Positions 1 to 64,000 of a DNA stretch of 64,000 bases are shown piece by piece. Source of the stretch: an uncultured Alphaproteobacteria bacterium (GTDB taxonomy: Bacteria > Pseudomonadota > Alphaproteobacteria > RF32 > CAG-239); the NCBI GenBank assembly GCA_944391485.1, contig CALXTQ010000018.1, positions 22,619 through 86,618 of the forward strand, given 5' to 3'. The translations under genes were made by a program, and so were the position numbers. A model generated the notes under the pieces. It did not search any database, was not told the origin of the DNA, and saw only the letters and a program-made list of their open reading frames with translations. The first letter of the stretch is position 1; each line of letters begins with the position of its first letter.

Positions 1-702
1 ATGTCCAATATCCTGGGAACGGTATTTCCCGCAAAGAAAATGGCGGCTCAGGCTCATGCCGCGGGAGCGCTGTTTATGTTGGATGCCTGTCAGATGATTG
101 TTCATCAGAAAGTGGATGTTCAGGATATTGACTGCGATTTCATGGCCTTTTCGGGACACAAGACCTATGGTCCGTCCGGCATCGGGGTGCTTTACGGCAA
201 ATATGACATTCTGGATTCGATGCCGCCTTATCAGTACGGTGGCGATATGGTGGATACCGTTTCTTTTGAGCACACGACGTTTGATGAACCGCCGGCTCGT
301 TTTGAAGCCGGAACGCCTGCCATGGTTCAGGCAGTGGGTTTGGCGCGCGCGCTTGAATATATGCAGGATCTGGGCATGGAAAATATTGAGGCGCATGAAA
401 TGGAGCTGGTCAGGTACGCCAACGAAAAACTGAAGGAAGTCAAAGGCCTGAAGATAGTGGGCAACGCCGAAGACAAAGGTGGTGTTTTTTCTTTCAATAT
501 TGAGGGAATACATCCGCAGGATCTGGCCTTTGTGCTGGATAAGGAAGGCGTTTCGATCCGGACCGGACATCACTGCGCGGAACCGCTTGTGCACCGCATG
601 GGGTTTGAATCCGTTGCCCGCGCGTCTTTTGGTCTTTATTCCACCAGAGAAGACATTGATAATTTTGTAAAAGCGCTGCAAAAAGCCGAAACTTTTTTCT
701 AA
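1..702 (+). CDS. sufS: cysteine desulfurase SufS, C-terminal part (5' end lies outside the window)
   Basis: Open from base 1. PLP-lysine region FSGHKTYGPSGIGVLYG and catalytic-Cys loop RTGHHCAEPL, typical of SufS/CsdA-type desulfurases. A DUF59 gene follows and sufE is nearby. Confidence 0.85.
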   Translation: MSNILGTVFPAKKMAAQAHAAGALFMLDACQMIVHQKVDVQDIDCDFMAFSGHKTYGPSGIGVLYGKYDILDSMPPYQYGGDMVDTVSFEHTTFDEPPARFEAGTPAMVQAVGLARALEYMQDLGMENIEAHEMELVRYANEKLKEVKGLKIVGNAEDKGGVFSFNIEGIHPQDLAFVLDKEGVSIRTGHHCAEPLVHRMGFESVARASFGLYSTREDIDNFVKALQKAETFF

Positions 703-712
703 AGGAACTTAC

Positions 713-1168
713 ATGTCTGAAAACCAAACCAAAGAAGACAAGCTTGACCAACAGATTGAGGCAATCAATGAAACAGAAGCCGCTTTGCTGAAAGCGATGG
801 ATATTCAGGAGCAGATGAAGGACTTTGTCGCCACGGCCGGAAAACCGAAACCCGCCGAAGAAAAGAGAGCTTCCGAGGCCGATGTTATTGAAGCTTTGAA
901 AACCGTCTGCGATCCGGAAATAATGATTAATGTTTACGACATGGGCCTGATCTATAATCTCGAAATCAGGGAAAACGGCGATGTCTTCATCGCCATGACG
1001 CTGACGGCGCCCGGCTGTCCGGTGGCCGGCATTCTGCCACAGCAGGTTGCGGATGCCGTCTCGATGGTGGAAGGAACGGGAAAGGTCGAGGTTCGCATAG
1101 TCTGGGAACCGGCCTGGACCATAGAGCGTCTCAGCGATGACGCCCGCGCCATGATTGAGCTTTTTTAA
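713..1168 (+). CDS. sufT: SUF-associated Fe-S assembly protein, DUF59/MIP18 family (SufT-like)
   Basis: 151 aa. DUF59 core CDPEI..NVYDMGLIYNLEI...TLTAPGCPVAG. Lies 10 nt downstream of sufS. Confidence 0.75.
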   Translation: MSENQTKEDKLDQQIEAINETEAALLKAMDIQEQMKDFVATAGKPKPAEEKRASEADVIEALKTVCDPEIMINVYDMGLIYNLEIRENGDVFIAMTLTAPGCPVAGILPQQVADAVSMVEGTGKVEVRIVWEPAWTIERLSDDARAMIELF

Positions 1169-1270
1169 AAACAATTTAACCCTGTTTTTCAAAACATAAG
1201 GTTGTTCTGTTTTAATTGACGGGAACAATTGTTTTTTATATTGTGAAAATATAAAAAAGAAAGGGCGCTC

Positions 1271-2176
1271 ATGTCGGCGGAAAAGATCATATATCTGGAA
1301 AAGAAAAAATACGGCAATAATTCCTGTTACGGTTACGGAATTTCGGATGAAAATATGGCGGCGGCTGAAGCTGCCGGGACTCTTCCCGTTCTGAAACTCA
1401 GGTCGGAGCATATATTCGCATTAGGCGGAGAAGACGGAAAGCTGGTTCCTGTTGCCATGCTCATGGGACGGGACGGCGATAATTATACGGCGGACGAGCC
1501 TTATGTTAAATCAATGCTGGCAGCTGGAATGGAACCGGTTTTTATACATTACGGCAATGTGGAAAGCCAGCTGCGGGATGTCTGCGGCCTGCTGCTTCCC
1601 GGCGGCTCTTTTGATTCTCCGAAAGAATGGTACAAACATCCCGAATTGCTGAAAAATCATTGTCTGAATAGCCGTTCAGCGGCATATATTGCGGCCTGCC
1701 GTTATGCTTTGTCTGCCGGGCTGCCTGTTTTGGGCATCTGCGCCGGGCACCAGATGATGGCGGGCGTTTTTCAGCCCGGTCTGCAAATGTATGCCCGAAT
1801 TCCGGAAGAGACCGCCGTCTCGGAAACGCATAAGGGCCATAAAGAAGATTATGTTCATAAGGTAGAGATCAGTAAAGACAGCCGCCTGTATCGTATTTTG
1901 GGAAAATCCGAACTGGAGGTTAATTCCAATCATAATGAGGCGATTATTGACAGAGGAACTGCGTATGACAAAATACGTATTTCCGCCGTGTCGCCGGAAG
2001 GAATTGTCGAAGCCTGGGAAGCCAGAGATGAGAAAATATTTGTTCTGGGCGTGCAATGGCATCCGGAATATCTGGCGTCCGAATATCGCGACAAAAATGC
2101 CGCCCGGCTTTTTGAGGTTCTGGCGGCGGAAGCTTACGGCTTTTGCCAGCGGAAGAAAAATCCGGTTTTATTTTGA
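1271..2176 (+). CDS. class I glutamine amidotransferase-like hydrolase (peptidase C26, gamma-glutamyl-GABA hydrolase family)
   Basis: Nucleophile elbow LGICAGHQMM and GVQWHPE histidine motif. 301 aa. Confidence 0.7.
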   Translation: MSAEKIIYLEKKKYGNNSCYGYGISDENMAAAEAAGTLPVLKLRSEHIFALGGEDGKLVPVAMLMGRDGDNYTADEPYVKSMLAAGMEPVFIHYGNVESQLRDVCGLLLPGGSFDSPKEWYKHPELLKNHCLNSRSAAYIAACRYALSAGLPVLGICAGHQMMAGVFQPGLQMYARIPEETAVSETHKGHKEDYVHKVEISKDSRLYRILGKSELEVNSNHNEAIIDRGTAYDKIRISAVSPEGIVEAWEARDEKIFVLGVQWHPEYLASEYRDKNAARLFEVLAAEAYGFCQRKKNPVLF

Positions 2177-2197
2177 TGACGCGGCCGTCATCTCAAG

Positions 2198-3304
2198 TCA
2201 GACATTTCCGGCTGCTGCCTCGTCAATAAATTTTTTCTGAATTTCCAGCAGCTGCAAAATTGATGAGATTACGACATACTCATGGTCTCCATGCAGGTCG
2301 CCGCCGTCAACGGAATGCATGATGATTGTCGACTTTTGTCCGAAAGGGCGGGAATCCGTGGCGCCGCAGCTGTGTCCGACGGAGAGCTCTCTGCCCAGAA
2401 CCTGCGCCGCGACCTGACGGTATTTTCTGATAATCGGATGATTGGCATCCATATAGACGCCGGAACTGGAAAGCAGAATTTCGTAAGAGCAGTCGTGCTT
2501 TTCGGCGCACTCCGCCAGAATTTCTTCCAGCTTCTGCAGCGATGTTTTTTCCGTCAGGCGGAAGTTAATCCGCGCTTCGGCCTCTGCCGGCACGACATTG
2601 TATGTTGTCGGCGAATTGAAGGCCGTAACGGTCATCGTGTCAACCCAGGTATCACCGGGAATTTGCGCGTTTTTCGCATAATAGGGAAAATGTTTCTGCA
2701 AATCGTTAATGCAGCCGATAAGGCCGATAACCGCGTTTTTGCCAAACCAGGGCATGGAGCTGTGAGCGGCTTCGCCTCGGGCTTTCAGCCGGACGCTGAC
2801 CGGATGTTTGTATTTTTCGGTCAGGCAGAAAAGAGATCCGGAATCATTGTCCAGAACGATTCGCGCGTCGGGAAGGTCTTGTCTGGCCAGCTGTCGGATG
2901 CCGTTGCTGGTAGTTTCCTCGTCAGTCGTAATGAGAACGCCGAATTTCAGATCGGGATACCGGGCAGCATAGAGCAGGGCTTCCAGATTGACGGCAATCT
3001 GTGATTTCATGTCGCAGGCGCCGCGGGCATGGATCTTTCCGTCGCTGATAACTGGCGTAAACATGTGTTCCGCCGCTGGCACGACATCCAGATGGCCTAT
3101 TGTCAGAATATCAAAAGACATCTCTGGCGTATTGGCCAGAAGCAGCACCGGATAGGCTCCCTCAAAATGATATTCCGTTACAAAAAAGCCTTTGCCCTCA
3201 AATTCGTTTTTAACGATGCCGATAACTTTTCTGATTGCCTCCCGGTTCCCCGAAACGCTGGGAATTTTAATCAGCTCAAGCGCTCTGGCGACAACTTTTT
3301 CCAT
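2198..3304 (-). CDS. M20 family metallopeptidase (ArgE/DapE-like deacylase)
   Basis: GHLDVVP metal-ligand motif, ARGACDMK, ETTS region. 368 aa. Sits 3 nt downstream of the GNAT gene on the same strand. Confidence 0.75.
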   Translation of the reverse strand: MEKVVARALELIKIPSVSGNREAIRKVIGIVKNEFEGKGFFVTEYHFEGAYPVLLLANTPEMSFDILTIGHLDVVPAAEHMFTPVISDGKIHARGACDMKSQIAVNLEALLYAARYPDLKFGVLITTDEETTSNGIRQLARQDLPDARIVLDNDSGSLFCLTEKYKHPVSVRLKARGEAAHSSMPWFGKNAVIGLIGCINDLQKHFPYYAKNAQIPGDTWVDTMTVTAFNSPTTYNVVPAEAEARINFRLTEKTSLQKLEEILAECAEKHDCSYEILLSSSGVYMDANHPIIRKYRQVAAQVLGRELSVGHSCGATDSRPFGQKSTIIMHSVDGGDLHGDHEYVVISSILQLLEIQKKFIDEAAAGNV

Positions 3305-3307
3305 AAA

Positions 3308-4072
3308 TTATTTCCTGGCGGTTTTGTTTTGCAGCAGGCCGATGAGAATTCGGCCGAGCCCCTGCGCTTTTACACGGCGGATTTCATCCATTTTCGCATT
3401 GGCTTTTGCCATGGCCTCCTCAACCGGAACATGAACCATTTTGACCTTGCTGATATAAAATCTGGTGCGGTTGTCCTTGCGCAGGATATGGTCAAGATCT
3501 TCCGTATCCGCCAGAGCTTTGAACCCGAAAAAGCGATAAAATTTTTCGGCGTTGCTGTTTTGGGCGTTATATTCCAGAATCAGGTTTCTGACGCCTTTTT
3601 CCTTCATCTTCGGGAGGGTCTGCGCCAGAATATAAGTGCCTAAGCCCAGACGCTGGACGGACGGGTCAAGATAAATCTGGTTCAGAATCATGGTTGAATC
3701 GTCCAGTTTGACATTGTCGACGAACTTGACTTTTCTATACCAGGCGTATTCATATCCGTCCATCATGCCGTGTTCGAGGTCGCGGGTTTCGCCGCCCGGA
3801 TTCTGCTTGTAATATTCGGGGATCCTGCTATACCGCACAAAACCGACCGGCCGGTCGTCAAGAAATACCACAAAAGTTCTCGACACGCTGCTTTTTTCGT
3901 TTTCGGCGGCAAAACGTTTGACTTTTTGTCTGAAATAGTCCTGCGTATAAAGGGCCATTTCTTCCGGCGCTTTATAACCGGCGGACAAGGTATTATATGA
4001 ATTGCGGTAGGCCGTTGTCAGCTGTTCAATAATCTGCGGGTCGTTTTTCAGGTTGCTGATGGATACTTTCAT
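3308..4072 (-). CDS. GNAT family N-acetyltransferase
   Basis: Acetyl-CoA site-like QRLGLGTYIL...FYRFFGF. I prefer the ATG at 4072 (MKVSISN, preceded by GAGAGAAG) over the track start at 4114. Confidence 0.6.
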   Translation of the reverse strand: MKVSISNLKNDPQIIEQLTTAYRNSYNTLSAGYKAPEEMALYTQDYFRQKVKRFAAENEKSSVSRTFVVFLDDRPVGFVRYSRIPEYYKQNPGGETRDLEHGMMDGYEYAWYRKVKFVDNVKLDDSTMILNQIYLDPSVQRLGLGTYILAQTLPKMKEKGVRNLILEYNAQNSNAEKFYRFFGFKALADTEDLDHILRKDNRTRFYISKVKMVHVPVEEAMAKANAKMDEIRRVKAQGLGRILIGLLQNKTARK

Positions 4073-4231
4073 AACTTCTCTCTCATGTTTCTTAAATGAA
4101 AATAAAAATAGCATTTAACGAAAATTTGTCAAATAAATAAGTATGTTTTAACGAGGGACAGCCGCAAAAAACGCTAGACGTTTGCGGATTAAAGTGTTAA
4201 AAATTATGCAAAATCGGAAGGTGTTTGCAGC

Positions 4232-4636
4232 ATGGATATTAATGAATTAATCGAAAACTTTGAAATGCTTGAAGACTGGGAAGACCGCTATCGTTACATT
4301 ATTGATCTTGGCTCTTCTCTGGAACCGCTTGCGGATAAATACAAGACCGACGAGTGGAAAGTCAGGGGCTGTCAGTCGCAGGTGTGGCTGGTGCCGGAAA
4401 TCAGCAATGGCTTCCTCCGTTTCAGAGGCGACAGCGACGCGATGATTGTCAAAGGGTTGATAGCGATAGTTTTTGCAATATTTGCGGGTAAAACGGCGGC
4501 GGAAATAAAGACTTTCCCGGTTGAAAGTGTTTTTGCCAGACTGGGATTGGAAGAGCATTTAAGCCCCAGCCGGCGCAATGGGCTGTTTTCTATGGTCGAA
4601 AAAATCAGGTTTTATGCCGACAGTGTGCAGGAATAA
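4232..4636 (+). CDS. sufE: cysteine desulfuration protein SufE
   Basis: 134 aa. SufE hallmark VRGCQSQVWL with acceptor Cys, and conserved GLEEHLSPSRRNGL. Confidence 0.85.
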   Translation: MDINELIENFEMLEDWEDRYRYIIDLGSSLEPLADKYKTDEWKVRGCQSQVWLVPEISNGFLRFRGDSDAMIVKGLIAIVFAIFAGKTAAEIKTFPVESVFARLGLEEHLSPSRRNGLFSMVEKIRFYADSVQE

Positions 4637-4639
4637 TAA

Positions 4640-5845
4640 ATGAATATTCATGAGTATCAGGCAAAAAAAATTCTCAGCCAGTACGGAATAAATATTCCCA
4701 AGGGGCGAATAGCCTATACCCCGCTTGAGGCCAAACGCGCCGCTTCGGAAGTTTCTTTCCGCGGGCCGTGGATGCTCAAGGCGCAGATTCAGTCCGGCGC
4801 CCGCAAAAAAGGATATTTTCTGGATAAGAAAGCCGGGCGCAAAGGCGGCATCCGCCTTGTCAAGAGCCGCCGCGACATTGTCAGAGAAGCTGAAAAAATG
4901 CTCGGCTCAACACTGGTCACGGTTCAAACGGGGCCGAAAGGGAAACTGGTCAGCCGCGTTTATGTCGAAGCTTACAACAAAGTCGACAAGATTTTCTATG
5001 CCAGTTTGGTGATAGACCGTATGGCTCCGGCTATAACGCTGCTGGTGGCCGATACAAAAGACGAAGACATCGCCGGAATAGCCGTCAACAAACCGGAAAA
5101 AATTCTCCGGGTGCCGTTGGATCTGATAACCGGAGCCTCTCCGGAGCAGATTCAGAATATTATGGAATTTCTCAAACTGGGATCGAAAGTTGCCAAAAAT
5201 CTGGAGACATTTATCAACGGCATGCATCAGGCTTTTGTTGATTATGATGCGACGATGATCGAGGTCAACCCTGTCGGCGTAACGCGCCATGGTTCTATTC
5301 TGGCGCTGGACGCCAAAATGTCTTTTGACAACAATGCGCTTTACCGGCATAAGGATGTCAGCGTCCTGCAGGATGATTATGAGGAAGAGGACCGCGAGCT
5401 GAAAGCGTCCAAATACGGTTTTCAGTATTCGGAATTCGACGGCAGCATCGGCTGCATTGTCAACGGGGACGGCATAGCGCTTGCCGCGATGGATCTGATT
5501 CGCGCTAAAGGCGACTTCGGTACGGCCTGTTTCCTTAATGTCAAGGGCGGCGTCGACAAGGATAAGATCGCCGCGGGTATCAAGATTATTATGACCAATC
5601 CGAAAGTGGAAGGTATTCTGATCAATATTCTCGGCGGTTTCCTGCGCTGCAACCTGATTGCCGACGGCATTGTCGCCGCCGCTTCGCAAGTCGGGCTGAA
5701 TGTGCCTCTGGTTGTCCGTTTTGAAGGAACCAACAAAGACGAGGCAAAAGATATTCTGGAACATTCCAAACTTCCGATTATCATTGCCGACGATATGGAA
5801 GATTCTGTTAACAAACTGATTGCCGCAATGGAGGACAGCGACTAA
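4640..5845 (+). CDS. sucC: succinate--CoA ligase (ADP-forming) beta subunit
   Basis: MNIHEYQAKKIL N-terminus, ATP-grasp domain, GIGCIVNGDGIALAAMD ligase-CoA motif. 401 aa. Confidence 0.92.
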   Translation: MNIHEYQAKKILSQYGINIPKGRIAYTPLEAKRAASEVSFRGPWMLKAQIQSGARKKGYFLDKKAGRKGGIRLVKSRRDIVREAEKMLGSTLVTVQTGPKGKLVSRVYVEAYNKVDKIFYASLVIDRMAPAITLLVADTKDEDIAGIAVNKPEKILRVPLDLITGASPEQIQNIMEFLKLGSKVAKNLETFINGMHQAFVDYDATMIEVNPVGVTRHGSILALDAKMSFDNNALYRHKDVSVLQDDYEEEDRELKASKYGFQYSEFDGSIGCIVNGDGIALAAMDLIRAKGDFGTACFLNVKGGVDKDKIAAGIKIIMTNPKVEGILINILGGFLRCNLIADGIVAAASQVGLNVPLVVRFEGTNKDEAKDILEHSKLPIIIADDMEDSVNKLIAAMEDSD

Positions 5846-6726
5846 TGTCTATCTTGGTAAATAAAGATTCCAAAGTTCTTATCCAGGGTATCACCGGAAC
5901 TCAGGCGTCTTTCCATGTCCGGCGCTCGGTAGATTACGGTACCAGGGTCGTGGCCGGTGTTACGCCGGGAAAAGGTGGCACAATGCATCTCAACGTGCCC
6001 GTGTTTGACAAAGTGGCGGAAGCTGTCCGCGAAACGGGCGCCAATGCGTCGGTTATGTATGTCCCCGCAAAATTTGTAAAAGACGCGGTGCGGGAGGCCG
6101 CCGAGGCCGAACTTGATTTGGCGGTCTGCATTGCGGATGGTGTCCCGATCAAAGACATGATGGAAATTAAGGAAATGCTTCGCGGCGCCAAAACAAAGCT
6201 GATCGGGCCGAATACGCCGGGAATAATTACGCCGGGTGAGGCCCGGCTGGGTATTTTCCCGGAAAATATTCACCGCCCCGGCCGCATCGGCATTGTTTCT
6301 CGCTCGTCGACGCTGACTTATGAAGCGGTTATTGAAACAAACCGCGCCGGATTGGGGCAGTCGACGGTCATCGGTCTGGGCGATGATATGCTGATCGGCA
6401 TGGATTTTATTGAGATTCTGGATTTGTTTATGAAAGATCCCGGAACGGATGCCGTTGTCATGATCGGCCAGCTCGGCGGCACGTTTGAAGAAGCCGGCGC
6501 CCGCTATTATAAAAGCCTCCCTGACAAAAAGCCGATAATCGGTTTTGTGGCCGGCAACGCCGTTCCTTTCGGTCATAAAATGGGTTATGCCGGAGATGTC
6601 ATTACCAAAGGCCATGTTACGGCGCAGGACAAAAAAGACGTCATGACGGATTCCGGTATGGTTGTTGTCGATAAAATCAACGATATTCATCTTGAACTGA
6701 ACAAAATTTTTCCGCGGAATGACTAA
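5845..6726 (+). CDS. sucD: succinate--CoA ligase alpha subunit
   Basis: MSILVNKDSKVLIQGITG, SRSSTLTYE, and the phosphohistidine region GHKMGYAGD in place of the canonical GHAGA (an unusual variant). Start overlaps the sucC stop. Confidence 0.9.
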   Translation: MSILVNKDSKVLIQGITGTQASFHVRRSVDYGTRVVAGVTPGKGGTMHLNVPVFDKVAEAVRETGANASVMYVPAKFVKDAVREAAEAELDLAVCIADGVPIKDMMEIKEMLRGAKTKLIGPNTPGIITPGEARLGIFPENIHRPGRIGIVSRSSTLTYEAVIETNRAGLGQSTVIGLGDDMLIGMDFIEILDLFMKDPGTDAVVMIGQLGGTFEEAGARYYKSLPDKKPIIGFVAGNAVPFGHKMGYAGDVITKGHVTAQDKKDVMTDSGMVVVDKINDIHLELNKIFPRND

Positions 6727-7438
6727 TTTTCTCGCCTGTCTGATAGATCTTCTCTTGCCGCCTCGCTGCATTTCCTGCGGAAAGATCCTGACGGGAGACA
6801 CCGGATTGTGTCCGGAATGTTTCAATGAAATGAATTTTATTTCCCAGCCGTATTGTCGGAAATGCGGGCACCCTCTGGAAGAAGTTCCTTCGGGAGAAAA
6901 GAGTCTGTGTCCTTCCTGTCTCCGAAAAGTGAGAACGCCTTTCCGGCTGAGCAGATCTGCGCTTCGTTATGACGAGGCTTCCAAAAAGATGATTCTTGCC
7001 TTCAAATTTATGGACAGAACGGAAAATTCCGTTGTGTTTGCCCGGTGGCTCAAAGCGGCCGGAGCTGATATTTTTAAGGAAGGCGTTGATTTGATCGTGC
7101 CAATTCCCCTGCATTTTACCCGCCTGCTGAAAAGACGGTACAATCAGTCGGCGCTGCTGGCCGGAGAACTTGGAAAACTAACGGGCGTCAGGGTTGATTA
7201 CAATTCGGTTATCCGGCATAAGCGCACGCGGCCGCAGGTAGAGTTTTCCGGTCATGCGAGAATAAGAAACGTTAAGGATGCGTTCCGGGTCCGCCGTCCT
7301 GAAAGAATAAAAGGCCGGAGAATTGTTCTTATTGACGATGTCATGACAACGGGGTCTACGTTAAAAGAATGTGCGCTGGCCCTGAAGAAAGCGGGAGCCC
7401 GGTCGGTCGATACGCTGACTTTGGCGCGTGTCTGCTGA
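6719..7438 (+). CDS. comF: ComF family phosphoribosyltransferase-domain protein
   Basis: N-terminal Cys pairs (CISCG...CPEC...CRKCG...CPSC) and PRTase motif IVLIDDVMTTGST. Overlaps the sucD end by 8 nt. Confidence 0.8.
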   Translation: MTNFLACLIDLLLPPRCISCGKILTGDTGLCPECFNEMNFISQPYCRKCGHPLEEVPSGEKSLCPSCLRKVRTPFRLSRSALRYDEASKKMILAFKFMDRTENSVVFARWLKAAGADIFKEGVDLIVPIPLHFTRLLKRRYNQSALLAGELGKLTGVRVDYNSVIRHKRTRPQVEFSGHARIRNVKDAFRVRRPERIKGRRIVLIDDVMTTGSTLKECALALKKAGARSVDTLTLARVC

Positions 7439-7446
7439 TTTTTGCT

Positions 7447-7476
7447 AAAAAAAAGCCCGGAAGTCCCGGGCTTTTA
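7447..7476. terminator. bidirectional rho-independent terminator between comF and murA
   Basis: A-run, stem GCCCGG/CCGGGC (7455-7471), T-run. Lies between convergent genes. Confidence 0.7.
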
Positions 7477-7485
7477 ACAGCTTTT

Positions 7486-8784
7486 TTAATCTTCGCCGGT
7501 TTCTTTTATTCTTTCAATATCGGCGCCGACGCCTCTCAGTTTCTGTTCGATTTTTTCATAGCCGCGGTCCAGATGGTAAACACGGTTGACCACAGTCTCG
7601 CCTTCGGCAGCCAGTCCGGCCAGCACAAGGGCGAAAGACGCTCTCAGATCTGTTGCCATGACCTGGGCGCCCGATAGTTTTTTCGTGCCGCGGACAATTG
7701 CCGAAGCATGGCCGTGAACATTGATATTGGCGCCCATGCGCATCAGCTCCGGCACATGCATAAAGCGGTTTTCAAAAATCGTTTCGGTAACCATGCCAGC
7801 GCCTTCCGCAACGGTCAGCAGCGCCATATACTGAGCCTGCAGATCCGTGGGAAAACCCGGAAACGGTTCGGTAATGATATCCTCGCCGACGAGTTTTTTA
7901 TGCGTAGCGTCTACCAGAATACCGCGCTCGGTGGGTGAAACGTCCACTCCCATTTTCCGAAGGATCTGCATGGGAGTTTTCAGTGTGGAGGGCTGCGCGT
8001 TGATAAGCTCGATTTTACCGCCGGTAATCGCGGCCGCAACGGCATAGGAACCGGCTTCAATCCTGTCGGGAATAACCTTATGGACGGCTCCGTGCAGCTT
8101 GTCGACGCCTTCAATCGTCAGAATAGACGTGCCGAGACCTTTGATTTTGGCGCCCATTTTGTTGAGCAGGCAGATCAGGTCTCCGATTTCCGGTTCTTTT
8201 GCCGCATTTTCCAGAACGGTAATGCCGTCAGCCAAAACGGCGGCCATCAGGATATTGCAGGTCGCTCCGACGGAAACGTTGCGAAAAACGATATGCGCTC
8301 CCTTAAGGCGTCCGTCAACTTCCGCGTCGACATAGCCGTTTTTGATTTCGATTTTGGCACCCATTTCTTCCAGAGAAGAAAGATGAATGTCCATGGGTCT
8401 GGCGCCGATGGCGCAGCCGCCGGGCAGGGAAAGTTCGACTTTTCCGGCTCTTGCCAGCAACGGACCGAGAACATAATAAGACGCTCTCATTTTGCGGACA
8501 TAGTCATAAGGGGCGGTCAGACTTTCCAGCTTTGGGGTTCGGTAAGAATAGGTTTTGCTTTCATGACCGTCGATGAAGTCGTCAAAACTGTCGATTTTCG
8601 TGCCCAGTTGTTCCATAAGGGCATTCATTGATTTAACGTCTGACAAAATCGGCATATTGGTAAGGGTAACGGTTTCGTCTGTGAGCAGGCTGGCGCAGAT
8701 GAGAGGCAGAGCCGCGTTCTTGGCGCCGCTGATGTAAATTTCCCCGTTCAGGCGTTTGCCGCCTTTAATCTTAATTTTATCCAT
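7486..8784 (-). CDS. murA: UDP-N-acetylglucosamine 1-carboxyvinyltransferase
   Basis: MDKIKIKGGKRLNGEIYISGAKNAALP N-terminus, active-site loop PGGCAIGARP. I use the ATG at 8784; the track ORF carries a 32-aa basic extension from an overlapping frame context. Confidence 0.92.
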   Translation of the reverse strand: MDKIKIKGGKRLNGEIYISGAKNAALPLICASLLTDETVTLTNMPILSDVKSMNALMEQLGTKIDSFDDFIDGHESKTYSYRTPKLESLTAPYDYVRKMRASYYVLGPLLARAGKVELSLPGGCAIGARPMDIHLSSLEEMGAKIEIKNGYVDAEVDGRLKGAHIVFRNVSVGATCNILMAAVLADGITVLENAAKEPEIGDLICLLNKMGAKIKGLGTSILTIEGVDKLHGAVHKVIPDRIEAGSYAVAAAITGGKIELINAQPSTLKTPMQILRKMGVDVSPTERGILVDATHKKLVGEDIITEPFPGFPTDLQAQYMALLTVAEGAGMVTETIFENRFMHVPELMRMGANINVHGHASAIVRGTKKLSGAQVMATDLRASFALVLAGLAAEGETVVNRVYHLDRGYEKIEQKLRGVGADIERIKETGED

Positions 8785-8914
8785 GTTGCTTTTCGTCCTG
8801 TTGTTTAAGTCTTTCGCGTTCCGCCGTTTGTTTTTTGCGTTTTTCCAGATTTTTCTGCAAGGCCTTTGCCTCTTTTTCAAAGCGGATTTCGGAAGCTTTT
8901 TTGTTTTTTTCCAT
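8777..8914 (-). CDS. possible 45-aa Lys/Glu-rich small protein upstream of murA
   Basis: ATG at 8914, TAA at 8779-8777. Its stop overlaps the murA start (ATGGATAA). Translation MEKNKKASEIRFEKEAKALQKNLEKRKKQTAERERLKQQDEKQHG. Below the ORF-track length cut-off and has no recognisable family. Confidence 0.25.
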   Translation of the reverse strand: MEKNKKASEIRFEKEAKALQKNLEKRKKQTAERERLKQQDEKQHG

Positions 8915-9120
8915 GATAAAACTCCTAATCAATGCCAAAACATATTAAACCCTTTAATTTTAAAAAGCCAGAATGGCGGCAGAGTTCTTCACAAAGGGAA
9001 ATCCTGCGGAAGAATATTTGCAATAAACATAAAAAAACTCTTGATTTTTCTTTTGAGACTATGTATGTTCACACCAGTCAGCACGACCGTGTCGCCGCTG
9101 GAAAATAAGTTGATTATTTT

Positions 9121-9195
9121 GCCGCCATAGCTCAGTGGTAGAGCACGTCATTGGTAATGACGGGGTCGTAAGTCCGATTCTTACTGGCGGCACCA
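9121..9195 (+). tRNA. tRNA-Thr (anticodon GGU), CCA encoded
   Basis: Cloverleaf read by hand: acceptor GCCGCCA/TGGCGGC, D-arm GCTC-AGTGGTA-GAGC, anticodon arm CGTCA-TTGGTAA-TGACG, variable GGGTC, T-arm GTAAG-TCCGATT-CTTAC, discriminator A, CCA. Confidence 0.88.
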
Positions 9196-9241
9196 TTTTT
9201 AAGATTTCCGCATTTATTGCGGATTTTTTCTTTTTAAACAA
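9177..9241 (+). repeat. attL-like copy: tRNA-Thr 3' end plus terminator
   Basis: Direct repeat partner of 12544-12608. Confidence 0.7.
9204..9230 (+). terminator. rho-independent terminator of tRNA-Thr
   Basis: Stem TCCGCA/TGCGGA (9207-9223) followed by T6. Confidence 0.7.
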
Positions 9242-9248
9242 TAGCTTA

Positions 9249-9364
9249 TTTAGTCCGATTTTATAGATTTTGAAAACAGCAATTTTAAACAAATTATCGG
9301 ACTTTTTGAGCGAAAGCTAAGAAAATCAAGCTTTTTACTAAATAAAATCCCAGTCCGATGACAA
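9249..9364 (+). repeat. junction module type A/B, copy 1 (AGTCCGAT ... ATCGGACT inverted pair plus a third AGTCCGAT)
   Basis: About 115 nt that align by eye, with scattered substitutions, to 10655-10770, and over its first ~60 nt to 12611-12675. Confidence 0.6.
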
Positions 9365-9417
9365 TTAAATCTAAATTAAATAATTACATATTATCCTAAT
9401 ATAGCATTTCATCTAAA

Positions 9418-10251
9418 ATGATCAGGAGCAATAAATTGGTTGCGAGCTTAATAAAATTATCATCTATTATACATTTTGAAAATATACAGGACTACAAAAT
9501 ACACCTTGCCTCAACAGATGGTCAGAGTGAGCCTCTAGATATTTTTTTAACTGATAAAAAGAGATGGATAGGATGGAATGAGTATAAACCACAAACTAAT
9601 GCTTTTAACCGAAAATATATTATTTCTTTTGTAAATGTGTATTATGAAAAAGACACTTGGCTGTTCAGCGGAATTTATGAAGTTTCGGATATAAAAGATG
9701 ACAGGTATGTAATCCACGAAATGCCTTTGTATAACGAATTTATTGGCAGGTTAAAAGTAAATTTGAAATTTTGCGGCAGAAACCGTCGGTTAAATTTTGA
9801 AACCGTTTTTGATGAAATGTATGTAAAAACTATTTTAGAAGAACCTGTTAAATTTAAAAATTTTAAAAATTATAATTCTGTCAGTGTTAGTTATGCAGAT
9901 TTAAAATTTATTATTGATAACCAATTACCGGACTGGCATACGGCATTGCAAAACATTTACGGGGTATATTTAATAAAAGACAAAAATAATGGTAAAGAAT
10001 ATGTCGGCTCGGCGTGTGGTGGCTGTGGAATATGGAACAGATGGAAAGATTATGTTGCAGATGGACATGGTGGAAATAAAGAATTAAAAAAAATTATCAA
10101 AGATAAAGGTTTTGAATATATACAAAATAATTTTCATTACACTTTGCTAGAGCAAATTTTAAATACAGCCTCAAATGAATATGTTATTTCCCGAGAAAAT
10201 TATTGGAAAGAAGTTTTATTATCTAGGAAATTCGGATACAATTCAAATTAG
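9418..10251 (+). CDS. GIY-YIG nuclease-domain protein (C-terminal GIY-YIG, uncharacterised N-terminal domain)
   Basis: GVYLIKDKNNGKEYVGSA...RW..Y...GN..L...RENYWKEVL...GYN matches the GIY...YIG...R...E...N layout. 277 aa, AT-rich. Confidence 0.65.
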   Translation: MIRSNKLVASLIKLSSIIHFENIQDYKIHLASTDGQSEPLDIFLTDKKRWIGWNEYKPQTNAFNRKYIISFVNVYYEKDTWLFSGIYEVSDIKDDRYVIHEMPLYNEFIGRLKVNLKFCGRNRRLNFETVFDEMYVKTILEEPVKFKNFKNYNSVSVSYADLKFIIDNQLPDWHTALQNIYGVYLIKDKNNGKEYVGSACGGCGIWNRWKDYVADGHGGNKELKKIIKDKGFEYIQNNFHYTLLEQILNTASNEYVISRENYWKEVLLSRKFGYNSN

Positions 10252-10259
10252 GCAACAAA

Positions 10260-10514
10260 ATGAAATACTTCATATTTTTTATAGTTTTAATATTTTCAGC
10301 GCAATGTTTTGGGAATGATTGTCATAATATAAAAGACAATGACCTAAAATATCTTTGCCTGAGTAGAAAAAAGAATAATTCAGTATATTGTAACAGCATA
10401 AAGAATCAGGCTAAAAAACAATTTTGTTTGGCCGTTGTAAAAAATGAAAAAAACTATTGTTATTCTATCAATAATGAAGATTTAAAAAACTACTGTCTGG
10501 CAATGGTTGATTAG
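10260..10514 (+). CDS. small secreted Cys-repeat protein
   Basis: Signal-like N-terminus MKYFIFFIVLIFSAQCFG, then three repeats of roughly C-x-(S/N)-I-(K/N)-N-x4-K-x2-C-L. 8 nt after the GIY-YIG gene. Confidence 0.45.
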   Translation: MKYFIFFIVLIFSAQCFGNDCHNIKDNDLKYLCLSRKKNNSVYCNSIKNQAKKQFCLAVVKNEKNYCYSINNEDLKNYCLAMVD

Positions 10515-10540
10515 GATTTTAAATTGCCTCAATTTTTCTT

Positions 10541-10600
10541 CCCAATTCCTTAAAATCCTCATAATCCTGAGTCCGATACTCGCACAGTATCGCGCACCAT
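10541..10600 (+). repeat. junction module type C, copy 1 (ends ...AGTCCGATACTCGCACAGTATCGCGCACCA)
   Basis: Aligns with 12297-12357 and 13633-13684. Followed by its own hairpin plus T-run (10610-10636). Confidence 0.6.
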
Positions 10601-10654
10601 TTTTGAGATAGCACCTTTCAAGGTGCTTTTTTGTTATGTAAACCAAGCCTCCCA

Positions 10655-10770
10655 GCCAATCCGATTTTGGCGGTTTTGAAAAGAGCATTTTTTACAAAAT
10701 TATCGGACTTTTTGTGCGAAGGCTAAGAAAATCAAGCGTTTTGATAAATAAAATTCCCGTCCGATAACAT
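10655..10770 (+). repeat. junction module type A/B, copy 2
   Basis: Aligns with 9249-9364, including ATTATCGGACTTTTTG.GCGAA.GCTAAGAAAATCAAGC. Confidence 0.6.
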
Positions 10771-10771
10771 A

Positions 10772-11569
10772 TTATTTTAATAAGCTTTTTATAAATTTCT
10801 TTGCTAATTTATTCAAAAAATAGTTACTTCGTCGTTCAATTGGTTTTGTAAATCTGCATTTTGGATAGTTACTACATCCAAAGAAATCTCCATATTTTCC
10901 ACTTCTAAAAACTAAAGAATGCCCACACTTTGGACAAATCCCTTGTTGTATCATTTGTTCTTTTGTTGCAATAATATTATGTACTTCTGAAATATGTTGC
11001 CTCCTTGCTTCAGGAGATACAATGTTAAGTTGCGAAATTTTGTCATATAGTTTTTGAATATCGTTTTCCTGAAATTTTATATCAGTATATTCTTTTATTA
11101 GTCTATTAATCTGAGAGATATAAATTACATTGTAAGCTGTATTGACTCGTAAATCAGCCCTGTTTGAGAAAGCGATAATCGGTATAAAATTGTTAAAACT
11201 AATTCCTAATTGTTTGTTTAGGGCTAAAATATGAGCTTTATTTTGCTTAATTGGATTATAAAATTTATATTTGTTACCAAACATATTTTTAGTCCAGTAT
11301 TCTGAATTATCTGAACCTGTAATCCATCCTTTATAATTTTTTGTTTCAATAACAAATATTCCATAAATAGAAATAACAAGATGATCTATTTGGATAGTTC
11401 TGCCATTAGATTCAATTAACAGGTCATTAAATATTTTATACTTGTTAGAAGGAAGAAAAGAAATAATTGTCGCAACACTCTTCTCTCCCAAATATCCTTT
11501 AATTTTAGGTTGAAAAATCCTAAAAGTAATACTTGCTACAACAAGAAATATAAATAAAATTATTTCCAT
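10772..11569 (-). CDS. NERD-domain protein with C-terminal topoisomerase-type C4 zinc finger
   Basis: N-terminal TM helix. NERD-like core GYLGEKSV...IDHLVISIYGIFVIETKNYKGWI. C-terminal CPKCGHSLVFRSGKYGDFFGCSNYPKCRF. Confidence 0.7.
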   Translation of the reverse strand: MEIILFIFLVVASITFRIFQPKIKGYLGEKSVATIISFLPSNKYKIFNDLLIESNGRTIQIDHLVISIYGIFVIETKNYKGWITGSDNSEYWTKNMFGNKYKFYNPIKQNKAHILALNKQLGISFNNFIPIIAFSNRADLRVNTAYNVIYISQINRLIKEYTDIKFQENDIQKLYDKISQLNIVSPEARRQHISEVHNIIATKEQMIQQGICPKCGHSLVFRSGKYGDFFGCSNYPKCRFTKPIERRSNYFLNKLAKKFIKSLLK

Positions 11570-11572
11570 ATT

Positions 11573-12211
11573 TTAATTTTTCATAAAATCAGGAATTTTA
11601 CCGCATTTCTTTTCTATACTTTTAGGCAGCTCTTTTTCAAATTTTTCTTTCTCTGCGGCTGTTTTATCTCTTATAGCCATAAATTCATTTGTAATAAAAT
11701 CAACAACACAATCACACTTGTTTATATTAGCCTTTGTATTTTGTTTTTTATTGTTGATTACAGACAATTTACATTCATAGCGGACATCTTCCATTTTTTC
11801 ATAAAAACGCTCTAAATCTTCCTCTTTTGATGACGAACTAAATTCATAATCAAAACGTATGACAGGAACAGTTTTATGAGTTTTATTTTTTGTTTCATAT
11901 TTATAAACACCATCTTGAACAGCACACTTATTTTCAGGAGAAGAAACATACATTTCATCGTAATACTCTATATTGCGTTGCGGAGTTAATAAAACAACAG
12001 CACCGTTACAGTATGAGGAATCCCAATCTGCAGTACAAGCATTGGCTAAAGCATAATTATCTTCAAATACCTGAAAAACTTGAAAACGCTTCATATCCAT
12101 ACAATTAGGATTCTGTTCTCTATCAGAGTCCATACCTGACAAAACATTTATGGAAGACATTTGAGTGCAACCAAATAACATCAAAATAGTTGCTAATATA
12201 AACTTTTTCAT
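11573..12211 (-). CDS. lipoprotein of unknown function
   Basis: Lipobox MKKFILATILMLFGC. 212 aa. Lies 3 nt upstream of the NERD gene on the same strand. Confidence 0.55.
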   Translation of the reverse strand: MKKFILATILMLFGCTQMSSINVLSGMDSDREQNPNCMDMKRFQVFQVFEDNYALANACTADWDSSYCNGAVVLLTPQRNIEYYDEMYVSSPENKCAVQDGVYKYETKNKTHKTVPVIRFDYEFSSSSKEEDLERFYEKMEDVRYECKLSVINNKKQNTKANINKCDCVVDFITNEFMAIRDKTAAEKEKFEKELPKSIEKKCGKIPDFMKN

Positions 12212-12296
12212 AGTAACCTCTCTTTTTAAGTATACTACAAAAATAAATTTGGATTTTCAAATATATTCTTTCTCTTCAAACAGCTCAATCATCCTA

Positions 12297-12461
12297 CCCC
12301 AATCCTTAAAGTCCTCATAATTTTTAGTCCGATAACTGCACAGTATCGCGCACCATTAAAAAAGCCTCCCTTGTGGAGGCTTTTTTAATGGTTGTTTCGA
12401 GGTTAGAAGCGGACTTACGAAGTAATGTCCGGGGCGGATAGTTGGTAAAAACGAACGCCTA
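12297..12461 (+). repeat. junction module type C, copy 2, with 3' extension
   Basis: 12326-12461 matches 13654-13789 (136 nt) apart from 2 mismatches. Contains hairpin GCCTCC/GGAGGC plus T6 and hairpin CGGACTTAC-GAA-GTAATGTCCG. Confidence 0.75.
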
Positions 12462-12543
12462 ACCTTAGCGAGCAGCTTAGTTAGGCGTGAAGTTTGAACC
12501 TTACGGCGCGAAAGGGGCCCGCGGCACCGCCGTGGGAATTTAC

Positions 12544-12608
12544 ATTCTTACTGGCGGCACCATTTTTTAGATTTCCGCATTTATTGCGGATTTTTTGTTT
12601 TTAAACAA
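12544..12608 (+). repeat. attR-like copy of the tRNA-Thr 3' end plus terminator
   Basis: ATTCTTACTGGCGGCACCA followed by the same TCCGCA/TGCGGA hairpin. The 5' part of the tRNA is absent. Confidence 0.7.
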
Positions 12609-12610
12609 AC

Positions 12611-12675
12611 ACTTATTTAGTCCGATTTTGGTGGTTTTGAAATTGATGATTTTTGCGAAACCATCGGACTTTTTA
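12611..12675 (+). repeat. junction module type A/B, copy 3 (partial)
   Basis: TTATTTAGTCCGATTTTGGTGGTTTTGAAA...CCATCGGACTTTTT aligns with the start of copies 1 and 2. Confidence 0.5.
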
Positions 12676-12821
12676 CCTCAATAATGCAAATTATTGACTT
12701 TTTAGGAAAATTATCTCATAAATTAATTGTCACTTGGGATATTTGTATCCAAGTGATTTTTTTTGCTCTGAATTTCTTCAGGGCTTTTTTTATTTTAAAT
12801 GAATAACGATGGAGGAAAATT

Positions 12822-13226
12822 ATGAATTTAATACAATATATAACCCAAGCAGATCCTGAAGAGAAAATTGTCTCAAGAAAAAACAGTCCTTGGAACAATA
12901 CTAAGAATTGGTACAACGAATATAGCAAAATAAATAAGCTTGCTGATGATAGTGTGACAGATGAAAATAAACATCAGTATATGAGTTGTCTGGCAGGAAA
13001 AGGCGGAAAGTTGGAGGCAACAATTGGTTGGAGTACGGGACTGATTAAAGAAGCTAAAGACTTAGCCCAAAAGATTCCAAACACTGAGACCAGAAGGCGT
13101 TATGGCGGAGTTGGCAATATTTTCAAAGATAGCGCTAAGGACATAACCAATAATTGGAAAGGTTTACACTATGGCTTGGAAAATAAAGGTAAATGTGTCA
13201 ATTTGCTTGAAAGAAAACTTCCTTAA
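12822..13226 (+). CDS. hypothetical protein with weak serum-amyloid-A-like motif arrangement
   Basis: 134 aa. NWYNEYS...DENKHQYMSCLAGKGGK...DSAKDITNNWKG loosely parallels SAA W.AYSDM...[20 protein letters not shown]...DSLADQAANEWG. By-eye similarity only. Confidence 0.4.
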   Translation: MNLIQYITQADPEEKIVSRKNSPWNNTKNWYNEYSKINKLADDSVTDENKHQYMSCLAGKGGKLEATIGWSTGLIKEAKDLAQKIPNTETRRRYGGVGNIFKDSAKDITNNWKGLHYGLENKGKCVNLLERKLP

Positions 13227-13289
13227 TTGACGATTTTTTAAATTTGTGAGAATATCTCTGTATACTTATAATGCTTGGGGTATTCTCAC

Positions 13290-13595
13290 ATGAAATCTAA
13301 AGTTAAATCTTTATTGTTTTGGGCGTTCTTCTTTTTTCTGTTAATTTGCTTAATGTTTTGGGGGGTATTTTTCTTTATAAATACTGGAAATTTCTATTAT
13401 TTTATGGGACGTCTTGTTGAAATTTCGGGCTACTTATTCATTGCTGCGTATGTTGTTTTTACAATTCTTATCTTTACCCATAAATTTCCGGAAAGAATAA
13501 AACGATTTGAAAAGTTTAGATATCTGGGGGTAATGGTTTTGTTAATTTTTATTGAAATCTTCGTGATTGTTTCCGCTCTTCCTGATTTAGATTGA
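13290..13595 (+). CDS. small integral membrane protein (about 3 TM helices)
   Basis: ATG at 13290 (the track uses TTG at 13275). Hydrophobic segments LLFWAFFFFLLICLMFWGVFFFI, ISGYLFIAAYVVFTILIF, LGVMVLLIFIEIFVIVSAL. Confidence 0.45.
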   Translation: MKSKVKSLLFWAFFFFLLICLMFWGVFFFINTGNFYYFMGRLVEISGYLFIAAYVVFTILIFTHKFPERIKRFEKFRYLGVMVLLIFIEIFVIVSALPDLD

Positions 13596-13632
13596 AGTTT
13601 TCTGCACCCACCTCCATTTTTCTTGTTAATTG

Positions 13633-13789
13633 CTTAAACTCTTCATAGTTTTCAGTCCGATAATCGCACAGTATCGCGCACCATTAAAAAAGCCTCCCTT
13701 GTGGAGGCTTTTTTAATGGTTGTTTCGAGGTTAGAAGCGGACTTACGAAGTAATGTCCGGGGCGGATAGTTGGTAAAAACGAACGCCTA
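13633..13789 (+). repeat. junction module type C, copy 3, with 3' extension
   Basis: See 12297-12461. Marks the right edge of the AT-rich region. Confidence 0.75.
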
Positions 13790-13901
13790 TATCACTAAGC
13801 TAATATCGGGATATTCTCACATGAAAACTAAGTTTAAGGCTTGTTTTTTCTAAGGTATATCCTATAATTTTACTTCAGATTTTATATAGAGGAGTTGCAA
13901 A

Positions 13902-14567
13902 GTGATTATTAAAAATATTTTTTGGGATGTCGACGGAGTTTTGGCTAATTTAAACTATGCCTATTATAATTTTTTGACCAAACATCCCAAATATGCTCCC
14001 AGATACGGAAATATCAAATGGGAGGAATTGCCTGAGGTTCTACCGATTGTTCCCAAATACGGCGCTTTGGAGCTTAAAACCCACCCCGAACTTGGCGTGG
14101 AAATGGACTATGATTTTTGCCATTCTCCGGAATTTTTTACCAATCGTCCGCTTTATCCGCATGTGATTGAAACGCTTAAGGAGTTTCATGATAAAGGTTA
14201 TCGTCAGTTTACGATGTCTGCCACTTTTGATGTGGAAACCAAAAAGCGCTTTCTAAAGCAATTGCTCGGCGAGGTTACGGACTTTTTGACAATTGAATGT
14301 GTGCAGCACGGCAAATTTATGCATGATTCTGCCAAAGAAGATATGCTCAAGAGCTGTTTTGAAAAATACGGCTTAAAAGCGGATGAAACAATTTTGGTTG
14401 ATGATCGTATCTATAATCAATACGCGACAATCAATGTCGGCGCGCATCCCGTTCGTTATCGCTGCGAATTTACAACGGATCTGCCGGAAGATCTTAAGTG
14501 GATTCCTGAAGTCAGAAGCATGGAAGAACTTAAAGACTGGCTGGCTGCTAATACGACAATGGAATAA
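13902..14567 (+). CDS. HAD-superfamily hydrolase (5'(3')-deoxyribonucleotidase-like)
   Basis: GTG start with AGAGGAG 7 nt upstream. HAD motif I FWDVDGVLA and late VDDR aspartate motif. Confidence 0.55.
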   Translation: MIIKNIFWDVDGVLANLNYAYYNFLTKHPKYAPRYGNIKWEELPEVLPIVPKYGALELKTHPELGVEMDYDFCHSPEFFTNRPLYPHVIETLKEFHDKGYRQFTMSATFDVETKKRFLKQLLGEVTDFLTIECVQHGKFMHDSAKEDMLKSCFEKYGLKADETILVDDRIYNQYATINVGAHPVRYRCEFTTDLPEDLKWIPEVRSMEELKDWLAANTTME

Positions 14568-14596
14568 TAAAAAGACACCGTTTAGGTGTCTTTTTA
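14568..14596. terminator. bidirectional terminator between the HAD gene and kdsB
   Basis: A-run, stem GACACC/GGTGTC, T-run. Confidence 0.7.
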
Positions 14597-14605
14597 TTAT
14601 GACGG

Positions 14606-15379
14606 TTATTTAATCCATTGCAAGGCTGTTTGATATTCCTCCGGCGTGTTAATGTCAGCCGGAGCCTGGTCAATCAGCTTGATGTTGTCTACAATGCGGG
14701 CGTAGATACTCATGCCGTTTTCCAAGGCGCGGAGCTGCTCCAAAGACTCCCTTTTTTCCAAAATGCTGACCGGAAGGCCGACAAACTTTTGCAAAGAAGA
14801 GGCTTTATAAACATAAATGCCGATATGATGATAAAAATCGTGGTTTTCACATTTCTGCGGATCACGGATAAACGGCGCTGCGGCACGGGTAAAATACAGG
14901 CAGCGTGCTTCCTGTTCGCCATTTCTCAAACCCATGACGATTTTAACCATACTTGGATCGGTAATGTCTTTTTCATTCTTAAAAACCATGCCGCAGGTAG
15001 CGATATCGCAGTCGGTGCGCTCAATCATCTCGATCAGCGAGAGATTGACTTTGGGGTCCACATTAAGACCATCCCCCTGAAAATTAACAACAATATCATA
15101 CTTTGAGCCGTCCGGATCAATCTCTTTTAAGGCAGCGGCAATACGGTCCGTTCCGCTCGGAAGGCTTGGGTCTGTCAAGATGGCTTTGGCACCGAATTCT
15201 TCCGCTTCTTTAACCAAAACCTCATCGCCGGCAGCAATAACGATATCTCCGGGAACATCTTTACGGACATTTTCATATACCCGCTGCAAAACTGTTTTGC
15301 CGTTAACATCCAAAAGCGGTTTGTTTGGCAGACGTGTTGAGGCCATACGAACGGGAATCATGGTAATTATTTTAGACAT
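14606..15379 (-). CDS. kdsB: 3-deoxy-manno-octulosonate cytidylyltransferase (CMP-KDO synthetase)
   Basis: IIPVRMASTRLPNKPL N-terminus, NFQGDG, HIGIYVY, LEQLRALENG. Confidence 0.9.
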   Translation of the reverse strand: MSKIITMIPVRMASTRLPNKPLLDVNGKTVLQRVYENVRKDVPGDIVIAAGDEVLVKEAEEFGAKAILTDPSLPSGTDRIAAALKEIDPDGSKYDIVVNFQGDGLNVDPKVNLSLIEMIERTDCDIATCGMVFKNEKDITDPSMVKIVMGLRNGEQEARCLYFTRAAAPFIRDPQKCENHDFYHHIGIYVYKASSLQKFVGLPVSILEKRESLEQLRALENGMSIYARIVDNIKLIDQAPADINTPEEYQTALQWIK

Positions 15380-15607
15380 GCTGATCCTTTCCTTATTATC
15401 TGAAATAGCCGTATTATATAATAGTATTTGCCTAAAATAAAGTTGTTTTTATAATCTTACCAGAAGAGTTTGAACTACATGATTTTTAAGGATATTATTG
15501 ACAAGGATCTTATAAAATAAAAGATTTAGGCGATAGCAACTTGCGATATTTTGTTTTGTGCTGTATACACATTTTAGGTGTAAAATCTAAAAAGAAAGGA
15601 CTGACAG

Positions 15608-16024
15608 ATGATTCGCGAAAAAATTGCTGAAGTTTTTATTGAAATAAGACCCATAAATGCCCCGAGAGAGGAGGCAGACAGAAACTGGAACGGGATACAG
15701 TTTCCCAAATTCGATATCGACAGCAGGTATGAGGGATGTTTTGTAAATTATACTGATGTCGTTACTCAAAACGGAGCGGCAATGTCGAAACAAACCTCGG
15801 CATTATATGTAAAAGAGAAAGAAAATGATAAAAATCTGATGAAATTCTATTTTGCTGATGTTCTTGACACAATGGCATTTCAGACAGGTTTTCTTTTTAC
15901 CCACAAACAGACTGTCGAAGATAACATAGCTTTCTTGAAGAAATACGTTATTGAGATAATAACAGAAAACATCACTTCCTTTAAGGCAGGATGCTATGAA
16001 GTCGAGTTTGTCGTAAAGTCCTGA
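15608..16024 (+). CDS. hypothetical protein
   Basis: 138-aa ORF with AAAGGA upstream and a strong terminator downstream. No recognisable motif. Confidence 0.4.
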   Translation: MIREKIAEVFIEIRPINAPREEADRNWNGIQFPKFDIDSRYEGCFVNYTDVVTQNGAAMSKQTSALYVKEKENDKNLMKFYFADVLDTMAFQTGFLFTHKQTVEDNIAFLKKYVIEIITENITSFKAGCYEVEFVVKS

Positions 16025-16042
16025 CGTCCTAGGGAAATTGCA

Positions 16043-16079
16043 AAAAGAAACCCTCAAGACCGAAAGGCTTGAGGGTTTT
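16043..16079. terminator. bidirectional terminator
   Basis: Stem CCCTCAAG/CTTGAGGG (16051-16075) flanked by an A-run and a T-run, between convergent genes. Confidence 0.7.
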
Positions 16080-16080
16080 G

Positions 16081-16776
16081 CTATACATTTTCCTTTTCAA
16101 AATTTTTCAGAAACTCAATCCACTCCTTTAAATTTTGTTCTCTGAAAAATTCATAAAGGAACTTTACCATTGTCTTATGGCGTCTTTGCGCCTCTTTTTT
16201 TCCGACTTCTGTCTGCATCGCGTTTTTCAGCTTCAGCAGCTTGTCGAAAAAATGATTGATGCTGTTGTTTTCCTTTCGAGACAGATCCTTATATTCAGCG
16301 GATGTCAAATTTTTTTTAGGAAAACAGTCTGCGTCAAATAATGGCCTCTGAACCCAGGAACCGAACAGAATAGCCCGGCAAATCCCTATGGATCCGATTG
16401 CGTCCAGTTTGTCCGCATCAAACAGCAGCTGCATTTCCAGTGTTTCCAACTTTGGTTTGCTGCCCGTGGTCGCGAAATCGATTGAGGCAATCGTATTTGT
16501 GATTGTATCAACCATATCTCTGGATAAGCCGAGGCTTTGCAGAAAAGTCCTGGCTTTTTTGCCGTCGGGATTCAGCTTCCTGTCGTCAATGTCATGCAGC
16601 AGCGCGCTCATTTCGACGATGAATTTGTCTGCTTCGGGCGCTTTTTTCAGCAGAGCTTTTGCATTGGCAAAAACTCTTTTAATATGCTCAAAATCATGCC
16701 CGGATTTCTCTCCGTCATGATGTTTCTTTGCAAATTCATATGCTTTTTCAATTAGAGATTTTTCGATTTTTTTCAT
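16081..16776 (-). CDS. HD-domain phosphohydrolase
   Basis: HDFEHIKRV ... LLHDIDDRK ... FDADKLDAIG metal-ligand pattern (H..HD..D). Confidence 0.7.
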   Translation of the reverse strand: MKKIEKSLIEKAYEFAKKHHDGEKSGHDFEHIKRVFANAKALLKKAPEADKFIVEMSALLHDIDDRKLNPDGKKARTFLQSLGLSRDMVDTITNTIASIDFATTGSKPKLETLEMQLLFDADKLDAIGSIGICRAILFGSWVQRPLFDADCFPKKNLTSAEYKDLSRKENNSINHFFDKLLKLKNAMQTEVGKKEAQRRHKTMVKFLYEFFREQNLKEWIEFLKNFEKENV

Positions 16777-17133
16777 AGTCTTATTTTTTTAATTAATACT
16801 CTGTCTTAAGCATATTATGAAACATTCACCTGTTCAACAGTAAATACACAATAATGCTTTTTATAAAAATAATTATATCATATTTTTGCAATCAATACAA
16901 ATACAAAATTTGACAAAATATTAAAATTGTATTTGACGCAAACACACAATATCATGCTCCATAAAGTCTCTTCATTACAGAAATTTTGTGAGAAAGGTTT
17001 TAAAATAAGAAGATGACAGTGCTTTTGCAAAACAAATAAGTTTTTACTAGTCTGTATGTATATTCTGAATTGAAATTTTTATGAAGATGTGCAACGATCA
17101 ATTCGCAAAATTTTTGAAACAAAGGCGATTAAA

Positions 17134-17673
17134 ATGTTTTATTTTACTTATTACCAGTCTCCGGTCGGAAAACTTTTGCTAGCCAGTGACGGCGAAAATC
17201 TGACCGGAGTATGGCTTGAAAAGCAAAAATATTATGCGCAGACTCTGCCGTCGGAAGCGCAGAAAAAGCCGGATTTGCCGATTTTTGCCAAAACGTCTGC
17301 CTGGTTGGATCGGTATTTTGAAGGACTGAAGCCGGAAATTTCCGAGTTGCCTTTGGCTCCGCAAGGAGGTGAATTTCGTCAGATGGTTTGGAAAATCTTG
17401 TGTGAAATTCCCTGCGGTCAGATGCTGACTTACGGCGCCATTGCCAGAATGATTGCGGAACGGACCGGAAAGAAAAGCATGTCGGCGCAGGCGGTCGGCG
17501 GCGCCGTCGGACATAATCCCGTTTCCATTATCATCCCCTGCCACAGGGTGGTCGGCGCAGACGGGAGCCTGACCGGTTATGCCGGCGGTCTTGATGCCAA
17601 AATAAGGCTTTTGAAACTTGAAGGCGTCGATTTGTCGCGTTTATATCGTCCGGCGTCGGGGACAGCCTTATAG
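17134..17673 (+). CDS. ogt: methylated-DNA--protein-cysteine methyltransferase
   Basis: Active site IIIPCHRVVGADGSLTGY. ATG at 17134 (MFYFTYYQSPVGKL) preferred over the GTG at 17089. Confidence 0.85.
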   Translation: MFYFTYYQSPVGKLLLASDGENLTGVWLEKQKYYAQTLPSEAQKKPDLPIFAKTSAWLDRYFEGLKPEISELPLAPQGGEFRQMVWKILCEIPCGQMLTYGAIARMIAERTGKKSMSAQAVGGAVGHNPVSIIIPCHRVVGADGSLTGYAGGLDAKIRLLKLEGVDLSRLYRPASGTAL

Positions 17674-17819
17674 ATTAAGATTATATTTTGCCGGTTCTTC
17701 CCGGGGCGGTCCAAAAAAAGACGCGGAGGAGAAAAAGTCATGACTGTCTCCGTTGCAAAATGTGTTAAAGTCTTTTTTTGCTTCCATTTTTAACGTAATG
17801 TTATTATGCTGTCCGCATA

Positions 17820-18671
17820 ATGCAACTGTTGAGGAGAGTATCAATGACTAAAAAAGCGCTTAAAAACGACGGAATTTTCACGGCATCGCTGATTGACGGT
17901 TTTTTTTGCTGGCTGAAAAAGACTGCCTATAATAACTTTTTGGAAACAAATGAGAAGTGGTTTACCCGCGTCGGTCTCGGACTGATGTATTTTATATCGG
18001 TCATGTCTCTGGTCGTCTCAATTGTTTTCATTATGAAATACAATGCGCTGAACGGCGGGTATGTCTTTGCGGCCGGCATTTGCGGCCTTCTGGCAGCCGT
18101 CGTTTTGCAGTATATCGCGGCCAAAACCATTCCCTGCCTTAATCTTCTGGTATCCAACACGCCGGTAAAGCTGTCGTCGACCTCCGTTTTGGATATTGTC
18201 GCTCTGGCTGCCGGAATTTTCGGCGTCGTGGCTCTGCTGAGCGGTCTGATTATCTCAATCAAAGCCAGCAGTTTTCAGTTTTTTATAACCGGTCTTTCGA
18301 TTTTCGTAATCTGCGAATATTGGCTGGCAATGGCTCTGAAACCTGAATCTCTGAATATTGAAATCGTTAAAGACACTTCCGCGGGCGAAGAGTTTATCGG
18401 CTTGCTGACATTTTTTGCCAAAGGCTCCCTGAAAATTATTCCGGTTATTTTCTGCGGCTGCATGATTTTTGCGGCTTATGATCTGATTGCCATGATGTTT
18501 GTCAGGTACGATTATGTCAATGAAATAACCCGCGAGGCAGGGTTGGTGGTTTATGCCATGTGCGGTGCTCTGCTGCCGTTGTTTGGTTATGTTTCCTTTA
18601 TCGGATACTACTTTACGATTGACATTGCCCGGGCGGTCTTGTCCATCCCCGCAAAATTGGATAAAAAATAA
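17820..18671 (+). CDS. polytopic membrane protein, unknown function
   Basis: 283-aa ORF with at least 6 hydrophobic helices. A terminator follows at 18682-18717. The start could be the internal ATG (MTKKALKN). Confidence 0.5.
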   Translation: MQLLRRVSMTKKALKNDGIFTASLIDGFFCWLKKTAYNNFLETNEKWFTRVGLGLMYFISVMSLVVSIVFIMKYNALNGGYVFAAGICGLLAAVVLQYIAAKTIPCLNLLVSNTPVKLSSTSVLDIVALAAGIFGVVALLSGLIISIKASSFQFFITGLSIFVICEYWLAMALKPESLNIEIVKDTSAGEEFIGLLTFFAKGSLKIIPVIFCGCMIFAAYDLIAMMFVRYDYVNEITREAGLVVYAMCGALLPLFGYVSFIGYYFTIDIARAVLSIPAKLDKK

Positions 18672-18681
18672 GGATTCTTTC

Positions 18682-18717
18682 AAAAAAAACAGCCTCCCGC
18701 CGGAGGCTGTTTTTTTT
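18682..18717 (+). terminator. rho-independent terminator
   Basis: Stem ACAGCCTCC/GGAGGCTGT followed by T8. Confidence 0.7.
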
Positions 18718-18907
18718 GTGTATGTCGCTGAGAACGGAAATCCTGCCGTTCCTGAAAAGCAAATGATCGCTGCCGCTGGCGCTCCGGTTCCGGATAATGT
18801 CTTTGCCGCCGGAAAATTATTCTTTTCATAACTTTGCGATTTTGCGTGCATCTTTCTCTTAACGCGGTACTATTTCGACAAGCTGTAAAAAACGAAAGGA
18901 CGTTGTC

Positions 18908-19648
18908 ATGAATATGTCAAAGGAAAGCCTAAAGGCTTGCATAAAAAAATATGTTATGGAACCGCAGGGCAAAGCCAGAATCATCTGCTGGCTTTTGGCC
19001 GGCTTATTTGGTCTCTTCGGACTGCTGCTTGTATTGTCCGCCTTTTTGTCGGGGGCTGTTCTGCCCTTTGTTCTGTCGATCCCTGCATTTTTTGTTTTGG
19101 TAGCGTTGCCATTTGCTTTCTTCCATTTTTTCAAAAGAATGATCGACGCGCTCGGCAGCCGGGAAGCCTATGCGGCGGAACTTGCGGCGCAGACGGAAGG
19201 CTATAATGCGCTTCCATTTCGGGAGACTTACCGCGGCATGGCTTTTTACATGACGGCTTTTATTCTGATTATCACGGCATTGGTAGGTTTTTTTGCCTCA
19301 AATCTGGATATGATTTTTGAAACGGCGTTCATTATACCTTTAATGTATTGGATGAGAAAAGGTTCCCGCTGGGTTTTCCTGCTGGGCATGATCTGGTGGA
19401 CACTGGAAAAGCTGATCCAGCTTCAGGACATATTTCCCCGTGCCGCTTCCGTCAGCGTTATCATTTGGCTGGTTTTGGTGGATTATATTTATTATCAGGC
19501 TTTTCTGGTTGAGCGCGGCGCGGCGGCGCTGGCCAAGGAAAATCCGGAATACCGCAAACGTACGGTCAGAGATATTCTGGTCGGTCTGGCCGTCTTCGTG
19601 GTTATGCTGGTCGGTTTGACGCTGCTGACGCAAAGTATGGGTTTTTAG
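18908..19648 (+). CDS. polytopic membrane protein, unknown function
   Basis: 246 aa with several long hydrophobic segments. Hairpin (CCCGCGG/CCGCGGG) plus T-run downstream. Confidence 0.5.
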   Translation: MNMSKESLKACIKKYVMEPQGKARIICWLLAGLFGLFGLLLVLSAFLSGAVLPFVLSIPAFFVLVALPFAFFHFFKRMIDALGSREAYAAELAAQTEGYNALPFRETYRGMAFYMTAFILIITALVGFFASNLDMIFETAFIIPLMYWMRKGSRWVFLLGMIWWTLEKLIQLQDIFPRAASVSVIIWLVLVDYIYYQAFLVERGAAALAKENPEYRKRTVRDILVGLAVFVVMLVGLTLLTQSMGF

Positions 19649-19775
19649 GCTGTTGTTCCAGAAGTCCCGCGGTTTTGTGCCGCGGGATTTTTTTGTAAAA
19701 AGAAGAAATAATATTTGACTTAAATTTCATAAAAAGAAGGTTATGTTAAAGAGGAATTTTTTGAGGAGAAACGAG

Positions 19776-20723
19776 ATGAAAGTAGGAATAGTCGGCGCCG
19801 GTCTGGTCGGCAGCACAACCGCTTATACGCTGGCCATAGAGGGAACCGCCAGCGAAATCGTTCTGGTAGATATTAATAAAATTCGCGCCGAGGCCGAAGC
19901 GGACGACATTACGCACGCGACGGCATTCAAACAGGACTGCCGTATCATTGAAGGGGATTATAAAGATCTGGAAGGCGCGGATGTTGTCATCATAACCGCA
20001 GACGGCGCGCCGAATTTCAATAATTCGCGGCTGGAGCTGGTTAACGGCAATACCAAAATGTTTGAAACGATTATCCCCTATATCGCGACCTATGCGCCGT
20101 TTTCAATAATTATTGTTACTACCAATCCGGTTGATGTCATGACCAGCGTTGCTCTGAAATTGTCCGGTTTTCCCGAAAACAGGGTCATCGGCTCCGGAAC
20201 GGTTTTGGATACGGCCCGTTTTCGGTCGCTGCTGGGACAATATCTGGGCATATCGCCGAAATCTCTTCATGCGCTGGTTTTGGGAGAACATGGCGATTCG
20301 GCGGTGGTTTCCTGGTCGACGGCGAGAGTCGGTGCCATGGATATTGAGGAATTTGCCCGCGACATGGGAAAAGAGCTGAATGATGCCAATAAAAAGAAAA
20401 TCGCGGAGGAAGTCGTCCAGATTGCTTATAAGATTTATCACGGCAAAAAAGCGACTTATTACGGCATTGCCGGCGCTCTGAGCACAATTTGCAAGGCGAT
20501 TGCCAAAGATGAAAAAAGAGTTCTTACCGTCAGCGCCCGACACGGGAATATCGACGGGTTGCACGATGTTTGTCTGTCTCTGCCGACGGTTATCGGCAAA
20601 GACGGCGTTATCAGGACAATGCTTCCCCGCCTGTCGCCGGAAGAAATGCAAAAACTCAAGACAAGCGCGGAAATATTATGCGGTGTTCAGCAGCAGGCCT
20701 GCGCTCTGCTTAAAGAGTTATAA
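19776..20723 (+). CDS. ldh: L-lactate dehydrogenase
   Basis: MKVGIVGAGLVGST Rossmann N-terminus, VLVDIN, TNPVD, LGEHGDS (LDH-type rather than GGHGD MDH-type). Internal ATG chosen over the track start at 19743. Confidence 0.8.
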   Translation: MKVGIVGAGLVGSTTAYTLAIEGTASEIVLVDINKIRAEAEADDITHATAFKQDCRIIEGDYKDLEGADVVIITADGAPNFNNSRLELVNGNTKMFETIIPYIATYAPFSIIIVTTNPVDVMTSVALKLSGFPENRVIGSGTVLDTARFRSLLGQYLGISPKSLHALVLGEHGDSAVVSWSTARVGAMDIEEFARDMGKELNDANKKKIAEEVVQIAYKIYHGKKATYYGIAGALSTICKAIAKDEKRVLTVSARHGNIDGLHDVCLSLPTVIGKDGVIRTMLPRLSPEEMQKLKTSAEILCGVQQQACALLKEL

Positions 20724-20965
20724 TTGCGAAAAAACAAAAAATTTATACCGCGGATTGTGGGCCGCGGTATTTTTTTTGCATTTGTCTTATTTTTGTCTAG
20801 ACGGCTTTGCAGAAATGTGATATACAAGAGTCGTGAACAAGTTATTCTGCGGTTGTATTTTTATAGAGTGTAATAAGCAATATAAATATTGCCGTTTACA
20901 TCGGAAGATAATTTTTTCACATCAATGAGCATATCGCTGATTGATAATCTTAAAAAACAAATAAA

Positions 20966-21208
20966 ATGAAAAGAAATCCAAGAACTCCGGTAATGAGAAA
21001 GAGCGCTGAAAAAATTCGTTTGTCGAATAAGGAGGCTCGCGCCCAGAGAATTGAACGTTTTGAAGAAGAATGTTCGGAAATGAGTATCTTCGAGTTAGCA
21101 GACACGCTGAATGCGGAAGTCAACAAAATGGAGAGGGACGAGTTGAAAATCAGTGTTCTCCGCCGGCTGATCAGAGATTCGGGAACCTTGGAACCCGAAG
21201 ATTATTAA
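20966..21208 (+). CDS. hypothetical 80-aa charged protein
   Basis: ORF followed by a hairpin (AACCCGTAAG.../CTTGCGGGTT) plus T-run. No motif recognised. Confidence 0.35.
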   Translation: MKRNPRTPVMRKSAEKIRLSNKEARAQRIERFEEECSEMSIFELADTLNAEVNKMERDELKISVLRRLIRDSGTLEPEDY

Positions 21209-21320
21209 AGAATACGAACCCGTAAGTTGATAAAAACTTGCGGGTTTTCGTTTTTTAAACTGGTAATTTTATTTATAAATCTTATCTTATAAAGCAGAGT
21301 TGAATTTAAGGAGATAGAGA

Positions 21321-21722
21321 ATGAAAAAGATTTTATCCGCGGCTTTTGCTTTTCTGCTTTTGGCCGCCTGTCAGAAAGGGGACACCGGTTTTGCCGGAAA
21401 CGAGTATCGTCTGGAAGAGGCTCCGGACGGCGCTGAAATTACCATTTCTTTTGATGGCGCCGAGAAGCGGTTTTACGGCAAGTCGGCGGTTAATCGTTAC
21501 TTTGGCCCTTACGAGCAGGAAGGAAACAGCCTGGTATTCGGCGCTACCGGCTCAACCATGATGGCGGGGCCGGAAAACCTTATGGAGGCCGAGCAGGAAT
21601 ATCTGCAGTTTTTGTCCGGGGTCAAATCCTTCCGTCTTGACGGCGATACGCTGATTCTGATCGACGGCAGCGGCAAAGAGCTGATATTTAAGAAAATCGG
21701 TACGGTCAAAACCGAAGAGTAA
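21321..21722 (+). CDS. META-domain (HslJ-like) lipoprotein
   Basis: Lipobox LLLAAC. RFYGKSAVNRYFGPYEQEGNSLVFG..GSTMMAG...E.EYLQFL...F.LDGDTLIL follows the META-domain pattern. Confidence 0.6.
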   Translation: MKKILSAAFAFLLLAACQKGDTGFAGNEYRLEEAPDGAEITISFDGAEKRFYGKSAVNRYFGPYEQEGNSLVFGATGSTMMAGPENLMEAEQEYLQFLSGVKSFRLDGDTLILIDGSGKELIFKKIGTVKTEE

Positions 21723-21848
21723 ACGCGAAAGCGGGGAATTTCCCCGCTTTTTTATATGTCAGAATCCTATTGTATTTTATATCGGCATATGTTAGGGATT
21801 AATAATCTTTTATATGCATTATGAAAACAATTTTAAATCTATTATTAT

Positions 21849-22217
21849 ATGGAAACAAATTTGATTCTTTTAGCCGTATTGTCGATTTTCTGGCTGGGCG
21901 CTGTCTGTGTTCTGGTTGGCGAATTTATCGGTACCGGTTTCGGAGAAATGATTGAGACTGTTTTTTTCGAGCTGAACAAGGGGCTTGCCCTTCCGCGGAA
22001 AAAATACCAAAGAGCGCTGCTTTGCTGCTATCTGCTGTGTCTGGCGGCCTTTATTGTCAGCGGCTGCCTGGAAAGGCTCGAGTATGCGGCATTCGTCGTT
22101 TTCATGATTTTTCCGCGCAGTGCGGTAGTTTTCTTATCCGTTCCCGCTATGCTTATTGCCGGAATTGTAAATATCTGGCGGCAATTGGTGGACGGTTTTG
22201 AAAAAATGTTGCTTTAA
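21849..22217 (+). CDS. small membrane protein
   Basis: 122 aa, 3-4 hydrophobic helices. Terminator immediately downstream. Confidence 0.4.
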   Translation: METNLILLAVLSIFWLGAVCVLVGEFIGTGFGEMIETVFFELNKGLALPRKKYQRALLCCYLLCLAAFIVSGCLERLEYAAFVVFMIFPRSAVVFLSVPAMLIAGIVNIWRQLVDGFEKMLL

Positions 22218-22219
22218 GT

Positions 22220-22251
22220 AAAAATCCGGGAACTGAATTCCCGGATTTTTT
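22220..22251. terminator. rho-independent terminator (A-run/T-run flanked)
   Basis: Stem ATCCGGGAA/TTCCCGGAT with loop CTGAA. Confidence 0.7.
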
Positions 22252-22416
22252 GGGTACAAACAACGGCCTTTTTGTTTTGCCGGAAGAGAAGCGGAGGGGC
22301 TTGCGCAGTGTCTTCAGTCATATCGCCGGGGCAGTTTTTTAAAGAAACGGTGTCTCCAAATATTGGGACGGAAGGTCTTGAGGAAAACACGCGGCCGGCA
22401 TCTGCGCTGTTGACTG

Positions 22417-23433
22417 TTATCTGGCAAAAACCGCGTCTTTCAGGCGCTTAAGGGTCGCCTGAGCCGCCGGCCGAGCCCTCCGGGCGCCGTCAGCCAGCAT
22501 CTCTTCGACCTCGTCAAAATGCGCCATGTAATAATTGTATTTTTCCCGAATGCCTCCAATTTCTTTGATAACCGCGTCCAGAAGCATGTTCTTGATATGG
22601 CCGTAACCGAGTTTTCCCTGCCGCAGACCGTCGCCCATTTCCTGAATCTGTTCCGGTGTGGCGATCGATTTATAGATTTCATAAACCAGAATTTCATCCG
22701 GATTTTTTGGCTCTTCCATCGGGCGCGAGTCTGTTTTAATGGAAAAAATGGCTTTTTTGATGGATTTGTCGTCTTCAAAAAGCGGAATAACATTGCCGTA
22801 AGACTTGCTCATCTTGCGCCCGTCGATTCCGGGGACGACGGCCACGCGTTCATCAATATAATAAGTTGGAAGATGCAGAAGTTCTTTGTTGTAATGGGCA
22901 TTAATGGCGCCGGCGATATCCCGGGCGATTTCCACATGCTGAACTTGGTCTTTGCCTACGGGAACGATGTCTGAATCATAAGCTACGATGTCGGTGGCCA
23001 TCAGGGTCGGATATGTGTACAGTCCCATATTAATTCCGTCGTCATCGGGTTTTCCGGCCTCGCGGTTTTTATCGACGGCAGCCTTATAGGCATGCGCCTT
23101 GTTCATAAAGCCTTTGGGGGTATAAGCGTATAAAATGGTTGTAATTTCGTGAACTTCCGGAATGTCCGACTGCCGGAAAAAGACCGACTGGGCGGGATCC
23201 AGTCCGCCGGCAAGGTAAACGCAGGCGATCTCGCGGAGTTTCTGGTTCAGCACTTCCGGATTTTTTTCGGCATTAATGGCATGGTAGTCGGCAATAAACA
23301 TATAGTGTTTGCCGCCGGTCTTAAGAGCTTCCCGACCGAGGGCAATAGCCGGCTTTATGGCGCCGAGATAGTTGCCGAGATGAGGGGTTCCCGTTGGTTT
23401 GACGCCGGTTAATACAACTTTTCCTTCAAACAT
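22417..23433 (-). CDS. trpS: tryptophan--tRNA ligase
   Basis: HIGH-type TGTPHLGNYLGA and KMSKS present. 338 aa. Confidence 0.92.
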   Translation of the reverse strand: MFEGKVVLTGVKPTGTPHLGNYLGAIKPAIALGREALKTGGKHYMFIADYHAINAEKNPEVLNQKLREIACVYLAGGLDPAQSVFFRQSDIPEVHEITTILYAYTPKGFMNKAHAYKAAVDKNREAGKPDDDGINMGLYTYPTLMATDIVAYDSDIVPVGKDQVQHVEIARDIAGAINAHYNKELLHLPTYYIDERVAVVPGIDGRKMSKSYGNVIPLFEDDKSIKKAIFSIKTDSRPMEEPKNPDEILVYEIYKSIATPEQIQEMGDGLRQGKLGYGHIKNMLLDAVIKEIGGIREKYNYYMAHFDEVEEMLADGARRARPAAQATLKRLKDAVFAR

Positions 23434-23534
23434 TTTCGCTTATATCCTTCAATTTTCTATTGTAATTATTTGTAAAATTGATACTCTAACCGCTGATTTA
23501 AATCAATAAAAATTAATAATATGGGACATTAAAA

Positions 23535-24818
23535 ATGCTGGATATTAAATACATCGCCGAAAACAAGGAACTGATCGAAGACGGATTGAGAAAAAAAGGT
23601 TACGCCGATATTAACGTTTCGGAGCTGATATCACTGCATCTGTCCATAAACAAACTCAAGACCTCATCTCAGGCGCTGGCGGAAGAGAAAAACAAGCTGA
23701 GTAATTCCATCAAGAGCGCGACGCCCGACGAGCGTCCGGCCATTATTGCCAAAAGCCGCGAATTAGGAGAAGAACTGAAGAAGCAGCAGGATGAACTGGC
23801 CGCCGAACAGGCTAAGTTTGATAATATCATGCTGCGTATGCCCAACATGCCGAGCCCGGAAAGCCCGGTCGGAAAAGACGACAGTGAAAACGTCGTCCGT
23901 CGCAAAGTAGGAGAACCGACAAAATTTGATTTTGAACCCAAAGACCATGTCGAACTGATGGAGCTCAATGACTGGAGCGAAATGGAGCGCATTGCCAAAG
24001 TTTCCGGTTCCAGAACTTATGCGATTAAGAACGATTTGGCCAAGCTTGAGCTTGCCGTCCATATGCTGGTTTTGGATAAGCTTGCCGCCAACGGCTTCAC
24101 GATTATTAACGTGCCTTCCATCTCCAAGGAAAAGCCTCTGTACGGACAGGGATATCTTCCCTTTTCCCGGGATGAAATTTATTATATGCCCGAAGATGAT
24201 ATTTATCTGTCGGGAACGGCGGAACTGATTCTGAACTCGCTGCGCGCGGACGAAATTCTTTCTGAAAACGAGCTGCCGATTCTTTATGCCGGATTTTCGC
24301 CCTGTTTCCGCCGGGAAGCGGGAGCCGCCGGCAAAGATACGCGCGGTCTGACGCGGGTGCACCAGTTTATGAAAACCGAACAGTTTGTCATCTGCAAAAA
24401 TGATATTGCCGAGAGCGAAAAATGGCATCAGAAACTGCTGGCGATTTCTGAAGAAGTGCTGCAGGATCTGGAACTGCCGTATCAGGTTCTGGAGGTTTGT
24501 ACCGGAGATATGGGGGCACCCAAATACCGTCAGTACGATCTGGAAGCCTGGGTGCCGACGCAGCACTGCTATCGCGAAACGCACAGCTGCTCGAACATTA
24601 CCGAATGGCAGGCCCGCCGGACCAACCTCCGCTACCGGGACAATGCCGACGGCAAGGTCAGATATGTCCATACCCTGAACAATACCGGCGTCGCAACGCC
24701 GCGTATTCTAGTTCCGTTCCTCGAAAATCATCAGCAGGCAGACGGAACGGTCAGAATTCCCGAAAAGCTCAGACCGTATATGGGCGGAAAAGAATTTATC
24801 GGCAAAAATGCAAAATAA
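23535..24818 (+). CDS. serS: serine--tRNA ligase
   Basis: MLDIKYI coiled-coil N-arm, class II motifs FRRE.G..GKDTRGL.RVHQF and TLNNTGVATPR. Confidence 0.92.
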   Translation: MLDIKYIAENKELIEDGLRKKGYADINVSELISLHLSINKLKTSSQALAEEKNKLSNSIKSATPDERPAIIAKSRELGEELKKQQDELAAEQAKFDNIMLRMPNMPSPESPVGKDDSENVVRRKVGEPTKFDFEPKDHVELMELNDWSEMERIAKVSGSRTYAIKNDLAKLELAVHMLVLDKLAANGFTIINVPSISKEKPLYGQGYLPFSRDEIYYMPEDDIYLSGTAELILNSLRADEILSENELPILYAGFSPCFRREAGAAGKDTRGLTRVHQFMKTEQFVICKNDIAESEKWHQKLLAISEEVLQDLELPYQVLEVCTGDMGAPKYRQYDLEAWVPTQHCYRETHSCSNITEWQARRTNLRYRDNADGKVRYVHTLNNTGVATPRILVPFLENHQQADGTVRIPEKLRPYMGGKEFIGKNAK

Positions 24819-24853
24819 GAACATTCCCGGTTTCGGCCGGGATGTTTTTTAGG

Positions 24854-25492
24854 ATGAAAGCCATGGAGCAGGTTGCAAAAATAATCGGTTTTATGAAAAT
24901 AGTGGAGAACCTCTGTCAGATTGAGAGGGATAATCTGATGAGCGGCGGGCGCCGGGAAACCGATTCCGATCATATTATGAAACTGGCCTGTCTGATTATG
25001 TTTCTGCGGCCGTATCTGATCCGGGAAGTCGATTATGTCAAAATGCTGGAAATGGCCCTCGTCCACGATATGGTGGAGGCTCGTTCGGGAGACTATTCTC
25101 TGTCGGCGCAGGTCGGAAATCCCGCGCTGAGAGAACAAAAGAAAAAGGCGGAGACCGAAGCCGTGGAATATTATAAATCTATTTTGCCGCCACCCTTGAA
25201 TGAAAAGATTTATGACCTATTTATGGAATATGAGCGGCGAGAAACCGACGAGGCCAAAATTGTCTGGTGTCTGGACAAACTGGAAGCCAACCTGCAGGCC
25301 AACCGGTTTTCCGACGGAGACGTCCGTTATTGGGCGGACTGCGAAAACGGAGACTGGTACTATCGCTGCGCCGTAACGGAAAAACCGCTTGTCAGAGAGT
25401 TAAACGAACCTGTTTTGACGGAGTTGGAAAAGGCGATTATCAGCATATCAAAGGAGAATATCGCAAAATGCGGAATAAAAATCTGCGGATAG
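24854..25492 (+). CDS. HD-domain 5'-deoxynucleotidase-like protein (YfbR family-like)
   Basis: RRETDSDHIMKLA ... ALVHDMVEARSGD. The track ORF (from 24497) runs back through serS and its terminator, so I start after the terminator (ATG at 24854 or 24863). Confidence 0.65.
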   Translation: MKAMEQVAKIIGFMKIVENLCQIERDNLMSGGRRETDSDHIMKLACLIMFLRPYLIREVDYVKMLEMALVHDMVEARSGDYSLSAQVGNPALREQKKKAETEAVEYYKSILPPPLNEKIYDLFMEYERRETDEAKIVWCLDKLEANLQANRFSDGDVRYWADCENGDWYYRCAVTEKPLVRELNEPVLTELEKAIISISKENIAKCGIKICG

Positions 25493-26151
25493 ACAATCTC
25501 AGGATAGTCGTTTTTGACTGGGACAATACGCTGGCGGAAACCCGTACGCCGTTGATCTATTCCGTTAACCGCGTTTTGGAGGAATACGGCCTCCCGGACT
25601 GGAAAATATCCAAGCAGCTGCGAGATCCCAATTTGTCTTTCCGCGACAATTTTCCCCGGATATTCGGCGAAAAGGCTGAAGAAGCTTACGAAAGATATGT
25701 CGAGATTTATCTGAATAACGTAGCCGGACTGATTTCGACATTTAAGAACACGGACAAAGTGCTGCGTTTTTTTCACGACCATCACATCCTGATGACAATT
25801 ATGACCAATAAAGACCGCCGGCTGCTGGAGTTTGAACTGCCGCTGCTTTTTGACAGAACGCTTTTTATCAAAATAGTATGCGGACATGAGGCCGAACGGG
25901 ACAAGCCTTTTCCCGAGCATGCCAGATATACCCTGCGGGGGCTGATAAAGGATGAGGACATTTCTCCCGAAACGGTATGGATCATCGGCGACAGCCCGCA
26001 GGATTCATCCTGCGCCTGCGGCATTAATGCTCTGCCAATTCGCATTGGCGAGTCCATATGGGGGGATGACGAAAAACACGGCGATAAAATCATTTATTAC
26101 AGGGATTTTGGTGATTTTTACCGCCGTCTGTTGCACAGCGCCGATAATTAG
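25468..26151 (+). CDS. HAD-superfamily phosphatase
   Basis: AAGGAG at 25451, ATG at 25468. Motif I VVFDWDNTLA, motif II MTNK, motif III-like WIIGDSPQD. Overlaps the previous gene by 25 nt. Confidence 0.7.
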   Translation: MRNKNLRIDNLRIVVFDWDNTLAETRTPLIYSVNRVLEEYGLPDWKISKQLRDPNLSFRDNFPRIFGEKAEEAYERYVEIYLNNVAGLISTFKNTDKVLRFFHDHHILMTIMTNKDRRLLEFELPLLFDRTLFIKIVCGHEAERDKPFPEHARYTLRGLIKDEDISPETVWIIGDSPQDSSCACGINALPIRIGESIWGDDEKHGDKIIYYRDFGDFYRRLLHSADN

Positions 26152-26215
26152 CAAAATTTTAAGTACCTGTGTCATATACTCTGCCTGATTTTAATAAGCA
26201 TCGGGGAGGTTGGGT

Positions 26216-27796
26216 ATGGCTATCGGCGAAGATTCGGACATTGATTATAAAAAAATTGCCTATTATATCCTGATAGCGCTGGTTGTTCTGTCTGTTCTTT
26301 GGCTGAACTATTGCTCCCTGCGCAAGCATATGTCTTCAAACAGCCAGATTATAACGGATTTTCAGATCACGGAGAAAGAAATGAAAAAAACGCGCGATCC
26401 CGCCGTTGCCGGAATATTTTATACGGGGGACAGGCAGCAGCTTGAGGCGGAGATCGCTCATTACCTTTCCGCGGATTTCAACCGGACTCTGACCCGTCCG
26501 AAAATACTGATTGTTCCCCATGCCGGTTTCAGGTATTCGGCTCCGGTTGCCGCGCAGGCATACCTGCAGCTGAAAAAATATTCCAAAAATATAAAAAACG
26601 TGATTTTGGTCGGGCCGTCGCATCATGTTGCTTTCAACGGTATCGCCGCTTCCGGCGCCGCTTATTTTAAAACGCCTCTGGGGCAGATAGGCGTCAACAG
26701 AGCGCTGATTCGGAAACTTTTGGAAAACAATCCGCATATCGGGGTTTTTGAGCAGGCGCATGAAAAAGAGCACAGTCTTGAAGTACAGCTGCCGTTTTTA
26801 CAAAAGGTGCTGAAAGATTTTAAAATCGTTCCGCTGGTTTACGGGCAGGTGCCGCCGCAGGTTTTGGCCGACGCGCTGCGGCCGTTTTTGGCGGATGACG
26901 GCACCATTATTATTTTCTCCGCCGATTTGTCTCATTATTACAATTATGAAAAAGCCCGGGAGCTTGACGCGGAGACGGCGGATAAAATCCGGAATAAAGA
27001 GGCGGATATCTCCGGTCATATGTCCTGCGGGGCAACGGGGATAAATGCGGCGGTTCTGCTGGCAAAGACAGAACATCTTCGTCCCGAGATGCTGGAAATG
27101 GCCAATTCGGGAGATACGTCAGGCAGCCGGGACAGCGTTGTGGGGTACGGAGCCTGGTCTTTCGGCGCTGATGACGGAACGGAAGCGGAAAAACTGCCGC
27201 CTCTGGAACAGGAAATGCAAAATTTAAAGAATTTTACCCGTTTTTACGGTGACGATCTGCTGAAAATTGCCCGGCGGAGCCTTGAGGAGGCGGTTTTGAA
27301 CGGGAATGAGTATTCGCCCTCCCGTTCCGATTATCCGGACGCGGTTTTCAATAAAGGAGCCGCCTTTGTAACTCTGACCCAAAAAGGCGAGCTGCGCGGC
27401 TGTATCGGCACGGTGGTTCCCAACCAGGCCGTTGCTCTGGATGTTGCCCGGAATACATACGGAGCGGCATTGCAGGACAGCCGTTTTAAGCCCGTGACCA
27501 AAGAGGAGCTGCCGGAGATACGCTTCAGTATCTCGCTGCTGACAAGCTTTGAGCCGATCAGCTTTTCTGGAGAAGAAGATCTGCTGCGGCAGCTGCAGCC
27601 GGGAACAGACGGGCTGATCATCCGCGACGGCGACCGACAGGGACTGTTTCTGCCCTCTGTCTGGGAGCAGCTTCCCGACAGAAAAAGCTTTTTGGAAAAT
27701 CTGAAGCTTAAAGCAGGTTTGAGCCCGAGCTACTGGTCGGACAACATGAAAGTATACCGTTTTAGAACCTTGGAGATTAAAGAAGATGAAAATTAA
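26216..27796 (+). CDS. membrane-anchored fusion of a Memo-like domain (AmmeMemoRadiSam protein B type) and an AMMECR1 domain (protein A type)
   Basis: GGGGAGG RBS, ATG at 26216. TM helix IAYYILIALVVLSVLWLNY. Memo motifs PAVAGIFYTGD, ILIVPHAGFRYSAP, HEKEHSLEVQLPFL, FSADLSHY. AMMECR1 motif GAAFVTLTQKGELRGCIGT ... GLFLPSVWEQ. Confidence 0.75.
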   Translation: MAIGEDSDIDYKKIAYYILIALVVLSVLWLNYCSLRKHMSSNSQIITDFQITEKEMKKTRDPAVAGIFYTGDRQQLEAEIAHYLSADFNRTLTRPKILIVPHAGFRYSAPVAAQAYLQLKKYSKNIKNVILVGPSHHVAFNGIAASGAAYFKTPLGQIGVNRALIRKLLENNPHIGVFEQAHEKEHSLEVQLPFLQKVLKDFKIVPLVYGQVPPQVLADALRPFLADDGTIIIFSADLSHYYNYEKARELDAETADKIRNKEADISGHMSCGATGINAAVLLAKTEHLRPEMLEMANSGDTSGSRDSVVGYGAWSFGADDGTEAEKLPPLEQEMQNLKNFTRFYGDDLLKIARRSLEEAVLNGNEYSPSRSDYPDAVFNKGAAFVTLTQKGELRGCIGTVVPNQAVALDVARNTYGAALQDSRFKPVTKEELPEIRFSISLLTSFEPISFSGEEDLLRQLQPGTDGLIIRDGDRQGLFLPSVWEQLPDRKSFLENLKLKAGLSPSYWSDNMKVYRFRTLEIKEDEN

Positions 27797-29498
27797 TGGT
27801 TATGAGATAGCGCTCAGCGAAGCGGAACTTGATGACATTATTAACAATAAAATGCGTAAGGTAGAACTGATCGGCCGCGATTTTGAAGGCTATAAAAATT
27901 TGACGGAAGGAAACAAAAAAGCGCTTGAGCATCTGGTTGCCGCCGCTCGGTATTTTACGGACGTTGCCCTGGAACAAGACCATGAATTGAATCTGTCTAT
28001 GAAAAAGGCTTTGGAGGAAGCGGCTCCCGCCAGCAGTCATGCCGCCAAGGCACTGAAGCTGTTTACGTCTTTTCAGGGAGTAGAGGGACACAACGGCATA
28101 GATCTTGAACCGGTGGAAATTTTCAGGGGCATCAAAGGCAGCAAAGGTCGGAATTTTTATCCTGCGGATCTTGGCGTCGAGGAGTTTCACAGTATCATCA
28201 GCCGGATGCTGGATGAGGGAAAGACCGAAGAGGTTAGGAAAATTCTCAGCCCGCGCACGATGGTCCGCCGCAGCGGCAGCGAACTGAAGGCTATAGATTA
28301 TACCGAATATTTTGCCGCCGCTTTTTCAAAAGCGGCCAACGAACTGGAAGTTGCCGCCCATTATACGACTGACGGGGATTTTAAGGATTATCTGGGCTGG
28401 CAGGCGCAGGCGCTTTTGCAGAACAACGAGGACATGGACATGCTGGCGGACAAACACTGGGCCGTGCTGCAAAACGGAAATCAGCTGGAATTTACGCTGG
28501 GCCGGGAAAGTTATGACGATGAGCTGACCCCGACGGTTTATGACAATCCGGAACTGATCAGAAAGCTGGAAGTCGGAAACATAGAGGTCAACCCCAAAGA
28601 TTCGCTGGGCGTGCGCGTCGGAATCATCAACAAAGAGGGAACGGACCTGATCCTGCGCTTTAAGGAACATATGCCGGAATTGGCCCGGTTGATGCCTTAT
28701 GCCGATAGGTATCATCAGTCCGTTTCGGCCGGAGAGGAATTAAAGCAAACAATGGTGGATGCGGATATTGTGGCTCTGACCGGAGATTACGCGCGCTGCC
28801 GCGGCGCGATCACCACGGCGCAGAATTTGCCCAACAATGATAAACTGTCCGTCAAAACCGGGGGCGGCCGCCGCAATGTTTATCATCGTCAGGTCCGTCA
28901 GTCGATAGACCGGGAACGCAATAAAAAACTGCTGGAAAAACTGGTTTCGCCCGAGCTTCACAAATATTTCGACGTGGAGGCCGATCATCTGTTTGTTATT
29001 GGCCATGAGAACGGGCATTCTCTCGGACCCGACAACGAATATCAGCGGGCATTGGGGCTCTGCAAAAGTACGATCGAGGAAGAAAAGGCCGACGTTGTGT
29101 CGATTTCCTTTATGCCGGAATATGTCAAAGCCGGCGTCATCGATGCCGAAATGCTTAAAAAGATTTACACCACCTGGGTTGCTTTCCGTTTGTTTCTGAA
29201 AGCTCAACCTTTGGAAGCCCATCGTGTCGGCGAGCTGATACATTTCAATTTCCTTCTTGACCGCGGCGCGTTTTATTTTGACGCTGAAAACAAACTGAAA
29301 ATCGACTTTGACAAATTTCACGATGTTGTTTTTGCCATGCTGGCGGAGACTGTGGAAGTACAGCTATCAAAATCGTCGGAAAAAGCAAAAGCTTTTATTG
29401 ATAAATATACAAATTGGGGTAAATATTCCCGTCATATTGCCGAAGTTCAGAAAGAGCTCGGGGTCAGGAATTATATTTGGATTGAGGATCATTTTTAG
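27786..29498 (+). CDS. zinc metallopeptidase, dipeptidyl-peptidase III (M49)-like with HExxH variant
   Basis: VIGHENGHSLGP plus downstream EEEKADV resemble the M49 HExxGH / EExRAE pair in its shortened pentapeptide form. 570 aa. Overlaps the upstream gene by 11 nt. Confidence 0.5.
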   Translation: MKINGYEIALSEAELDDIINNKMRKVELIGRDFEGYKNLTEGNKKALEHLVAAARYFTDVALEQDHELNLSMKKALEEAAPASSHAAKALKLFTSFQGVEGHNGIDLEPVEIFRGIKGSKGRNFYPADLGVEEFHSIISRMLDEGKTEEVRKILSPRTMVRRSGSELKAIDYTEYFAAAFSKAANELEVAAHYTTDGDFKDYLGWQAQALLQNNEDMDMLADKHWAVLQNGNQLEFTLGRESYDDELTPTVYDNPELIRKLEVGNIEVNPKDSLGVRVGIINKEGTDLILRFKEHMPELARLMPYADRYHQSVSAGEELKQTMVDADIVALTGDYARCRGAITTAQNLPNNDKLSVKTGGGRRNVYHRQVRQSIDRERNKKLLEKLVSPELHKYFDVEADHLFVIGHENGHSLGPDNEYQRALGLCKSTIEEEKADVVSISFMPEYVKAGVIDAEMLKKIYTTWVAFRLFLKAQPLEAHRVGELIHFNFLLDRGAFYFDAENKLKIDFDKFHDVVFAMLAETVEVQLSKSSEKAKAFIDKYTNWGKYSRHIAEVQKELGVRNYIWIEDHF

Positions 29499-29500
29499 AA

Positions 29501-30883
29501 ATGTACTATAGTTTTTTTGAGATTTTTTCGATTGGTGTCGGCCCGTCAAGCTCTCACACTGTCGGCCCGATGCGTGCGGCCAAGCGCTATCTTGACAATC
29601 TTCACAAGGCGGAGCTTTTTTCACGGGTTGCGCATGTCGAGATAACGCTTTACGGTTCGCTAGCGCTGACCGGTTTCGGGCATGGCACCGTCAAGGCGAT
29701 TATTTACGGTCTGATGGGGCTTGAGGCGGAGGCGATAGACCCGGAAAAGCCATATGTCGTTGCCGTTGAGAAAGACAAGATCCTCCATCTCGGGCAGGAA
29801 CGGCCGATAGCGTTTGATATCGGCCGCGACGTTGTTTTTGAAAAAGAAACATTTCTGCCGGAACATTCGAACGGTATGCGTTTTAAGGCGTTTGATGCCG
29901 ATGGCGGACTGCTGCTGGAGGAAGTTTACTTCTCGGTCGGCGGCGGCACCATTGCCCGTCAGGACGAAATCTCGCGCCGCATGGAGCGCGAACCCTATGA
30001 TGTTCCCTTCGATTTTGGGTCGGCGAAGGAGCTGCTTGAAATCTGTGAGCGCGAAAACAAGTCTATTGCCGACATTGTCATGATCAACGAATGTTCTCTG
30101 CGTTCTCATGACGAGGTCATGCAGGGGATTATGAAAATCAACCGTGTTATGCAGAATTCAATAGACCGCGGCATGAAGTCGAAAGGAACGCTGCCGGGCG
30201 GACTTGGCGTGCAGCGTCGGGCGCATGAGATTTACTGCCGTCTGGAAGAGAAATTCCGCAACAACGACTATGATCCGCTGCTGATGATCGACTGGATCAA
30301 TCTGTGGGGCTTTGCCGTTGCGGAAGAAAACGCCGCAGGCGGGCAGATTGTAACGGCTCCGACGATGGGATCCGCCGGCATTATTCCGTCGGTCATGCGT
30401 TATTTTGAACGCTTTGCATCCCATAAATCCCTGAACAGCGTTGAAGACGGCATTGTCAAATTTCTGTTGACGGCTTCTGGTATCTGCAGCCTGTACAGGT
30501 CAAATGCCTCCATCTCCGGGGCGGAGGTCGGATGCCAGGGAGAAGTGGGCGTTGCCTGCTCAATGGCGGCGGGAGGTCTGGTGGCGGCCATGGGCGGTAC
30601 GCCGCGACAGATTGAAAATGCGGCGGAAATTGCCATGGAGCATAATCTGGGGCTGACCTGCGATCCGATAGCCGGTTTGGTTCAAATTCCCTGTATTGAG
30701 CGCAACGCGATGGGAGCCGTCAAGGCGGTCAATTCAGCGCGTATCTCCATGAAAGGCGACGGAACGCATTTTGTGCCGCTGGACGAGGTTATCAAAACAA
30801 TGTACGACACGGGCCGCGACATGAACAACAAATATAAGGAAACCTCTCTCGGCGGCCTGGCCGTTAATGTTCCGAACTGCTAA
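29501..30883 (+). CDS. sdaA: L-serine ammonia-lyase, iron-sulfur dependent (single-chain)
   Basis: FSIGVGPSSSHTVGPMRAA N-terminus and the alpha-domain GSAG...CQGEVG...LGLTCDP Cys ligand pattern. Confidence 0.9.
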   Translation: MYYSFFEIFSIGVGPSSSHTVGPMRAAKRYLDNLHKAELFSRVAHVEITLYGSLALTGFGHGTVKAIIYGLMGLEAEAIDPEKPYVVAVEKDKILHLGQERPIAFDIGRDVVFEKETFLPEHSNGMRFKAFDADGGLLLEEVYFSVGGGTIARQDEISRRMEREPYDVPFDFGSAKELLEICERENKSIADIVMINECSLRSHDEVMQGIMKINRVMQNSIDRGMKSKGTLPGGLGVQRRAHEIYCRLEEKFRNNDYDPLLMIDWINLWGFAVAEENAAGGQIVTAPTMGSAGIIPSVMRYFERFASHKSLNSVEDGIVKFLLTASGICSLYRSNASISGAEVGCQGEVGVACSMAAGGLVAAMGGTPRQIENAAEIAMEHNLGLTCDPIAGLVQIPCIERNAMGAVKAVNSARISMKGDGTHFVPLDEVIKTMYDTGRDMNNKYKETSLGGLAVNVPNC

Positions 30884-30971
30884 GGGAAAACTCATAAAAA
30901 CCGCTTGCTAAAACCGCGGAATTAGCCTTTAATGACAGCAAGAAAAAGTTTTTATTGCTGGACGGATTAAT

Positions 30972-31340
30972 ATGTTTAAAAAAATGCTGGATGGCGAATT
31001 GACGTTGAAGGATACGTTCTGGAAGTTCGGAATTGTGGGCATTTTTTTTCTGCACCTGTTGTTGCGTATTTTTGGCAGCATGCTTGCCCAAAAACTAAAC
31101 GGCGTTACGATCCTGAACTATTATCGTACATATTTTAACCCACTGAAAATGGATACGGGTATGGTTTTGCTGACGGTGATTTATCTGGTTTTACTGGGAA
31201 TTTTTATCTTTTACTGCATCAGCGTGATGATAGGAACATGGCGCAGTTCTGCCCAGTATGAGCGCAGTTTGTGGCTGCGGCATATTTCGCGTCTGGTAAT
31301 GGCAGCCATCGTCTTTTTCAGTTTGACTTCGGTTTTTTAA
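30972..31340 (+). CDS. small membrane protein
   Basis: 122 aa with three hydrophobic helices. Confidence 0.45.
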   Translation: MFKKMLDGELTLKDTFWKFGIVGIFFLHLLLRIFGSMLAQKLNGVTILNYYRTYFNPLKMDTGMVLLTVIYLVLLGIFIFYCISVMIGTWRSSAQYERSLWLRHISRLVMAAIVFFSLTSVF

Positions 31341-31345
31341 GGAAT

Positions 31346-31507
31346 ATGACTATGAAAAAATTGTTTTTACTGATTTGTCTGTTTACGTTATTCGGATGCA
31401 AAGTCGGAGATTTTCCCGAAAACCGCACCCGGCTGCATGAAATGGGACATGAGCGGGATATCTGCGACCGCCAGCCGGATCGCTGCATAAAAGGCGTTCA
31501 GTGGTAG
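31346..31507 (+). CDS. small lipoprotein
   Basis: AAGGA RBS. MTMKKLFLLICLFTLFGC lipobox. The upstream part of the track ORF overlaps the preceding gene. Hairpin ATCCGGAAAA/TTTTCCGGAT downstream. Confidence 0.45.
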   Translation: MTMKKLFLLICLFTLFGCKVGDFPENRTRLHEMGHERDICDRQPDRCIKGVQW

Positions 31508-31876
31508 ACTAAATCGACATATCTTGTTTTGTTATCCGGAAAATCTTTTTCCGGATAAATTTTTATCAAATAGCCTGATGACAACAAAGTTTCTGCAGTT
31601 GAATTTTTTCCATTTATTTCTGATTATTAGTTGTTTCCGGTAATAAAAGCCTATTCCAAGAGCTCAGTCATGCAGATTGCCCAAAAAAAATTGAGACCAA
31701 TCAATTATTGACAATAAAATAAGTTGGATTTATCATAATAAGGTGGTGAGTGATGAAAGATTGAATGTGTTTTATGTGATATCTCTAGAGGTTTCATATT
31801 TTTAAGGCAATGCTAGTCTGATTTATCACCGCCTCATTAAAGCAGGTTTCGGTTTAAACTTTGGCGAGGTGATATT

Positions 31877-34273
31877 ATGATAAATTTCAAAAAATTTATT
31901 TTGTTTTTAGGCTGGGGAATGCTTATTTGTATTTCCCGATCAGAAGCGAATATTGCTTCGCCCACATTAGACACACACACGAACACACCTATCGAACTGA
32001 AACCTGCGCCTCTGAACAATTCCTATCAGCTGGCGTCGGTCTGTTTTGCCGGGTCAGGAAACTGCGCCGATGATTCCGGCTTCTCTTCAAGTAAGGAAGG
32101 TTACAACGCCTCCGAAGAATGTAAGAAAAGCGGTTTTAGCACAACTTCCTGCGGACAGAACATCAGCGTTCTGAGCGCAACGGTCAAGACCGCCCCTGCC
32201 GGCAAATGTCCGTTCATGGACGGCTTTTATAAGGAATGCTGTGTCGATTCTGCCGTCAACGAGACCCAGTGTCTCGGCGGCTCTTATGCCCTTCGTTCCT
32301 GCGCCTCAACCAGAAACAAGGTCTGCGTCTGCAATACCGGCAAATACAAATATATTGCCAATGCCAGTCAGGTCAGCAGCCCGAGCATCTATTCGGGCAG
32401 CGGCATTCAGACCTGCGCCTATCCGCATGTTCTGGACGGCGACACCTGTAATGCGCAGAACTATTACAAAGACGGTTCGCGTCTGAACTCAAGCACGACG
32501 ATCACATTGTATTCGGCTTGTACCTGTCCGTCGGAATATTCGGAGACTTGTCCGTCGCCGCAGGTAGGCGTCGGAGCGGAATGCGACGGCAAATATATGT
32601 CATGCAAATGTCCGGAGAGGTTCCAGTCCTGCCAGTACGGGGGAACGACCAACGCGGAAAGATGTTCGATCGGCGGCGGGGATTTCTACACGGAATGTAA
32701 GACGCTGAAAGACTATTGCGCGGGTCTGGGCTTTGAATCGAATATATGCAGCGAGACCGAAGCGGAACAGATGGGAGCCTCAAATTATTACTGTCCGGAA
32801 AGCACGTCGTTCTGCAAACTGACCTGCCGGACGGAAATGCTGATGACTAAAAATTATGACGAGGACGATTCCGGCGTCATCTTCAGCAAACGCTCGCCGA
32901 CAACGGCATATGTTCTCGGCAATATGAACATGCCGATATCCAACAGCAAGAACTCCGGAGCGGACTATAATACGGTCAACGGCCCGGCGAGCCTGACATC
33001 ATTCTCAAAATGTAAGGGATTGGCAACGCCGACGGTAACGGCAAACCTGTCGAACAGCGCGAACTCGCTGAATAAGACGTTGAACAATCTTAACGTCAAG
33101 ACATTGGGTTCATCCTCGTCGAGCCGTTATAAAATCAACAAGAACGCGACCTGGACGAATGTTCGTTTCAGCAGCTCGAATAAGCCGTATATCCAGATCG
33201 ACAGCGGCGGTAATGTAAATATCAAGGACAGCACGACGTTCTATTCCAGCTCGTATGCGCCAGACTTTACAATAAACTCGGGAGGCAAGCTGTATTTGTA
33301 CGGCCCGACGAGTGGCAGTGCGCAGAAATCGTCAACGATTACGGCAAACTCTGGGTCTAACCTGTATGCCTACAAGAATCTGAACCTGGGAACCGTTAAA
33401 TTGGGAACGAGCTTCTCTTTAGGATCCGGTACCTTTACATATAGTTCGTTCAATGTCAACAGCGGCGGATCTCTGACCTTGAACAGCGGCGCAAATATTA
33501 ATACAAGAGAAAAAATATATGTTAACTCGGGCGGTAAGTTATATGCGTCCAGCGGGTCAAAGCCTTATAATATTGAAGTTAAAAGTGGCGGTTATGCCTC
33601 GCTGTCGAGCGTTTCTCTGAAAGACATGTTTGTTGTTCAGAAGGGCGGGGAAGGTGTTCTCTATTCTTCAACGGTTCCTTATGCCTATGCTTATGGAAAC
33701 CTGAAGCTGGAATATGGAAATACCGTCAATGATTTGAAAGTATATAACGGCGGTGCCGCGCATGTAACAGCGGGAGGCAATACGATTAAAACGGCATATG
33801 TCGGCTATGGCAACACGAGCTACATTTCCTCAACATCTATTGCCAACCTGTATGTATACGACAACATAACCACAACAATTACAACTGCGAAAGTATATCC
33901 GTATTCAAAAATAAAAATGAATCAGGGTTCAACAACATATTTTACGAATGTTACGCTTTATGGAACGCCGAAACCGTCAGATTGTTCATCCAAAAAGGAA
34001 ACGCGTTTGGGTAACTTGTGTGCATACAAAGACAGTAATGTCTCATACAAAGGAGATATGCGGACATATAATTCCCGCATGTATCACATCAACTGCGGTG
34101 AGATTAGAGGTGATGGCGGTGCTAACGGAGGGTTGAATTGGGGCAAGAAAACCGATAACAACCGTAACGGTTGGGCTAATGACAGCTTCCATGGATCATC
34201 AACCGGCTGTGATAATGACCGTCTGTATGGCAAGTCATGGAGTTACAGCACCCTGAAAACTTATGGAGGATAA
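31877..34273 (+). CDS. large secreted protein: signal peptide, Cys-rich N-terminal region, Gly/Ser/Asn-rich beta-helix-like repeat region, conserved C-terminal module
   Basis: GAGGTGA RBS. Signal MINFKKFILFLGWGMLICISRSEA. About 27 Cys between residues ~55 and ~330 by my count. Repeats INSGGKLYLYG / VNSGGSLTLNSG / VNSGGKLYASSG / VKSGGYASLSS / QKGGEGVLYSS / YNGGAAHVTAGG. Terminator at 34287-34323. Confidence 0.7.
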   Translation: MINFKKFILFLGWGMLICISRSEANIASPTLDTHTNTPIELKPAPLNNSYQLASVCFAGSGNCADDSGFSSSKEGYNASEECKKSGFSTTSCGQNISVLSATVKTAPAGKCPFMDGFYKECCVDSAVNETQCLGGSYALRSCASTRNKVCVCNTGKYKYIANASQVSSPSIYSGSGIQTCAYPHVLDGDTCNAQNYYKDGSRLNSSTTITLYSACTCPSEYSETCPSPQVGVGAECDGKYMSCKCPERFQSCQYGGTTNAERCSIGGGDFYTECKTLKDYCAGLGFESNICSETEAEQMGASNYYCPESTSFCKLTCRTEMLMTKNYDEDDSGVIFSKRSPTTAYVLGNMNMPISNSKNSGADYNTVNGPASLTSFSKCKGLATPTVTANLSNSANSLNKTLNNLNVKTLGSSSSSRYKINKNATWTNVRFSSSNKPYIQIDSGGNVNIKDSTTFYSSSYAPDFTINSGGKLYLYGPTSGSAQKSSTITANSGSNLYAYKNLNLGTVKLGTSFSLGSGTFTYSSFNVNSGGSLTLNSGANINTREKIYVNSGGKLYASSGSKPYNIEVKSGGYASLSSVSLKDMFVVQKGGEGVLYSSTVPYAYAYGNLKLEYGNTVNDLKVYNGGAAHVTAGGNTIKTAYVGYGNTSYISSTSIANLYVYDNITTTITTAKVYPYSKIKMNQGSTTYFTNVTLYGTPKPSDCSSKKETRLGNLCAYKDSNVSYKGDMRTYNSRMYHINCGEIRGDGGANGGLNWGKKTDNNRNGWANDSFHGSSTGCDNDRLYGKSWSYSTLKTYGG

Positions 34274-34286
34274 TAGCTGACTAGAT

Positions 34287-34323
34287 AAAAAAACGGACAT
34301 TGCAAGGCAGTGTCCGTTTTTTG
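34287..34323 (+). terminator. rho-independent terminator of the large secreted-protein gene
   Basis: Stem ACGGACA/TGTCCGT followed by T6. Confidence 0.65.
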
Positions 34324-34324
34324 T

Positions 34325-34959
34325 TATGCTAAAGCGGGAGGCGAGGCTTACATTTCTTCCGGAAATGTCGAGACTGTCAGGGCTTATGGCAATGTCCAAT
34401 TGTCTTCGGCAAATATCGGCAACTTCTATACCTATGCCGGTGGCCGAGGTCATGCAACTACCGGAACCACGACAATTAGAGGCCTTTTGGCTCTAGGTGA
34501 GGGGTCCACTAGATATTCGTCTTATTCATTCTTTTACGTATATCAACAGGCCAATCTAAAAGTTAACGGTACAACATACATTAACCCGCGTTCCAAACTG
34601 AGAATGAATGCAGATTCTTATACAACCTTTGGCGGAGACATTGTTATGTATGTCCTGATGGTGCGGATAGAAATTATGACTGCGGTAATATGTGTGCCTA
34701 TGATAAATGGAACAATGCAAAATATAAAACCAGATGCTACGGTTTTGGACAGGAAATTGAAAAAGGCATGCGTATGTTCTATCTGAATGCCGGAGATAAC
34801 CCCTGGTCAATCGCTAATGACGGCGGCTGGAATAAAAATACCGATAACAACCGCCATGGCTGGGCCGGATACGGTTCTGTTAACAGCGGACCGTGTAACA
34901 AGGGATCTTTGAATGAAAAGTACTGGTATTACAGTGATTTGAAAGGACTTAATTCTTAG
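34325..34959 (+). pseudogene. 5'-truncated, frameshifted paralogue of the C-terminal ~210 residues of the 31877-34273 protein (orphan C-terminal cassette)
   Basis: Two track ORFs (34310-34786, 34690-34959) in different frames together align to the upstream C-terminus: AGGEAYISS/KGGEGVLYSS, AYGNVQL/AYGNLKL, NPRSKLRMNADSYTTF/YPYSKIKMNQGSTTYF, NMCAYDK/NLCAYKD, GGWNKNTDNNRHGWA/GGLNWGKKTDNNRNGWA. The frame switches near 34650. No RBS or start at the homology boundary. Confidence 0.55.
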
Positions 34960-34972
34960 CCGTTAGCCTCTT

Positions 34973-35006
34973 GAAGCCCCGTCGATGACGGGGCTTCTTT
35001 TTTTTG
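34973..35006 (+). terminator. strong rho-independent terminator
   Basis: 11-bp stem GAAGCCCCGTC/GACGGGGCTTC followed by T8. Confidence 0.75.
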
Positions 35007-35236
35007 TATATCTTATAGAAAGCTCCGGATTTTACTCGAATCTCAGAGGTGTTAGGCAGTATCGGTAAGCGCAGTCAAACCGTAAGCTTTGCTGCTATTA
35101 TAGCCTCCGGTCTACCGGAAGATGAAAACTCCGAAAGAACAATTCCTCTCCGCCGGTGTCGTTCGGGCCATAAAAAAAGCCTCAAATGAGGCTTGAACAA
35201 ACATAAAACACTTTGATGTCTTCTGTCAGGACATCG

Positions 35237-36049
35237 TTAGTCGATATCGACGATTATGCCTTTGTTTAACAGAAATTCCGGCGTTTTTCCGTTAAAGGTA
35301 TTGTATTTTTGCGCCAGAGCCAGAGCTTCATCGTCTTTCTGTGTGGCTGCCATACGGCTGCTACGCTGCCGTCCCTGCGGTTTTTCACGGGCTTCGATTG
35401 TCTTGGCCGTAATGGCGGCTTCCTGTTCTTTGGTCTTGTCGACCTTGATTTCCTGCGGCGCCTTCAGAATCTTGTCCAAAACATCCTGCGTTTCGCGCGA
35501 CCGTCTGTTGGTATAAACAATGTTCTGCTTATCAGCCGGCAGCAGTTCCAGAATTTTTTCCAGATTTTCAAGCTGTTTCTTTTTCTTAATCAGGTTAATG
35601 TCATCAACAACCAGAATATTTGTATTGGACAGATCGACTTTCCCTTCATTGACGATGTCGATCAGCAGATCGGGCGAAGCGATGAGAACATTTGCCTCGT
35701 TGTCAATATCCTCGTCCCGGTCTTTGACGGTGGCTTCATTGATTTCATGATATTTGTTGAAAATGGCCAGGCTGTCCGAAACTTTGACCGACTGTTCGGA
35801 ATCCGGGGTAATAATCAAAATATTGATACCGGCGCTGTTTTTGTCGGCGTTGGAATTGCTGATAATATCAATCAGCGGAAACACATAGGAAATGGTTTTT
35901 CCGCAGCCCTGCGGGGCAATGGTAAAAACATCTTTTCCCTGCAGGATGGACGGGATGACGTCTATTTGAACGGTAGTCGGTTCTTTAATACCGTATTCGT
36001 CGATTGCCTGTACGGTTTTTTCGCTCAATCCCAAATCTGAAAAATTCAT
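35237..36049 (-). CDS. DEAD-box helicase-like protein with only the N-terminal RecA-like domain and degenerate motifs
   Basis: F..LGL...V.AI, Q-motif TTVQ, motif I APQGCGKT, motif II VVDDI instead of VLDEAD. 270 aa with no second helicase domain. Terminator (GCCTCA/TGAGGC) downstream on the minus strand. Confidence 0.6.
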   Translation of the reverse strand: MNFSDLGLSEKTVQAIDEYGIKEPTTVQIDVIPSILQGKDVFTIAPQGCGKTISYVFPLIDIISNSNADKNSAGINILIITPDSEQSVKVSDSLAIFNKYHEINEATVKDRDEDIDNEANVLIASPDLLIDIVNEGKVDLSNTNILVVDDINLIKKKKQLENLEKILELLPADKQNIVYTNRRSRETQDVLDKILKAPQEIKVDKTKEQEAAITAKTIEAREKPQGRQRSSRMAATQKDDEALALAQKYNTFNGKTPEFLLNKGIIVDID

Positions 36050-36145
36050 GTTATTTCTTCTCTAAAATTCTGGTTAAATTTATTTTTTTCGATATTATTT
36101 AGTTTATAAGACATAGTCAACCTTTATATTGTCAGGATTACCTCG

Positions 36146-36694
36146 ATGTTGATGGATAAAAACAATTCCCTTTTGCTGATTATTGACGTGCAGGAGCGTT
36201 TGGCGCCGGTTATGGACAGCCCGCGCGAGATTATCAACAACTGCGCCAGACTGCTTGGCGTTGCCGGAAAGCTAGGCGTTCCTTTTCTTATTACGGAACA
36301 AAATCCCCACGGTTTGGGCCAGACGATGGTGGACTTGCGCCGCGAAGCCGGCGAAAATGCCCGTTATCTGTCGAAAATGCATTTTTCCTGCGCGCGCGAG
36401 CCGGAAATAATGGAAGCAATCCGGCAAAATGGCCGAAAACAGATAATCATTGCTGGCGCTGAAACGCATATCTGCATTGTTCAAACGGCAATTGAGCTGA
36501 AGGCGATGGGATTCGAAGTTTTTGTCGTTTCCAACGCCTGTTCTTCCCGCGATCCCGTGCAGAGTATTGTCGCTTTACAGCGCCTGTCGGGCGACGGCAT
36601 AGACATTGTTACGTCGGAAATGGTTATCTTTGAGTGGCTGGAACAGGCCGGAACTCCCGAATTCAAGGAGATTATCCGCAAATATGTAATTTGA
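36146..36694 (+). CDS. isochorismatase-family hydrolase
   Basis: LLLIIDVQERL, catalytic-Cys region ETHICIVQTA. 182 aa. Confidence 0.8.
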   Translation: MLMDKNNSLLLIIDVQERLAPVMDSPREIINNCARLLGVAGKLGVPFLITEQNPHGLGQTMVDLRREAGENARYLSKMHFSCAREPEIMEAIRQNGRKQIIIAGAETHICIVQTAIELKAMGFEVFVVSNACSSRDPVQSIVALQRLSGDGIDIVTSEMVIFEWLEQAGTPEFKEIIRKYVI

Positions 36695-36791
36695 TTCGGC
36701 CGCCGCGTTTGTGTGGAGAATTTTGAGGCAGTCTTTCCGCGGATAAGCCAAAACCTCCGACAGGCGGAGGTTTTTTTATTGCCGTTATTTT

Positions 36792-37157
36792 TTATTTAAC
36801 ACGTCCGTAGCTGTCTTCGTAACGGATAATATCATTTTCATCAAGAGTTTCGCCGGTCTGAACCTCAATAAACTCCATGTTCCTGTCAGTGTTGTTCTGG
36901 ATGCGATGCTTCATTTTGACCGGAATAAACACGTTTTCGCCGGCCTTCTTGCTGATCTTGTCTTCACCCAGAGTAACAACGGCTTCGCCACTGACGATAA
37001 TCCAGTGTTCATTGCGAAAATTGTGCGACTGAAGAGACAGAATATTTCCCGGCGTGACGCAGATTCTTTTGACGCAGAAGCCGTCTCCGGAAACCAGAAC
37101 TTCCCATGTTCCCCAGGGTCTGGTGTCTTTGTCGCCGCGTTTGTAATTATTGGCCAT
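36792..37157 (-). CDS. cupin-domain protein (mannose-6-phosphate isomerase type II C-terminal domain-like)
   Basis: RPWGTWEVL, SLQSHNFRNEHWIIVSGEA, PVKMKHRIQN, EVQTG...DIIRYEDSYGR. AAGGAG RBS before the ATG at 37157. Confidence 0.7.
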   Translation of the reverse strand: MANNYKRGDKDTRPWGTWEVLVSGDGFCVKRICVTPGNILSLQSHNFRNEHWIIVSGEAVVTLGEDKISKKAGENVFIPVKMKHRIQNNTDRNMEFIEVQTGETLDENDIIRYEDSYGRVK

Positions 37158-37251
37158 TTTTTTGCTCCTTAACGAAAGTTTATACTTGATGAAAATGAAT
37201 ATAGGCAATATAACTTAAAGCGCAAGTTGAATTTTGAATTATGGAAAAAAT

Positions 37252-39519
37252 ATGCAATCACCGGCCATAAATCAGGCGATGGATATTTTGAAGCTGATAC
37301 GTCAGGTTACCGAAGGGCAAGACGACGTTCCCGTCAAGCTTGCGAAAATCATCCGCATTATTGCCGAACAGATGAAGGCGGACGCCGCGGCTTGTTATGT
37401 TGCCGTTGATGACAGCTATCTTGAGCTGTTCGCTTCTTACGGATTTAACGGCGATGTCACGCACAAGGTAACGCTCCGTTATGGGGAAGGGCTGGTCGGC
37501 GAGGTTGCCAAAAACAATCGTTCTCTGTCCGCAACCGATGCCTGGGCGCATCCGAAATTTTCATACAAACCCGAGCTGGGGGAAGAGGAATATAAGTCCT
37601 TTCTCGGCGTTCCGCTGACCCGCTGGAGCCGGTCCATCGGTGTTTTAACGCTGCAAAACAAAGAAGTCCATGAATATTCCCGGCTGGAGACGGATATTCT
37701 CGAAACGATCGCTATGGTTCTGTCGGAAGTTCTTGTCTCCGAAGAAATGACCGAATACAAAAAAACGCTGATTAAGGAACGGGGGATCGCGACCCGAGAA
37801 CGGATTAAGGGATTGAGCCTCAGCAAAGGCTATGGTATTGGTAATGCCGTCGTACACCGCCGGCGCCAGAGCGTAACAAAGATTTTTGCCGAAGATAAGG
37901 AAAAAGAGCTGCAGCGTCTTGAAACGGCGCACCGGCAGATGAATGAGGACCTTGACAAGAAATTTACCTCGACCAAGCTTGGTATCGGCGAGCATGTAGA
38001 TATTCTTGACGCCTATAGAATGTTTGCCAAGGATAAGGGCTGGTACAAAAAAATAGAAGACAATGTCAAAAGCGGTCTCACTGCGGAGGCTGCCGTCGAG
38101 CGCGCCTATGAGGATATGTGGAACCGTCTTTCCGGCACAAACGATTCTTATCTGAAAGAAAGACTGCATGATCTCCGGGATGTTGCCGACCGGCTGCAGT
38201 CCTATCTGAGCGGCGATTTTAAAAACCGGGACGAAGTAAAAAACTGGAAGGATATCGTAGTCGTGGCCCAGACCATGGGGCCGGCCGACCTGATGGATTA
38301 TGACTATCACAAAATCCGCGGGCTGATTATAGAAGACGGCACGCCAACCATGCATGTGGCAATTGTCGCCAAGGCGCTGAGCATCCCGGTCATTGCAAAA
38401 ATCAAGGGCATTTTTGAGGAAATCAAAACCGGAGAACTGATAGCCGTTGACGGAAATGACAGCTATGTCTATATCAATCCCCTTCCGGCCGTGCAGGAAA
38501 AGTTCAAGGCAAAAATCGCCGAAAAGGAAAAGCTGCAGGCCAGACTGGCGGAACTGAAAAAACTTCCGGCCAAAACGCTGGACGGCGTCAGAATAGGCTT
38601 ATATATCAATGTCGGTCTGGCTTTTGACTTTGACTATATTGAAGCAACAAACTGCGACGGCATCGGGCTGTATCGCACGGAGATTCCGTTTATGGCTTCC
38701 GACGTCATGCCCAATGTCGAGCAGCAGATGGCCTATTATAAAGAACTGATGGACCGCGCCGGCAATAAAAAGGTTATATTCCGCAGTCTGGACGTCGGTT
38801 CGGACAAGTTGCTGCCCTACTGGAGCAACATGAGCGAGGAAAATCCGGCGATTGGCTGGCGATCGATTCGCATAACTTTGGACCGCCGGGCGATTCTGAG
38901 AAAACAGGTAAGAGCTTTTTTACGGGCGGCAGAAGGTAAAGAGCTGAACGTCATGTTTCCGATGATTTCGGATCTGTCTGAGTTTGAGGAAGCCAAAGAG
39001 ACCCTGCTGATAGAACTGGAAAAGGAAAAACGCCGCGGCGGTGCTGTGCCATCTAAGGTCAATGTCGGTTTGATGATTGAGGTGCCGTCGGTGGTGTTCC
39101 AGCTTGAAGATATTTTGAAACAGGCTGATTTCATTTCCATCGGCACAAATGATCTGGCGCAGTTTACTTTTGCCTGCGACCGTGGCAATCCGAGGCTGAC
39201 GGAGCGATATGATGTTTTGTCCTCGCCGTTTCTGAAGCTGATGGGCGAGATTGTGGCCAAAGCGGATGCCGCCGGCGTTTATTGTTCCGTTTGCGGGGAG
39301 ATGGCGAGCAATCCCATCGAAGCAATGGCTCTCATCGGCCTCGGCTATCGGAATCTGTCCTCATCAGGAGCGTCTTACGGCCGGGTAAAATCGATGATAA
39401 GGTCTGTCAATGTGGAAGAGGTCTCGGATTATGTAAAATCTCTCTTGAAATCGCAAAAAAGGACTTTACGCCCGCAATTAATGGCTTATGCTTATGATCA
39501 CGGTATTGAAATCTATTAA
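37252..39519 (+). CDS. ptsP: phosphoenolpyruvate--protein phosphotransferase with N-terminal GAF domain (EI-Ntr type)
   Basis: GAF-like N-terminus, phosphohistidine region GTPTMHVAIVAKALSIPV, PEP-utilizer TIM barrel GIGLYRTE...IGTNDL...CGE. The track start at 37234 is a TTG; I use the ATG at 37252. Confidence 0.85.
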   Translation: MQSPAINQAMDILKLIRQVTEGQDDVPVKLAKIIRIIAEQMKADAAACYVAVDDSYLELFASYGFNGDVTHKVTLRYGEGLVGEVAKNNRSLSATDAWAHPKFSYKPELGEEEYKSFLGVPLTRWSRSIGVLTLQNKEVHEYSRLETDILETIAMVLSEVLVSEEMTEYKKTLIKERGIATRERIKGLSLSKGYGIGNAVVHRRRQSVTKIFAEDKEKELQRLETAHRQMNEDLDKKFTSTKLGIGEHVDILDAYRMFAKDKGWYKKIEDNVKSGLTAEAAVERAYEDMWNRLSGTNDSYLKERLHDLRDVADRLQSYLSGDFKNRDEVKNWKDIVVVAQTMGPADLMDYDYHKIRGLIIEDGTPTMHVAIVAKALSIPVIAKIKGIFEEIKTGELIAVDGNDSYVYINPLPAVQEKFKAKIAEKEKLQARLAELKKLPAKTLDGVRIGLYINVGLAFDFDYIEATNCDGIGLYRTEIPFMASDVMPNVEQQMAYYKELMDRAGNKKVIFRSLDVGSDKLLPYWSNMSEENPAIGWRSIRITLDRRAILRKQVRAFLRAAEGKELNVMFPMISDLSEFEEAKETLLIELEKEKRRGGAVPSKVNVGLMIEVPSVVFQLEDILKQADFISIGTNDLAQFTFACDRGNPRLTERYDVLSSPFLKLMGEIVAKADAAGVYCSVCGEMASNPIEAMALIGLGYRNLSSSGASYGRVKSMIRSVNVEEVSDYVKSLLKSQKRTLRPQLMAYAYDHGIEIY

Positions 39520-39568
39520 AATATATGATTAATTAACATTACCCCATATTCTTATGAAGGATTGAGCA

Positions 39569-40654
39569 GTGAAAAAAGAGATAAAATTAAAGAAAGAAGA
39601 AGCCGAAGCCGCTGCGGCCGAAGTTTCGCAGAAAGAGAAAGCCTCCGTCAGTGAAAAAGACGAGGTCAGAAACAAAAATGCCTCCCGCGCCGGAGATGAC
39701 GAAGTTCTCGTCAATGAAGGAAAAGTCGGAAGCATGCTTCATGACGCCCGTTTAAAACTGGGAAAGAAAATAAATGAAGCGGCGAAGGATCTGTGCATCC
39801 GCCGGTCTTATCTTGAGGCTATGGAAGCCGGCAATTACGACGAAATTCCGGAAGCTCCGTACGGTATTGGCTTTATCCGCTCCTATGCGAATTATCTGGG
39901 GTTGAATTCTGCTCGCATGGTCCAGCTTTACAAGGAAGAAACAGCTGCCAATTCTCAGGCCGCCGGGGATTACTACGTTATGGAGCCGCAGGCCGAAGTT
40001 ACCGCGCCGAATAAAAAATATATCCTGATAAGCTTGCTGGCGATCTTTCTGGTCTATTTTTCCTGGATTATTTATAATGAAAACCGCAACAGCGGCGAAA
40101 CTGCGGTTGACGAAGATGTTTATACGGCGTCTGACGGGGGCATGGTTACGGAATTTCCGCTGCAGGTAGAAGATTTTGTTTCTGTCGAAGAGACCCTGCC
40201 CGAGGCCGAGGAGACTGCCGTGTCTGTCGAAACAAAACCGGAAGAACCGGCGCCGGTAGAAACCGTCGAGCCGGTGGAAGAGCAGAAAACGGAAGCCCCC
40301 GAAGTTATAAAAGTTAACGAAGGAAGTTATGTTGAGACACAGGCTGTCGAGAACGCTGCCGCAGAACCGGGAGCTCTGCCGGCCGCGGCGGAAAAGCCGC
40401 AGTCCCGCGTGCAGGTCAGAATAAAAGGCGGCGATACCTGGATAGAAGTTAAAGATGCCGAAAAACTGTACATCAGTAAAGTTCTTCACGACGGAGACAT
40501 CTATAATGTTCCCGAAGGACAGGGGATGATTTTATCCGTCGGCAGATACGAGGGAGTTGATGTATTTATTGACGGCAAATTGACGGAAGTTGTCAGACCG
40601 AACAAAAAGACCAATATTCCGCTGGATGGTTTTTTGGATTCGGCCAATCATTAG
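39569..40654 (+). CDS. rodZ: RodZ-like cytoskeleton protein (HTH, TM helix, DUF4115)
   Basis: GTG start. HTH GSMLHDARLKLGKKINEAAKDLCIRRSYLEAMEAGNYDEIP..YGIGFIRSYANYLGL. TM helix ILISLLAIFLVYFSWIIY. Acidic/Pro linker. C-terminal VQVRIKGGDTWIEV...DGDIYNVP. Confidence 0.7.
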   Translation: MKKEIKLKKEEAEAAAAEVSQKEKASVSEKDEVRNKNASRAGDDEVLVNEGKVGSMLHDARLKLGKKINEAAKDLCIRRSYLEAMEAGNYDEIPEAPYGIGFIRSYANYLGLNSARMVQLYKEETAANSQAAGDYYVMEPQAEVTAPNKKYILISLLAIFLVYFSWIIYNENRNSGETAVDEDVYTASDGGMVTEFPLQVEDFVSVEETLPEAEETAVSVETKPEEPAPVETVEPVEEQKTEAPEVIKVNEGSYVETQAVENAAAEPGALPAAAEKPQSRVQVRIKGGDTWIEVKDAEKLYISKVLHDGDIYNVPEGQGMILSVGRYEGVDVFIDGKLTEVVRPNKKTNIPLDGFLDSANH

Positions 40655-40734
40655 CTGTAAGCGTTTTAATAAGAAAATAGCAGGTATCTGCCTGCTGTTT
40701 TCTTTTGTTTATGTAGAAAGACTGTGAGGATAAT

Positions 40735-41970
40735 ATGGCAAAATTACAAAATGTCCGCGGCACTTATGACTTATACGGCGAAGCCAAGCGCAAGGCCAAA
40801 CGCGTTATTTCCGCGGGCAGCGGCGTTGTCGAAAAATACGGGTTTGAAGAAATAGAAACACCGATTTTTGAATTTACGGAAGTTTTTTCGCGCAATCTGG
40901 GCGAAACGTCAGATGTAGTTACCAAAGAGATGTATTGTTTTGAAGACCGCGGTGGCGAAAGTCTGACGCTGCGTCCAGAGGGAACGGCGGGCGTGGTGCG
41001 TTCTTTTATTTCGGAAGGCATGCAGCAGAATCTGCCCGTCAAGCTTTATTATGCGGGGCCGATGTTTCGTTATGAGCGCCCGCAGAAAGGACGGCAGCGC
41101 CAGTTTACCCAGTTTGGCTGCGAACTGCTCGGCGTAGAAGCGCCGCAGGCCGATATTGAGGTCATTGCCATGGCTTATGAGTTTTTGGAGAAACTGGGGC
41201 TGGCCGGACAGGTAACCGTCGAAATCAATTCGCTGGGAGATAAGGAAAGCCGCGATGCCTATCGGGAAAAGCTTGTGTCTTATCTGAAAGGGCACTATGA
41301 GGAGCTTTCTGAGGACAGTCGGACGCGTCTGGAGAGAAACCCGCTGCGCGTTTTGGATTCGAAAGAGGAATGCGACAAGGCGGTGGTTGCCGGCGCGCCG
41401 CTCTACAAAGACAGCCTGAACGAAGCGTCGGCAAAATTCTTTGCCGATGTTCTCCGCGGTCTGGACTTGCTGGGAATAAAATATAAGGTGAATGACCGTC
41501 TTGTCCGCGGCCTGGACTACTATTCTCATACGGTTTTTGAACTGGTAACCGACAAACTCGGCGCGCAGGGGACGGTACTGGCCGGTGGCCGGTATGATGG
41601 TCTGGTCGAGCAGATGGGCGGCGGCAAAGTGGCTGGCATCGGCTGGGCCTGCGGTGTGGAACGGCTGAGCATGCTGCTGGAGGAAGATGTTTCCCTGCCG
41701 CGGCCGGTTGCCGTTATCCCCGTCGGCGAAGATGTAAATGACAAGGCTTTGGAAATCGCCTGCCGGCTGAGAAAAGCCGGGCTTCGCGTTGAGCACGGAT
41801 ATAGCGGCAATCTGAAAAAGCGCATGATGAAGGCCAATAAGGTCAACGCCGTCAAAGCCGTCATCATCGGTTCGGACGAGTTGTCGCGCGGCGAGGCCAC
41901 GGTTAAGGATCTGGACAGCGGTAGCCAGAAAACCGTATCTCTGGATAAGATAATAGAGGAAGTAAGATAA
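40735..41970 (+). CDS. hisS: histidine--tRNA ligase
   Basis: [48 protein letters not shown]. Confidence 0.92.
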
Positions 41971-43043
41971 TGTCTTTTGCGGAAAAATTAGCGAATGTCG
42001 TCAATCGTCATGAGGAGATCCAGTCTCTGCTGGCTTCTCCGAACCTGAGTCCGGAAGAACTGGTCCGCATGAACAAGGAAATGGCGGCGCTGGAACCGGT
42101 TGTCGAAGCCGTAAAAAACTACAGAAAAGTTGAGCAGAACATGCATGATGCGCAGGCCATGATGCAGGATTCGTCTCTGGACAAGGAAATGTATGAAATG
42201 GCGGAAGCCGAGTATTACGAACTGCGCGACCGGCTGCCGGAACTGGAAAAGGAAATAAAAATTCTGCTGCTGCCGAAGCATGAAGATGATGAGAAAAACG
42301 CGATTCTCGAAGTTCGCGCCGGCACCGGCGGCGACGAAGCGGCGCTGTTTGCGGCGGTGCTGTTTGAAATGTACCGGCGGTACGCGCAGCTTCAGGGCTG
42401 GAAGTTTGAGGTACTGGACGCCAATGAAAACGGTTTGGGCGGCTATAAGGAGGCTTCGGCCAGCATTACCGGCAAAGATGTTTTTGCCAAACTGAAATTT
42501 GAATCCGGAGCGCATCGTGTGCAGCGTGTTCCGGTAACGGAATCTCAGGGGCGCGTTCATACGTCGGCGGCAACGGTTGCCGTTTTGCCTGAGGTGGAAG
42601 AGGTGGACCTGTACATCAATCCCGCCGATCTGAAAATTGATGTTTACCGCGCTTCGGGCGCCGGCGGCCAGCATATTAACAAGACAGAATCCGCCGTGCG
42701 CATAACCCATATTCCGACGGGCACGGTTGTGCAGTGTCAGGACGGGCGTTCGCAGTTTAAGAACAAGGAGCAGGCCATGCGCCAGCTGCGTGCCAAACTG
42801 TATGACAACCAGAAAGCCGCGATTGACGCCAGCTATTCGGAAAAACGCAAGCTGCAGGTCGGCAGCGGCGACCGTTCCGAGCGCATCAGGACATACAATT
42901 ATCCGCAGGGCCGCGTAACCGACCACCGGATTAACCTGACTCTCTATAAACTGGACGAGGTCGTTTCCGGAGAGGCGCTGGGCGAGATTATTGATGCTCT
43001 GATTACCGAGGATCAGGCGCAGCGGCTTTCAGAACTTGATTAA
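41970..43043 (+). CDS. prfA: peptide chain release factor 1
   Basis: [14 protein letters not shown] (PxT tripeptide region) and [23 protein letters not shown]. Start overlaps the hisS stop. Confidence 0.92.
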
Positions 43044-43070
43044 AAACGGGGCTTCGGCCCTGCTTTTTTA
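43043..43070 (+). terminator. rho-independent terminator after prfA
   Basis: Stem CGGGGC/GCCCTG with a TTCG loop, then a T-run. Confidence 0.6.
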
Positions 43071-43220
43071 CGCTGCCGGCGTCAGACCGCCCGTTCCCGG
43101 GGCAGAAGCGGGATTGCCGGAAGTCTCGGGCTTTTTCCCGGTCTAACATCTTTTATTTTTTGATTGTCTAACGCTCTTAATGTTTTATAATTACTGCCGG
43201 ATTAATCTGAAAGAATCATA

Positions 43221-46200
43221 ATGTCTGAGCCTGAATTTGTACACCTGAGAGTCCATACCGCTTATTCCTTGTCCGAAGGGGCGATGAAAGTTCCCGCCCT
43301 GATTTCCAAAGCCCGGGAGATGGGGTGGCCGGCAATTGCTGTTACCGATACGGCCAATATGTTTGGCGCGAAAGCTTTGTCGCATTTTGCCGCGGACAAT
43401 GGTATTAAGCCGATTCTCGGCTGTCAGTTTTATTTGCGCAATCCCGACGCGGATGATCTGCTGAAATGCAAGGGGCGCACGGTTGAACCTGACAAAATCG
43501 TGCTGCTGGTGCAGAACGACGAAGGGTATCACAACATTATGAAGCTGATGAAACTTTCTTATCTGGATAATCCCGAATTTAACGAAAAGCCGCAGCTTCG
43601 CGTGTCCGATTTCGAAAAACTGAATACGGGGCTGATTGCCCTGACCGGCGGCGTAGAGGGGCCCGTCGGCCGCTTGCTGCTGGAAAACCGCAAGGCTGAG
43701 GCTGAGGAGTTTCTGCTTCGGCTGAAGCAGATTTTCGGCGACCGTCTGTATGTCGAGCTGATGCGCATCGGGACCGAAGCCGAGGCCAAAACGGAAGACG
43801 ATTTCATCAATCTGGCCTATAAACATGAGATTCCGCTGGTTGCCACCAACGAGGCTTTTTTCTTTGAGGCCGATATGTATGAGGCGCACGATGCGCTGGT
43901 CTGCATTGCCGCCGGAGAATATGTCGCCAACGAAAACCGCAAAAAGTTTTCTCCCAACAACCGCCTGCGCAGCCCGGAGGAAATGGTGGAGCTGTTTAAG
44001 GATATTCCGGAGGCGATCAGTAATACGGTTGTTATTGCCAAGCGCTGCAGTTTCCTGAGCAAAAAAGTAAATCCGTTGCTGCCGATTTTTGAATGTCCTG
44101 ACGGCAAAACTCAGGACGAGTTCATTACGGAAGAGGCTTATAAGGGGCTGAAAGAACGAATGGAGGCTCAGGTCTATTTCGAGGGCATGACCGAAGAGCA
44201 GAAAAAGGAAATCGACGAGAAATATTACGCGCGTCTGGATTACGAGCTGAGCGTTATCAAAAAGATGGGGTTCCCCGGCTATTTTCTTATCGTATCGGAC
44301 TTCATCCGCTGGTCAAAAAACAACGGGGTTCCCGTCGGACCGGGCCGAGGTTCTGGCGCGGGATCGATTGTTGCCTGGTCTCTGAAGATTACCGATCTGG
44401 ACCCTCTGAAACTGGATTTGCTGTTTGAGCGTTTCCTAAACCCGGAACGTGTCAACATGCCGGACTTTGACGTTGATTTTTGTCAGGAAAACCGCGGCAA
44501 GACGATAGAATATGTTCAGAATAAATATGGTTTTGACCATGTGGCGCAGATCATCACTTACGGAAAGCTGCAGTCAAAAGCCGTCATCCGCGATGTGGCG
44601 CGCGTTTTGCAGATGCCATATTCGCAGGCCGACCGCATTTCCAAGATGATACCGCCCGGAGTTCAGGGCAAAAACCCGACGCTGCAGGAGGCGCTGGACC
44701 AGGTGCCCGAGCTGGAAGAAATGCGTGTTTCCGATCCGCAGATTAACAAGCTGTTCGACATTGCCATGAAGCTGGAGGGGTTGTACCGCCATTCCGGCGT
44801 TCATGCCGCCGGTGTGGTTATCGGCGACCGGCCTCTGGACCAGCTGGTGCCTCTGTACAAAGATCCCCGCGCCGATATGCCGGTTACCCAATATGACATG
44901 AAATATGTTGAGGAAACGGGACTGATCAAGTTTGACTTTCTGGGGCTTAAGACCCTGACGGTCATCCAGCGGGCTGTCGATTGGATTAAAAAAGAACGCG
45001 GTATAGAGCTTAACATGGACAATGTGCCGCTGGATGACAAACCCACATACGAGCTGTTGCAGCGCGGCGATACGGCAGCCGTTTTCCAGTTTGAATCGGC
45101 CGGTATGAAAGACGTTCACAAACAGATCAAGCCGGACCGTTTTGAAGATCTGATCGCTATTGTGTCTCTGTATCGTCCGGGACCTATGGACAATATTCCG
45201 AGCTATATCAAACGGAAACACGGCGAAGAGGAGATAACTTACCTGCACCCGATGCTGGAGCCGATTTTGAAGGAAACTTACGGCATCATGATTTATCAGG
45301 AGCAGGTTATGAACATTGCCCGGGCGCTGGGCGGTTATACCATGGGCGGCGCGGATAAGCTGCGTAAGGTTATGGGTAAAAAAATGCGCGATGAAATCCC
45401 TAAGCAGCGCAAAATGTTTATGGAGGGCGCCGTCAAAAACGGCATTGAGGAGGCGACGGCCGGCGCGATTTTTGACCAGATGGAAAAATTTGCGTCTTAT
45501 GGCTTCAACAAATCGCATGCCGCGGCTTATTCTCTGATTTCGTATCAGACGGCTTATCTAAAGGCGCATTATCCGGTTGAATTTATGTGCGCGGTAATGT
45601 CTTTGGATATTACGAACACGGACAAGCTTCTCTTCTTCAAGGACGAGTGCAAAAAAATGGGCATAGAGGTGCTGAAGCCGGATATTAACAAGTCCGGATC
45701 GGACTTTGTGGTTGAGGACGGCAAAATCCGTTATGCGCTGGGAGCGGTAAAAGGCGTCGGTGAGGCCAATATGCGATCGATAACCGAAGAGCGTCTGGCT
45801 CATGGGCCTTATAAGGACATTTCGGACTTTATTCACCGGACGGATGCCAAACAGATTAACCGCCGTCAGCTGGAGCAGCTGATTAAGGCGGGCGCATTTG
45901 ACTGTCTGGACAAGAACCGCGGCCGGTTGTTCGCCAATATCGAGACGATCATGCGCCATATCGCTTCGTCAACCGAACTGAAAACCAGCGAACAGAGTTC
46001 GCTTTTTGGCAATGAGGAATTGCAGTCCAAAGTAAAACTGGCCGAGAAACCGGATTGGCCGGAACTCGAGAAGCTGAAGTTGGAGGCCGAAGCCATCGGC
46101 TTTTATTTGTCGGCGCATCCGTTGGACAGTTACGGACGGGGCATGGAGCGTCTCGGCGTCAAAAACTGTTCGGAGGTCTTCCGCAATATCCGGGTCGGCG

Positions 46201-46694
46201 ACAATATCCGGGCCAAGCTGGCCGGATGTGTCAATTCTTTTCAGAAGCGCATCAGCAAAACCGGTAACAAATATGCCTTCCTGGAGCTGTCTGACGCCAG
46301 CGGCAGCTTTGAAGGAATTTTGTTTTCCGAGGTTCTGAACCGTTATGAGGAGGTTATCAATTCCGGACTGCCTCTGTTGGTTTCCGTAACCATAGACAAG
46401 CAGTCGGAGGAAATGAATCCCCGCGTGATGATAAATCTGGTCGAAACGCTGGACAAGGCGGTATCGGAGGTAGCAAACGGCCTGGAAATCTGCATCAACG
46501 ATGTCAGCGCCGTCGGCGGACTCAAACAAATTCTGGGCCGGGATAGAAACGGCCGGAATAAAATATATATAAAACCGGAAAACAACGATTGGGATATCCG
46601 TATTGAACTGGCCGGAGGCTTTGCCTTTGCCGGAGACGATTTCCTCAGCAAAATCCGCAGTCTTCCCGGCGTAACCACTGTAAAGGAAATATAG
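43221..46694 (+). CDS. dnaE: DNA polymerase III alpha subunit
   Basis: PHP N-terminus FVHLRVHTAYSL, GRGSGAGS, PDFDVDF catalytic aspartates, FNKSHAAAYS, OB-fold C-terminus. 1157 aa. Confidence 0.95.
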   Translation: MSEPEFVHLRVHTAYSLSEGAMKVPALISKAREMGWPAIAVTDTANMFGAKALSHFAADNGIKPILGCQFYLRNPDADDLLKCKGRTVEPDKIVLLVQNDEGYHNIMKLMKLSYLDNPEFNEKPQLRVSDFEKLNTGLIALTGGVEGPVGRLLLENRKAEAEEFLLRLKQIFGDRLYVELMRIGTEAEAKTEDDFINLAYKHEIPLVATNEAFFFEADMYEAHDALVCIAAGEYVANENRKKFSPNNRLRSPEEMVELFKDIPEAISNTVVIAKRCSFLSKKVNPLLPIFECPDGKTQDEFITEEAYKGLKERMEAQVYFEGMTEEQKKEIDEKYYARLDYELSVIKKMGFPGYFLIVSDFIRWSKNNGVPVGPGRGSGAGSIVAWSLKITDLDPLKLDLLFERFLNPERVNMPDFDVDFCQENRGKTIEYVQNKYGFDHVAQIITYGKLQSKAVIRDVARVLQMPYSQADRISKMIPPGVQGKNPTLQEALDQVPELEEMRVSDPQINKLFDIAMKLEGLYRHSGVHAAGVVIGDRPLDQLVPLYKDPRADMPVTQYDMKYVEETGLIKFDFLGLKTLTVIQRAVDWIKKERGIELNMDNVPLDDKPTYELLQRGDTAAVFQFESAGMKDVHKQIKPDRFEDLIAIVSLYRPGPMDNIPSYIKRKHGEEEITYLHPMLEPILKETYGIMIYQEQVMNIARALGGYTMGGADKLRKVMGKKMRDEIPKQRKMFMEGAVKNGIEEATAGAIFDQMEKFASYGFNKSHAAAYSLISYQTAYLKAHYPVEFMCAVMSLDITNTDKLLFFKDECKKMGIEVLKPDINKSGSDFVVEDGKIRYALGAVKGVGEANMRSITEERLAHGPYKDISDFIHRTDAKQINRRQLEQLIKAGAFDCLDKNRGRLFANIETIMRHIASSTELKTSEQSSLFGNEELQSKVKLAEKPDWPELEKLKLEAEAIGFYLSAHPLDSYGRGMERLGVKNCSEVFRNIRVGDNIRAKLAGCVNSFQKRISKTGNKYAFLELSDASGSFEGILFSEVLNRYEEVINSGLPLLVSVTIDKQSEEMNPRVMINLVETLDKAVSEVANGLEICINDVSAVGGLKQILGRDRNGRNKIYIKPENNDWDIRIELAGGFAFAGDDFLSKIRSLPGVTTVKEI

Positions 46695-46697
46695 GCG

Positions 46698-47588
46698 ATG
46701 AAAGATTTTATCTCTAAATTCAACGAGTCCCTGAAAAACTGCAAATGCTGCCGATGTTTTTATGACTTATGTGCCGAACCGGGGCGGGTAACTGCGGCCA
46801 AGATGCCGATAATGGCGCTTTTGTTCCGGCCATTCGCCGTTTTTGCGGACAAGTTTCGCCTGCTGGTCGCCGTCAGCGGCGTTTTAGGACTGTTGACCGC
46901 TGTTCTGGCAACATTGCTTGGATTTAATTATGCCTGCATGTCTCTGGAGACATCGTCGCAGTTTTTCTTTTGTTCCGGTTCCGAGACCGCGTATCTTCTG
47001 AATTTGTGTCTGAAAACATTTCTTATCGCGCTGTTTATCCAGAAATGGTACGAAATAGCGTTTTTAGGCAGACCGTTCTCTTTTTCGGAGCTTTTGCGGG
47101 TGGATGCCAAAACGTTTAAGACTGTGGCGCTGCTGATTTTGTTTATTTTGCTGAACATGTTTCCCGCGTTGTCTTTTTATGTCCTGTATGTCAGGGTTCC
47201 CAATCCGGACTGGGTTGTTGAGATAACCTTTTTTGCTTTTGTGTCTCTGGGTTTTCTGGTTCCGTTTGTCGTCATGCGGTTTTATTCCGTATTTGCCCTG
47301 TTTCTCGGCAACGAGCCCGTTCCGTCGCTGAAGCTGATATGGCGGCGCGGCAGCGGCAACAATTTCCGCATTATTCTTGCTCTGTTCGTCATTATCGTAA
47401 TAATGATGATGATTCTGATAAATATGTATGCCGGCCTAAGAAATATTGAAGACGGATATGTCAATTATGTCGGCGTTGTCGGAGAATTTGTTTATGATAC
47501 GGTTTTTCTGATGCTGTTGTCTTTGCTGGTTAATCACGCTTACGTTCAGAAACAGCTTTTGTTTGGAGATAATGCCGATGCGGAATGA
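46698..47588 (+). CDS. polytopic membrane protein (paralogue of the next gene)
   Basis: 296 aa, at least 6 helices. Shares ..F/WRR....(T)RGN(S/N)FR(I/L).. with the downstream protein. Confidence 0.5.
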   Translation: MKDFISKFNESLKNCKCCRCFYDLCAEPGRVTAAKMPIMALLFRPFAVFADKFRLLVAVSGVLGLLTAVLATLLGFNYACMSLETSSQFFFCSGSETAYLLNLCLKTFLIALFIQKWYEIAFLGRPFSFSELLRVDAKTFKTVALLILFILLNMFPALSFYVLYVRVPNPDWVVEITFFAFVSLGFLVPFVVMRFYSVFALFLGNEPVPSLKLIWRRGSGNNFRIILALFVIIVIMMMILINMYAGLRNIEDGYVNYVGVVGEFVYDTVFLMLLSLLVNHAYVQKQLLFGDNADAE

Positions 47589-48393
47589 AAAACAGACGGT
47601 TCTTCCGTTCCGGGAGACGCTGCGCCGCAGCATGGCGTATGTTTTTATGAACCTGAACGCGGTTTGGAAAATTGCCGCAGTATGGTTTTCCCTGCTGCTG
47701 TATGAAATATGGGCGGATTTTCCGGCGCTTTGTTATCCGGAGGAAAAGTGTGCCGGTGGCTGGCGCGGCAGTCTTTCCTCTCTCCTTTTGACAATAGCTT
47801 ATGTTTCTGTTTCGGTCTCTTTTATCCGGCAGATTATTCTTGGGGAAAATAAGGGTTACAGAGGGTTTGTTTTCGGAAAGCGGGAGCTGATCTACTGTCT
47901 GCGGATGATGGGAATAGTGGTGGTCAGCATATTAATAATGCTTTTGATCGGAGGAGTTGCCGGCTTGGTGAGAAAAAACTTTGGCGGGCCGTCAGAGCTT
48001 TTTGATGTTTTCGATCTGCTGATCGTTTTGGGAGGTATTGTTGTCGGAATGAGACTGACGCTGATTTTGCCGGCGGCGGCCGTAGATGACGCTTCCATGA
48101 CGTTTCGTCGTTCGTTTGTGATGACGCGTGGCAATTCTTTCCGCTTGCTGGGAGGATATTTTCTGATTGCCCTGATTGTTTTGTTTATAGATATTGTTAT
48201 TGAGGTATTTTTGTCTTATATTCTTGAACAGGACACTCCGGCTTTTAAGATATTGTCTTCCCTTGTGCTGATGGCGATGGTTTTTCTGGGAGGATGCTTC
48301 AAAGGTTCTTTCCTCGCGCATGTTTACCAGTATTTTTTATACAGCGAACAGCAGAAGGCGAAAGCTATATCCTCCGGATCAGATCGCGAATAA
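47578..48393 (+). CDS. polytopic membrane protein (paralogue of the previous gene)
   Basis: The ATG at 47578 overlaps the upstream stop (ATGCGGAATGA). MTFRRSFVMTRGNSFRLLGGYFLI matches LKLIWRRGSGNNFRIILALFVI upstream. Confidence 0.5.
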   Translation: MRNEKQTVLPFRETLRRSMAYVFMNLNAVWKIAAVWFSLLLYEIWADFPALCYPEEKCAGGWRGSLSSLLLTIAYVSVSVSFIRQIILGENKGYRGFVFGKRELIYCLRMMGIVVVSILIMLLIGGVAGLVRKNFGGPSELFDVFDLLIVLGGIVVGMRLTLILPAAAVDDASMTFRRSFVMTRGNSFRLLGGYFLIALIVLFIDIVIEVFLSYILEQDTPAFKILSSLVLMAMVFLGGCFKGSFLAHVYQYFLYSEQQKAKAISSGSDRE

Positions 48394-50473
48394 TGTCGAG
48401 TTTGTAAAAATCCCGGATATTGGGCGTTATCTTAAAGTCATCGGCTATGTCAAAGGCCAGAATATTGGCCTGCTGGCTCAGAAAATCCCTGCCCAGAACC
48501 AGATTTTCCCTGTTTCTCAGAAGATAATCGCGGTAATCGGCGGCTTCCTTGATATTAGCTTTGAGCAGTCCGCTGCGTTTGGCAAAAATCGCCGTATAGG
48601 CAAAGATGATATAGATCATGCCCAAAATAAGCAGCGCGCTGACCGGGTGGATATAAACGGCCATAACCATCAGCGTGAACAGGATGATAACTGCCGCCAA
48701 AATTCTGACAGCGTATTTCAGAATAGGATTTTTGAAAGAAAGTTTCGAAATCCAGACATAAAAAGCCATGGTAATCGTGCAGGAAACCAAAATCACAAAC
48801 AGCTGTCCGGGATTAATGCCCAGAGCCGCGACGGCCAGTTCCGACAGCAGCAGCATGCCGACGCTGAAAAACAGATAGCCCGAGTTCAAAAACAAAGAAA
48901 TCTTTTTGATTTTGTTGGCTGTTTCTTTTTCGGCCAGTTTGCTGGCTCTGCGGATTTTGAGCATATTCTGCGGATTGACCGTCAAAACGGACTCTTTCCC
49001 GGGAAAGAGATTATTGAGAGCTTTTTTCTCGTTTTTGCTCAAGGATCCGAGAAAGTCTGTCTTTTTTATGAGCAGAATATCATCGCCGCTTTCGGCAATA
49101 TCTATGATGTTTTTGCGGTACAGTTCAAGCAGCCATGCCGCGAAAGAAGTTTTGTCAAAAACGCCTTTTGTCAGCATGCGCATAACCGGCGCCGTTTTCC
49201 TCAGACTGCTTTTCAGGTCTGATTTTCCGGCGGAAATGTGCCTCCATGATAAAATATATGAGATCAGGATGGCGGCCAGTCCCGCCAGGATAAAGACAAT
49301 GTCGCCGTATTCGCCGATAAAATCCGAAAACCAACGGTTAAAACCGTTTTCTTCAAAATTGCCTTTGGGAATGGATATAATAACGTGCATGCCCTCGCCC
49401 GGAAACAGGGGAACCGTGGAAGCAAAGCCCAAAGTGTTGTTTTCGCCTTTGGCAATAAAGGAATTTTCGGTCCGCAGCTGATTTGGATACCCCAGAAAGA
49501 CATTCTGGCTCAGGGGAACTTCCCTTCCCGGAATGCTGACGGAAGCTCCGATCCGCACAATAACCAGATCCCAGGAGCTTCCCGCAATATCCCAGTAAAA
49601 TTCGTTAAAGTCGTCATAATGCCAGAGCTGCCGGTCGAGAAGATAGTTAAATTCATAGGTGTAAACGCCGGGTTCCAGTATGTGATCTTCAGCCGGCGTA
49701 AGAAGAATTCTGTTGCCGATTTCTTCTGCCTTATAAGGTATTTCCTGCCCGTTGACGGAAGCGGAAATCAGGTCAAAATCCAGTTTGCTGCGCACGCCGC
49801 TGCGGGACGTGGTATATTTGGGAATAACGCGCGTCAGCCCGTGTTTGAGTTTATCTCCGTTGGCGACGACGGTAATGGTTTCCGTCATGTTCGTCAGTCC
49901 GTTGGGCAGAATTTCTATTTTGCTGAAAAGATAGGCGATATGCTCTTTGGCCGGCGCCAGAATCTTTTCGCCGTTAGGAAGCAGAACATTGACGACGTCA
50001 AAATCGGGAGCTTCCCATTTCTGTTGTTCTTTCCGGGCTTCAACATCGTCGCGCATATAATAGTAGACGCCTTCGCCGGGATTGACAATGTCTTCTCTGC
50101 CGCCGTTTTCTGAAATCCGGTCAATGGCGTTGTCATATATTTTTTGAAAAATGGATTTTTTGGCATCCTGCTGTCGTTTGATATATTCGGCGCTGTGCTG
50201 GACATCCATGGAGTTGGTGGCGTTCAGGTCTTCGTTTTCGTCCAGTTCGGTAATGACAACGGTTTTCAGGCGTTCCTTAATAAATTCTTCCAGAGCTTTG
50301 AAATCATCGGCGGACGGAATGCGCGGATCTTTGATGGTTTCGGGAGCAGGGACATGTTCCCGCTCCTGTTTTCTTGCCTCTTCAATATCGCTGACTTCCA
50401 CGGCGCGGGCGGCGGTCTCCGCCGGAATCAGGGTAATCAGGCTGAAATATATGGCAAGAAAAAGTTTATTCAT
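48365..50473 (-). CDS. DUF2207-domain membrane protein
   Basis: Signal peptide. Extracytoplasmic region with GLTRVIPK...VNGQEIPY...PGVYTYEFNY...FNEFYWDIAGSSW typical of DUF2207. Several C-terminal TM helices. Its 3' end overlaps the convergent gene by 29 nt. Confidence 0.7.
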   Translation of the reverse strand: MNKLFLAIYFSLITLIPAETAARAVEVSDIEEARKQEREHVPAPETIKDPRIPSADDFKALEEFIKERLKTVVITELDENEDLNATNSMDVQHSAEYIKRQQDAKKSIFQKIYDNAIDRISENGGREDIVNPGEGVYYYMRDDVEARKEQQKWEAPDFDVVNVLLPNGEKILAPAKEHIAYLFSKIEILPNGLTNMTETITVVANGDKLKHGLTRVIPKYTTSRSGVRSKLDFDLISASVNGQEIPYKAEEIGNRILLTPAEDHILEPGVYTYEFNYLLDRQLWHYDDFNEFYWDIAGSSWDLVIVRIGASVSIPGREVPLSQNVFLGYPNQLRTENSFIAKGENNTLGFASTVPLFPGEGMHVIISIPKGNFEENGFNRWFSDFIGEYGDIVFILAGLAAILISYILSWRHISAGKSDLKSSLRKTAPVMRMLTKGVFDKTSFAAWLLELYRKNIIDIAESGDDILLIKKTDFLGSLSKNEKKALNNLFPGKESVLTVNPQNMLKIRRASKLAEKETANKIKKISLFLNSGYLFFSVGMLLLSELAVAALGINPGQLFVILVSCTITMAFYVWISKLSFKNPILKYAVRILAAVIILFTLMVMAVYIHPVSALLILGMIYIIFAYTAIFAKRSGLLKANIKEAADYRDYLLRNRENLVLGRDFLSQQANILAFDIADDFKITPNIRDFYKLDIIRDLIRRI

Positions 50474-50564
50474 AACTTCAAAACCTTTGTTAACAAATAA
50501 AACATATTTGATAGTATAAATTACAGTTATTAAGAAAAGATTATAATTTTAAGGAGCTTGAACT

Positions 50565-51296
50565 ATGTCTGAACAAATCGCCGCTGTTATTCTCGGTGCC
50601 GGAAAAGGAACCCGCATGAAATCCGATCTGCCCAAAGTCATGATGCCGTTATGCGGAAAACCGATGATTCGCCACCCGATAGACACGCTTGAGGAAATGG
50701 GTGTCGAAAAAATCGTTGTCGTAACGGCGCCGGACGGAGAACTTGTCCGCCGCGAAGTTGCGCCGCATCAGAGCTGTATTCAGGAAAAACAGCTGGGAAC
50801 GGGACATGCCGTTTTATCCGCCAAAGAGCAGATGCAGGGTTTCGCCGGCGCCGTTCTGGTGATTTTCGGCGATAATCCGATCATAACCAAAGAAACATAC
50901 AAAATGGCCGCGGATAAACTGAAAGAAGGGTATGCCGTGGTTGTCTTGGGCTTTCGTCCTGAAGACCCGGCGCGTTACGGTCGTTTGATCGTAGAAGACG
51001 GCGAACTCAGAAAAATCGTCGAGTTCAAAGATGCGACGGATGCGGAAAAAGCCATCAATCTCTGCAATTCGGGCTGTATGTGTTTTGACGGCCGCCGTAT
51101 GTTTGAGATTTTGGAACAGATCGGTAATGAAAACGCCGCCGGCGAGTATTATCTTACTGATGCCGTAGCCGTTGCCCGCAAAATGGGATTGAAATGCGCG
51201 GTTGTCGAATGTTCCGCCGAAGAGGTTGCCGGCGCCAACACCCGTGAGGAACTGGCTCTTCTGGAAAGTTTTTTAAACAAAAGAAAAGGAAAGTAA
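50565..51296 (+). CDS. GlmU-like sugar-1-phosphate uridylyltransferase, N-terminal (pyrophosphorylase) domain only
   Basis: AAVILGAGKGTRMKSDLPKVMMPLCGKPMIRH is close to the E. coli GlmU N-terminus as I recall it, and QLGTGHAV is present. 243 aa with no left-handed beta-helix hexapeptide repeats. Confidence 0.7.
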   Translation: MSEQIAAVILGAGKGTRMKSDLPKVMMPLCGKPMIRHPIDTLEEMGVEKIVVVTAPDGELVRREVAPHQSCIQEKQLGTGHAVLSAKEQMQGFAGAVLVIFGDNPIITKETYKMAADKLKEGYAVVVLGFRPEDPARYGRLIVEDGELRKIVEFKDATDAEKAINLCNSGCMCFDGRRMFEILEQIGNENAAGEYYLTDAVAVARKMGLKCAVVECSAEEVAGANTREELALLESFLNKRKGK

Positions 51297-51820
51297 TGTC
51301 TTTTTTGAAACGCCGCTGGTTCGGTTTTATTGTTTCGCTGATTGTCGCCGCATTTATTCTGGTTTTTCTGATCGTGCTGTTTGCGCCGCGGCAGGATGTT
51401 CAGAAACGCGGTTTCATTCCGTGTACGGAGATTATGGCGCGGGAGCTTCTGTCCTGTTCCGAAAACAAAGCGGTCTGCATGCTGGGAGCCGTCATGAGAA
51501 ACACCTGGTGCGACGCCGGCGTCATTTATGAAGGTTTCGCAGACTGGATAAAAGGCCGTCAGCCGGCGCCGTGGTCCAACTATTATTTTACGCCGGAACT
51601 GCCGGCTTCTGCGGAGACGGACGATGAGGAGCTGCGCGAATTTTATGACCAGACTCCGGACGTCGGCCTGTCGATGCAAAAGCTTCTGGAGCAGAACCGC
51701 CGTCTGGAAGAAAACATCGGCAGGGAAGAGAACCTGACGGAAAAAGAACGGCATACCGGTGAAGATCAAAACGAAAAACAAGAGGAAAAGAAAGATGAGC
51801 AACAAGAGCAGCAGGGATAG
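51296..51820 (+). CDS. membrane-anchored protein with acidic C-terminal tail
   Basis: ATG overlaps the upstream stop (TAATG). One TM helix FGFIVSLIVAAFILVFLIVLF. E/Q/K-rich end. Confidence 0.45.
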   Translation: MSFLKRRWFGFIVSLIVAAFILVFLIVLFAPRQDVQKRGFIPCTEIMARELLSCSENKAVCMLGAVMRNTWCDAGVIYEGFADWIKGRQPAPWSNYYFTPELPASAETDDEELREFYDQTPDVGLSMQKLLEQNRRLEENIGREENLTEKERHTGEDQNEKQEEKKDEQQEQQG

Positions 51821-53591
51821 TCTTCCCGCATGGGACCTGAAGGATTTTTATCAGGATATTCATGATCCTGAAATTCAGGTCGATTTGAATGAATATAAAA
51901 ACGGCATGGAAAAATTTGCCGCCGATTATAAAGGTCGGGTCGGCAGCCTGACGGCAGAAGAATTTTATCAGGCGGTCAGAAAAATAGAGGATCTGTCCGT
52001 TAAGGCTTCCAGGCTGGGAGAATTTGCTTATCTGAATATGGTTACGCAGATGAAAAATGCGGAGGCGATGGGCTTTTACCAGAATATCAGCGAAAAGCTG
52101 ACGGATTACAGCAAGCCTGCCATATTCTTCAGTCTGGAGATCAACGCGCTGCCGGATGCCAAAATTGCCGAATGGCTGCGGAATGATAAAGTCGCGTTTT
52201 ATAAACCCTGGCTGGAAAAGACCCGGCGCTTTAAAGATTATGAACTGTCGGAGGAAGTTGAGGAGATTCTGCACGAAAAATCCGTAACGTCTTCTTCGGC
52301 CTGGGTCCGTTTATATGAAGAAACCTCATCGCGGCTCAAATATTATGTGGACGGCAAGGAATATAACGACGCCGAAATTTCCAAGCTTCTGCTGGACAAA
52401 GATCCCGAAATCCGGGCTAAGGCCGGGAAAGAGCTCAATCGCGTCAGCCGGGAAAACGCACCGTTGTTTTCGCTGATTTACAACATGGTTATTAAGGACA
52501 AGGCGATAGAAGATGTCAAGCGCGGTTTCCGGCAGCCGGTTTCCGAGCGCAATATGGCAGAAAACGTCAAGGATTCGACCGTCGAAACGCTGGCGGAGAC
52601 TGTCCGTAAGAATTATAAGAACATTGCCCATCGTTTTTACAGGCTGAAAGCCAAATGGCTCGGCGTTGATAAAATCCAGTACTGGGACCGCAATGCGCCA
52701 CTGCCTTTCTGCGAAGACGCGCATTATTCCTGGGAAGAAAGTGTCAAAATTGTTCTGGACGCTTACAAACGCTTCTCGCCCAGACTTTATGACATCGCCA
52801 AAGATTTCTTTGATCATGCCTGGATCGATGTTCCGCCCCGCGACGGCAAACGCAGCGGCGCGTTTTGCGCGAGCGCGACAGCCGAGATGCATCCGTATCT
52901 GATGCTGAACTTTGTCGGCAAACAGAATGACGTCCTGACCCTTGCGCATGAGCTGGGGCACGGCTGCCACCATCAGTTGCGGACCAAAAACGGTGATTTG
53001 AACGAATACAGCCGCATGACCTCTGAAGAAGTCGCCTCCGTTTTCGGGGAGATGATAACATTCCAGTCCCTGCTGTCGCAGCTGACGGATGACAAAGCCA
53101 AATTATGTCTGATTGCGTCCAAGGTCAATGATATGATCAACACCGCTATTCGCCAGATTGCCTTTCACTTTTTCGAAACCCGCTGCCATGAGGAGCGCAA
53201 AAACGGCGAGCTTTCTGAGCAGCGCCTGACGGAGATTTGGCTTGAGGAAATGCGCGCCAGCCTCGGCGATTCTGTAAACGTTGATGAAAACAGCGCTTAT
53301 ATCTGGCTGCAGGTCGGACATTTCTTCTTTTTGCCTTTTTATGTCTACGCTTATTCCTTTGCCGACTGCCTGGTAAATTCGCTGTATCAGGTCAGCCGGG
53401 AAGGCACGGTTGAAAACTTCCCTGACAAGTATTTGGATATGCTGTCCAAAACGGCAATAACCGATTATGACAAGCTGCTCGCGCCGTTTGGCCTCAACCC
53501 GGATGATCCGGATTTCTGGAACAAGGGGCTGAGCCTGATTTCCGGCTATATAGACCAGCTGGAGGAATTGGATAAAAAGCTGAAGTTATAA
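51795..53591 (+). CDS. pepF: M3 family oligoendopeptidase F
   Basis: TLAHELGHGCHH zinc motif, M3B-like length. ATG at 51795 (MSNKSSRDSLPAWDLKDFY) preferred over the track start. Confidence 0.85.
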   Translation: MSNKSSRDSLPAWDLKDFYQDIHDPEIQVDLNEYKNGMEKFAADYKGRVGSLTAEEFYQAVRKIEDLSVKASRLGEFAYLNMVTQMKNAEAMGFYQNISEKLTDYSKPAIFFSLEINALPDAKIAEWLRNDKVAFYKPWLEKTRRFKDYELSEEVEEILHEKSVTSSSAWVRLYEETSSRLKYYVDGKEYNDAEISKLLLDKDPEIRAKAGKELNRVSRENAPLFSLIYNMVIKDKAIEDVKRGFRQPVSERNMAENVKDSTVETLAETVRKNYKNIAHRFYRLKAKWLGVDKIQYWDRNAPLPFCEDAHYSWEESVKIVLDAYKRFSPRLYDIAKDFFDHAWIDVPPRDGKRSGAFCASATAEMHPYLMLNFVGKQNDVLTLAHELGHGCHHQLRTKNGDLNEYSRMTSEEVASVFGEMITFQSLLSQLTDDKAKLCLIASKVNDMINTAIRQIAFHFFETRCHEERKNGELSEQRLTEIWLEEMRASLGDSVNVDENSAYIWLQVGHFFFLPFYVYAYSFADCLVNSLYQVSREGTVENFPDKYLDMLSKTAITDYDKLLAPFGLNPDDPDFWNKGLSLISGYIDQLEELDKKLKL

Positions 53592-53595
53592 TCTT

Positions 53596-53625
53596 AAAAA
53601 CCGCCTGTAAAAAGGCGGTTTTTTC
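53596..53625 (+). terminator. rho-independent terminator after pepF
   Basis: AAAAACCGCC-TGTAAAAA-GGCGGTTTTTT. Confidence 0.75.
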
Positions 53626-53715
53626 TTCGTCGTGCCGTGTCGGGAAGGCGTTTTCCTATTCTTCGGAAAATCTTTTTATGGTGGCAGACGTCTTGTTCGC
53701 GACCGCCAGGCATTT

Positions 53716-53875
53716 GCTTTCCGGAATATTGCTGGTGCCGCGGCCGCTGTCTTATTTCCCGGAATACTCCGCTAGGCCGCCAATTTTTCATTTCCCGGGA
53801 TGTTCTGCTGCGGCCCCGGTGCGCTAATCTTCCGGAATATTTTGTCGGTTACCGGCGCGATGTCTTTCGGTAGTC
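53716..53875. repeat. degenerate tandem array (~37-bp period) of TTCC(C)GGAAT palindromic cores, each followed by a GC-rich GCCGC-like box
   Basis: Cores at 53719, 53756, 53792 (TTCCCGGGAT) and 53830. A weaker TTCGGAAAA at 53662. Lies between convergent genes. Confidence 0.5.
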
Positions 53876-53891
53876 CTTTTTCAGCTTCGCC

Positions 53892-54671
53892 TTATTGTCC
53901 GAAGGCTTCTTCGGTTACTTTCTTGGCGGTTTCCAGATAATGCGCCGAACTTTCCGGCGTGCCGTGGTAAGCCAGAGAGAAATTGGTAACGAGAAAACCG
54001 AAGGGATTTAAAATACCGTCTTCTTTTTTGGGAAAAGGAATCCGGACATAAGCGACGCGCAACGTGGCGCGCCAGATGGTAACTGCCGGCTCCGCTGCGT
54101 CCGGTGTATAGTCGATTGTTCTGAACTGCACCTGCCACAGACCGCGGGCTAGCGGTTTGATCCACTCGATTTCGACATCGCGCTGCAAAGATTTTTCGCG
54201 AAACTGCATAATGTTGTATTCCGCGTCGTTTTTGGCAAAGTCGTCAAAAACCGGCCCCGAAGAATACCAGTATAACGTGGAGCCTTTGGCCCACCGGCTC
54301 ATCAGTTCATCATAATCGGACGTAACGATGTAACGGTTTATAATATATTCCGTTATATGTTCTTCTGTAATGAGATCGCTGACGGGAAAGTTGATTTCTG
54401 CCGGCTGCACTTGTTCCAGCATGCTGAAATATTTATTTATCTGAAAAAGTTTCGGCATGACCGTGCGCTGCGGCAGCATCAGATAAATGCCGCTGGCCAG
54501 CATCATGTTGAAGCAGATGCTCAGACAGGCAATGATGACCAGAACCCTTGACGCCCAGAGATAGCGGCGTTCCGGCATGGCCTCAATATGCACGCTTTCC
54601 GGATACAGGCCGAGCTCGTCGGGGCTTTTCTTTTCTTTATATTTAAATATGGTATGAAATATTTCAAACAT
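53892..54671 (-). CDS. VirB8-like (type IV secretion VirB8/TrbF/DotI fold family) bitopic membrane protein, orphan
   Basis: Short cytoplasmic N-terminus, one TM helix (VLVIIACLSICFNMMLASGIYLML), ~190-aa periplasmic domain ending W.ATLRVAYVRIPFPKKEDGILNPFGFLVTNFSL. This parallels the VirB8 C-terminus W.ATL.F.Y...NPLGFQVTSY as I recall it. Confidence 0.5.
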   Translation of the reverse strand: MFEIFHTIFKYKEKKSPDELGLYPESVHIEAMPERRYLWASRVLVIIACLSICFNMMLASGIYLMLPQRTVMPKLFQINKYFSMLEQVQPAEINFPVSDLITEEHITEYIINRYIVTSDYDELMSRWAKGSTLYWYSSGPVFDDFAKNDAEYNIMQFREKSLQRDVEIEWIKPLARGLWQVQFRTIDYTPDAAEPAVTIWRATLRVAYVRIPFPKKEDGILNPFGFLVTNFSLAYHGTPESSAHYLETAKKVTEEAFGQ

Positions 54672-54813
54672 AGCGGGGGTTCTGCCTCAGGAAGAATTAT
54701 TCTCATAATATTTTATACATGAAAGTTGAATAAAAGCAAATAAATACTGTTCAGATTCAAAATATTGATATAAACATACTTAATATATACGTATATTAAA
54801 GGGTTTTTAAGAA

Positions 54814-56700
54814 ATGAAAAAACTGTTGTTGTCGCTGATAAGCGGTATTTTGATGCTTTCCGCCTGTTCCCGTACCGAAGGGGATTCTCCGGCTCCCGCC
54901 TATTATTCGGACTGGGACCGCGCGATCCGCGCCGATGTGGACATGCAGAACATGTTTGTCCGCAGCCCGCGCAAAATCGAAAAGCCGATTGACATGTATA
55001 TGGCGATGGCACTGGCTTTGAAGTACAATTATACCCGCCGGATGGTCAGTTACGAGCAAAGTATGATCAAAGCCGGAAAATCGTCTTTTTCCAAACTGCC
55101 GGAGATCATGAGCAACGCCGGTTACATCAACACGAATAACTCGGTCAATCTCAGCCCCGACCTGAAAGTAGCCTGGAATATTCTGGATATTTCCACCGTA
55201 TATTACCAAAGCCTCGACAGCAGCTACAAAAACAGCATTTCTTTTGAGCAGGGACGCAAGGTTATTCACAATATTCTTCAGGAAACCCGTGTCTTATACT
55301 GGAAAACGCTTGAGGCGCAGAAACTTTTGCCGACGATTGACGGCATGATTGAATATATGACTCTGGAAGTGGACGAGATGAACGCTTCGGCGCGCGAACT
55401 GGCCAAGCAGGGAAAGAGCATGCCGATGACCGACCTCGTTAAAAAGCGCAAATATATGGAAGCGGTCAAGAATCTGTCAATTCTCAAACGCGATATGGAA
55501 ACCGCCGAAGTTCGCCTGGCAAGTATGATGGGGTTCCACCCATCGACGGAATACAGGCTGGTCGGCCCGGAATACGGCAATTTTGAGCTTCCCGCCCTGA
55601 AAAGCGATCTGGCTCAGCTGGAATGGTTGGCTCTGACCAACCGTCCCGAACTCCGTATTCATGACCTGATGACGGATTCGACCGAGCTGAAAATCCGTAT
55701 TAAGGAGTTTCAGGATCCCGGCGTCAGCAAATACAGAAACGATCCGAACTATTATAACCGCCTGTGGTCGAAAAAGGCACGCGAAGTCGGCATGACGGTT
55801 TTTGAAAATACGAAGAATCTCAGCGCCAAAGATCTGAAGGCTCTGCGCCGCCAGCGGATGACAACCCTTATTCTGAGTCAGGTTTATGTATCCTGGGCGC
55901 AGTATATGTCTGCCGTCGAAGATTATCAGATCAGCCAGGAAATTGCCGACACTTCGGAAAATATTGCCGAAGATACGACGATTATGGATGGCAGCAAGGC
56001 CGAAAAAAGCCAGTTAGAGGCGGCGCGGGCCATAGAAGATGAGGCCAAGGCTTTCGCCGCTTATGCCGACGTTCAGGATTCTCTCGGCAATTTATATGCA
56101 ACTATCGGGCTGGATGCCGTACCGTATTTTATGCTGGATGAAAAGCCGTCCAAGATTGCGGTTTATCTGCGTAACGTTTTGCAAAAATGGCGCAAGGGTG
56201 AGTTTTTGCCCGATAACCGTCCGTATCTGCTCGATGTTCCGGGCCGCCGCCCGCCGGTCAACCTGTCGTCTCCGAAACTTCTGCCGGATCTGAATCTGGA
56301 AACGGGACAACGGATATATGTTGAGATTCCGCAGGCTGTTTTCGATAAAATGGACCTCCGCGGCAAAGTTACTTCCAAAGCCGGGTTGATCGACGATTCT
56401 CCGCTGCCGAAATGGCTCAGGTATAATGAAGAAACCCATACTTTTGAGGGAATCGCCATGCCTTCCGATGTCGGGGAATATAATATCAAGGTTTATATTA
56501 CGGACGAAGAAGGAAATATAGGCTACCTGACATTTAAGATTAAAATCGTCGAGGTCTTTGTGCCGTCGATTCGCGTCCGCGGCCTGACGCCGGGAAGAAA
56601 GGCGACTGTCCTGAAAAGGTGCATCGGGCCGCAATGTTCCGATGAGTATATTGAAGAAACAGTCATTGGTGAGGAGGTAGAAAAAGCTCCTCGCTTATAG
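54814..56700 (+). CDS. TolC-like outer-membrane lipoprotein with a C-terminal cadherin/Ig-like (dystroglycan-type) domain
   Basis: Lipobox ILMLSAC. OEP-like repeats (ALALKYNYTRR, LALTNRPELR, LGNLYATIGLD). C-terminal PLPKWLRYNEETHTFEGIAMPSDVGEYNIKVYITDEEGN fits the LP.WL.fd..t..f.G.P...d.G.y.i.v..tD pattern. Confidence 0.6.
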   Translation: MKKLLLSLISGILMLSACSRTEGDSPAPAYYSDWDRAIRADVDMQNMFVRSPRKIEKPIDMYMAMALALKYNYTRRMVSYEQSMIKAGKSSFSKLPEIMSNAGYINTNNSVNLSPDLKVAWNILDISTVYYQSLDSSYKNSISFEQGRKVIHNILQETRVLYWKTLEAQKLLPTIDGMIEYMTLEVDEMNASARELAKQGKSMPMTDLVKKRKYMEAVKNLSILKRDMETAEVRLASMMGFHPSTEYRLVGPEYGNFELPALKSDLAQLEWLALTNRPELRIHDLMTDSTELKIRIKEFQDPGVSKYRNDPNYYNRLWSKKAREVGMTVFENTKNLSAKDLKALRRQRMTTLILSQVYVSWAQYMSAVEDYQISQEIADTSENIAEDTTIMDGSKAEKSQLEAARAIEDEAKAFAAYADVQDSLGNLYATIGLDAVPYFMLDEKPSKIAVYLRNVLQKWRKGEFLPDNRPYLLDVPGRRPPVNLSSPKLLPDLNLETGQRIYVEIPQAVFDKMDLRGKVTSKAGLIDDSPLPKWLRYNEETHTFEGIAMPSDVGEYNIKVYITDEEGNIGYLTFKIKIVEVFVPSIRVRGLTPGRKATVLKRCIGPQCSDEYIEETVIGEEVEKAPRL

Positions 56701-57050
56701 CCAGCGGTTGTGATTTTGGTTTTAAAACGGATCCGGTCGAATCAGGGTCCGTTTTTTTTGTTTTTTATTCCGGGGCTGTGGACAAGACTGTGGATTTTAA
56801 CTTTTGTGTAACATATTGATTTTGCATGAAATAAAAATATATTTTTTTTGTTAAGAAATTTATCCACCCGCCGAAAAATATTTTTTGATTGATTTATAAA
56901 GGGATAGTGATGTCAATAGCAAAAATTGCCTTTTAGGCTCTTGTTATGTGTATTTGAATAACGCAATATTGAACCGGGACTAGACGGATGCTTTGGATGG
57001 TTCGTCCCTGAAAAATCACAAAAATTTTTGTTAAGTAAAAAATATTGTGT

Positions 57051-57066
57051 ATACAATATATAGAAT
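57051..57066 (+). promoter_or_regulatory. NrdR-box-like site 1 upstream of nrdD
   Basis: ATACAATATATAGAAT matches 13 of 16 positions of the published NrdR-box consensus acaCwAtATaTwGtgt (recalled from literature). Confidence 0.5.
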
Positions 57067-57081
57067 ATTTACAAAATTTTA

Positions 57082-57097
57082 ATACTATATATGGTAT
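57082..57097 (+). promoter_or_regulatory. NrdR-box-like site 2 upstream of nrdD
   Basis: ATACTATATATGGTAT matches 13 of 16 positions. It lies 31 bp from site 1, the spacing described for tandem NrdR boxes. Confidence 0.5.
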
Positions 57098-57168
57098 ATA
57101 AATATCAAATTTGATAAAACTGAACAAAAGTATAAAACACAAAAGATTAAAAGGATTAAGAGCAGGAA

Positions 57169-59226
57169 ATGTCAGATACTAAATATAATATGCCGGCGCT
57201 TGAAAATGAAACGATTGCCATTGAAAGCGTAACCAAAAGAGACGGTACACTGGCTCCGTTTGACAGCAACCGCATTTATAATGCGATTCTCAAGGCCGGA
57301 ACCACGACTTCGGAATTCGGGGAACAGGAAAGCTGGTTGTTAACTGCTCAGGTCCTGAAAGTTTTGAAGCATAAGTTTGCGGAAAGCCTGCCGTCAATTG
57401 AGCAGATTCAGGACATTGTCGAACAGGTCCTGATTTCCGCCAACTATTTCGCTACGGCCAAAGCCTATATTCTGTACCGCGATCAAAGAAACCGCGCTCG
57501 TTCCGACAAAAAAGTCATGGTCGACGTCGAAAGCTCCATCAATGAATATCTTGAAAAACTCGACTGGCGCGTCAATGCCAATGCCAACCAGGGCTACTCC
57601 AACGGCGGTCTGATTCTGAACGTTTCCGGCAAAGTTACCGCCAACTACTGGCTGAGCCATGTTTATCCGGCCGAAGTCGGCGAAGCGCACCGCAACGGCG
57701 ACATTCACATTCACGATTTGGATATGCTGGCCGCCTATTGCGCCGGCTGGTCGCTGAAAAATTTGCTGCACGAAGGCTTTAACGGCGTTCCCGGCAAGAC
57801 CGAAGCCGGTCCGGCCAAACATCTGTCGGCAGCCGTTGGCCAGATGGTCAACTTTATGGGCACGCTGCAAAACGAATGGGCCGGCGCTCAGGCTTTTTCT
57901 TCGGTCGATACCTATCTGGCGCCTTATATTCGTGTCGATAATCTTTCTTACGAGCAGGTCGAACAAGCGTTTCAGGAACTGATTTATAACCTGAACGTTC
58001 CGTCCCGCTGGGGTTCTCAGACGCCGTTTACCAATTTCACTTTCGACTGGGTCTGCCCGGAAGATCTGCGCGACAAGCATCCGATTATTGCCGGTGTCGA
58101 ACAGCCGTTTACCTATGGCGACCTCAAAGAAGAAATGCACATGATTAACAAAGCCTACATCACGATTATGATGAAAGGCGATATTAAAGGGCGTCCGTTT
58201 ACCTTCCCGATTCCGACTTACAATATGACGCCGGATTTCCCCTGGGAAGACGACAATACCGAACTTTTGTTTGAAATGACCGCCAAATACGGCCTGCCTT
58301 ATTTCCAGAACTTTATCAATTCGGTTCTGAAGCCCGGTCAGATTCGTTCGATGTGCTGTCGTCTGCAGCTTGATCTGCGCGAACTTCTGGCTCGTGGCAA
58401 CGGCTTGTTCGGTTCGGCCGAGCAGACCGGTTCTATCGGCGTCATTACCTTTAACTGTGCCCGTTTAGGATATGTTTATAAAGGCGATGAACCGGGGTTG
58501 TTTGCTCGCGTTGACGAACTGATGAACATTGCCCGCACGTCTCTTGAGATTAAACGCAAGGTTATTCAGCGTCTGATTGACAACGGCCTGTTTCCGTTCA
58601 CCAAACGCTACCTAGGTACGCTCCGCAACCATTTCTCGACCATCGGCGTCAATGGCATCAACGAGATGATCAGAAACTTCACCAACGACGAGCACAATAT
58701 TGCTGACCAGTGGGGACAGGCTTTTGCCGAGAAGTTCCTTGACTATATTCGTGCCCGCATGGTCAAGATTCAGGAAGAAACCGGCCATATGTACAACCTT
58801 GAAGCCACGCCGGCCGAAAGCGCCACTTACCGCTTTGCCCGTGAAGACAAAAAACGCTTCAAAGGCATTATTCAGGCCGGAACTGAAGAAAACCCGTATT
58901 ATACCAACTCTTCGCAGCTGCCCGTCGGCTATACCGATGATCCGTTCGAAGCTTTGGATTTACAGTCTAATCTGCAGACCAAATACACAGGCGGTACAGT
59001 TCTCCACCTGTATATGGGGCAGCGGATTTCTTCGGCCAAAGTCTGCCGCGACATTGTCCGCAAGGTTTTGACCAACTATCGTTTACCGTACGTTACCATA
59101 ACCCCGACCTTCTCCATCTGTCCCAAGCATGGATATATCTCGGGAGAACACAAATACTGCCCAATCTGTGACGAAGAGAAGAAAGCAGAAAAAAGAGCCG
59201 CAGCTTCCAGAAAAGAAGTTGCATAG
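57169..59226 (+). CDS. nrdD: anaerobic ribonucleoside-triphosphate reductase, large polypeptide lacking the glycyl-radical loop
   Basis: ATP-cone N-terminus (VTKRDGTLAPFDSNRIYNAI), class III core (CCRLQLD, GSIGVITFN). The C-terminal Zn-ribbon ICPKHGYISGEHKYCPICDEE is then followed by a stop with no RV.GY motif. Confidence 0.88.
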   Translation: MSDTKYNMPALENETIAIESVTKRDGTLAPFDSNRIYNAILKAGTTTSEFGEQESWLLTAQVLKVLKHKFAESLPSIEQIQDIVEQVLISANYFATAKAYILYRDQRNRARSDKKVMVDVESSINEYLEKLDWRVNANANQGYSNGGLILNVSGKVTANYWLSHVYPAEVGEAHRNGDIHIHDLDMLAAYCAGWSLKNLLHEGFNGVPGKTEAGPAKHLSAAVGQMVNFMGTLQNEWAGAQAFSSVDTYLAPYIRVDNLSYEQVEQAFQELIYNLNVPSRWGSQTPFTNFTFDWVCPEDLRDKHPIIAGVEQPFTYGDLKEEMHMINKAYITIMMKGDIKGRPFTFPIPTYNMTPDFPWEDDNTELLFEMTAKYGLPYFQNFINSVLKPGQIRSMCCRLQLDLRELLARGNGLFGSAEQTGSIGVITFNCARLGYVYKGDEPGLFARVDELMNIARTSLEIKRKVIQRLIDNGLFPFTKRYLGTLRNHFSTIGVNGINEMIRNFTNDEHNIADQWGQAFAEKFLDYIRARMVKIQEETGHMYNLEATPAESATYRFAREDKKRFKGIIQAGTEENPYYTNSSQLPVGYTDDPFEALDLQSNLQTKYTGGTVLHLYMGQRISSAKVCRDIVRKVLTNYRLPYVTITPTFSICPKHGYISGEHKYCPICDEEKKAEKRAAASRKEVA

Positions 59227-59255
59227 AGTAAAATTTAACTTTGGAGAAAGAAAAG

Positions 59256-59462
59256 ATGACAACAATCAATTTTGAAGATATTAAATTAACCGACGAAGAA
59301 AGACAACCTTGTGAAGTTTGGACTCGCGTAATGGGATATTTCCGTCCGGTTTCCGAATTTAACAAAGGCAAAAAGTCGGAATTTTACTCTCGCGTATGTT
59401 TCTCTGAAAGCAAAGCTGTTTGCGGTGGTTGCTGCGACCACATGGATATTGCGGCTGAATAA
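59256..59462 (+). CDS. small protein carrying the NrdD glycyl-radical motif
   Basis: GGAGAAAG RBS, ATG at 59256. EVWTRVMGYFRPVSEFNKGKKSEFYSRV parallels the E. coli NrdD C-terminus TRRVCGYLG....FNAGKQEEVKRRV (recalled). Confidence 0.6.
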   Translation: MTTINFEDIKLTDEERQPCEVWTRVMGYFRPVSEFNKGKKSEFYSRVCFSESKAVCGGCCDHMDIAAE

Positions 59463-59482
59463 TTTTCAGACAGCGTTTTGCG

Positions 59483-60184
59483 ATGAGTGCAAAAATTAAG
59501 GTCGGCGGTGTTGAAACTTTCAGCACCGTCGATTTTCCTGAACATATGGCTGCCGTAGTCTTTTTGCAGGGATGTCCCTGGCGTTGTCCTTTCTGTCATA
59601 ATACGTCGCTGCAGCCGGTTAATGTCGAAACGGATTTTGTTTGGGAAAAGTTTCTCGATTTTTTGGAAAAGCGCAGGGGGATTTTGGATGCTGTTGTTTT
59701 CAGCGGCGGCGAACCTCTGGTGCAAAATAGTTTAGGAGATGCCATAGATGATGTAAAATCTATGGGGTACAAGGTTGCACTGCATACCGGCGGTTACCGT
59801 CCGGAAGCTCTGGCCGGTGTTTTGCCGCGGTTGGACTGGGTCGGGCTGGATATTAAGGCGCCGTTGACCGCGGAAGCTTATCGGAAGTCCACTGGCGGTT
59901 ATGATAAAGTCGATAATATTCGGCAGAGTCTGAGCGTGTTGCTTGAAAGCGGCGTTGATTTTGAGTGCCGCACAACCTGCGATCCGCGGGTTCTTGACCT
60001 CAGGGACATTTATGCCATTGCTGATTCTCTTAAAGAAACAGGCGTAAAAACTTATCGCCTGCAGCGTTATCGACAGGTCGAAGGCGATGCCACGCCGGAT
60101 TCGGAATGCGAGAAGTTTTTTGCTGACAAGGCGCTGGAACGGTATCTGCGCGAAAGTTTTCCGGATTTTGCTTTCCGCTCTTAA
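59483..60184 (+). CDS. nrdG: anaerobic ribonucleotide reductase activating protein (radical SAM)
   Basis: Cluster motif GCPWRCPFCHN (CX3CX2C), GGEPL. 233 aa, immediately downstream of nrdD. Confidence 0.85.
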   Translation: MSAKIKVGGVETFSTVDFPEHMAAVVFLQGCPWRCPFCHNTSLQPVNVETDFVWEKFLDFLEKRRGILDAVVFSGGEPLVQNSLGDAIDDVKSMGYKVALHTGGYRPEALAGVLPRLDWVGLDIKAPLTAEAYRKSTGGYDKVDNIRQSLSVLLESGVDFECRTTCDPRVLDLRDIYAIADSLKETGVKTYRLQRYRQVEGDATPDSECEKFFADKALERYLRESFPDFAFRS

Positions 60185-60212
60185 TCATAGAGGCGTTAAA
60201 ACGCCTCTTTTC

Positions 60213-60938
60213 TTATGCTTTTTGAGCTGATTTCTGTTTGCCGTAATGTTTACGCGGCATTTTTGCGGCTGTTGGCCTGTTTCCTTTGCCGGCCGACATG
60301 GCCGCCGTTATTTTCCGGATAGATTTTGCCGCCGGCCTTTCGGTTTTGGCTTTTTGCGCTTTTTGTTGTTTTTTCAGACGCTTTTTATTGACTGAAAAAC
60401 CAAAATATCCGAGATTTCGCCCCAATGTATAATAATGTCCGTGCGCATAAGCGACCAGCCCGGCCTTTTCCAGATCAAGACGTCCTTTGTCGTCGATATA
60501 GTGTTCATCGACGTTGACGGCAATAATTTCGGCCAGAAACATGTCGTGTGTTCCGAAGTTTGTAATGCTTCTGACCCGGCACTCCATGGACAGGGGACTT
60601 TCTTCGATTTGCGGGGCCTTAACCTGCGAACAGGGAGCCGGCGTCAGATTCATGTCTCTGAACTTGTCGGTATTTCGGCCGGATTTGACGCCGCAATAGT
60701 CGCAGGCCGTAATCAGGCTGAGCGTGGGAAGGTTAATGACAAATTCACCGCTTTCTTTGATAAGACCATGAGAAAAGCGCGACGGTCGGATAGAAACATA
60801 GGTCATGGGCGGTTCACTGCTGATAATCCCGGTCCAGGCGGCGGTCATAACATTAGGGTGTTCCAATGTGCCGCAGCTGATCATTGCCGGAGGAAGAGGA
60901 GAGAGCATTGTACCCGGTTTCCATGTTATTTTTGTCAT
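60213..60938 (-). CDS. flavin reductase-like (FMN-binding split-barrel) protein with a ~60-aa Lys/Ala-rich C-terminal tail
   Basis: PPAMISCGT...NVMTAAWTGIISSEPPM...SHGLIKESGEFVINLPT is typical of the flavin reductase domain. Tail KKRLKKQQKAQKAKTERPAAK.... Confidence 0.7.
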   Translation of the reverse strand: MTKITWKPGTMLSPLPPAMISCGTLEHPNVMTAAWTGIISSEPPMTYVSIRPSRFSHGLIKESGEFVINLPTLSLITACDYCGVKSGRNTDKFRDMNLTPAPCSQVKAPQIEESPLSMECRVRSITNFGTHDMFLAEIIAVNVDEHYIDDKGRLDLEKAGLVAYAHGHYYTLGRNLGYFGFSVNKKRLKKQQKAQKAKTERPAAKSIRKITAAMSAGKGNRPTAAKMPRKHYGKQKSAQKA

Positions 60939-61122
60939 TATTCTTCACCCTTTGGTTTAAGTTGATTTCCGGCATACATTAAAACAGTTTTTTCGGATGT
61001 GCAAACATAATTTCGGAAGATAATTTCTATTAATACTTGCAAAATTTAGTAAATACAATAATATATTGCTGCCGAGAGCTGTTTAGATCTTGTGCGTGTA
61101 ACTTTTTAATGAAAGGAAAATT

Positions 61123-62004
61123 ATGGCGGTCAGCAAAAAAGATATCATGAATTTGGAGAGCATGCTTCTCCTGTTGGCAGTAACGCAGCACGAAGGAAAG
61201 CGTAGGGCTTCGGATGCCATCAGCACTTCTGTGGATACGATTAATAAATATATTGATAATCTGGAACAGACGCTGAAAACCAAGCTTGTCAACTGCAACG
61301 GCCGAGGAACGACACTGACGCCAAACGGAAGAAAAATTACGGAAAGCGCCCTTAAGATCAAAAATATTCTGAATGAAATATATGTTGCGGCCTCCGAAGA
61401 AGGAGAGGTAAAGGGAAAAGTGCGGATCGGCATGGCCGCTGGCCTCAATGCCAATCTTTTTGCGGAGAGCATCTGCAATTTATATGATCAGTATCCGGAA
61501 ATCAGCATCAATATGCATTCAGACTTTGATGCGTTAAATATAAGCGATTTGTCTTTTGATATCGGCATCGGTTACGAAAAGCCGTCCGGTTCGGAAGCCG
61601 TCGTTTTGTACAACAGAACGCTGAAGTTTTACTTTTTTGCGTCTCCCGAATATCTGGCGGTTCACGGATATCCGCTGGATTTTGAGGATATGCTTGAAAA
61701 CCATCGTATTATAAACAAGGAAAGTTATTATCGTTTTGCAAAGGGCATAAACAAAGATTTGGAAGGCGCGCGTTTTCTCTGTTATACGACCAATTCAAGC
61801 TTTGCGATGGCTGAAGTTATCAGAAATAATCTGGGGATAGGGCTGCTGCCGGCGCAGTATAAAAACGAGGGACTGGTTTGTCTGGACAACATCAAATATA
61901 GTCTGGACATTCCCATTTATCTGTTTGCGCATCGCAATATCAAGGATATTCCGAGAGTACGGGCCGTCATCAATCATTTTAAAACCGTTTTGTCGAAAAT
62001 ATAA
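61123..62004 (+). CDS. LysR-family transcriptional regulator
   Basis: N-terminal wHTH (LLLLAVTQHEGKRRASDAISTSVDTINKYIDNLEQTL) and a ~200-aa substrate-binding domain. 293 aa. Confidence 0.8.
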   Translation: MAVSKKDIMNLESMLLLLAVTQHEGKRRASDAISTSVDTINKYIDNLEQTLKTKLVNCNGRGTTLTPNGRKITESALKIKNILNEIYVAASEEGEVKGKVRIGMAAGLNANLFAESICNLYDQYPEISINMHSDFDALNISDLSFDIGIGYEKPSGSEAVVLYNRTLKFYFFASPEYLAVHGYPLDFEDMLENHRIINKESYYRFAKGINKDLEGARFLCYTTNSSFAMAEVIRNNLGIGLLPAQYKNEGLVCLDNIKYSLDIPIYLFAHRNIKDIPRVRAVINHFKTVLSKI

Positions 62005-62072
62005 ACAAAAAAGATTTGAAAATTTATTTTTTTACATTATAGTACCTGGGAATTAATCCCGGGGATGCTTTT

Positions 62073-62741
62073 ATGAAACTTGTCAATCTGATGCCTGATA
62101 TTTTGGATCTGATCCCTTACGACTACGACGCGATCAAATGTCCGTTGTATGACGAGATAATCGGGCGCTGTTTGCAGAAAGCTGTGCCGTCCTGGCATCC
62201 AAAATTTGTTCAGGTTGGCGGAATTCCCGGTGCTGGCAAAACAACCTTTTGTAAAAACCACCATTGGAACCGTCAATTGTTTATTAGTTTTGACGCGATA
62301 ATGGAAAGCCTGCCCGGCTATCGACAAGATCTTTGTTTGCTGGGACATGCGGAAAGTTTCAGAAAATGGGAAATACCTGCCCGGATAGTTGGATACGAGA
62401 TCTTGCGCCGCGCTATAATGAAGCGGAGTGATATTTTTTTGGAGCACAGCGGCGTTAATCATGCCCATGTGCAGCTCGTCAACAGTCTGAAAAAGCTCGG
62501 CTATGATACGGAAATGTATTTTATTACCTGCAATCTGGAGACTGCCAGCCGCCGCGCCGTTCGCCGCGAAAAAAACACAAAACGCCATACGCCGCCGCAA
62601 ATGATCGCGGAGCGCGCCTCTTTGGTTGGAAAATATCTTCGGATCTACACAGAAATTGTTGATAACCTTTATGTTTACGATACTTCCAACAACCAATTTC
62701 TGCTTCAGCAGAATTATCAGAAAGGCTGCTTGGTCGGCTGA
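62073..62741 (+). CDS. zeta-toxin-like / P-loop kinase family protein
   Basis: Walker A GGIPGAGKTTF. Size and later R-rich segment (ASRRAVRREKNTKRHTP) resemble zeta-toxin/AAA_33-type kinases. The antisense 242-aa ORF is rejected. Confidence 0.5.
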   Translation: MKLVNLMPDILDLIPYDYDAIKCPLYDEIIGRCLQKAVPSWHPKFVQVGGIPGAGKTTFCKNHHWNRQLFISFDAIMESLPGYRQDLCLLGHAESFRKWEIPARIVGYEILRRAIMKRSDIFLEHSGVNHAHVQLVNSLKKLGYDTEMYFITCNLETASRRAVRREKNTKRHTPPQMIAERASLVGKYLRIYTEIVDNLYVYDTSNNQFLLQQNYQKGCLVG

Positions 62742-62929
62742 TTTTCCCTTAAGATGATTGGACAAAAATTTTTATTTTTTTTGTCTTGTGCGCTTTCATA
62801 AAATATGATATGCTCAATTCCGTTAAGCATATCATTAAGAGTATAATTATTAAGGGAGTTAATCCGCTGTTCTTATGTTCTTGGTCATATGCTTGCATAA
62901 TGTAATTGTTTCACTTTAAATAATTTTTT

Positions 62930-64000
62930 ATGAACAAAAAAGAGAGAACCTGTTACGTACAGGTTGTGTATGATCTGGTGAACGGCAAAGAACCTCACTG
63001 GGAAATGTATCCTGAATTTGCCGAAAGAGGCCATTCCGAGAAAGCATTCAACGATTATGTAAAATATGTCAGAATGGCATTGTACATAGTCCGCAATATG
63101 CCGGGAAACCCGAATACGCAGAAAGAATATGCGCAACGGATGCTGGAATATGTAACTTGTCCCAACGGGATAAATTATCAGAAATTTCATGCTGCGGCAG
63201 AAAAATTCGGAATAAAAAATCCGGCGGCGGGCTTGTCGGATATTGAGGTCAACGCAGCGCAGGCGCCAGTTCCCCGCTATCGTCTTACGGAGGATGAAAT
63301 TAACATAATCCTGACGGCGGAAGAGTTTGGGAGCGGCCCTCTGGGAAAAGTTCTTGAGTATGAGGACCGGGGCAGGAAAAAAAGCGTGCTTTCGGTAGAT
63401 TACCGCTTGATCAAGGCCAATGTCGGCGGCCGTCCCGATATCTTTTTGGTTTATTCGGGGCATCAGCAGACAGGCTTTAAAGCAGCCGAAATGATATATA
63501 ATTATATAGATCATAACGGCAAGCTTCCCGAAGGCGTGTTCCATACCGGGCTGGAAGACAACCAGAACCTCACGGAGTTTAACGAAAAATTTAAATTCCG
63601 CAGATACTCGGAGGCGGATACCTATGCTTCCGAAGAAGAGGCGATGGGAATTCCCAAAAGCGTAACCCGTAAAATGTGGATTTGCCCGACGGATACCGAC
63701 ACTTTCCAGAATATTGATGTAACCGCGTCAATCAAACGCCGGTTTGGTATCAAAGAATGCAACCTGATAATTATCGGTTATCCGGTATATCAGTTGCGAA
63801 CTGCCACCGAGTTTGCCTGGGGATTGTCGCATAACCCGGAGGCACCTGATTGTTATATCACCATTGCCGACATTCCGACCAAGCAATATATTGAAGCGGA
63901 AGGAAGCGAGGGAACATACGACGATTACCGTGTTTTGAGTTATGATCAGCCGGAATGGCAGCTTGCCGATTTAAGTCTGGCCAACTGCTGCGCCCATGTT
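62930..64000 (+). CDS. hypothetical protein, 3' end outside the window (absent from the supplied ORF track)
   Basis: My own translation from the ATG at 62930 is open for 357 codons to base 64000: MNKKERTCYVQVVYDLVNGKEPHWEMYPEF...LVYSGHQQTGF...NLIIIGYPVYQLRTATEFAWG.... Composition is typical of coding sequence. The LVYSGH / IIIGYPVYQLR pair is faintly DUF218/YdcF-like. Confidence 0.6.
   Translation, partial: MNKKERTCYVQVVYDLVNGKEPHWEMYPEFAERGHSEKAFNDYVKYVRMALYIVRNMPGNPNTQKEYAQRMLEYVTCPNGINYQKFHAAAEKFGIKNPAAGLSDIEVNAAQAPVPRYRLTEDEINIILTAEEFGSGPLGKVLEYEDRGRKKSVLSVDYRLIKANVGGRPDIFLVYSGHQQTGFKAAEMIYNYIDHNGKLPEGVFHTGLEDNQNLTEFNEKFKFRRYSEADTYASEEEAMGIPKSVTRKMWICPTDTDTFQNIDVTASIKRRFGIKECNLIIIGYPVYQLRTATEFAWGLSHNPEAPDCYITIADIPTKQYIEAEGSEGTYDDYRVLSYDQPEWQLADLSLANCCAHV

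Follow-up and report, generated by a model that had tools for sequence, protein, structure and literature searches.

Probable tandem array of large serine recombinase units at the 3' end of tRNA-Thr(GGT) in an uncultured gut alphaproteobacterium

We analyzed a 64-kb window of DNA and conclude that positions 9196-13790 are probably a tandem array of three units of a large serine recombinase (LSR) family, inserted at the 3' end of tRNA-Thr(GGT), whose recombinase genes have been lost. This family builds strain-variable arrays of mostly recombinase-less anti-phage cassettes in gut Alphaproteobacteria. The first-pass annotation had proposed stepwise accretion at a tRNA-anchored site, which is supported by att-type junctions, strain variability, and unit mobility; the modules do bound discrete small units accumulating at a tRNA-anchored site-specific recombination site. 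Its view of a tRNA octamer as the repeated unit was not borne out, as the modules are recognizable pieces of an LSR system.

Organization of the array

The chromosomal anchor is tRNA-Thr(GGT) (9121-9195, plus strand; ARAGORN; Rfam tRNA, 70 bits), whose T loop reads UCCGAUU with C at position 55. The octamer AGTCCGAT covers the final 2 T-stem nucleotides and 6 nucleotides of the T loop. It or its complement occurs 12 times in the whole window versus 1.5 expected, a count reached in 0 of 100 shuffles. Ten of the 12 copies fall in 9171-13661, at exactly the positions reported earlier (9171, 9252, 9296c, 9352, 10570, 10702c, 12326, 12619, 12663c, and 13654), and scaling the window-wide expectation reproduced the earlier figure of ~0.1 by chance in 4.6 kb; the outlying matches at 44294 and 45698 are at chance level. 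The near-copies described at 10658 (AATCCGAT) and 10758 (CGTCCGAT) are present, and two further ones lie at 12408 and 13736 (AGCGGACT). Longer repeats comprise a C family (10527-10601, 12283-12357, 13611-13685; 81-89% identity) and the pairs 9177-9307/12544-12674 (tRNA 3' end, hairpin, and inverted module), 9254-9374/10660-10780, and 12305-12461/13633-13789 (96% identity), with no further copies elsewhere in the window.

Unit 1 begins with a P' arm (9196-9367; repeat comparison), whose octamer spacings of 44 and 56 recur in many species. This arm contains a terminator hairpin (~9203-9229), a 52-bp palindrome (9252-9303), and a third octamer (9352-9359), and is a relic of an LSR gene 3' end plus 5' leader. 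Its plus-strand cargo is UzuA of the Uzume anti-phage defence, with a C-terminal GIY-YIG domain (9418-10251; PADLOC E=3.7e-50 across the full length, Pfam GIY-YIG E=3.6e-4), and an 84-aa Cys-rich, secreted-looking ORF product (10260-10514) that always accompanies this UzuA and is co-conserved in loci L067, L071, L085, L140, and L184. The unit closes with C1, an attP-type left arm (10527-10599, minus strand; repeat and LSR-tail comparison), whose minus strand reads WCAILCEYRTQDYEDFKELGRKIEAI and a stop, the LSR tail of the attP form.

C1 meets the P' arm of unit 2 (10600-10774, by repeat comparison) in an attP-like tandem junction. This second arm has a hairpin (10610-10633), a palindrome (10658-10709) with AATCCGAT as its left octamer, and CGTCCGAT as its third octamer (10758-10765). 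Both cargo genes are on the minus strand: a NERD protein with a Top1-type zinc ribbon (10772-11569; Pfam NERD 2.7e-30, Zn_ribbon_Top1 3.7e-16), whose 78%-identical NERD counterpart in P0188 is fused to a 5'-truncated LSR, and an ORF for a 212-aa putative lipoprotein (11573-12211), which had no family match in Pfam, NCBIfam, or PADLOC and occurs elsewhere both with and without NERD. The attP-type left arm C2 (12283-12355, minus strand; repeat comparison) encodes WCAILCSYRTKNYEDFKDWGRMIELFEEKEYI and a stop; its end string differs in the first base from that given earlier and reads TGCACAGTATCGCGCACCA.

C2 forms an attR junction with D1, the original chromosomal flank B' (12356-12543, plus strand), which lies directly 3' of unoccupied tRNA-Thr in other species. 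This flank consists of a bidirectional terminator (12364-12386) and a structured RNA-like element, X (12390-12543), which is conserved, shows covariation, and matched no Rfam family. The end of X is joined to 19 nt that duplicate the tRNA-Thr 3' end, T loop through CCA (12544-12562, plus strand). The same fusion was found in many species, always followed by a P' arm and never by the native flank. A fragment boundary in the T loop is what tyrosine integrases typically give, and LSR crossover does not explain it.

The P' arm of unit 3 (12563-12675; hairpin 12574-12597, palindrome 12619-12670) retains leftover LSR sequence reading KSPMVSQK...SD (tblastn to LSR aa 466-515, E=1.5). Its plus-strand cargo ORFs encode a 134-aa protein (12822-13226) with homologues in many arrays, for which the earlier 'SAA-like' label found no support in Pfam, NCBIfam, or PADLOC, and a ~100-aa (106-aa) membrane protein (13275-13595). 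C3, the attP-type left arm (13611-13683, minus strand; repeat comparison), forms an attR junction with D2 (13684-13789, plus strand), a second copy of the terminator with X cut short after ~70 nt, within the repeat 96% identical to 12305-12461. Beyond it, a remnant matches the 5' end of the 106-aa gene and derives from a paralogue (13808-13849, plus strand; 79% to 13277-13318), which indicates a formerly longer array. The three-part junction proposed earlier (a GCACCA end, a hairpin, and an inverted module) holds at the tRNA and after C1 but not at the other two sites: C2 is followed by the terminator, a ~155-nt conserved RNA-like segment, the 19-nt tRNA copy, a hairpin, and an inverted module, and C3 by a truncated copy of the ~155-nt segment and nothing else.

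The recombinase and its attachment sites

No LSR gene is present anywhere in the 64-kb window; the evidence that ties the array to a recombinase comes from sister strains and other species. One sister strain, whose MurA is 100% identical, encodes a 515-aa protein (Resolvase, Recombinase, and Zn_ribbon_recom domains) antisense beside the same tRNA; the stop codon of this gene is inside the tRNA, and at the far end a C module precedes the same flank. The best NCBIfam model for the LSR was XisF, with a score under that model's cutoff. The 340 homologues share ...KPFD.LLKTPE..KWC, after which the tails diverge, with one group carrying the C-module peptide and the others an antisense-tRNA read-through. 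The minus strand of the C module encodes the alternative C-terminal tail (WCAILC.YRT..YE.FK) borne by 540-548-aa homologues. Translating the L016 tRNA-Thr antisense gives exactly the tail WCRWQESDLRPRHYQ and its stop. Variation among the C modules of the window is mainly at third codon positions, where 11 of the 21 sites that vary were counted in the repeat alignment. The C module is the attP left arm of an LSR element, and the hairpin plus inverted-octamer module is a relic of the LSR gene 3' end. Remnants starting at aa 162, 252-286, or about 455-468, plus the NERD::LSR fusion, form a decay series, and near-full-length LSRs occur in only 4 of 120 metagenome stretches. In a 46%-identical LSR clade, the 44-nt spacing is kept and the octamers have changed yet remain complementary (TGTTCGAT/ATCGAACA, AGTTCGAT/ATCGAACT), while the encoded residues change, which argues that the palindrome is a cis element.

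Comparison of the tRNA/D, tRNA/P', C/D, and C/P' junctions identified a core, GCACCATT (9190-9197), as the sole sequence common to all four. Strand exchange is therefore placed within these 8 bp, and a crossover inside them leaves the tRNA intact. The attB-type left half-site is the last ~25 nt of the tRNA, AGTCCGAT-N12-GCACCA. From the start of AGTCCGAT to the 'CA' of the core there are 20 nt in the tRNA (attB geometry) and 25 nt in C (attP geometry). This offset matches the 5 bp by which the zinc-ribbon-domain motif is typically displaced in attP relative to attB of LSRs (PMC3783163). By analogy, AGTCCGAT would most likely be the motif read by the zinc-ribbon domain of the recombinase. The right half-sites (P' and B') have no recognizable octamer at the expected position, and in the distant LSR clade the tRNA T-loop octamer GGTTCAAG is a poor match to the attP octamer TATCCGAT.

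Taken in window orientation, an autonomous element would comprise an LSR gene (minus strand, 3' end at the junction), cargo, and a C module. When the element is circular or in tandem (the attP form), its LSR frame would cross the junction into C to give 540-548 aa ending ...KWCAILC.YRT..YE.FK..., and in the integrated form it would enter the tRNA antisense and stop early (...KWCRQ-stop) at 514-526 aa. Arrays may grow as newer units re-integrate at the tRNA and shift older ones distally, which would leave C/P' junctions between units and a C/native-flank junction at the distal end. Canonical serine integrases are not known to act on an attP-attL pair; re-integration beside a resident P' would therefore need a putative relaxed or attB-like right half-site. 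Deletions from the 5' side shorten LSR genes to a ~170-bp relic holding the terminator, the 52-bp palindrome AGTCCGAT-N36-ATCGGACT, and the third octamer. We infer that recombinase-less cassettes are mobilized in trans: such units would stay substrates for an LSR supplied elsewhere, and the cassettes, mostly anti-phage genes, could travel from one array, tRNA, or species to another. Deletions and duplications may further arise by homologous recombination between repeated modules, as with the 3367 bp at 9177-12543 missing from sister strains.

Distribution, strain variation, and alternative explanations

Searching with the C pattern returned 87 matches, which lie in 75 stretches and represent about 70 species, together with metagenome contigs numbering at least 120. 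The sequences compared come almost entirely from metagenome assemblies, in which repeats can be mis-joined. C-module loci number 1-2 per genome, with tRNA-Thr(GGT) upstream in 31/75 genome stretches and 38/120 metagenome stretches. Across about 70 species, attB, attL, attR, and attP-like junctions were all found. The genome loci contained 71 C/relic, 19 tRNA/relic, 15 C/D, 9 C/LSR, 4 tRNA/D, and 4 tRNA/LSR junctions, and the combined genome and metagenome set contained 7 tRNA/D-X and 65 tRNA/other junctions.

Cassette content differed between strains with 100% identical MurA as well as between species. The segment 9177-12543 (3367 bp), which holds units 1-2, is absent from five sister-strain contigs, one sister strain carries an LSR and SoFic in its place, and the window arrangement was independently assembled in two other samples, which speaks against mis-joined repeats here. 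Metagenome contigs differ in cassette order and partners, and cargo across arrays is diverse, with abundant defence genes. Unit 1 has counterparts of 94-96% DNA identity in three other species. The one in L071 lies after tRNA-Leu(TAA), and its homology begins exactly at GCACCA (window 9190); in L085 the unit comes after another unit's C, and in L067 after the partial tRNA copy.

The main alternative, to which we assign a minority probability, is that all units arrived autonomous and later lost their LSR in place, so that the remnants are dead and were never mobilized in trans; units shared between genomes would then reflect transfer of larger segments and homologous recombination between conserved modules. 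The plentiful LSR 5'-deletion series and fusion ORFs favor this account, as does the absence of circular forms: no circular contigs were found, and looking for the circle junction of unit 1 gave no match. Module-module homologous recombination is also clear, as the 131-nt T1/T2 repeat bounds the 3367-bp sister-strain difference. However, one recombinase-less backbone (hairpin, palindrome, and third octamer 56 nt on) occurs with differing cargo in many species and array positions, and recombinase-less unit 1 is found in four contexts. One of these is tRNA-Leu(TAA), whose likeness to the tRNA-Thr site is limited to GCACCA(TT), a stretch not long enough for homologous recombination.

Three further readings were considered. 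It is very unlikely that the 9177-9195/12544-12562 repeat represents attL and attR of a 3.4-kb tyrosine-integrase island: the 19-nt tRNA fragment, which begins in the T loop, is of the kind that such islands usually leave as their signature (PMC4383910), and the segment between the repeats is exactly what sister strains lack, but no tyrosine integrase was called beside the site in any examined locus, the repeat is 131 nt and extends into the LSR relic, the recurrent fusion to X with P' always next runs against it, and the C modules and tail-swapped LSR proteins would be left unexplained. An integron-like platform, in which a resident integrase captures promoterless cassettes through attC-like hairpins, is exceedingly improbable despite the small 1-2-gene units, structured repeats between them, diverse cargo, and strain variation. 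The window has no integrase beside the array and no attI or Pc, its cassettes lie in both orientations with their own intergenic regions, and the junction repeats are recombinase-coding relics and the tRNA terminator rather than attC bulged hairpins; integron membership was excluded on the lack of a tyrosine integrase, attI, and attC and on the two orientations. Chance clustering of a generic dispersed REP/MITE family is scarcely credible. Short length, AT-richness, inverted repeats, and hairpins would fit such a family, but the repeats have no other copies in the window, and the cross-genome search placed them at 1-2 loci per genome across about 70 species, normally downstream of tRNA-Thr(GGT).

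Relation to known systems

The earlier statement that no described system has this layout was too strong, since SCCmec/ECC composite islands and tycheposon-type tRNA accretion work alike; by analogy, the layout can be viewed as a serine-recombinase counterpart of both. In the literature searched, no description was found of arrays of 1-2-kb cassettes that combine a serine recombinase with a tRNA 3' end. Pseudo-SCC elements lacking ccr exist. As here, SCCmec and Enterococcus cassette chromosomes show multiple att copies and recombinase-less remnants in tandem, with highly variable cargo; their Ccr LSRs insert cargo elements at the rlmH 3' end and keep the gene intact (PMC6222049). They differ in target (rlmH rather than the tRNA CCA end), enzyme (a CcrAB pair rather than a single LSR), and unit size (20-80 kb rather than 1-2 kb), whereas here attP lies inside the recombinase gene and the hosts are gut Alphaproteobacteria.

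In the tycheposons of Prochlorococcus, a minority of which (27 of 937) encode an LSR (bioRxiv 10.1101/2020.12.28.424599), successive insertions at a single tRNA likewise shift older elements deeper into the island, leaving degenerate elements and partial tRNAs, with adaptive or defensive cargo. Tycheposons mostly use tyrosine recombinases and often have replication genes and partial-tRNA flanks; no replication genes were seen among the array cargo here, and crossover at the very end of the tRNA means that integration makes no tRNA fragment. Our arrays also resemble CIMEs in placing att-flanked recombinase-less DNA in tandem with a recombinase-bearing element. CIMEs and integrative mobilizable elements that form by site-specific accretion are described in the streptococcal ICE literature, and such DNA is mobilizable in cis or trans. 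They involve tyrosine (or other) integrases and larger elements, and mobilization in trans is an inferred property of the arrays described here.

The likeness to integrons drawn earlier holds for the logic, in which small and diverse cassettes that can be exchanged stand in an anchored array with conserved recombination sites between them. It does not hold for recombinase family or site structure, with attI, Pc, and attC all lacking. The recombinase here is part of an occasional unit rather than a fixed resident, and the cassettes have their own expression signals and may face either way. For SSV-type archaeal integrases and IntP of myxophage Mx8, the gene spans attP. Integration alters the recombinase coding sequence in those systems; in Mx8, the C-terminal region of IntP is altered (as cited in PMC4383910). 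Both use tyrosine recombinases, whereas the enzyme here is a serine recombinase, whose 26-33 C-terminal residues are exchanged on integration for 1-12 antisense-tRNA residues (~30 in a few homologues).

Repeat modules beside tRNA-Thr(GGT)

The first-pass annotation had described recurring copies of a tRNA T-loop octamer, and its count and coordinates all proved correct. The octamer AGTCCGAT has 12 exact matches in the 64-kb window against 1.5 expected, a number that no shuffle reached, and 10 of the 12 fall at 9171-13661. The modules that carry them adjoin a tRNA-Thr(GGT) gene at 9121-9195 (Rfam, 70 bits). The only copies outside the island, at 44294-44301 and 45698-45705 (minus strand), both lie within a 1157-aa ORF (43221-46694), and two is the number predicted by chance. 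The island has a G+C content of ~29-35% compared to ~49% in the surrounding genome, and the ORFs flanking the array encode MurA, a HAD hydrolase, and KdsB. The MurA encoded beside the tRNA marks the host as an uncultured alphaproteobacterium.

Repeat finding and self-BLAST bore out the proposed ordering of the modules. The C module, an attP-type left arm, occurs at 10527-10599, 12283-12355, and 13611-13683. The P' arm, consisting of a hairpin, AGTCCGAT-N36-ATCGGACT, and a third octamer, occurs at 9196-9367, 10600-10774, and 12563-12675. D, a terminator plus a G+C-richer segment, is present at 12356-12461 and 13684-13789 (96% mutual identity), and a 19-nt copy of the tRNA 3' end lies at 12544-12562. 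The simple three-part junction that had been proposed (a GCACCA end, a hairpin with T-run, and an inverted octamer module) holds for two of the four junctions and fails for the other two. Each junction is a 250-330-bp composite in which a relic of the coding sequence for a large serine recombinase (LSR) tail is combined with a terminator and a relic of the LSR 3' end. Units 1 and 3 share one orientation, and unit 2 has the opposite one.

Position 55 of the tRNA T loop is nearly universally U (pseudouridine 55). The tRNA-Thr(GGT) T loop (9171-9177) reads UCCGAUU in the window and in all related loci, with an unusual C at position 55, and this C55 makes the octamer distinctive. The tRNA-Leu(TAA) gene, an occasional alternative target, has GGTTCGAT.

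Among GTDB species representatives, a degenerate C pattern gave 87 matches across 75 stretches. Each genome had one or two loci, and all hosts were uncultured Alphaproteobacteria from human, ruminant, and other guts. This frequency, together with the lack of module copies elsewhere in the 64-kb window, rules out a dispersed REP/MITE family, the alternative raised when the modules were first described. Of the 75 stretches, 31 have tRNA-Thr(GGT) upstream on the same strand and 3 have tRNA-Leu(TAA). A metagenome scan added at least 120 stretches, with tRNA-Thr(GGT) in 38 among the matches listed. The largest arrays hold five palindrome modules within 8 kb (L041, L068, L079).

The recombinase gene and its attachment sites

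No LSR with Resolvase, Recombinase, and zinc-ribbon domains was found in the window. The best tblastn match in the island was a relic at 12551-12676 (E=1.5), where the unit 3 P' arm encodes KSPMVSQK...SD compared to KSPIISQK...LILSD in the LSR. At the same site in L006, a contig with 100% identical MurA, we found a 515-aa LSR with Resolvase, Recombinase, and Zn_ribbon_recom domains, together with a Fic protein. The LSR gene is antisense to the tRNA and abuts it, with its stop codon inside the tRNA (...DKWCRQ*). The far end of this element carries a C module followed by D, the structured RNA-like element X, and the partial tRNA, as in the window. LSR genes also occur at the site in L014-L017, L102, L122, L142, and L164. 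Because the LSR gene is missing from the window but present at the same site elsewhere, the window array consists of derivatives rather than autonomous members.

Near-full-length LSRs are rare: among the at least 120 metagenome stretches listed, any LSR remnant was detected in 26 and a near-full-length LSR in only 4. The remnants form a 5'-deletion series in which the remaining parts begin at residue 162, 252-286, or about 455-468. In P0188, residues 1-217 of a NERD protein with 78% identity to that of the window continue, in a single ORF, into residues 250-514 of the LSR. Fusions of the N-terminal part of a cargo protein to the C-terminal half of the LSR were also seen in P0165, P0167, P0174, P0179, P0189, and P0203; across the seven, the partners are NERD, DNA methyltransferases, DpnII- and NgoFVII-type endonucleases, and Fic. 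The number of such fusions points to recurrent deletions that remove the LSR catalytic domain.

The minus strand of each of the three C copies codes for WCAILC(E/S/D)YRT(Q/K/E)(D/N)YE(D/E)FK... up to a stop codon, in a reading frame whose first codon is precisely the TGG complementary to the CCA end. In the repeat alignment, 11 of 21 variable sites are at third codon positions, an enrichment. We also considered C as an RNA structure, a pseudo-T-arm, but its candidate stems show no covariation, and the third-codon variation and matching protein tails identify it as coding. All 340 homologues of the L006 LSR have ...KPFD.LLKTPE..KWC in common and differ beyond it. In the forms of 540-548 aa, KWC leads into the C-module peptide WCAILCSYRTENYDEFKELTRKMELFED..., while those of 514-526 aa terminate in WCR(Q) or WCRWQESDLRPRHYQ, the latter being the exact antisense translation of the same species' tRNA-Thr. 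Homologues at 40-50% identity have other antisense-tRNA peptides as tails (WLGQLDSNQ...). The C-peptide tails of the longer forms thus identify C as the C-terminal end that the recombinase has in its attP form. The attP site is within the 3' end of the LSR gene, and integration swaps the C-terminal tail. Among tyrosine integrases, Mx8 IntP and SSV are precedents for such a tail swap (PMC4383910). Serine integrases need a directionality factor for excision; no candidate for one, or for a regulator, was found, and the small ORFs beside the LSR in L014, L015, and L017 had no Pfam match.

The four junction types of conservative site-specific recombination are all represented. Where the tRNA adjoins the native flank (D plus X), the junction corresponds to attB, and where it adjoins the 3' end of the LSR gene or a relic of that end, to attL. 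Where C adjoins the native flank, the junction corresponds to attR, and where it adjoins the LSR 3' end or a relic, as in tandem arrays, to an attP-like site. A rough census of genome loci gave 71 C|relic, 19 tRNA|relic, 15 C|D, 9 C|LSR, 4 tRNA|D, and 4 tRNA|LSR junctions. Since GCACCATT is the only sequence common to all four types, the predicted strand exchange must fall within it, leaving the tRNA intact. In the left half-sites, AGTCCGAT starts 20 nt (tRNA) or 25 nt (C) before the core 'CA'. In serine integrases, the attP half-site exceeds the attB half-site by about 5 bp, and the motif for the zinc-ribbon domain lies 5 bp nearer the center in attB than in attP (PMC3783163), a rule matched exactly by the left half-sites only; the right half-sites showed no recognizable motif. 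By analogy, AGTCCGAT is probably the motif recognized by the LSR zinc-ribbon domain.

The inverted octamers of the P' arm also originate in LSR coding sequence. In intact LSR genes, they are codons for KSPII (AGT CCG AT.) and LSDC (.TA TCG GAC T), 44 nt apart, and the third octamer is just upstream of the ribosome-binding site. The P' arms of the window contain stop codons and a tRNA-terminator hairpin, yet the octamers and their 44- and 56-nt spacings are kept, and the same recombinase-less backbone occurs in many species, beside the tRNA or after a C module. This conservation in recombinase-less arms is only a moderate signal. A stronger argument for palindrome function comes from a distant LSR clade (46% identity) integrated at tRNA-Leu(CAA), where the 44-nt spacing is kept and the octamers are changed but perfectly complementary (TGTTCGAT/ATCGAACA in L095, AGTTCGAT/ATCGAACT in L097). 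The residues that they encode differ as well. The 52-bp palindrome (9252-9303 in the window, 1638-1689 in L095, 4195-4246 in L097) has thus undergone compensatory change, and it has the size of an attP-type binding site. Compensatory octamer change with altered residues points to a DNA-level cis element embedded in coding sequence, probably a second recombinase-binding site, which may act as an accessory site or in autoregulation. At ~1566-1600 of L095, the conserved LSR motif KPFDKLLFSKG is encoded by a hairpin with a 10-bp stem, followed by a T-rich run on the tRNA strand; in this clade, the abutted tRNA seems to use LSR coding sequence as its terminator.

Cassette content, mobility, and comparison with known systems

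Unit 1 encodes a 277-aa GIY-YIG protein identified as UzuA of the Uzume defence system (PADLOC, E=3.7e-50), and the Fic protein of L006 is SoFic (E=2.9e-119). Uzume has been described as a single-gene system. In our data, what comes after UzuA is invariably one and the same Cys-rich, signal-peptide-like ORF of 84 aa (window 9418-10514, L067, L071, L085, L140, L184), and the pair may be a two-gene variant. Across arrays, the cargo comprises 144 ORFs in 110 families, including type I, II, and IIG restriction-modification genes, NERD, AbiEii-like ATPases, and PDC-S04, as well as NUDIX, GNAT, ankyrin, and MFS proteins. Primases, helicases, and polymerases were absent from the most frequent Pfam families of the 90 cargo families scanned. 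Four of the six cargo genes in the window had no family assignment in Pfam, NCBIfam, or PADLOC.

Cassette content varies between strains, a point that the first-pass annotation had proposed to check: contigs with 100% identical MurA show three locus configurations. Five contigs (L001-L004 and L007) lack window 9177-12543 and carry unit 3 only, L006 has the LSR and Fic genes instead, and the window's own arrangement was found in two further samples. Several independent assemblies of the same species (L005, L008, L009, L010) end inside the tRNA-Thr gene or shortly beyond it, which would be expected of an array that differs between members of a population. In L011-L013 (88% MurA identity), synteny is broken next to murA, yet these contigs are a source of the unoccupied tRNA|D-X junction. 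Metagenome contigs contain the window's cassettes in other orders and combinations, with the lipoprotein gene accompanied by NERD or not, the NERD unit first or second in the array, and UzuA after a lipoprotein unit.

Unit 1 (9190-10601) is present at 94-96% nucleotide identity in three other species representatives. It follows tRNA-Leu(TAA) in L071, with homology starting exactly at GCACCA, another unit's C module in L085, and a partial tRNA copy in L067. It thus behaves as a discrete module whose ends are LSR crossover points. Homologous recombination is a poor explanation for the L071 placement because the tRNA-Leu junction shares too little with the tRNA-Thr site, and this argues for mobilization by an LSR. 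Predicted mobilization of unit 1 by an LSR, in trans or in a composite with an LSR-bearing unit, is therefore supported but not proven. No complete contig had the terminal overlaps of a circular form, and a metagenome scan for a unit-1 circle or tandem junction, a check suggested by the first-pass annotation, returned no match. The earlier idea of accretion at a tRNA-anchored recombination site was right in substance. In molecular terms, the system is a family of LSR elements, most of which have been reduced to defence cassettes without a recombinase.

It is conceivable, though we lean slightly against it, that the arrays are a working serine-recombinase cassette platform. Each cassette would consist of a conserved C module at its right end and a ~170-bp module at its left end, containing the tRNA terminator, the 52-bp palindromic recombinase site, and a third half-site. 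A rare LSR from another unit would excise and re-insert recombinase-less cassettes in trans, using the tRNA-Thr T loop with its unusual C55 as recognition motif, and its activity would be tuned by the C-terminal tail swap upon integration. If so, anti-phage genes in gut Alphaproteobacteria would have a serine-recombinase equivalent of the integron. The element family itself offers a mechanism for the turnover of anti-phage genes (Uzume, SoFic, restriction-modification, NERD) in very small modules, in an uncultured, widespread group of gut and rumen Alphaproteobacteria.

The array is not itself an integron. Integrons combine an IntI tyrosine recombinase with attI and Pc, and carry co-oriented promoterless cassettes with attC bulged hairpins, whereas the array has no recombinase in or next to the island, LSR-relic/terminator junctions, and mixed orientation. 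In its workings the array resembles SCCmec and the Enterococcus cassette chromosome, in which the 3' end of a conserved gene is likewise the site of LSR action and arrays contain multiple att copies as well as remnants (PMC6222049). SCC-type elements form composite tandem arrays with recombinase-less, att-bounded elements, and the window likewise holds three recombinase-less units; however, SCC-type elements use Ccr-family LSRs and an attB in the rlmH 3' end, while the target here is tRNA-Thr(GGT) or occasionally tRNA-Leu(TAA). Tycheposons share accretion at tRNAs (bioRxiv 10.1101/2020.12.28.424599) but have replication or packaging hallmark genes and full and partial tRNA flanks, whereas no replication genes were seen in the cargo scanned here. 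With its tRNA CCA-end target, 1-2-kb units, and attP within the LSR gene, the array belongs to neither group.

The literature we searched contained no description of tRNA-anchored arrays driven by a serine recombinase, and later reports may exist elsewhere. Genes for tRNAs are the classic target of tyrosine integrases. According to the 2014 Islander paper, no serine integrase was then known to use tRNA genes as targets (PMC4383910). The tRNA 3' ends into which a whole LSR family reads antisense here are an uncommon target for these enzymes. The att sites can be read straight from sequence, including the motif that the zinc-ribbon domain probably recognizes, so the family can help in the search for integrases whose natural landing sites are predictable.

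The native flank and the partial tRNA copy

X (~150 nt; 12390-12543) follows the second C module after the D terminator, and a truncated second copy lies at 13718-13789. In other species X is directly 3' of unoccupied tRNA-Thr genes, which identifies it as the original chromosomal flank. An alignment of X from 14 species (it also occurs at L013 1190-1352 and in 12 other species) contained 32 predicted pairs, and compensatory changes were seen in 14. None of 500 shuffles reached the observed covariation score, slid controls scored four- to twelve-fold lower, and G-U pairs favour the plus strand. X from six species matched no Rfam family at E<=1-5. A tmRNA or tRNA-like gene at 12390-12562 was also considered and rejected: ARAGORN called no tmRNA, Rfam gave no match, no acceptor-stem partner is visible, and candidate tag frames contain stops. 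X remains a predicted, unclassified structured RNA. The tRNA-Thr T-stem/loop sequence recurs in inverted form as the first hairpin of X (GGACTTAC..GTAAGTCC).

The 19-nt copy of the tRNA-Thr 3' end, from T loop to CCA, is joined to the end of X at a constant position and bears each species' own acceptor sequence. By our count, about 40 of 56 regex hits are genuine, X-linked partial copies. Native chromosomal repeats of terminator, X, and partial tRNA could be tandem landing pads, each an empty attB. This reading is disfavoured, since a P' arm follows ~40 of the ~40 genuine copies and the native flank follows none, compared to 7 of 72 full tRNAs. The single partial tRNA is tied to X and not to each unit. 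The most economical, still tentative explanation is that the occupied site underwent one old tandem duplication, after which the tRNA end and its copy recombined by unequal crossing-over. Duplication with crossing-over would explain the truncated second D copy (13684-13789), the intact LSR elements between two X copies (L102), and the sister strains without 9177-12543. After the truncated D copy, 13808-13849 repeats, in truncated form, the beginning of the gene for the 106-aa membrane protein (79% identity to 13277-13318), indicating that the array was once longer and has lost material by deletion.
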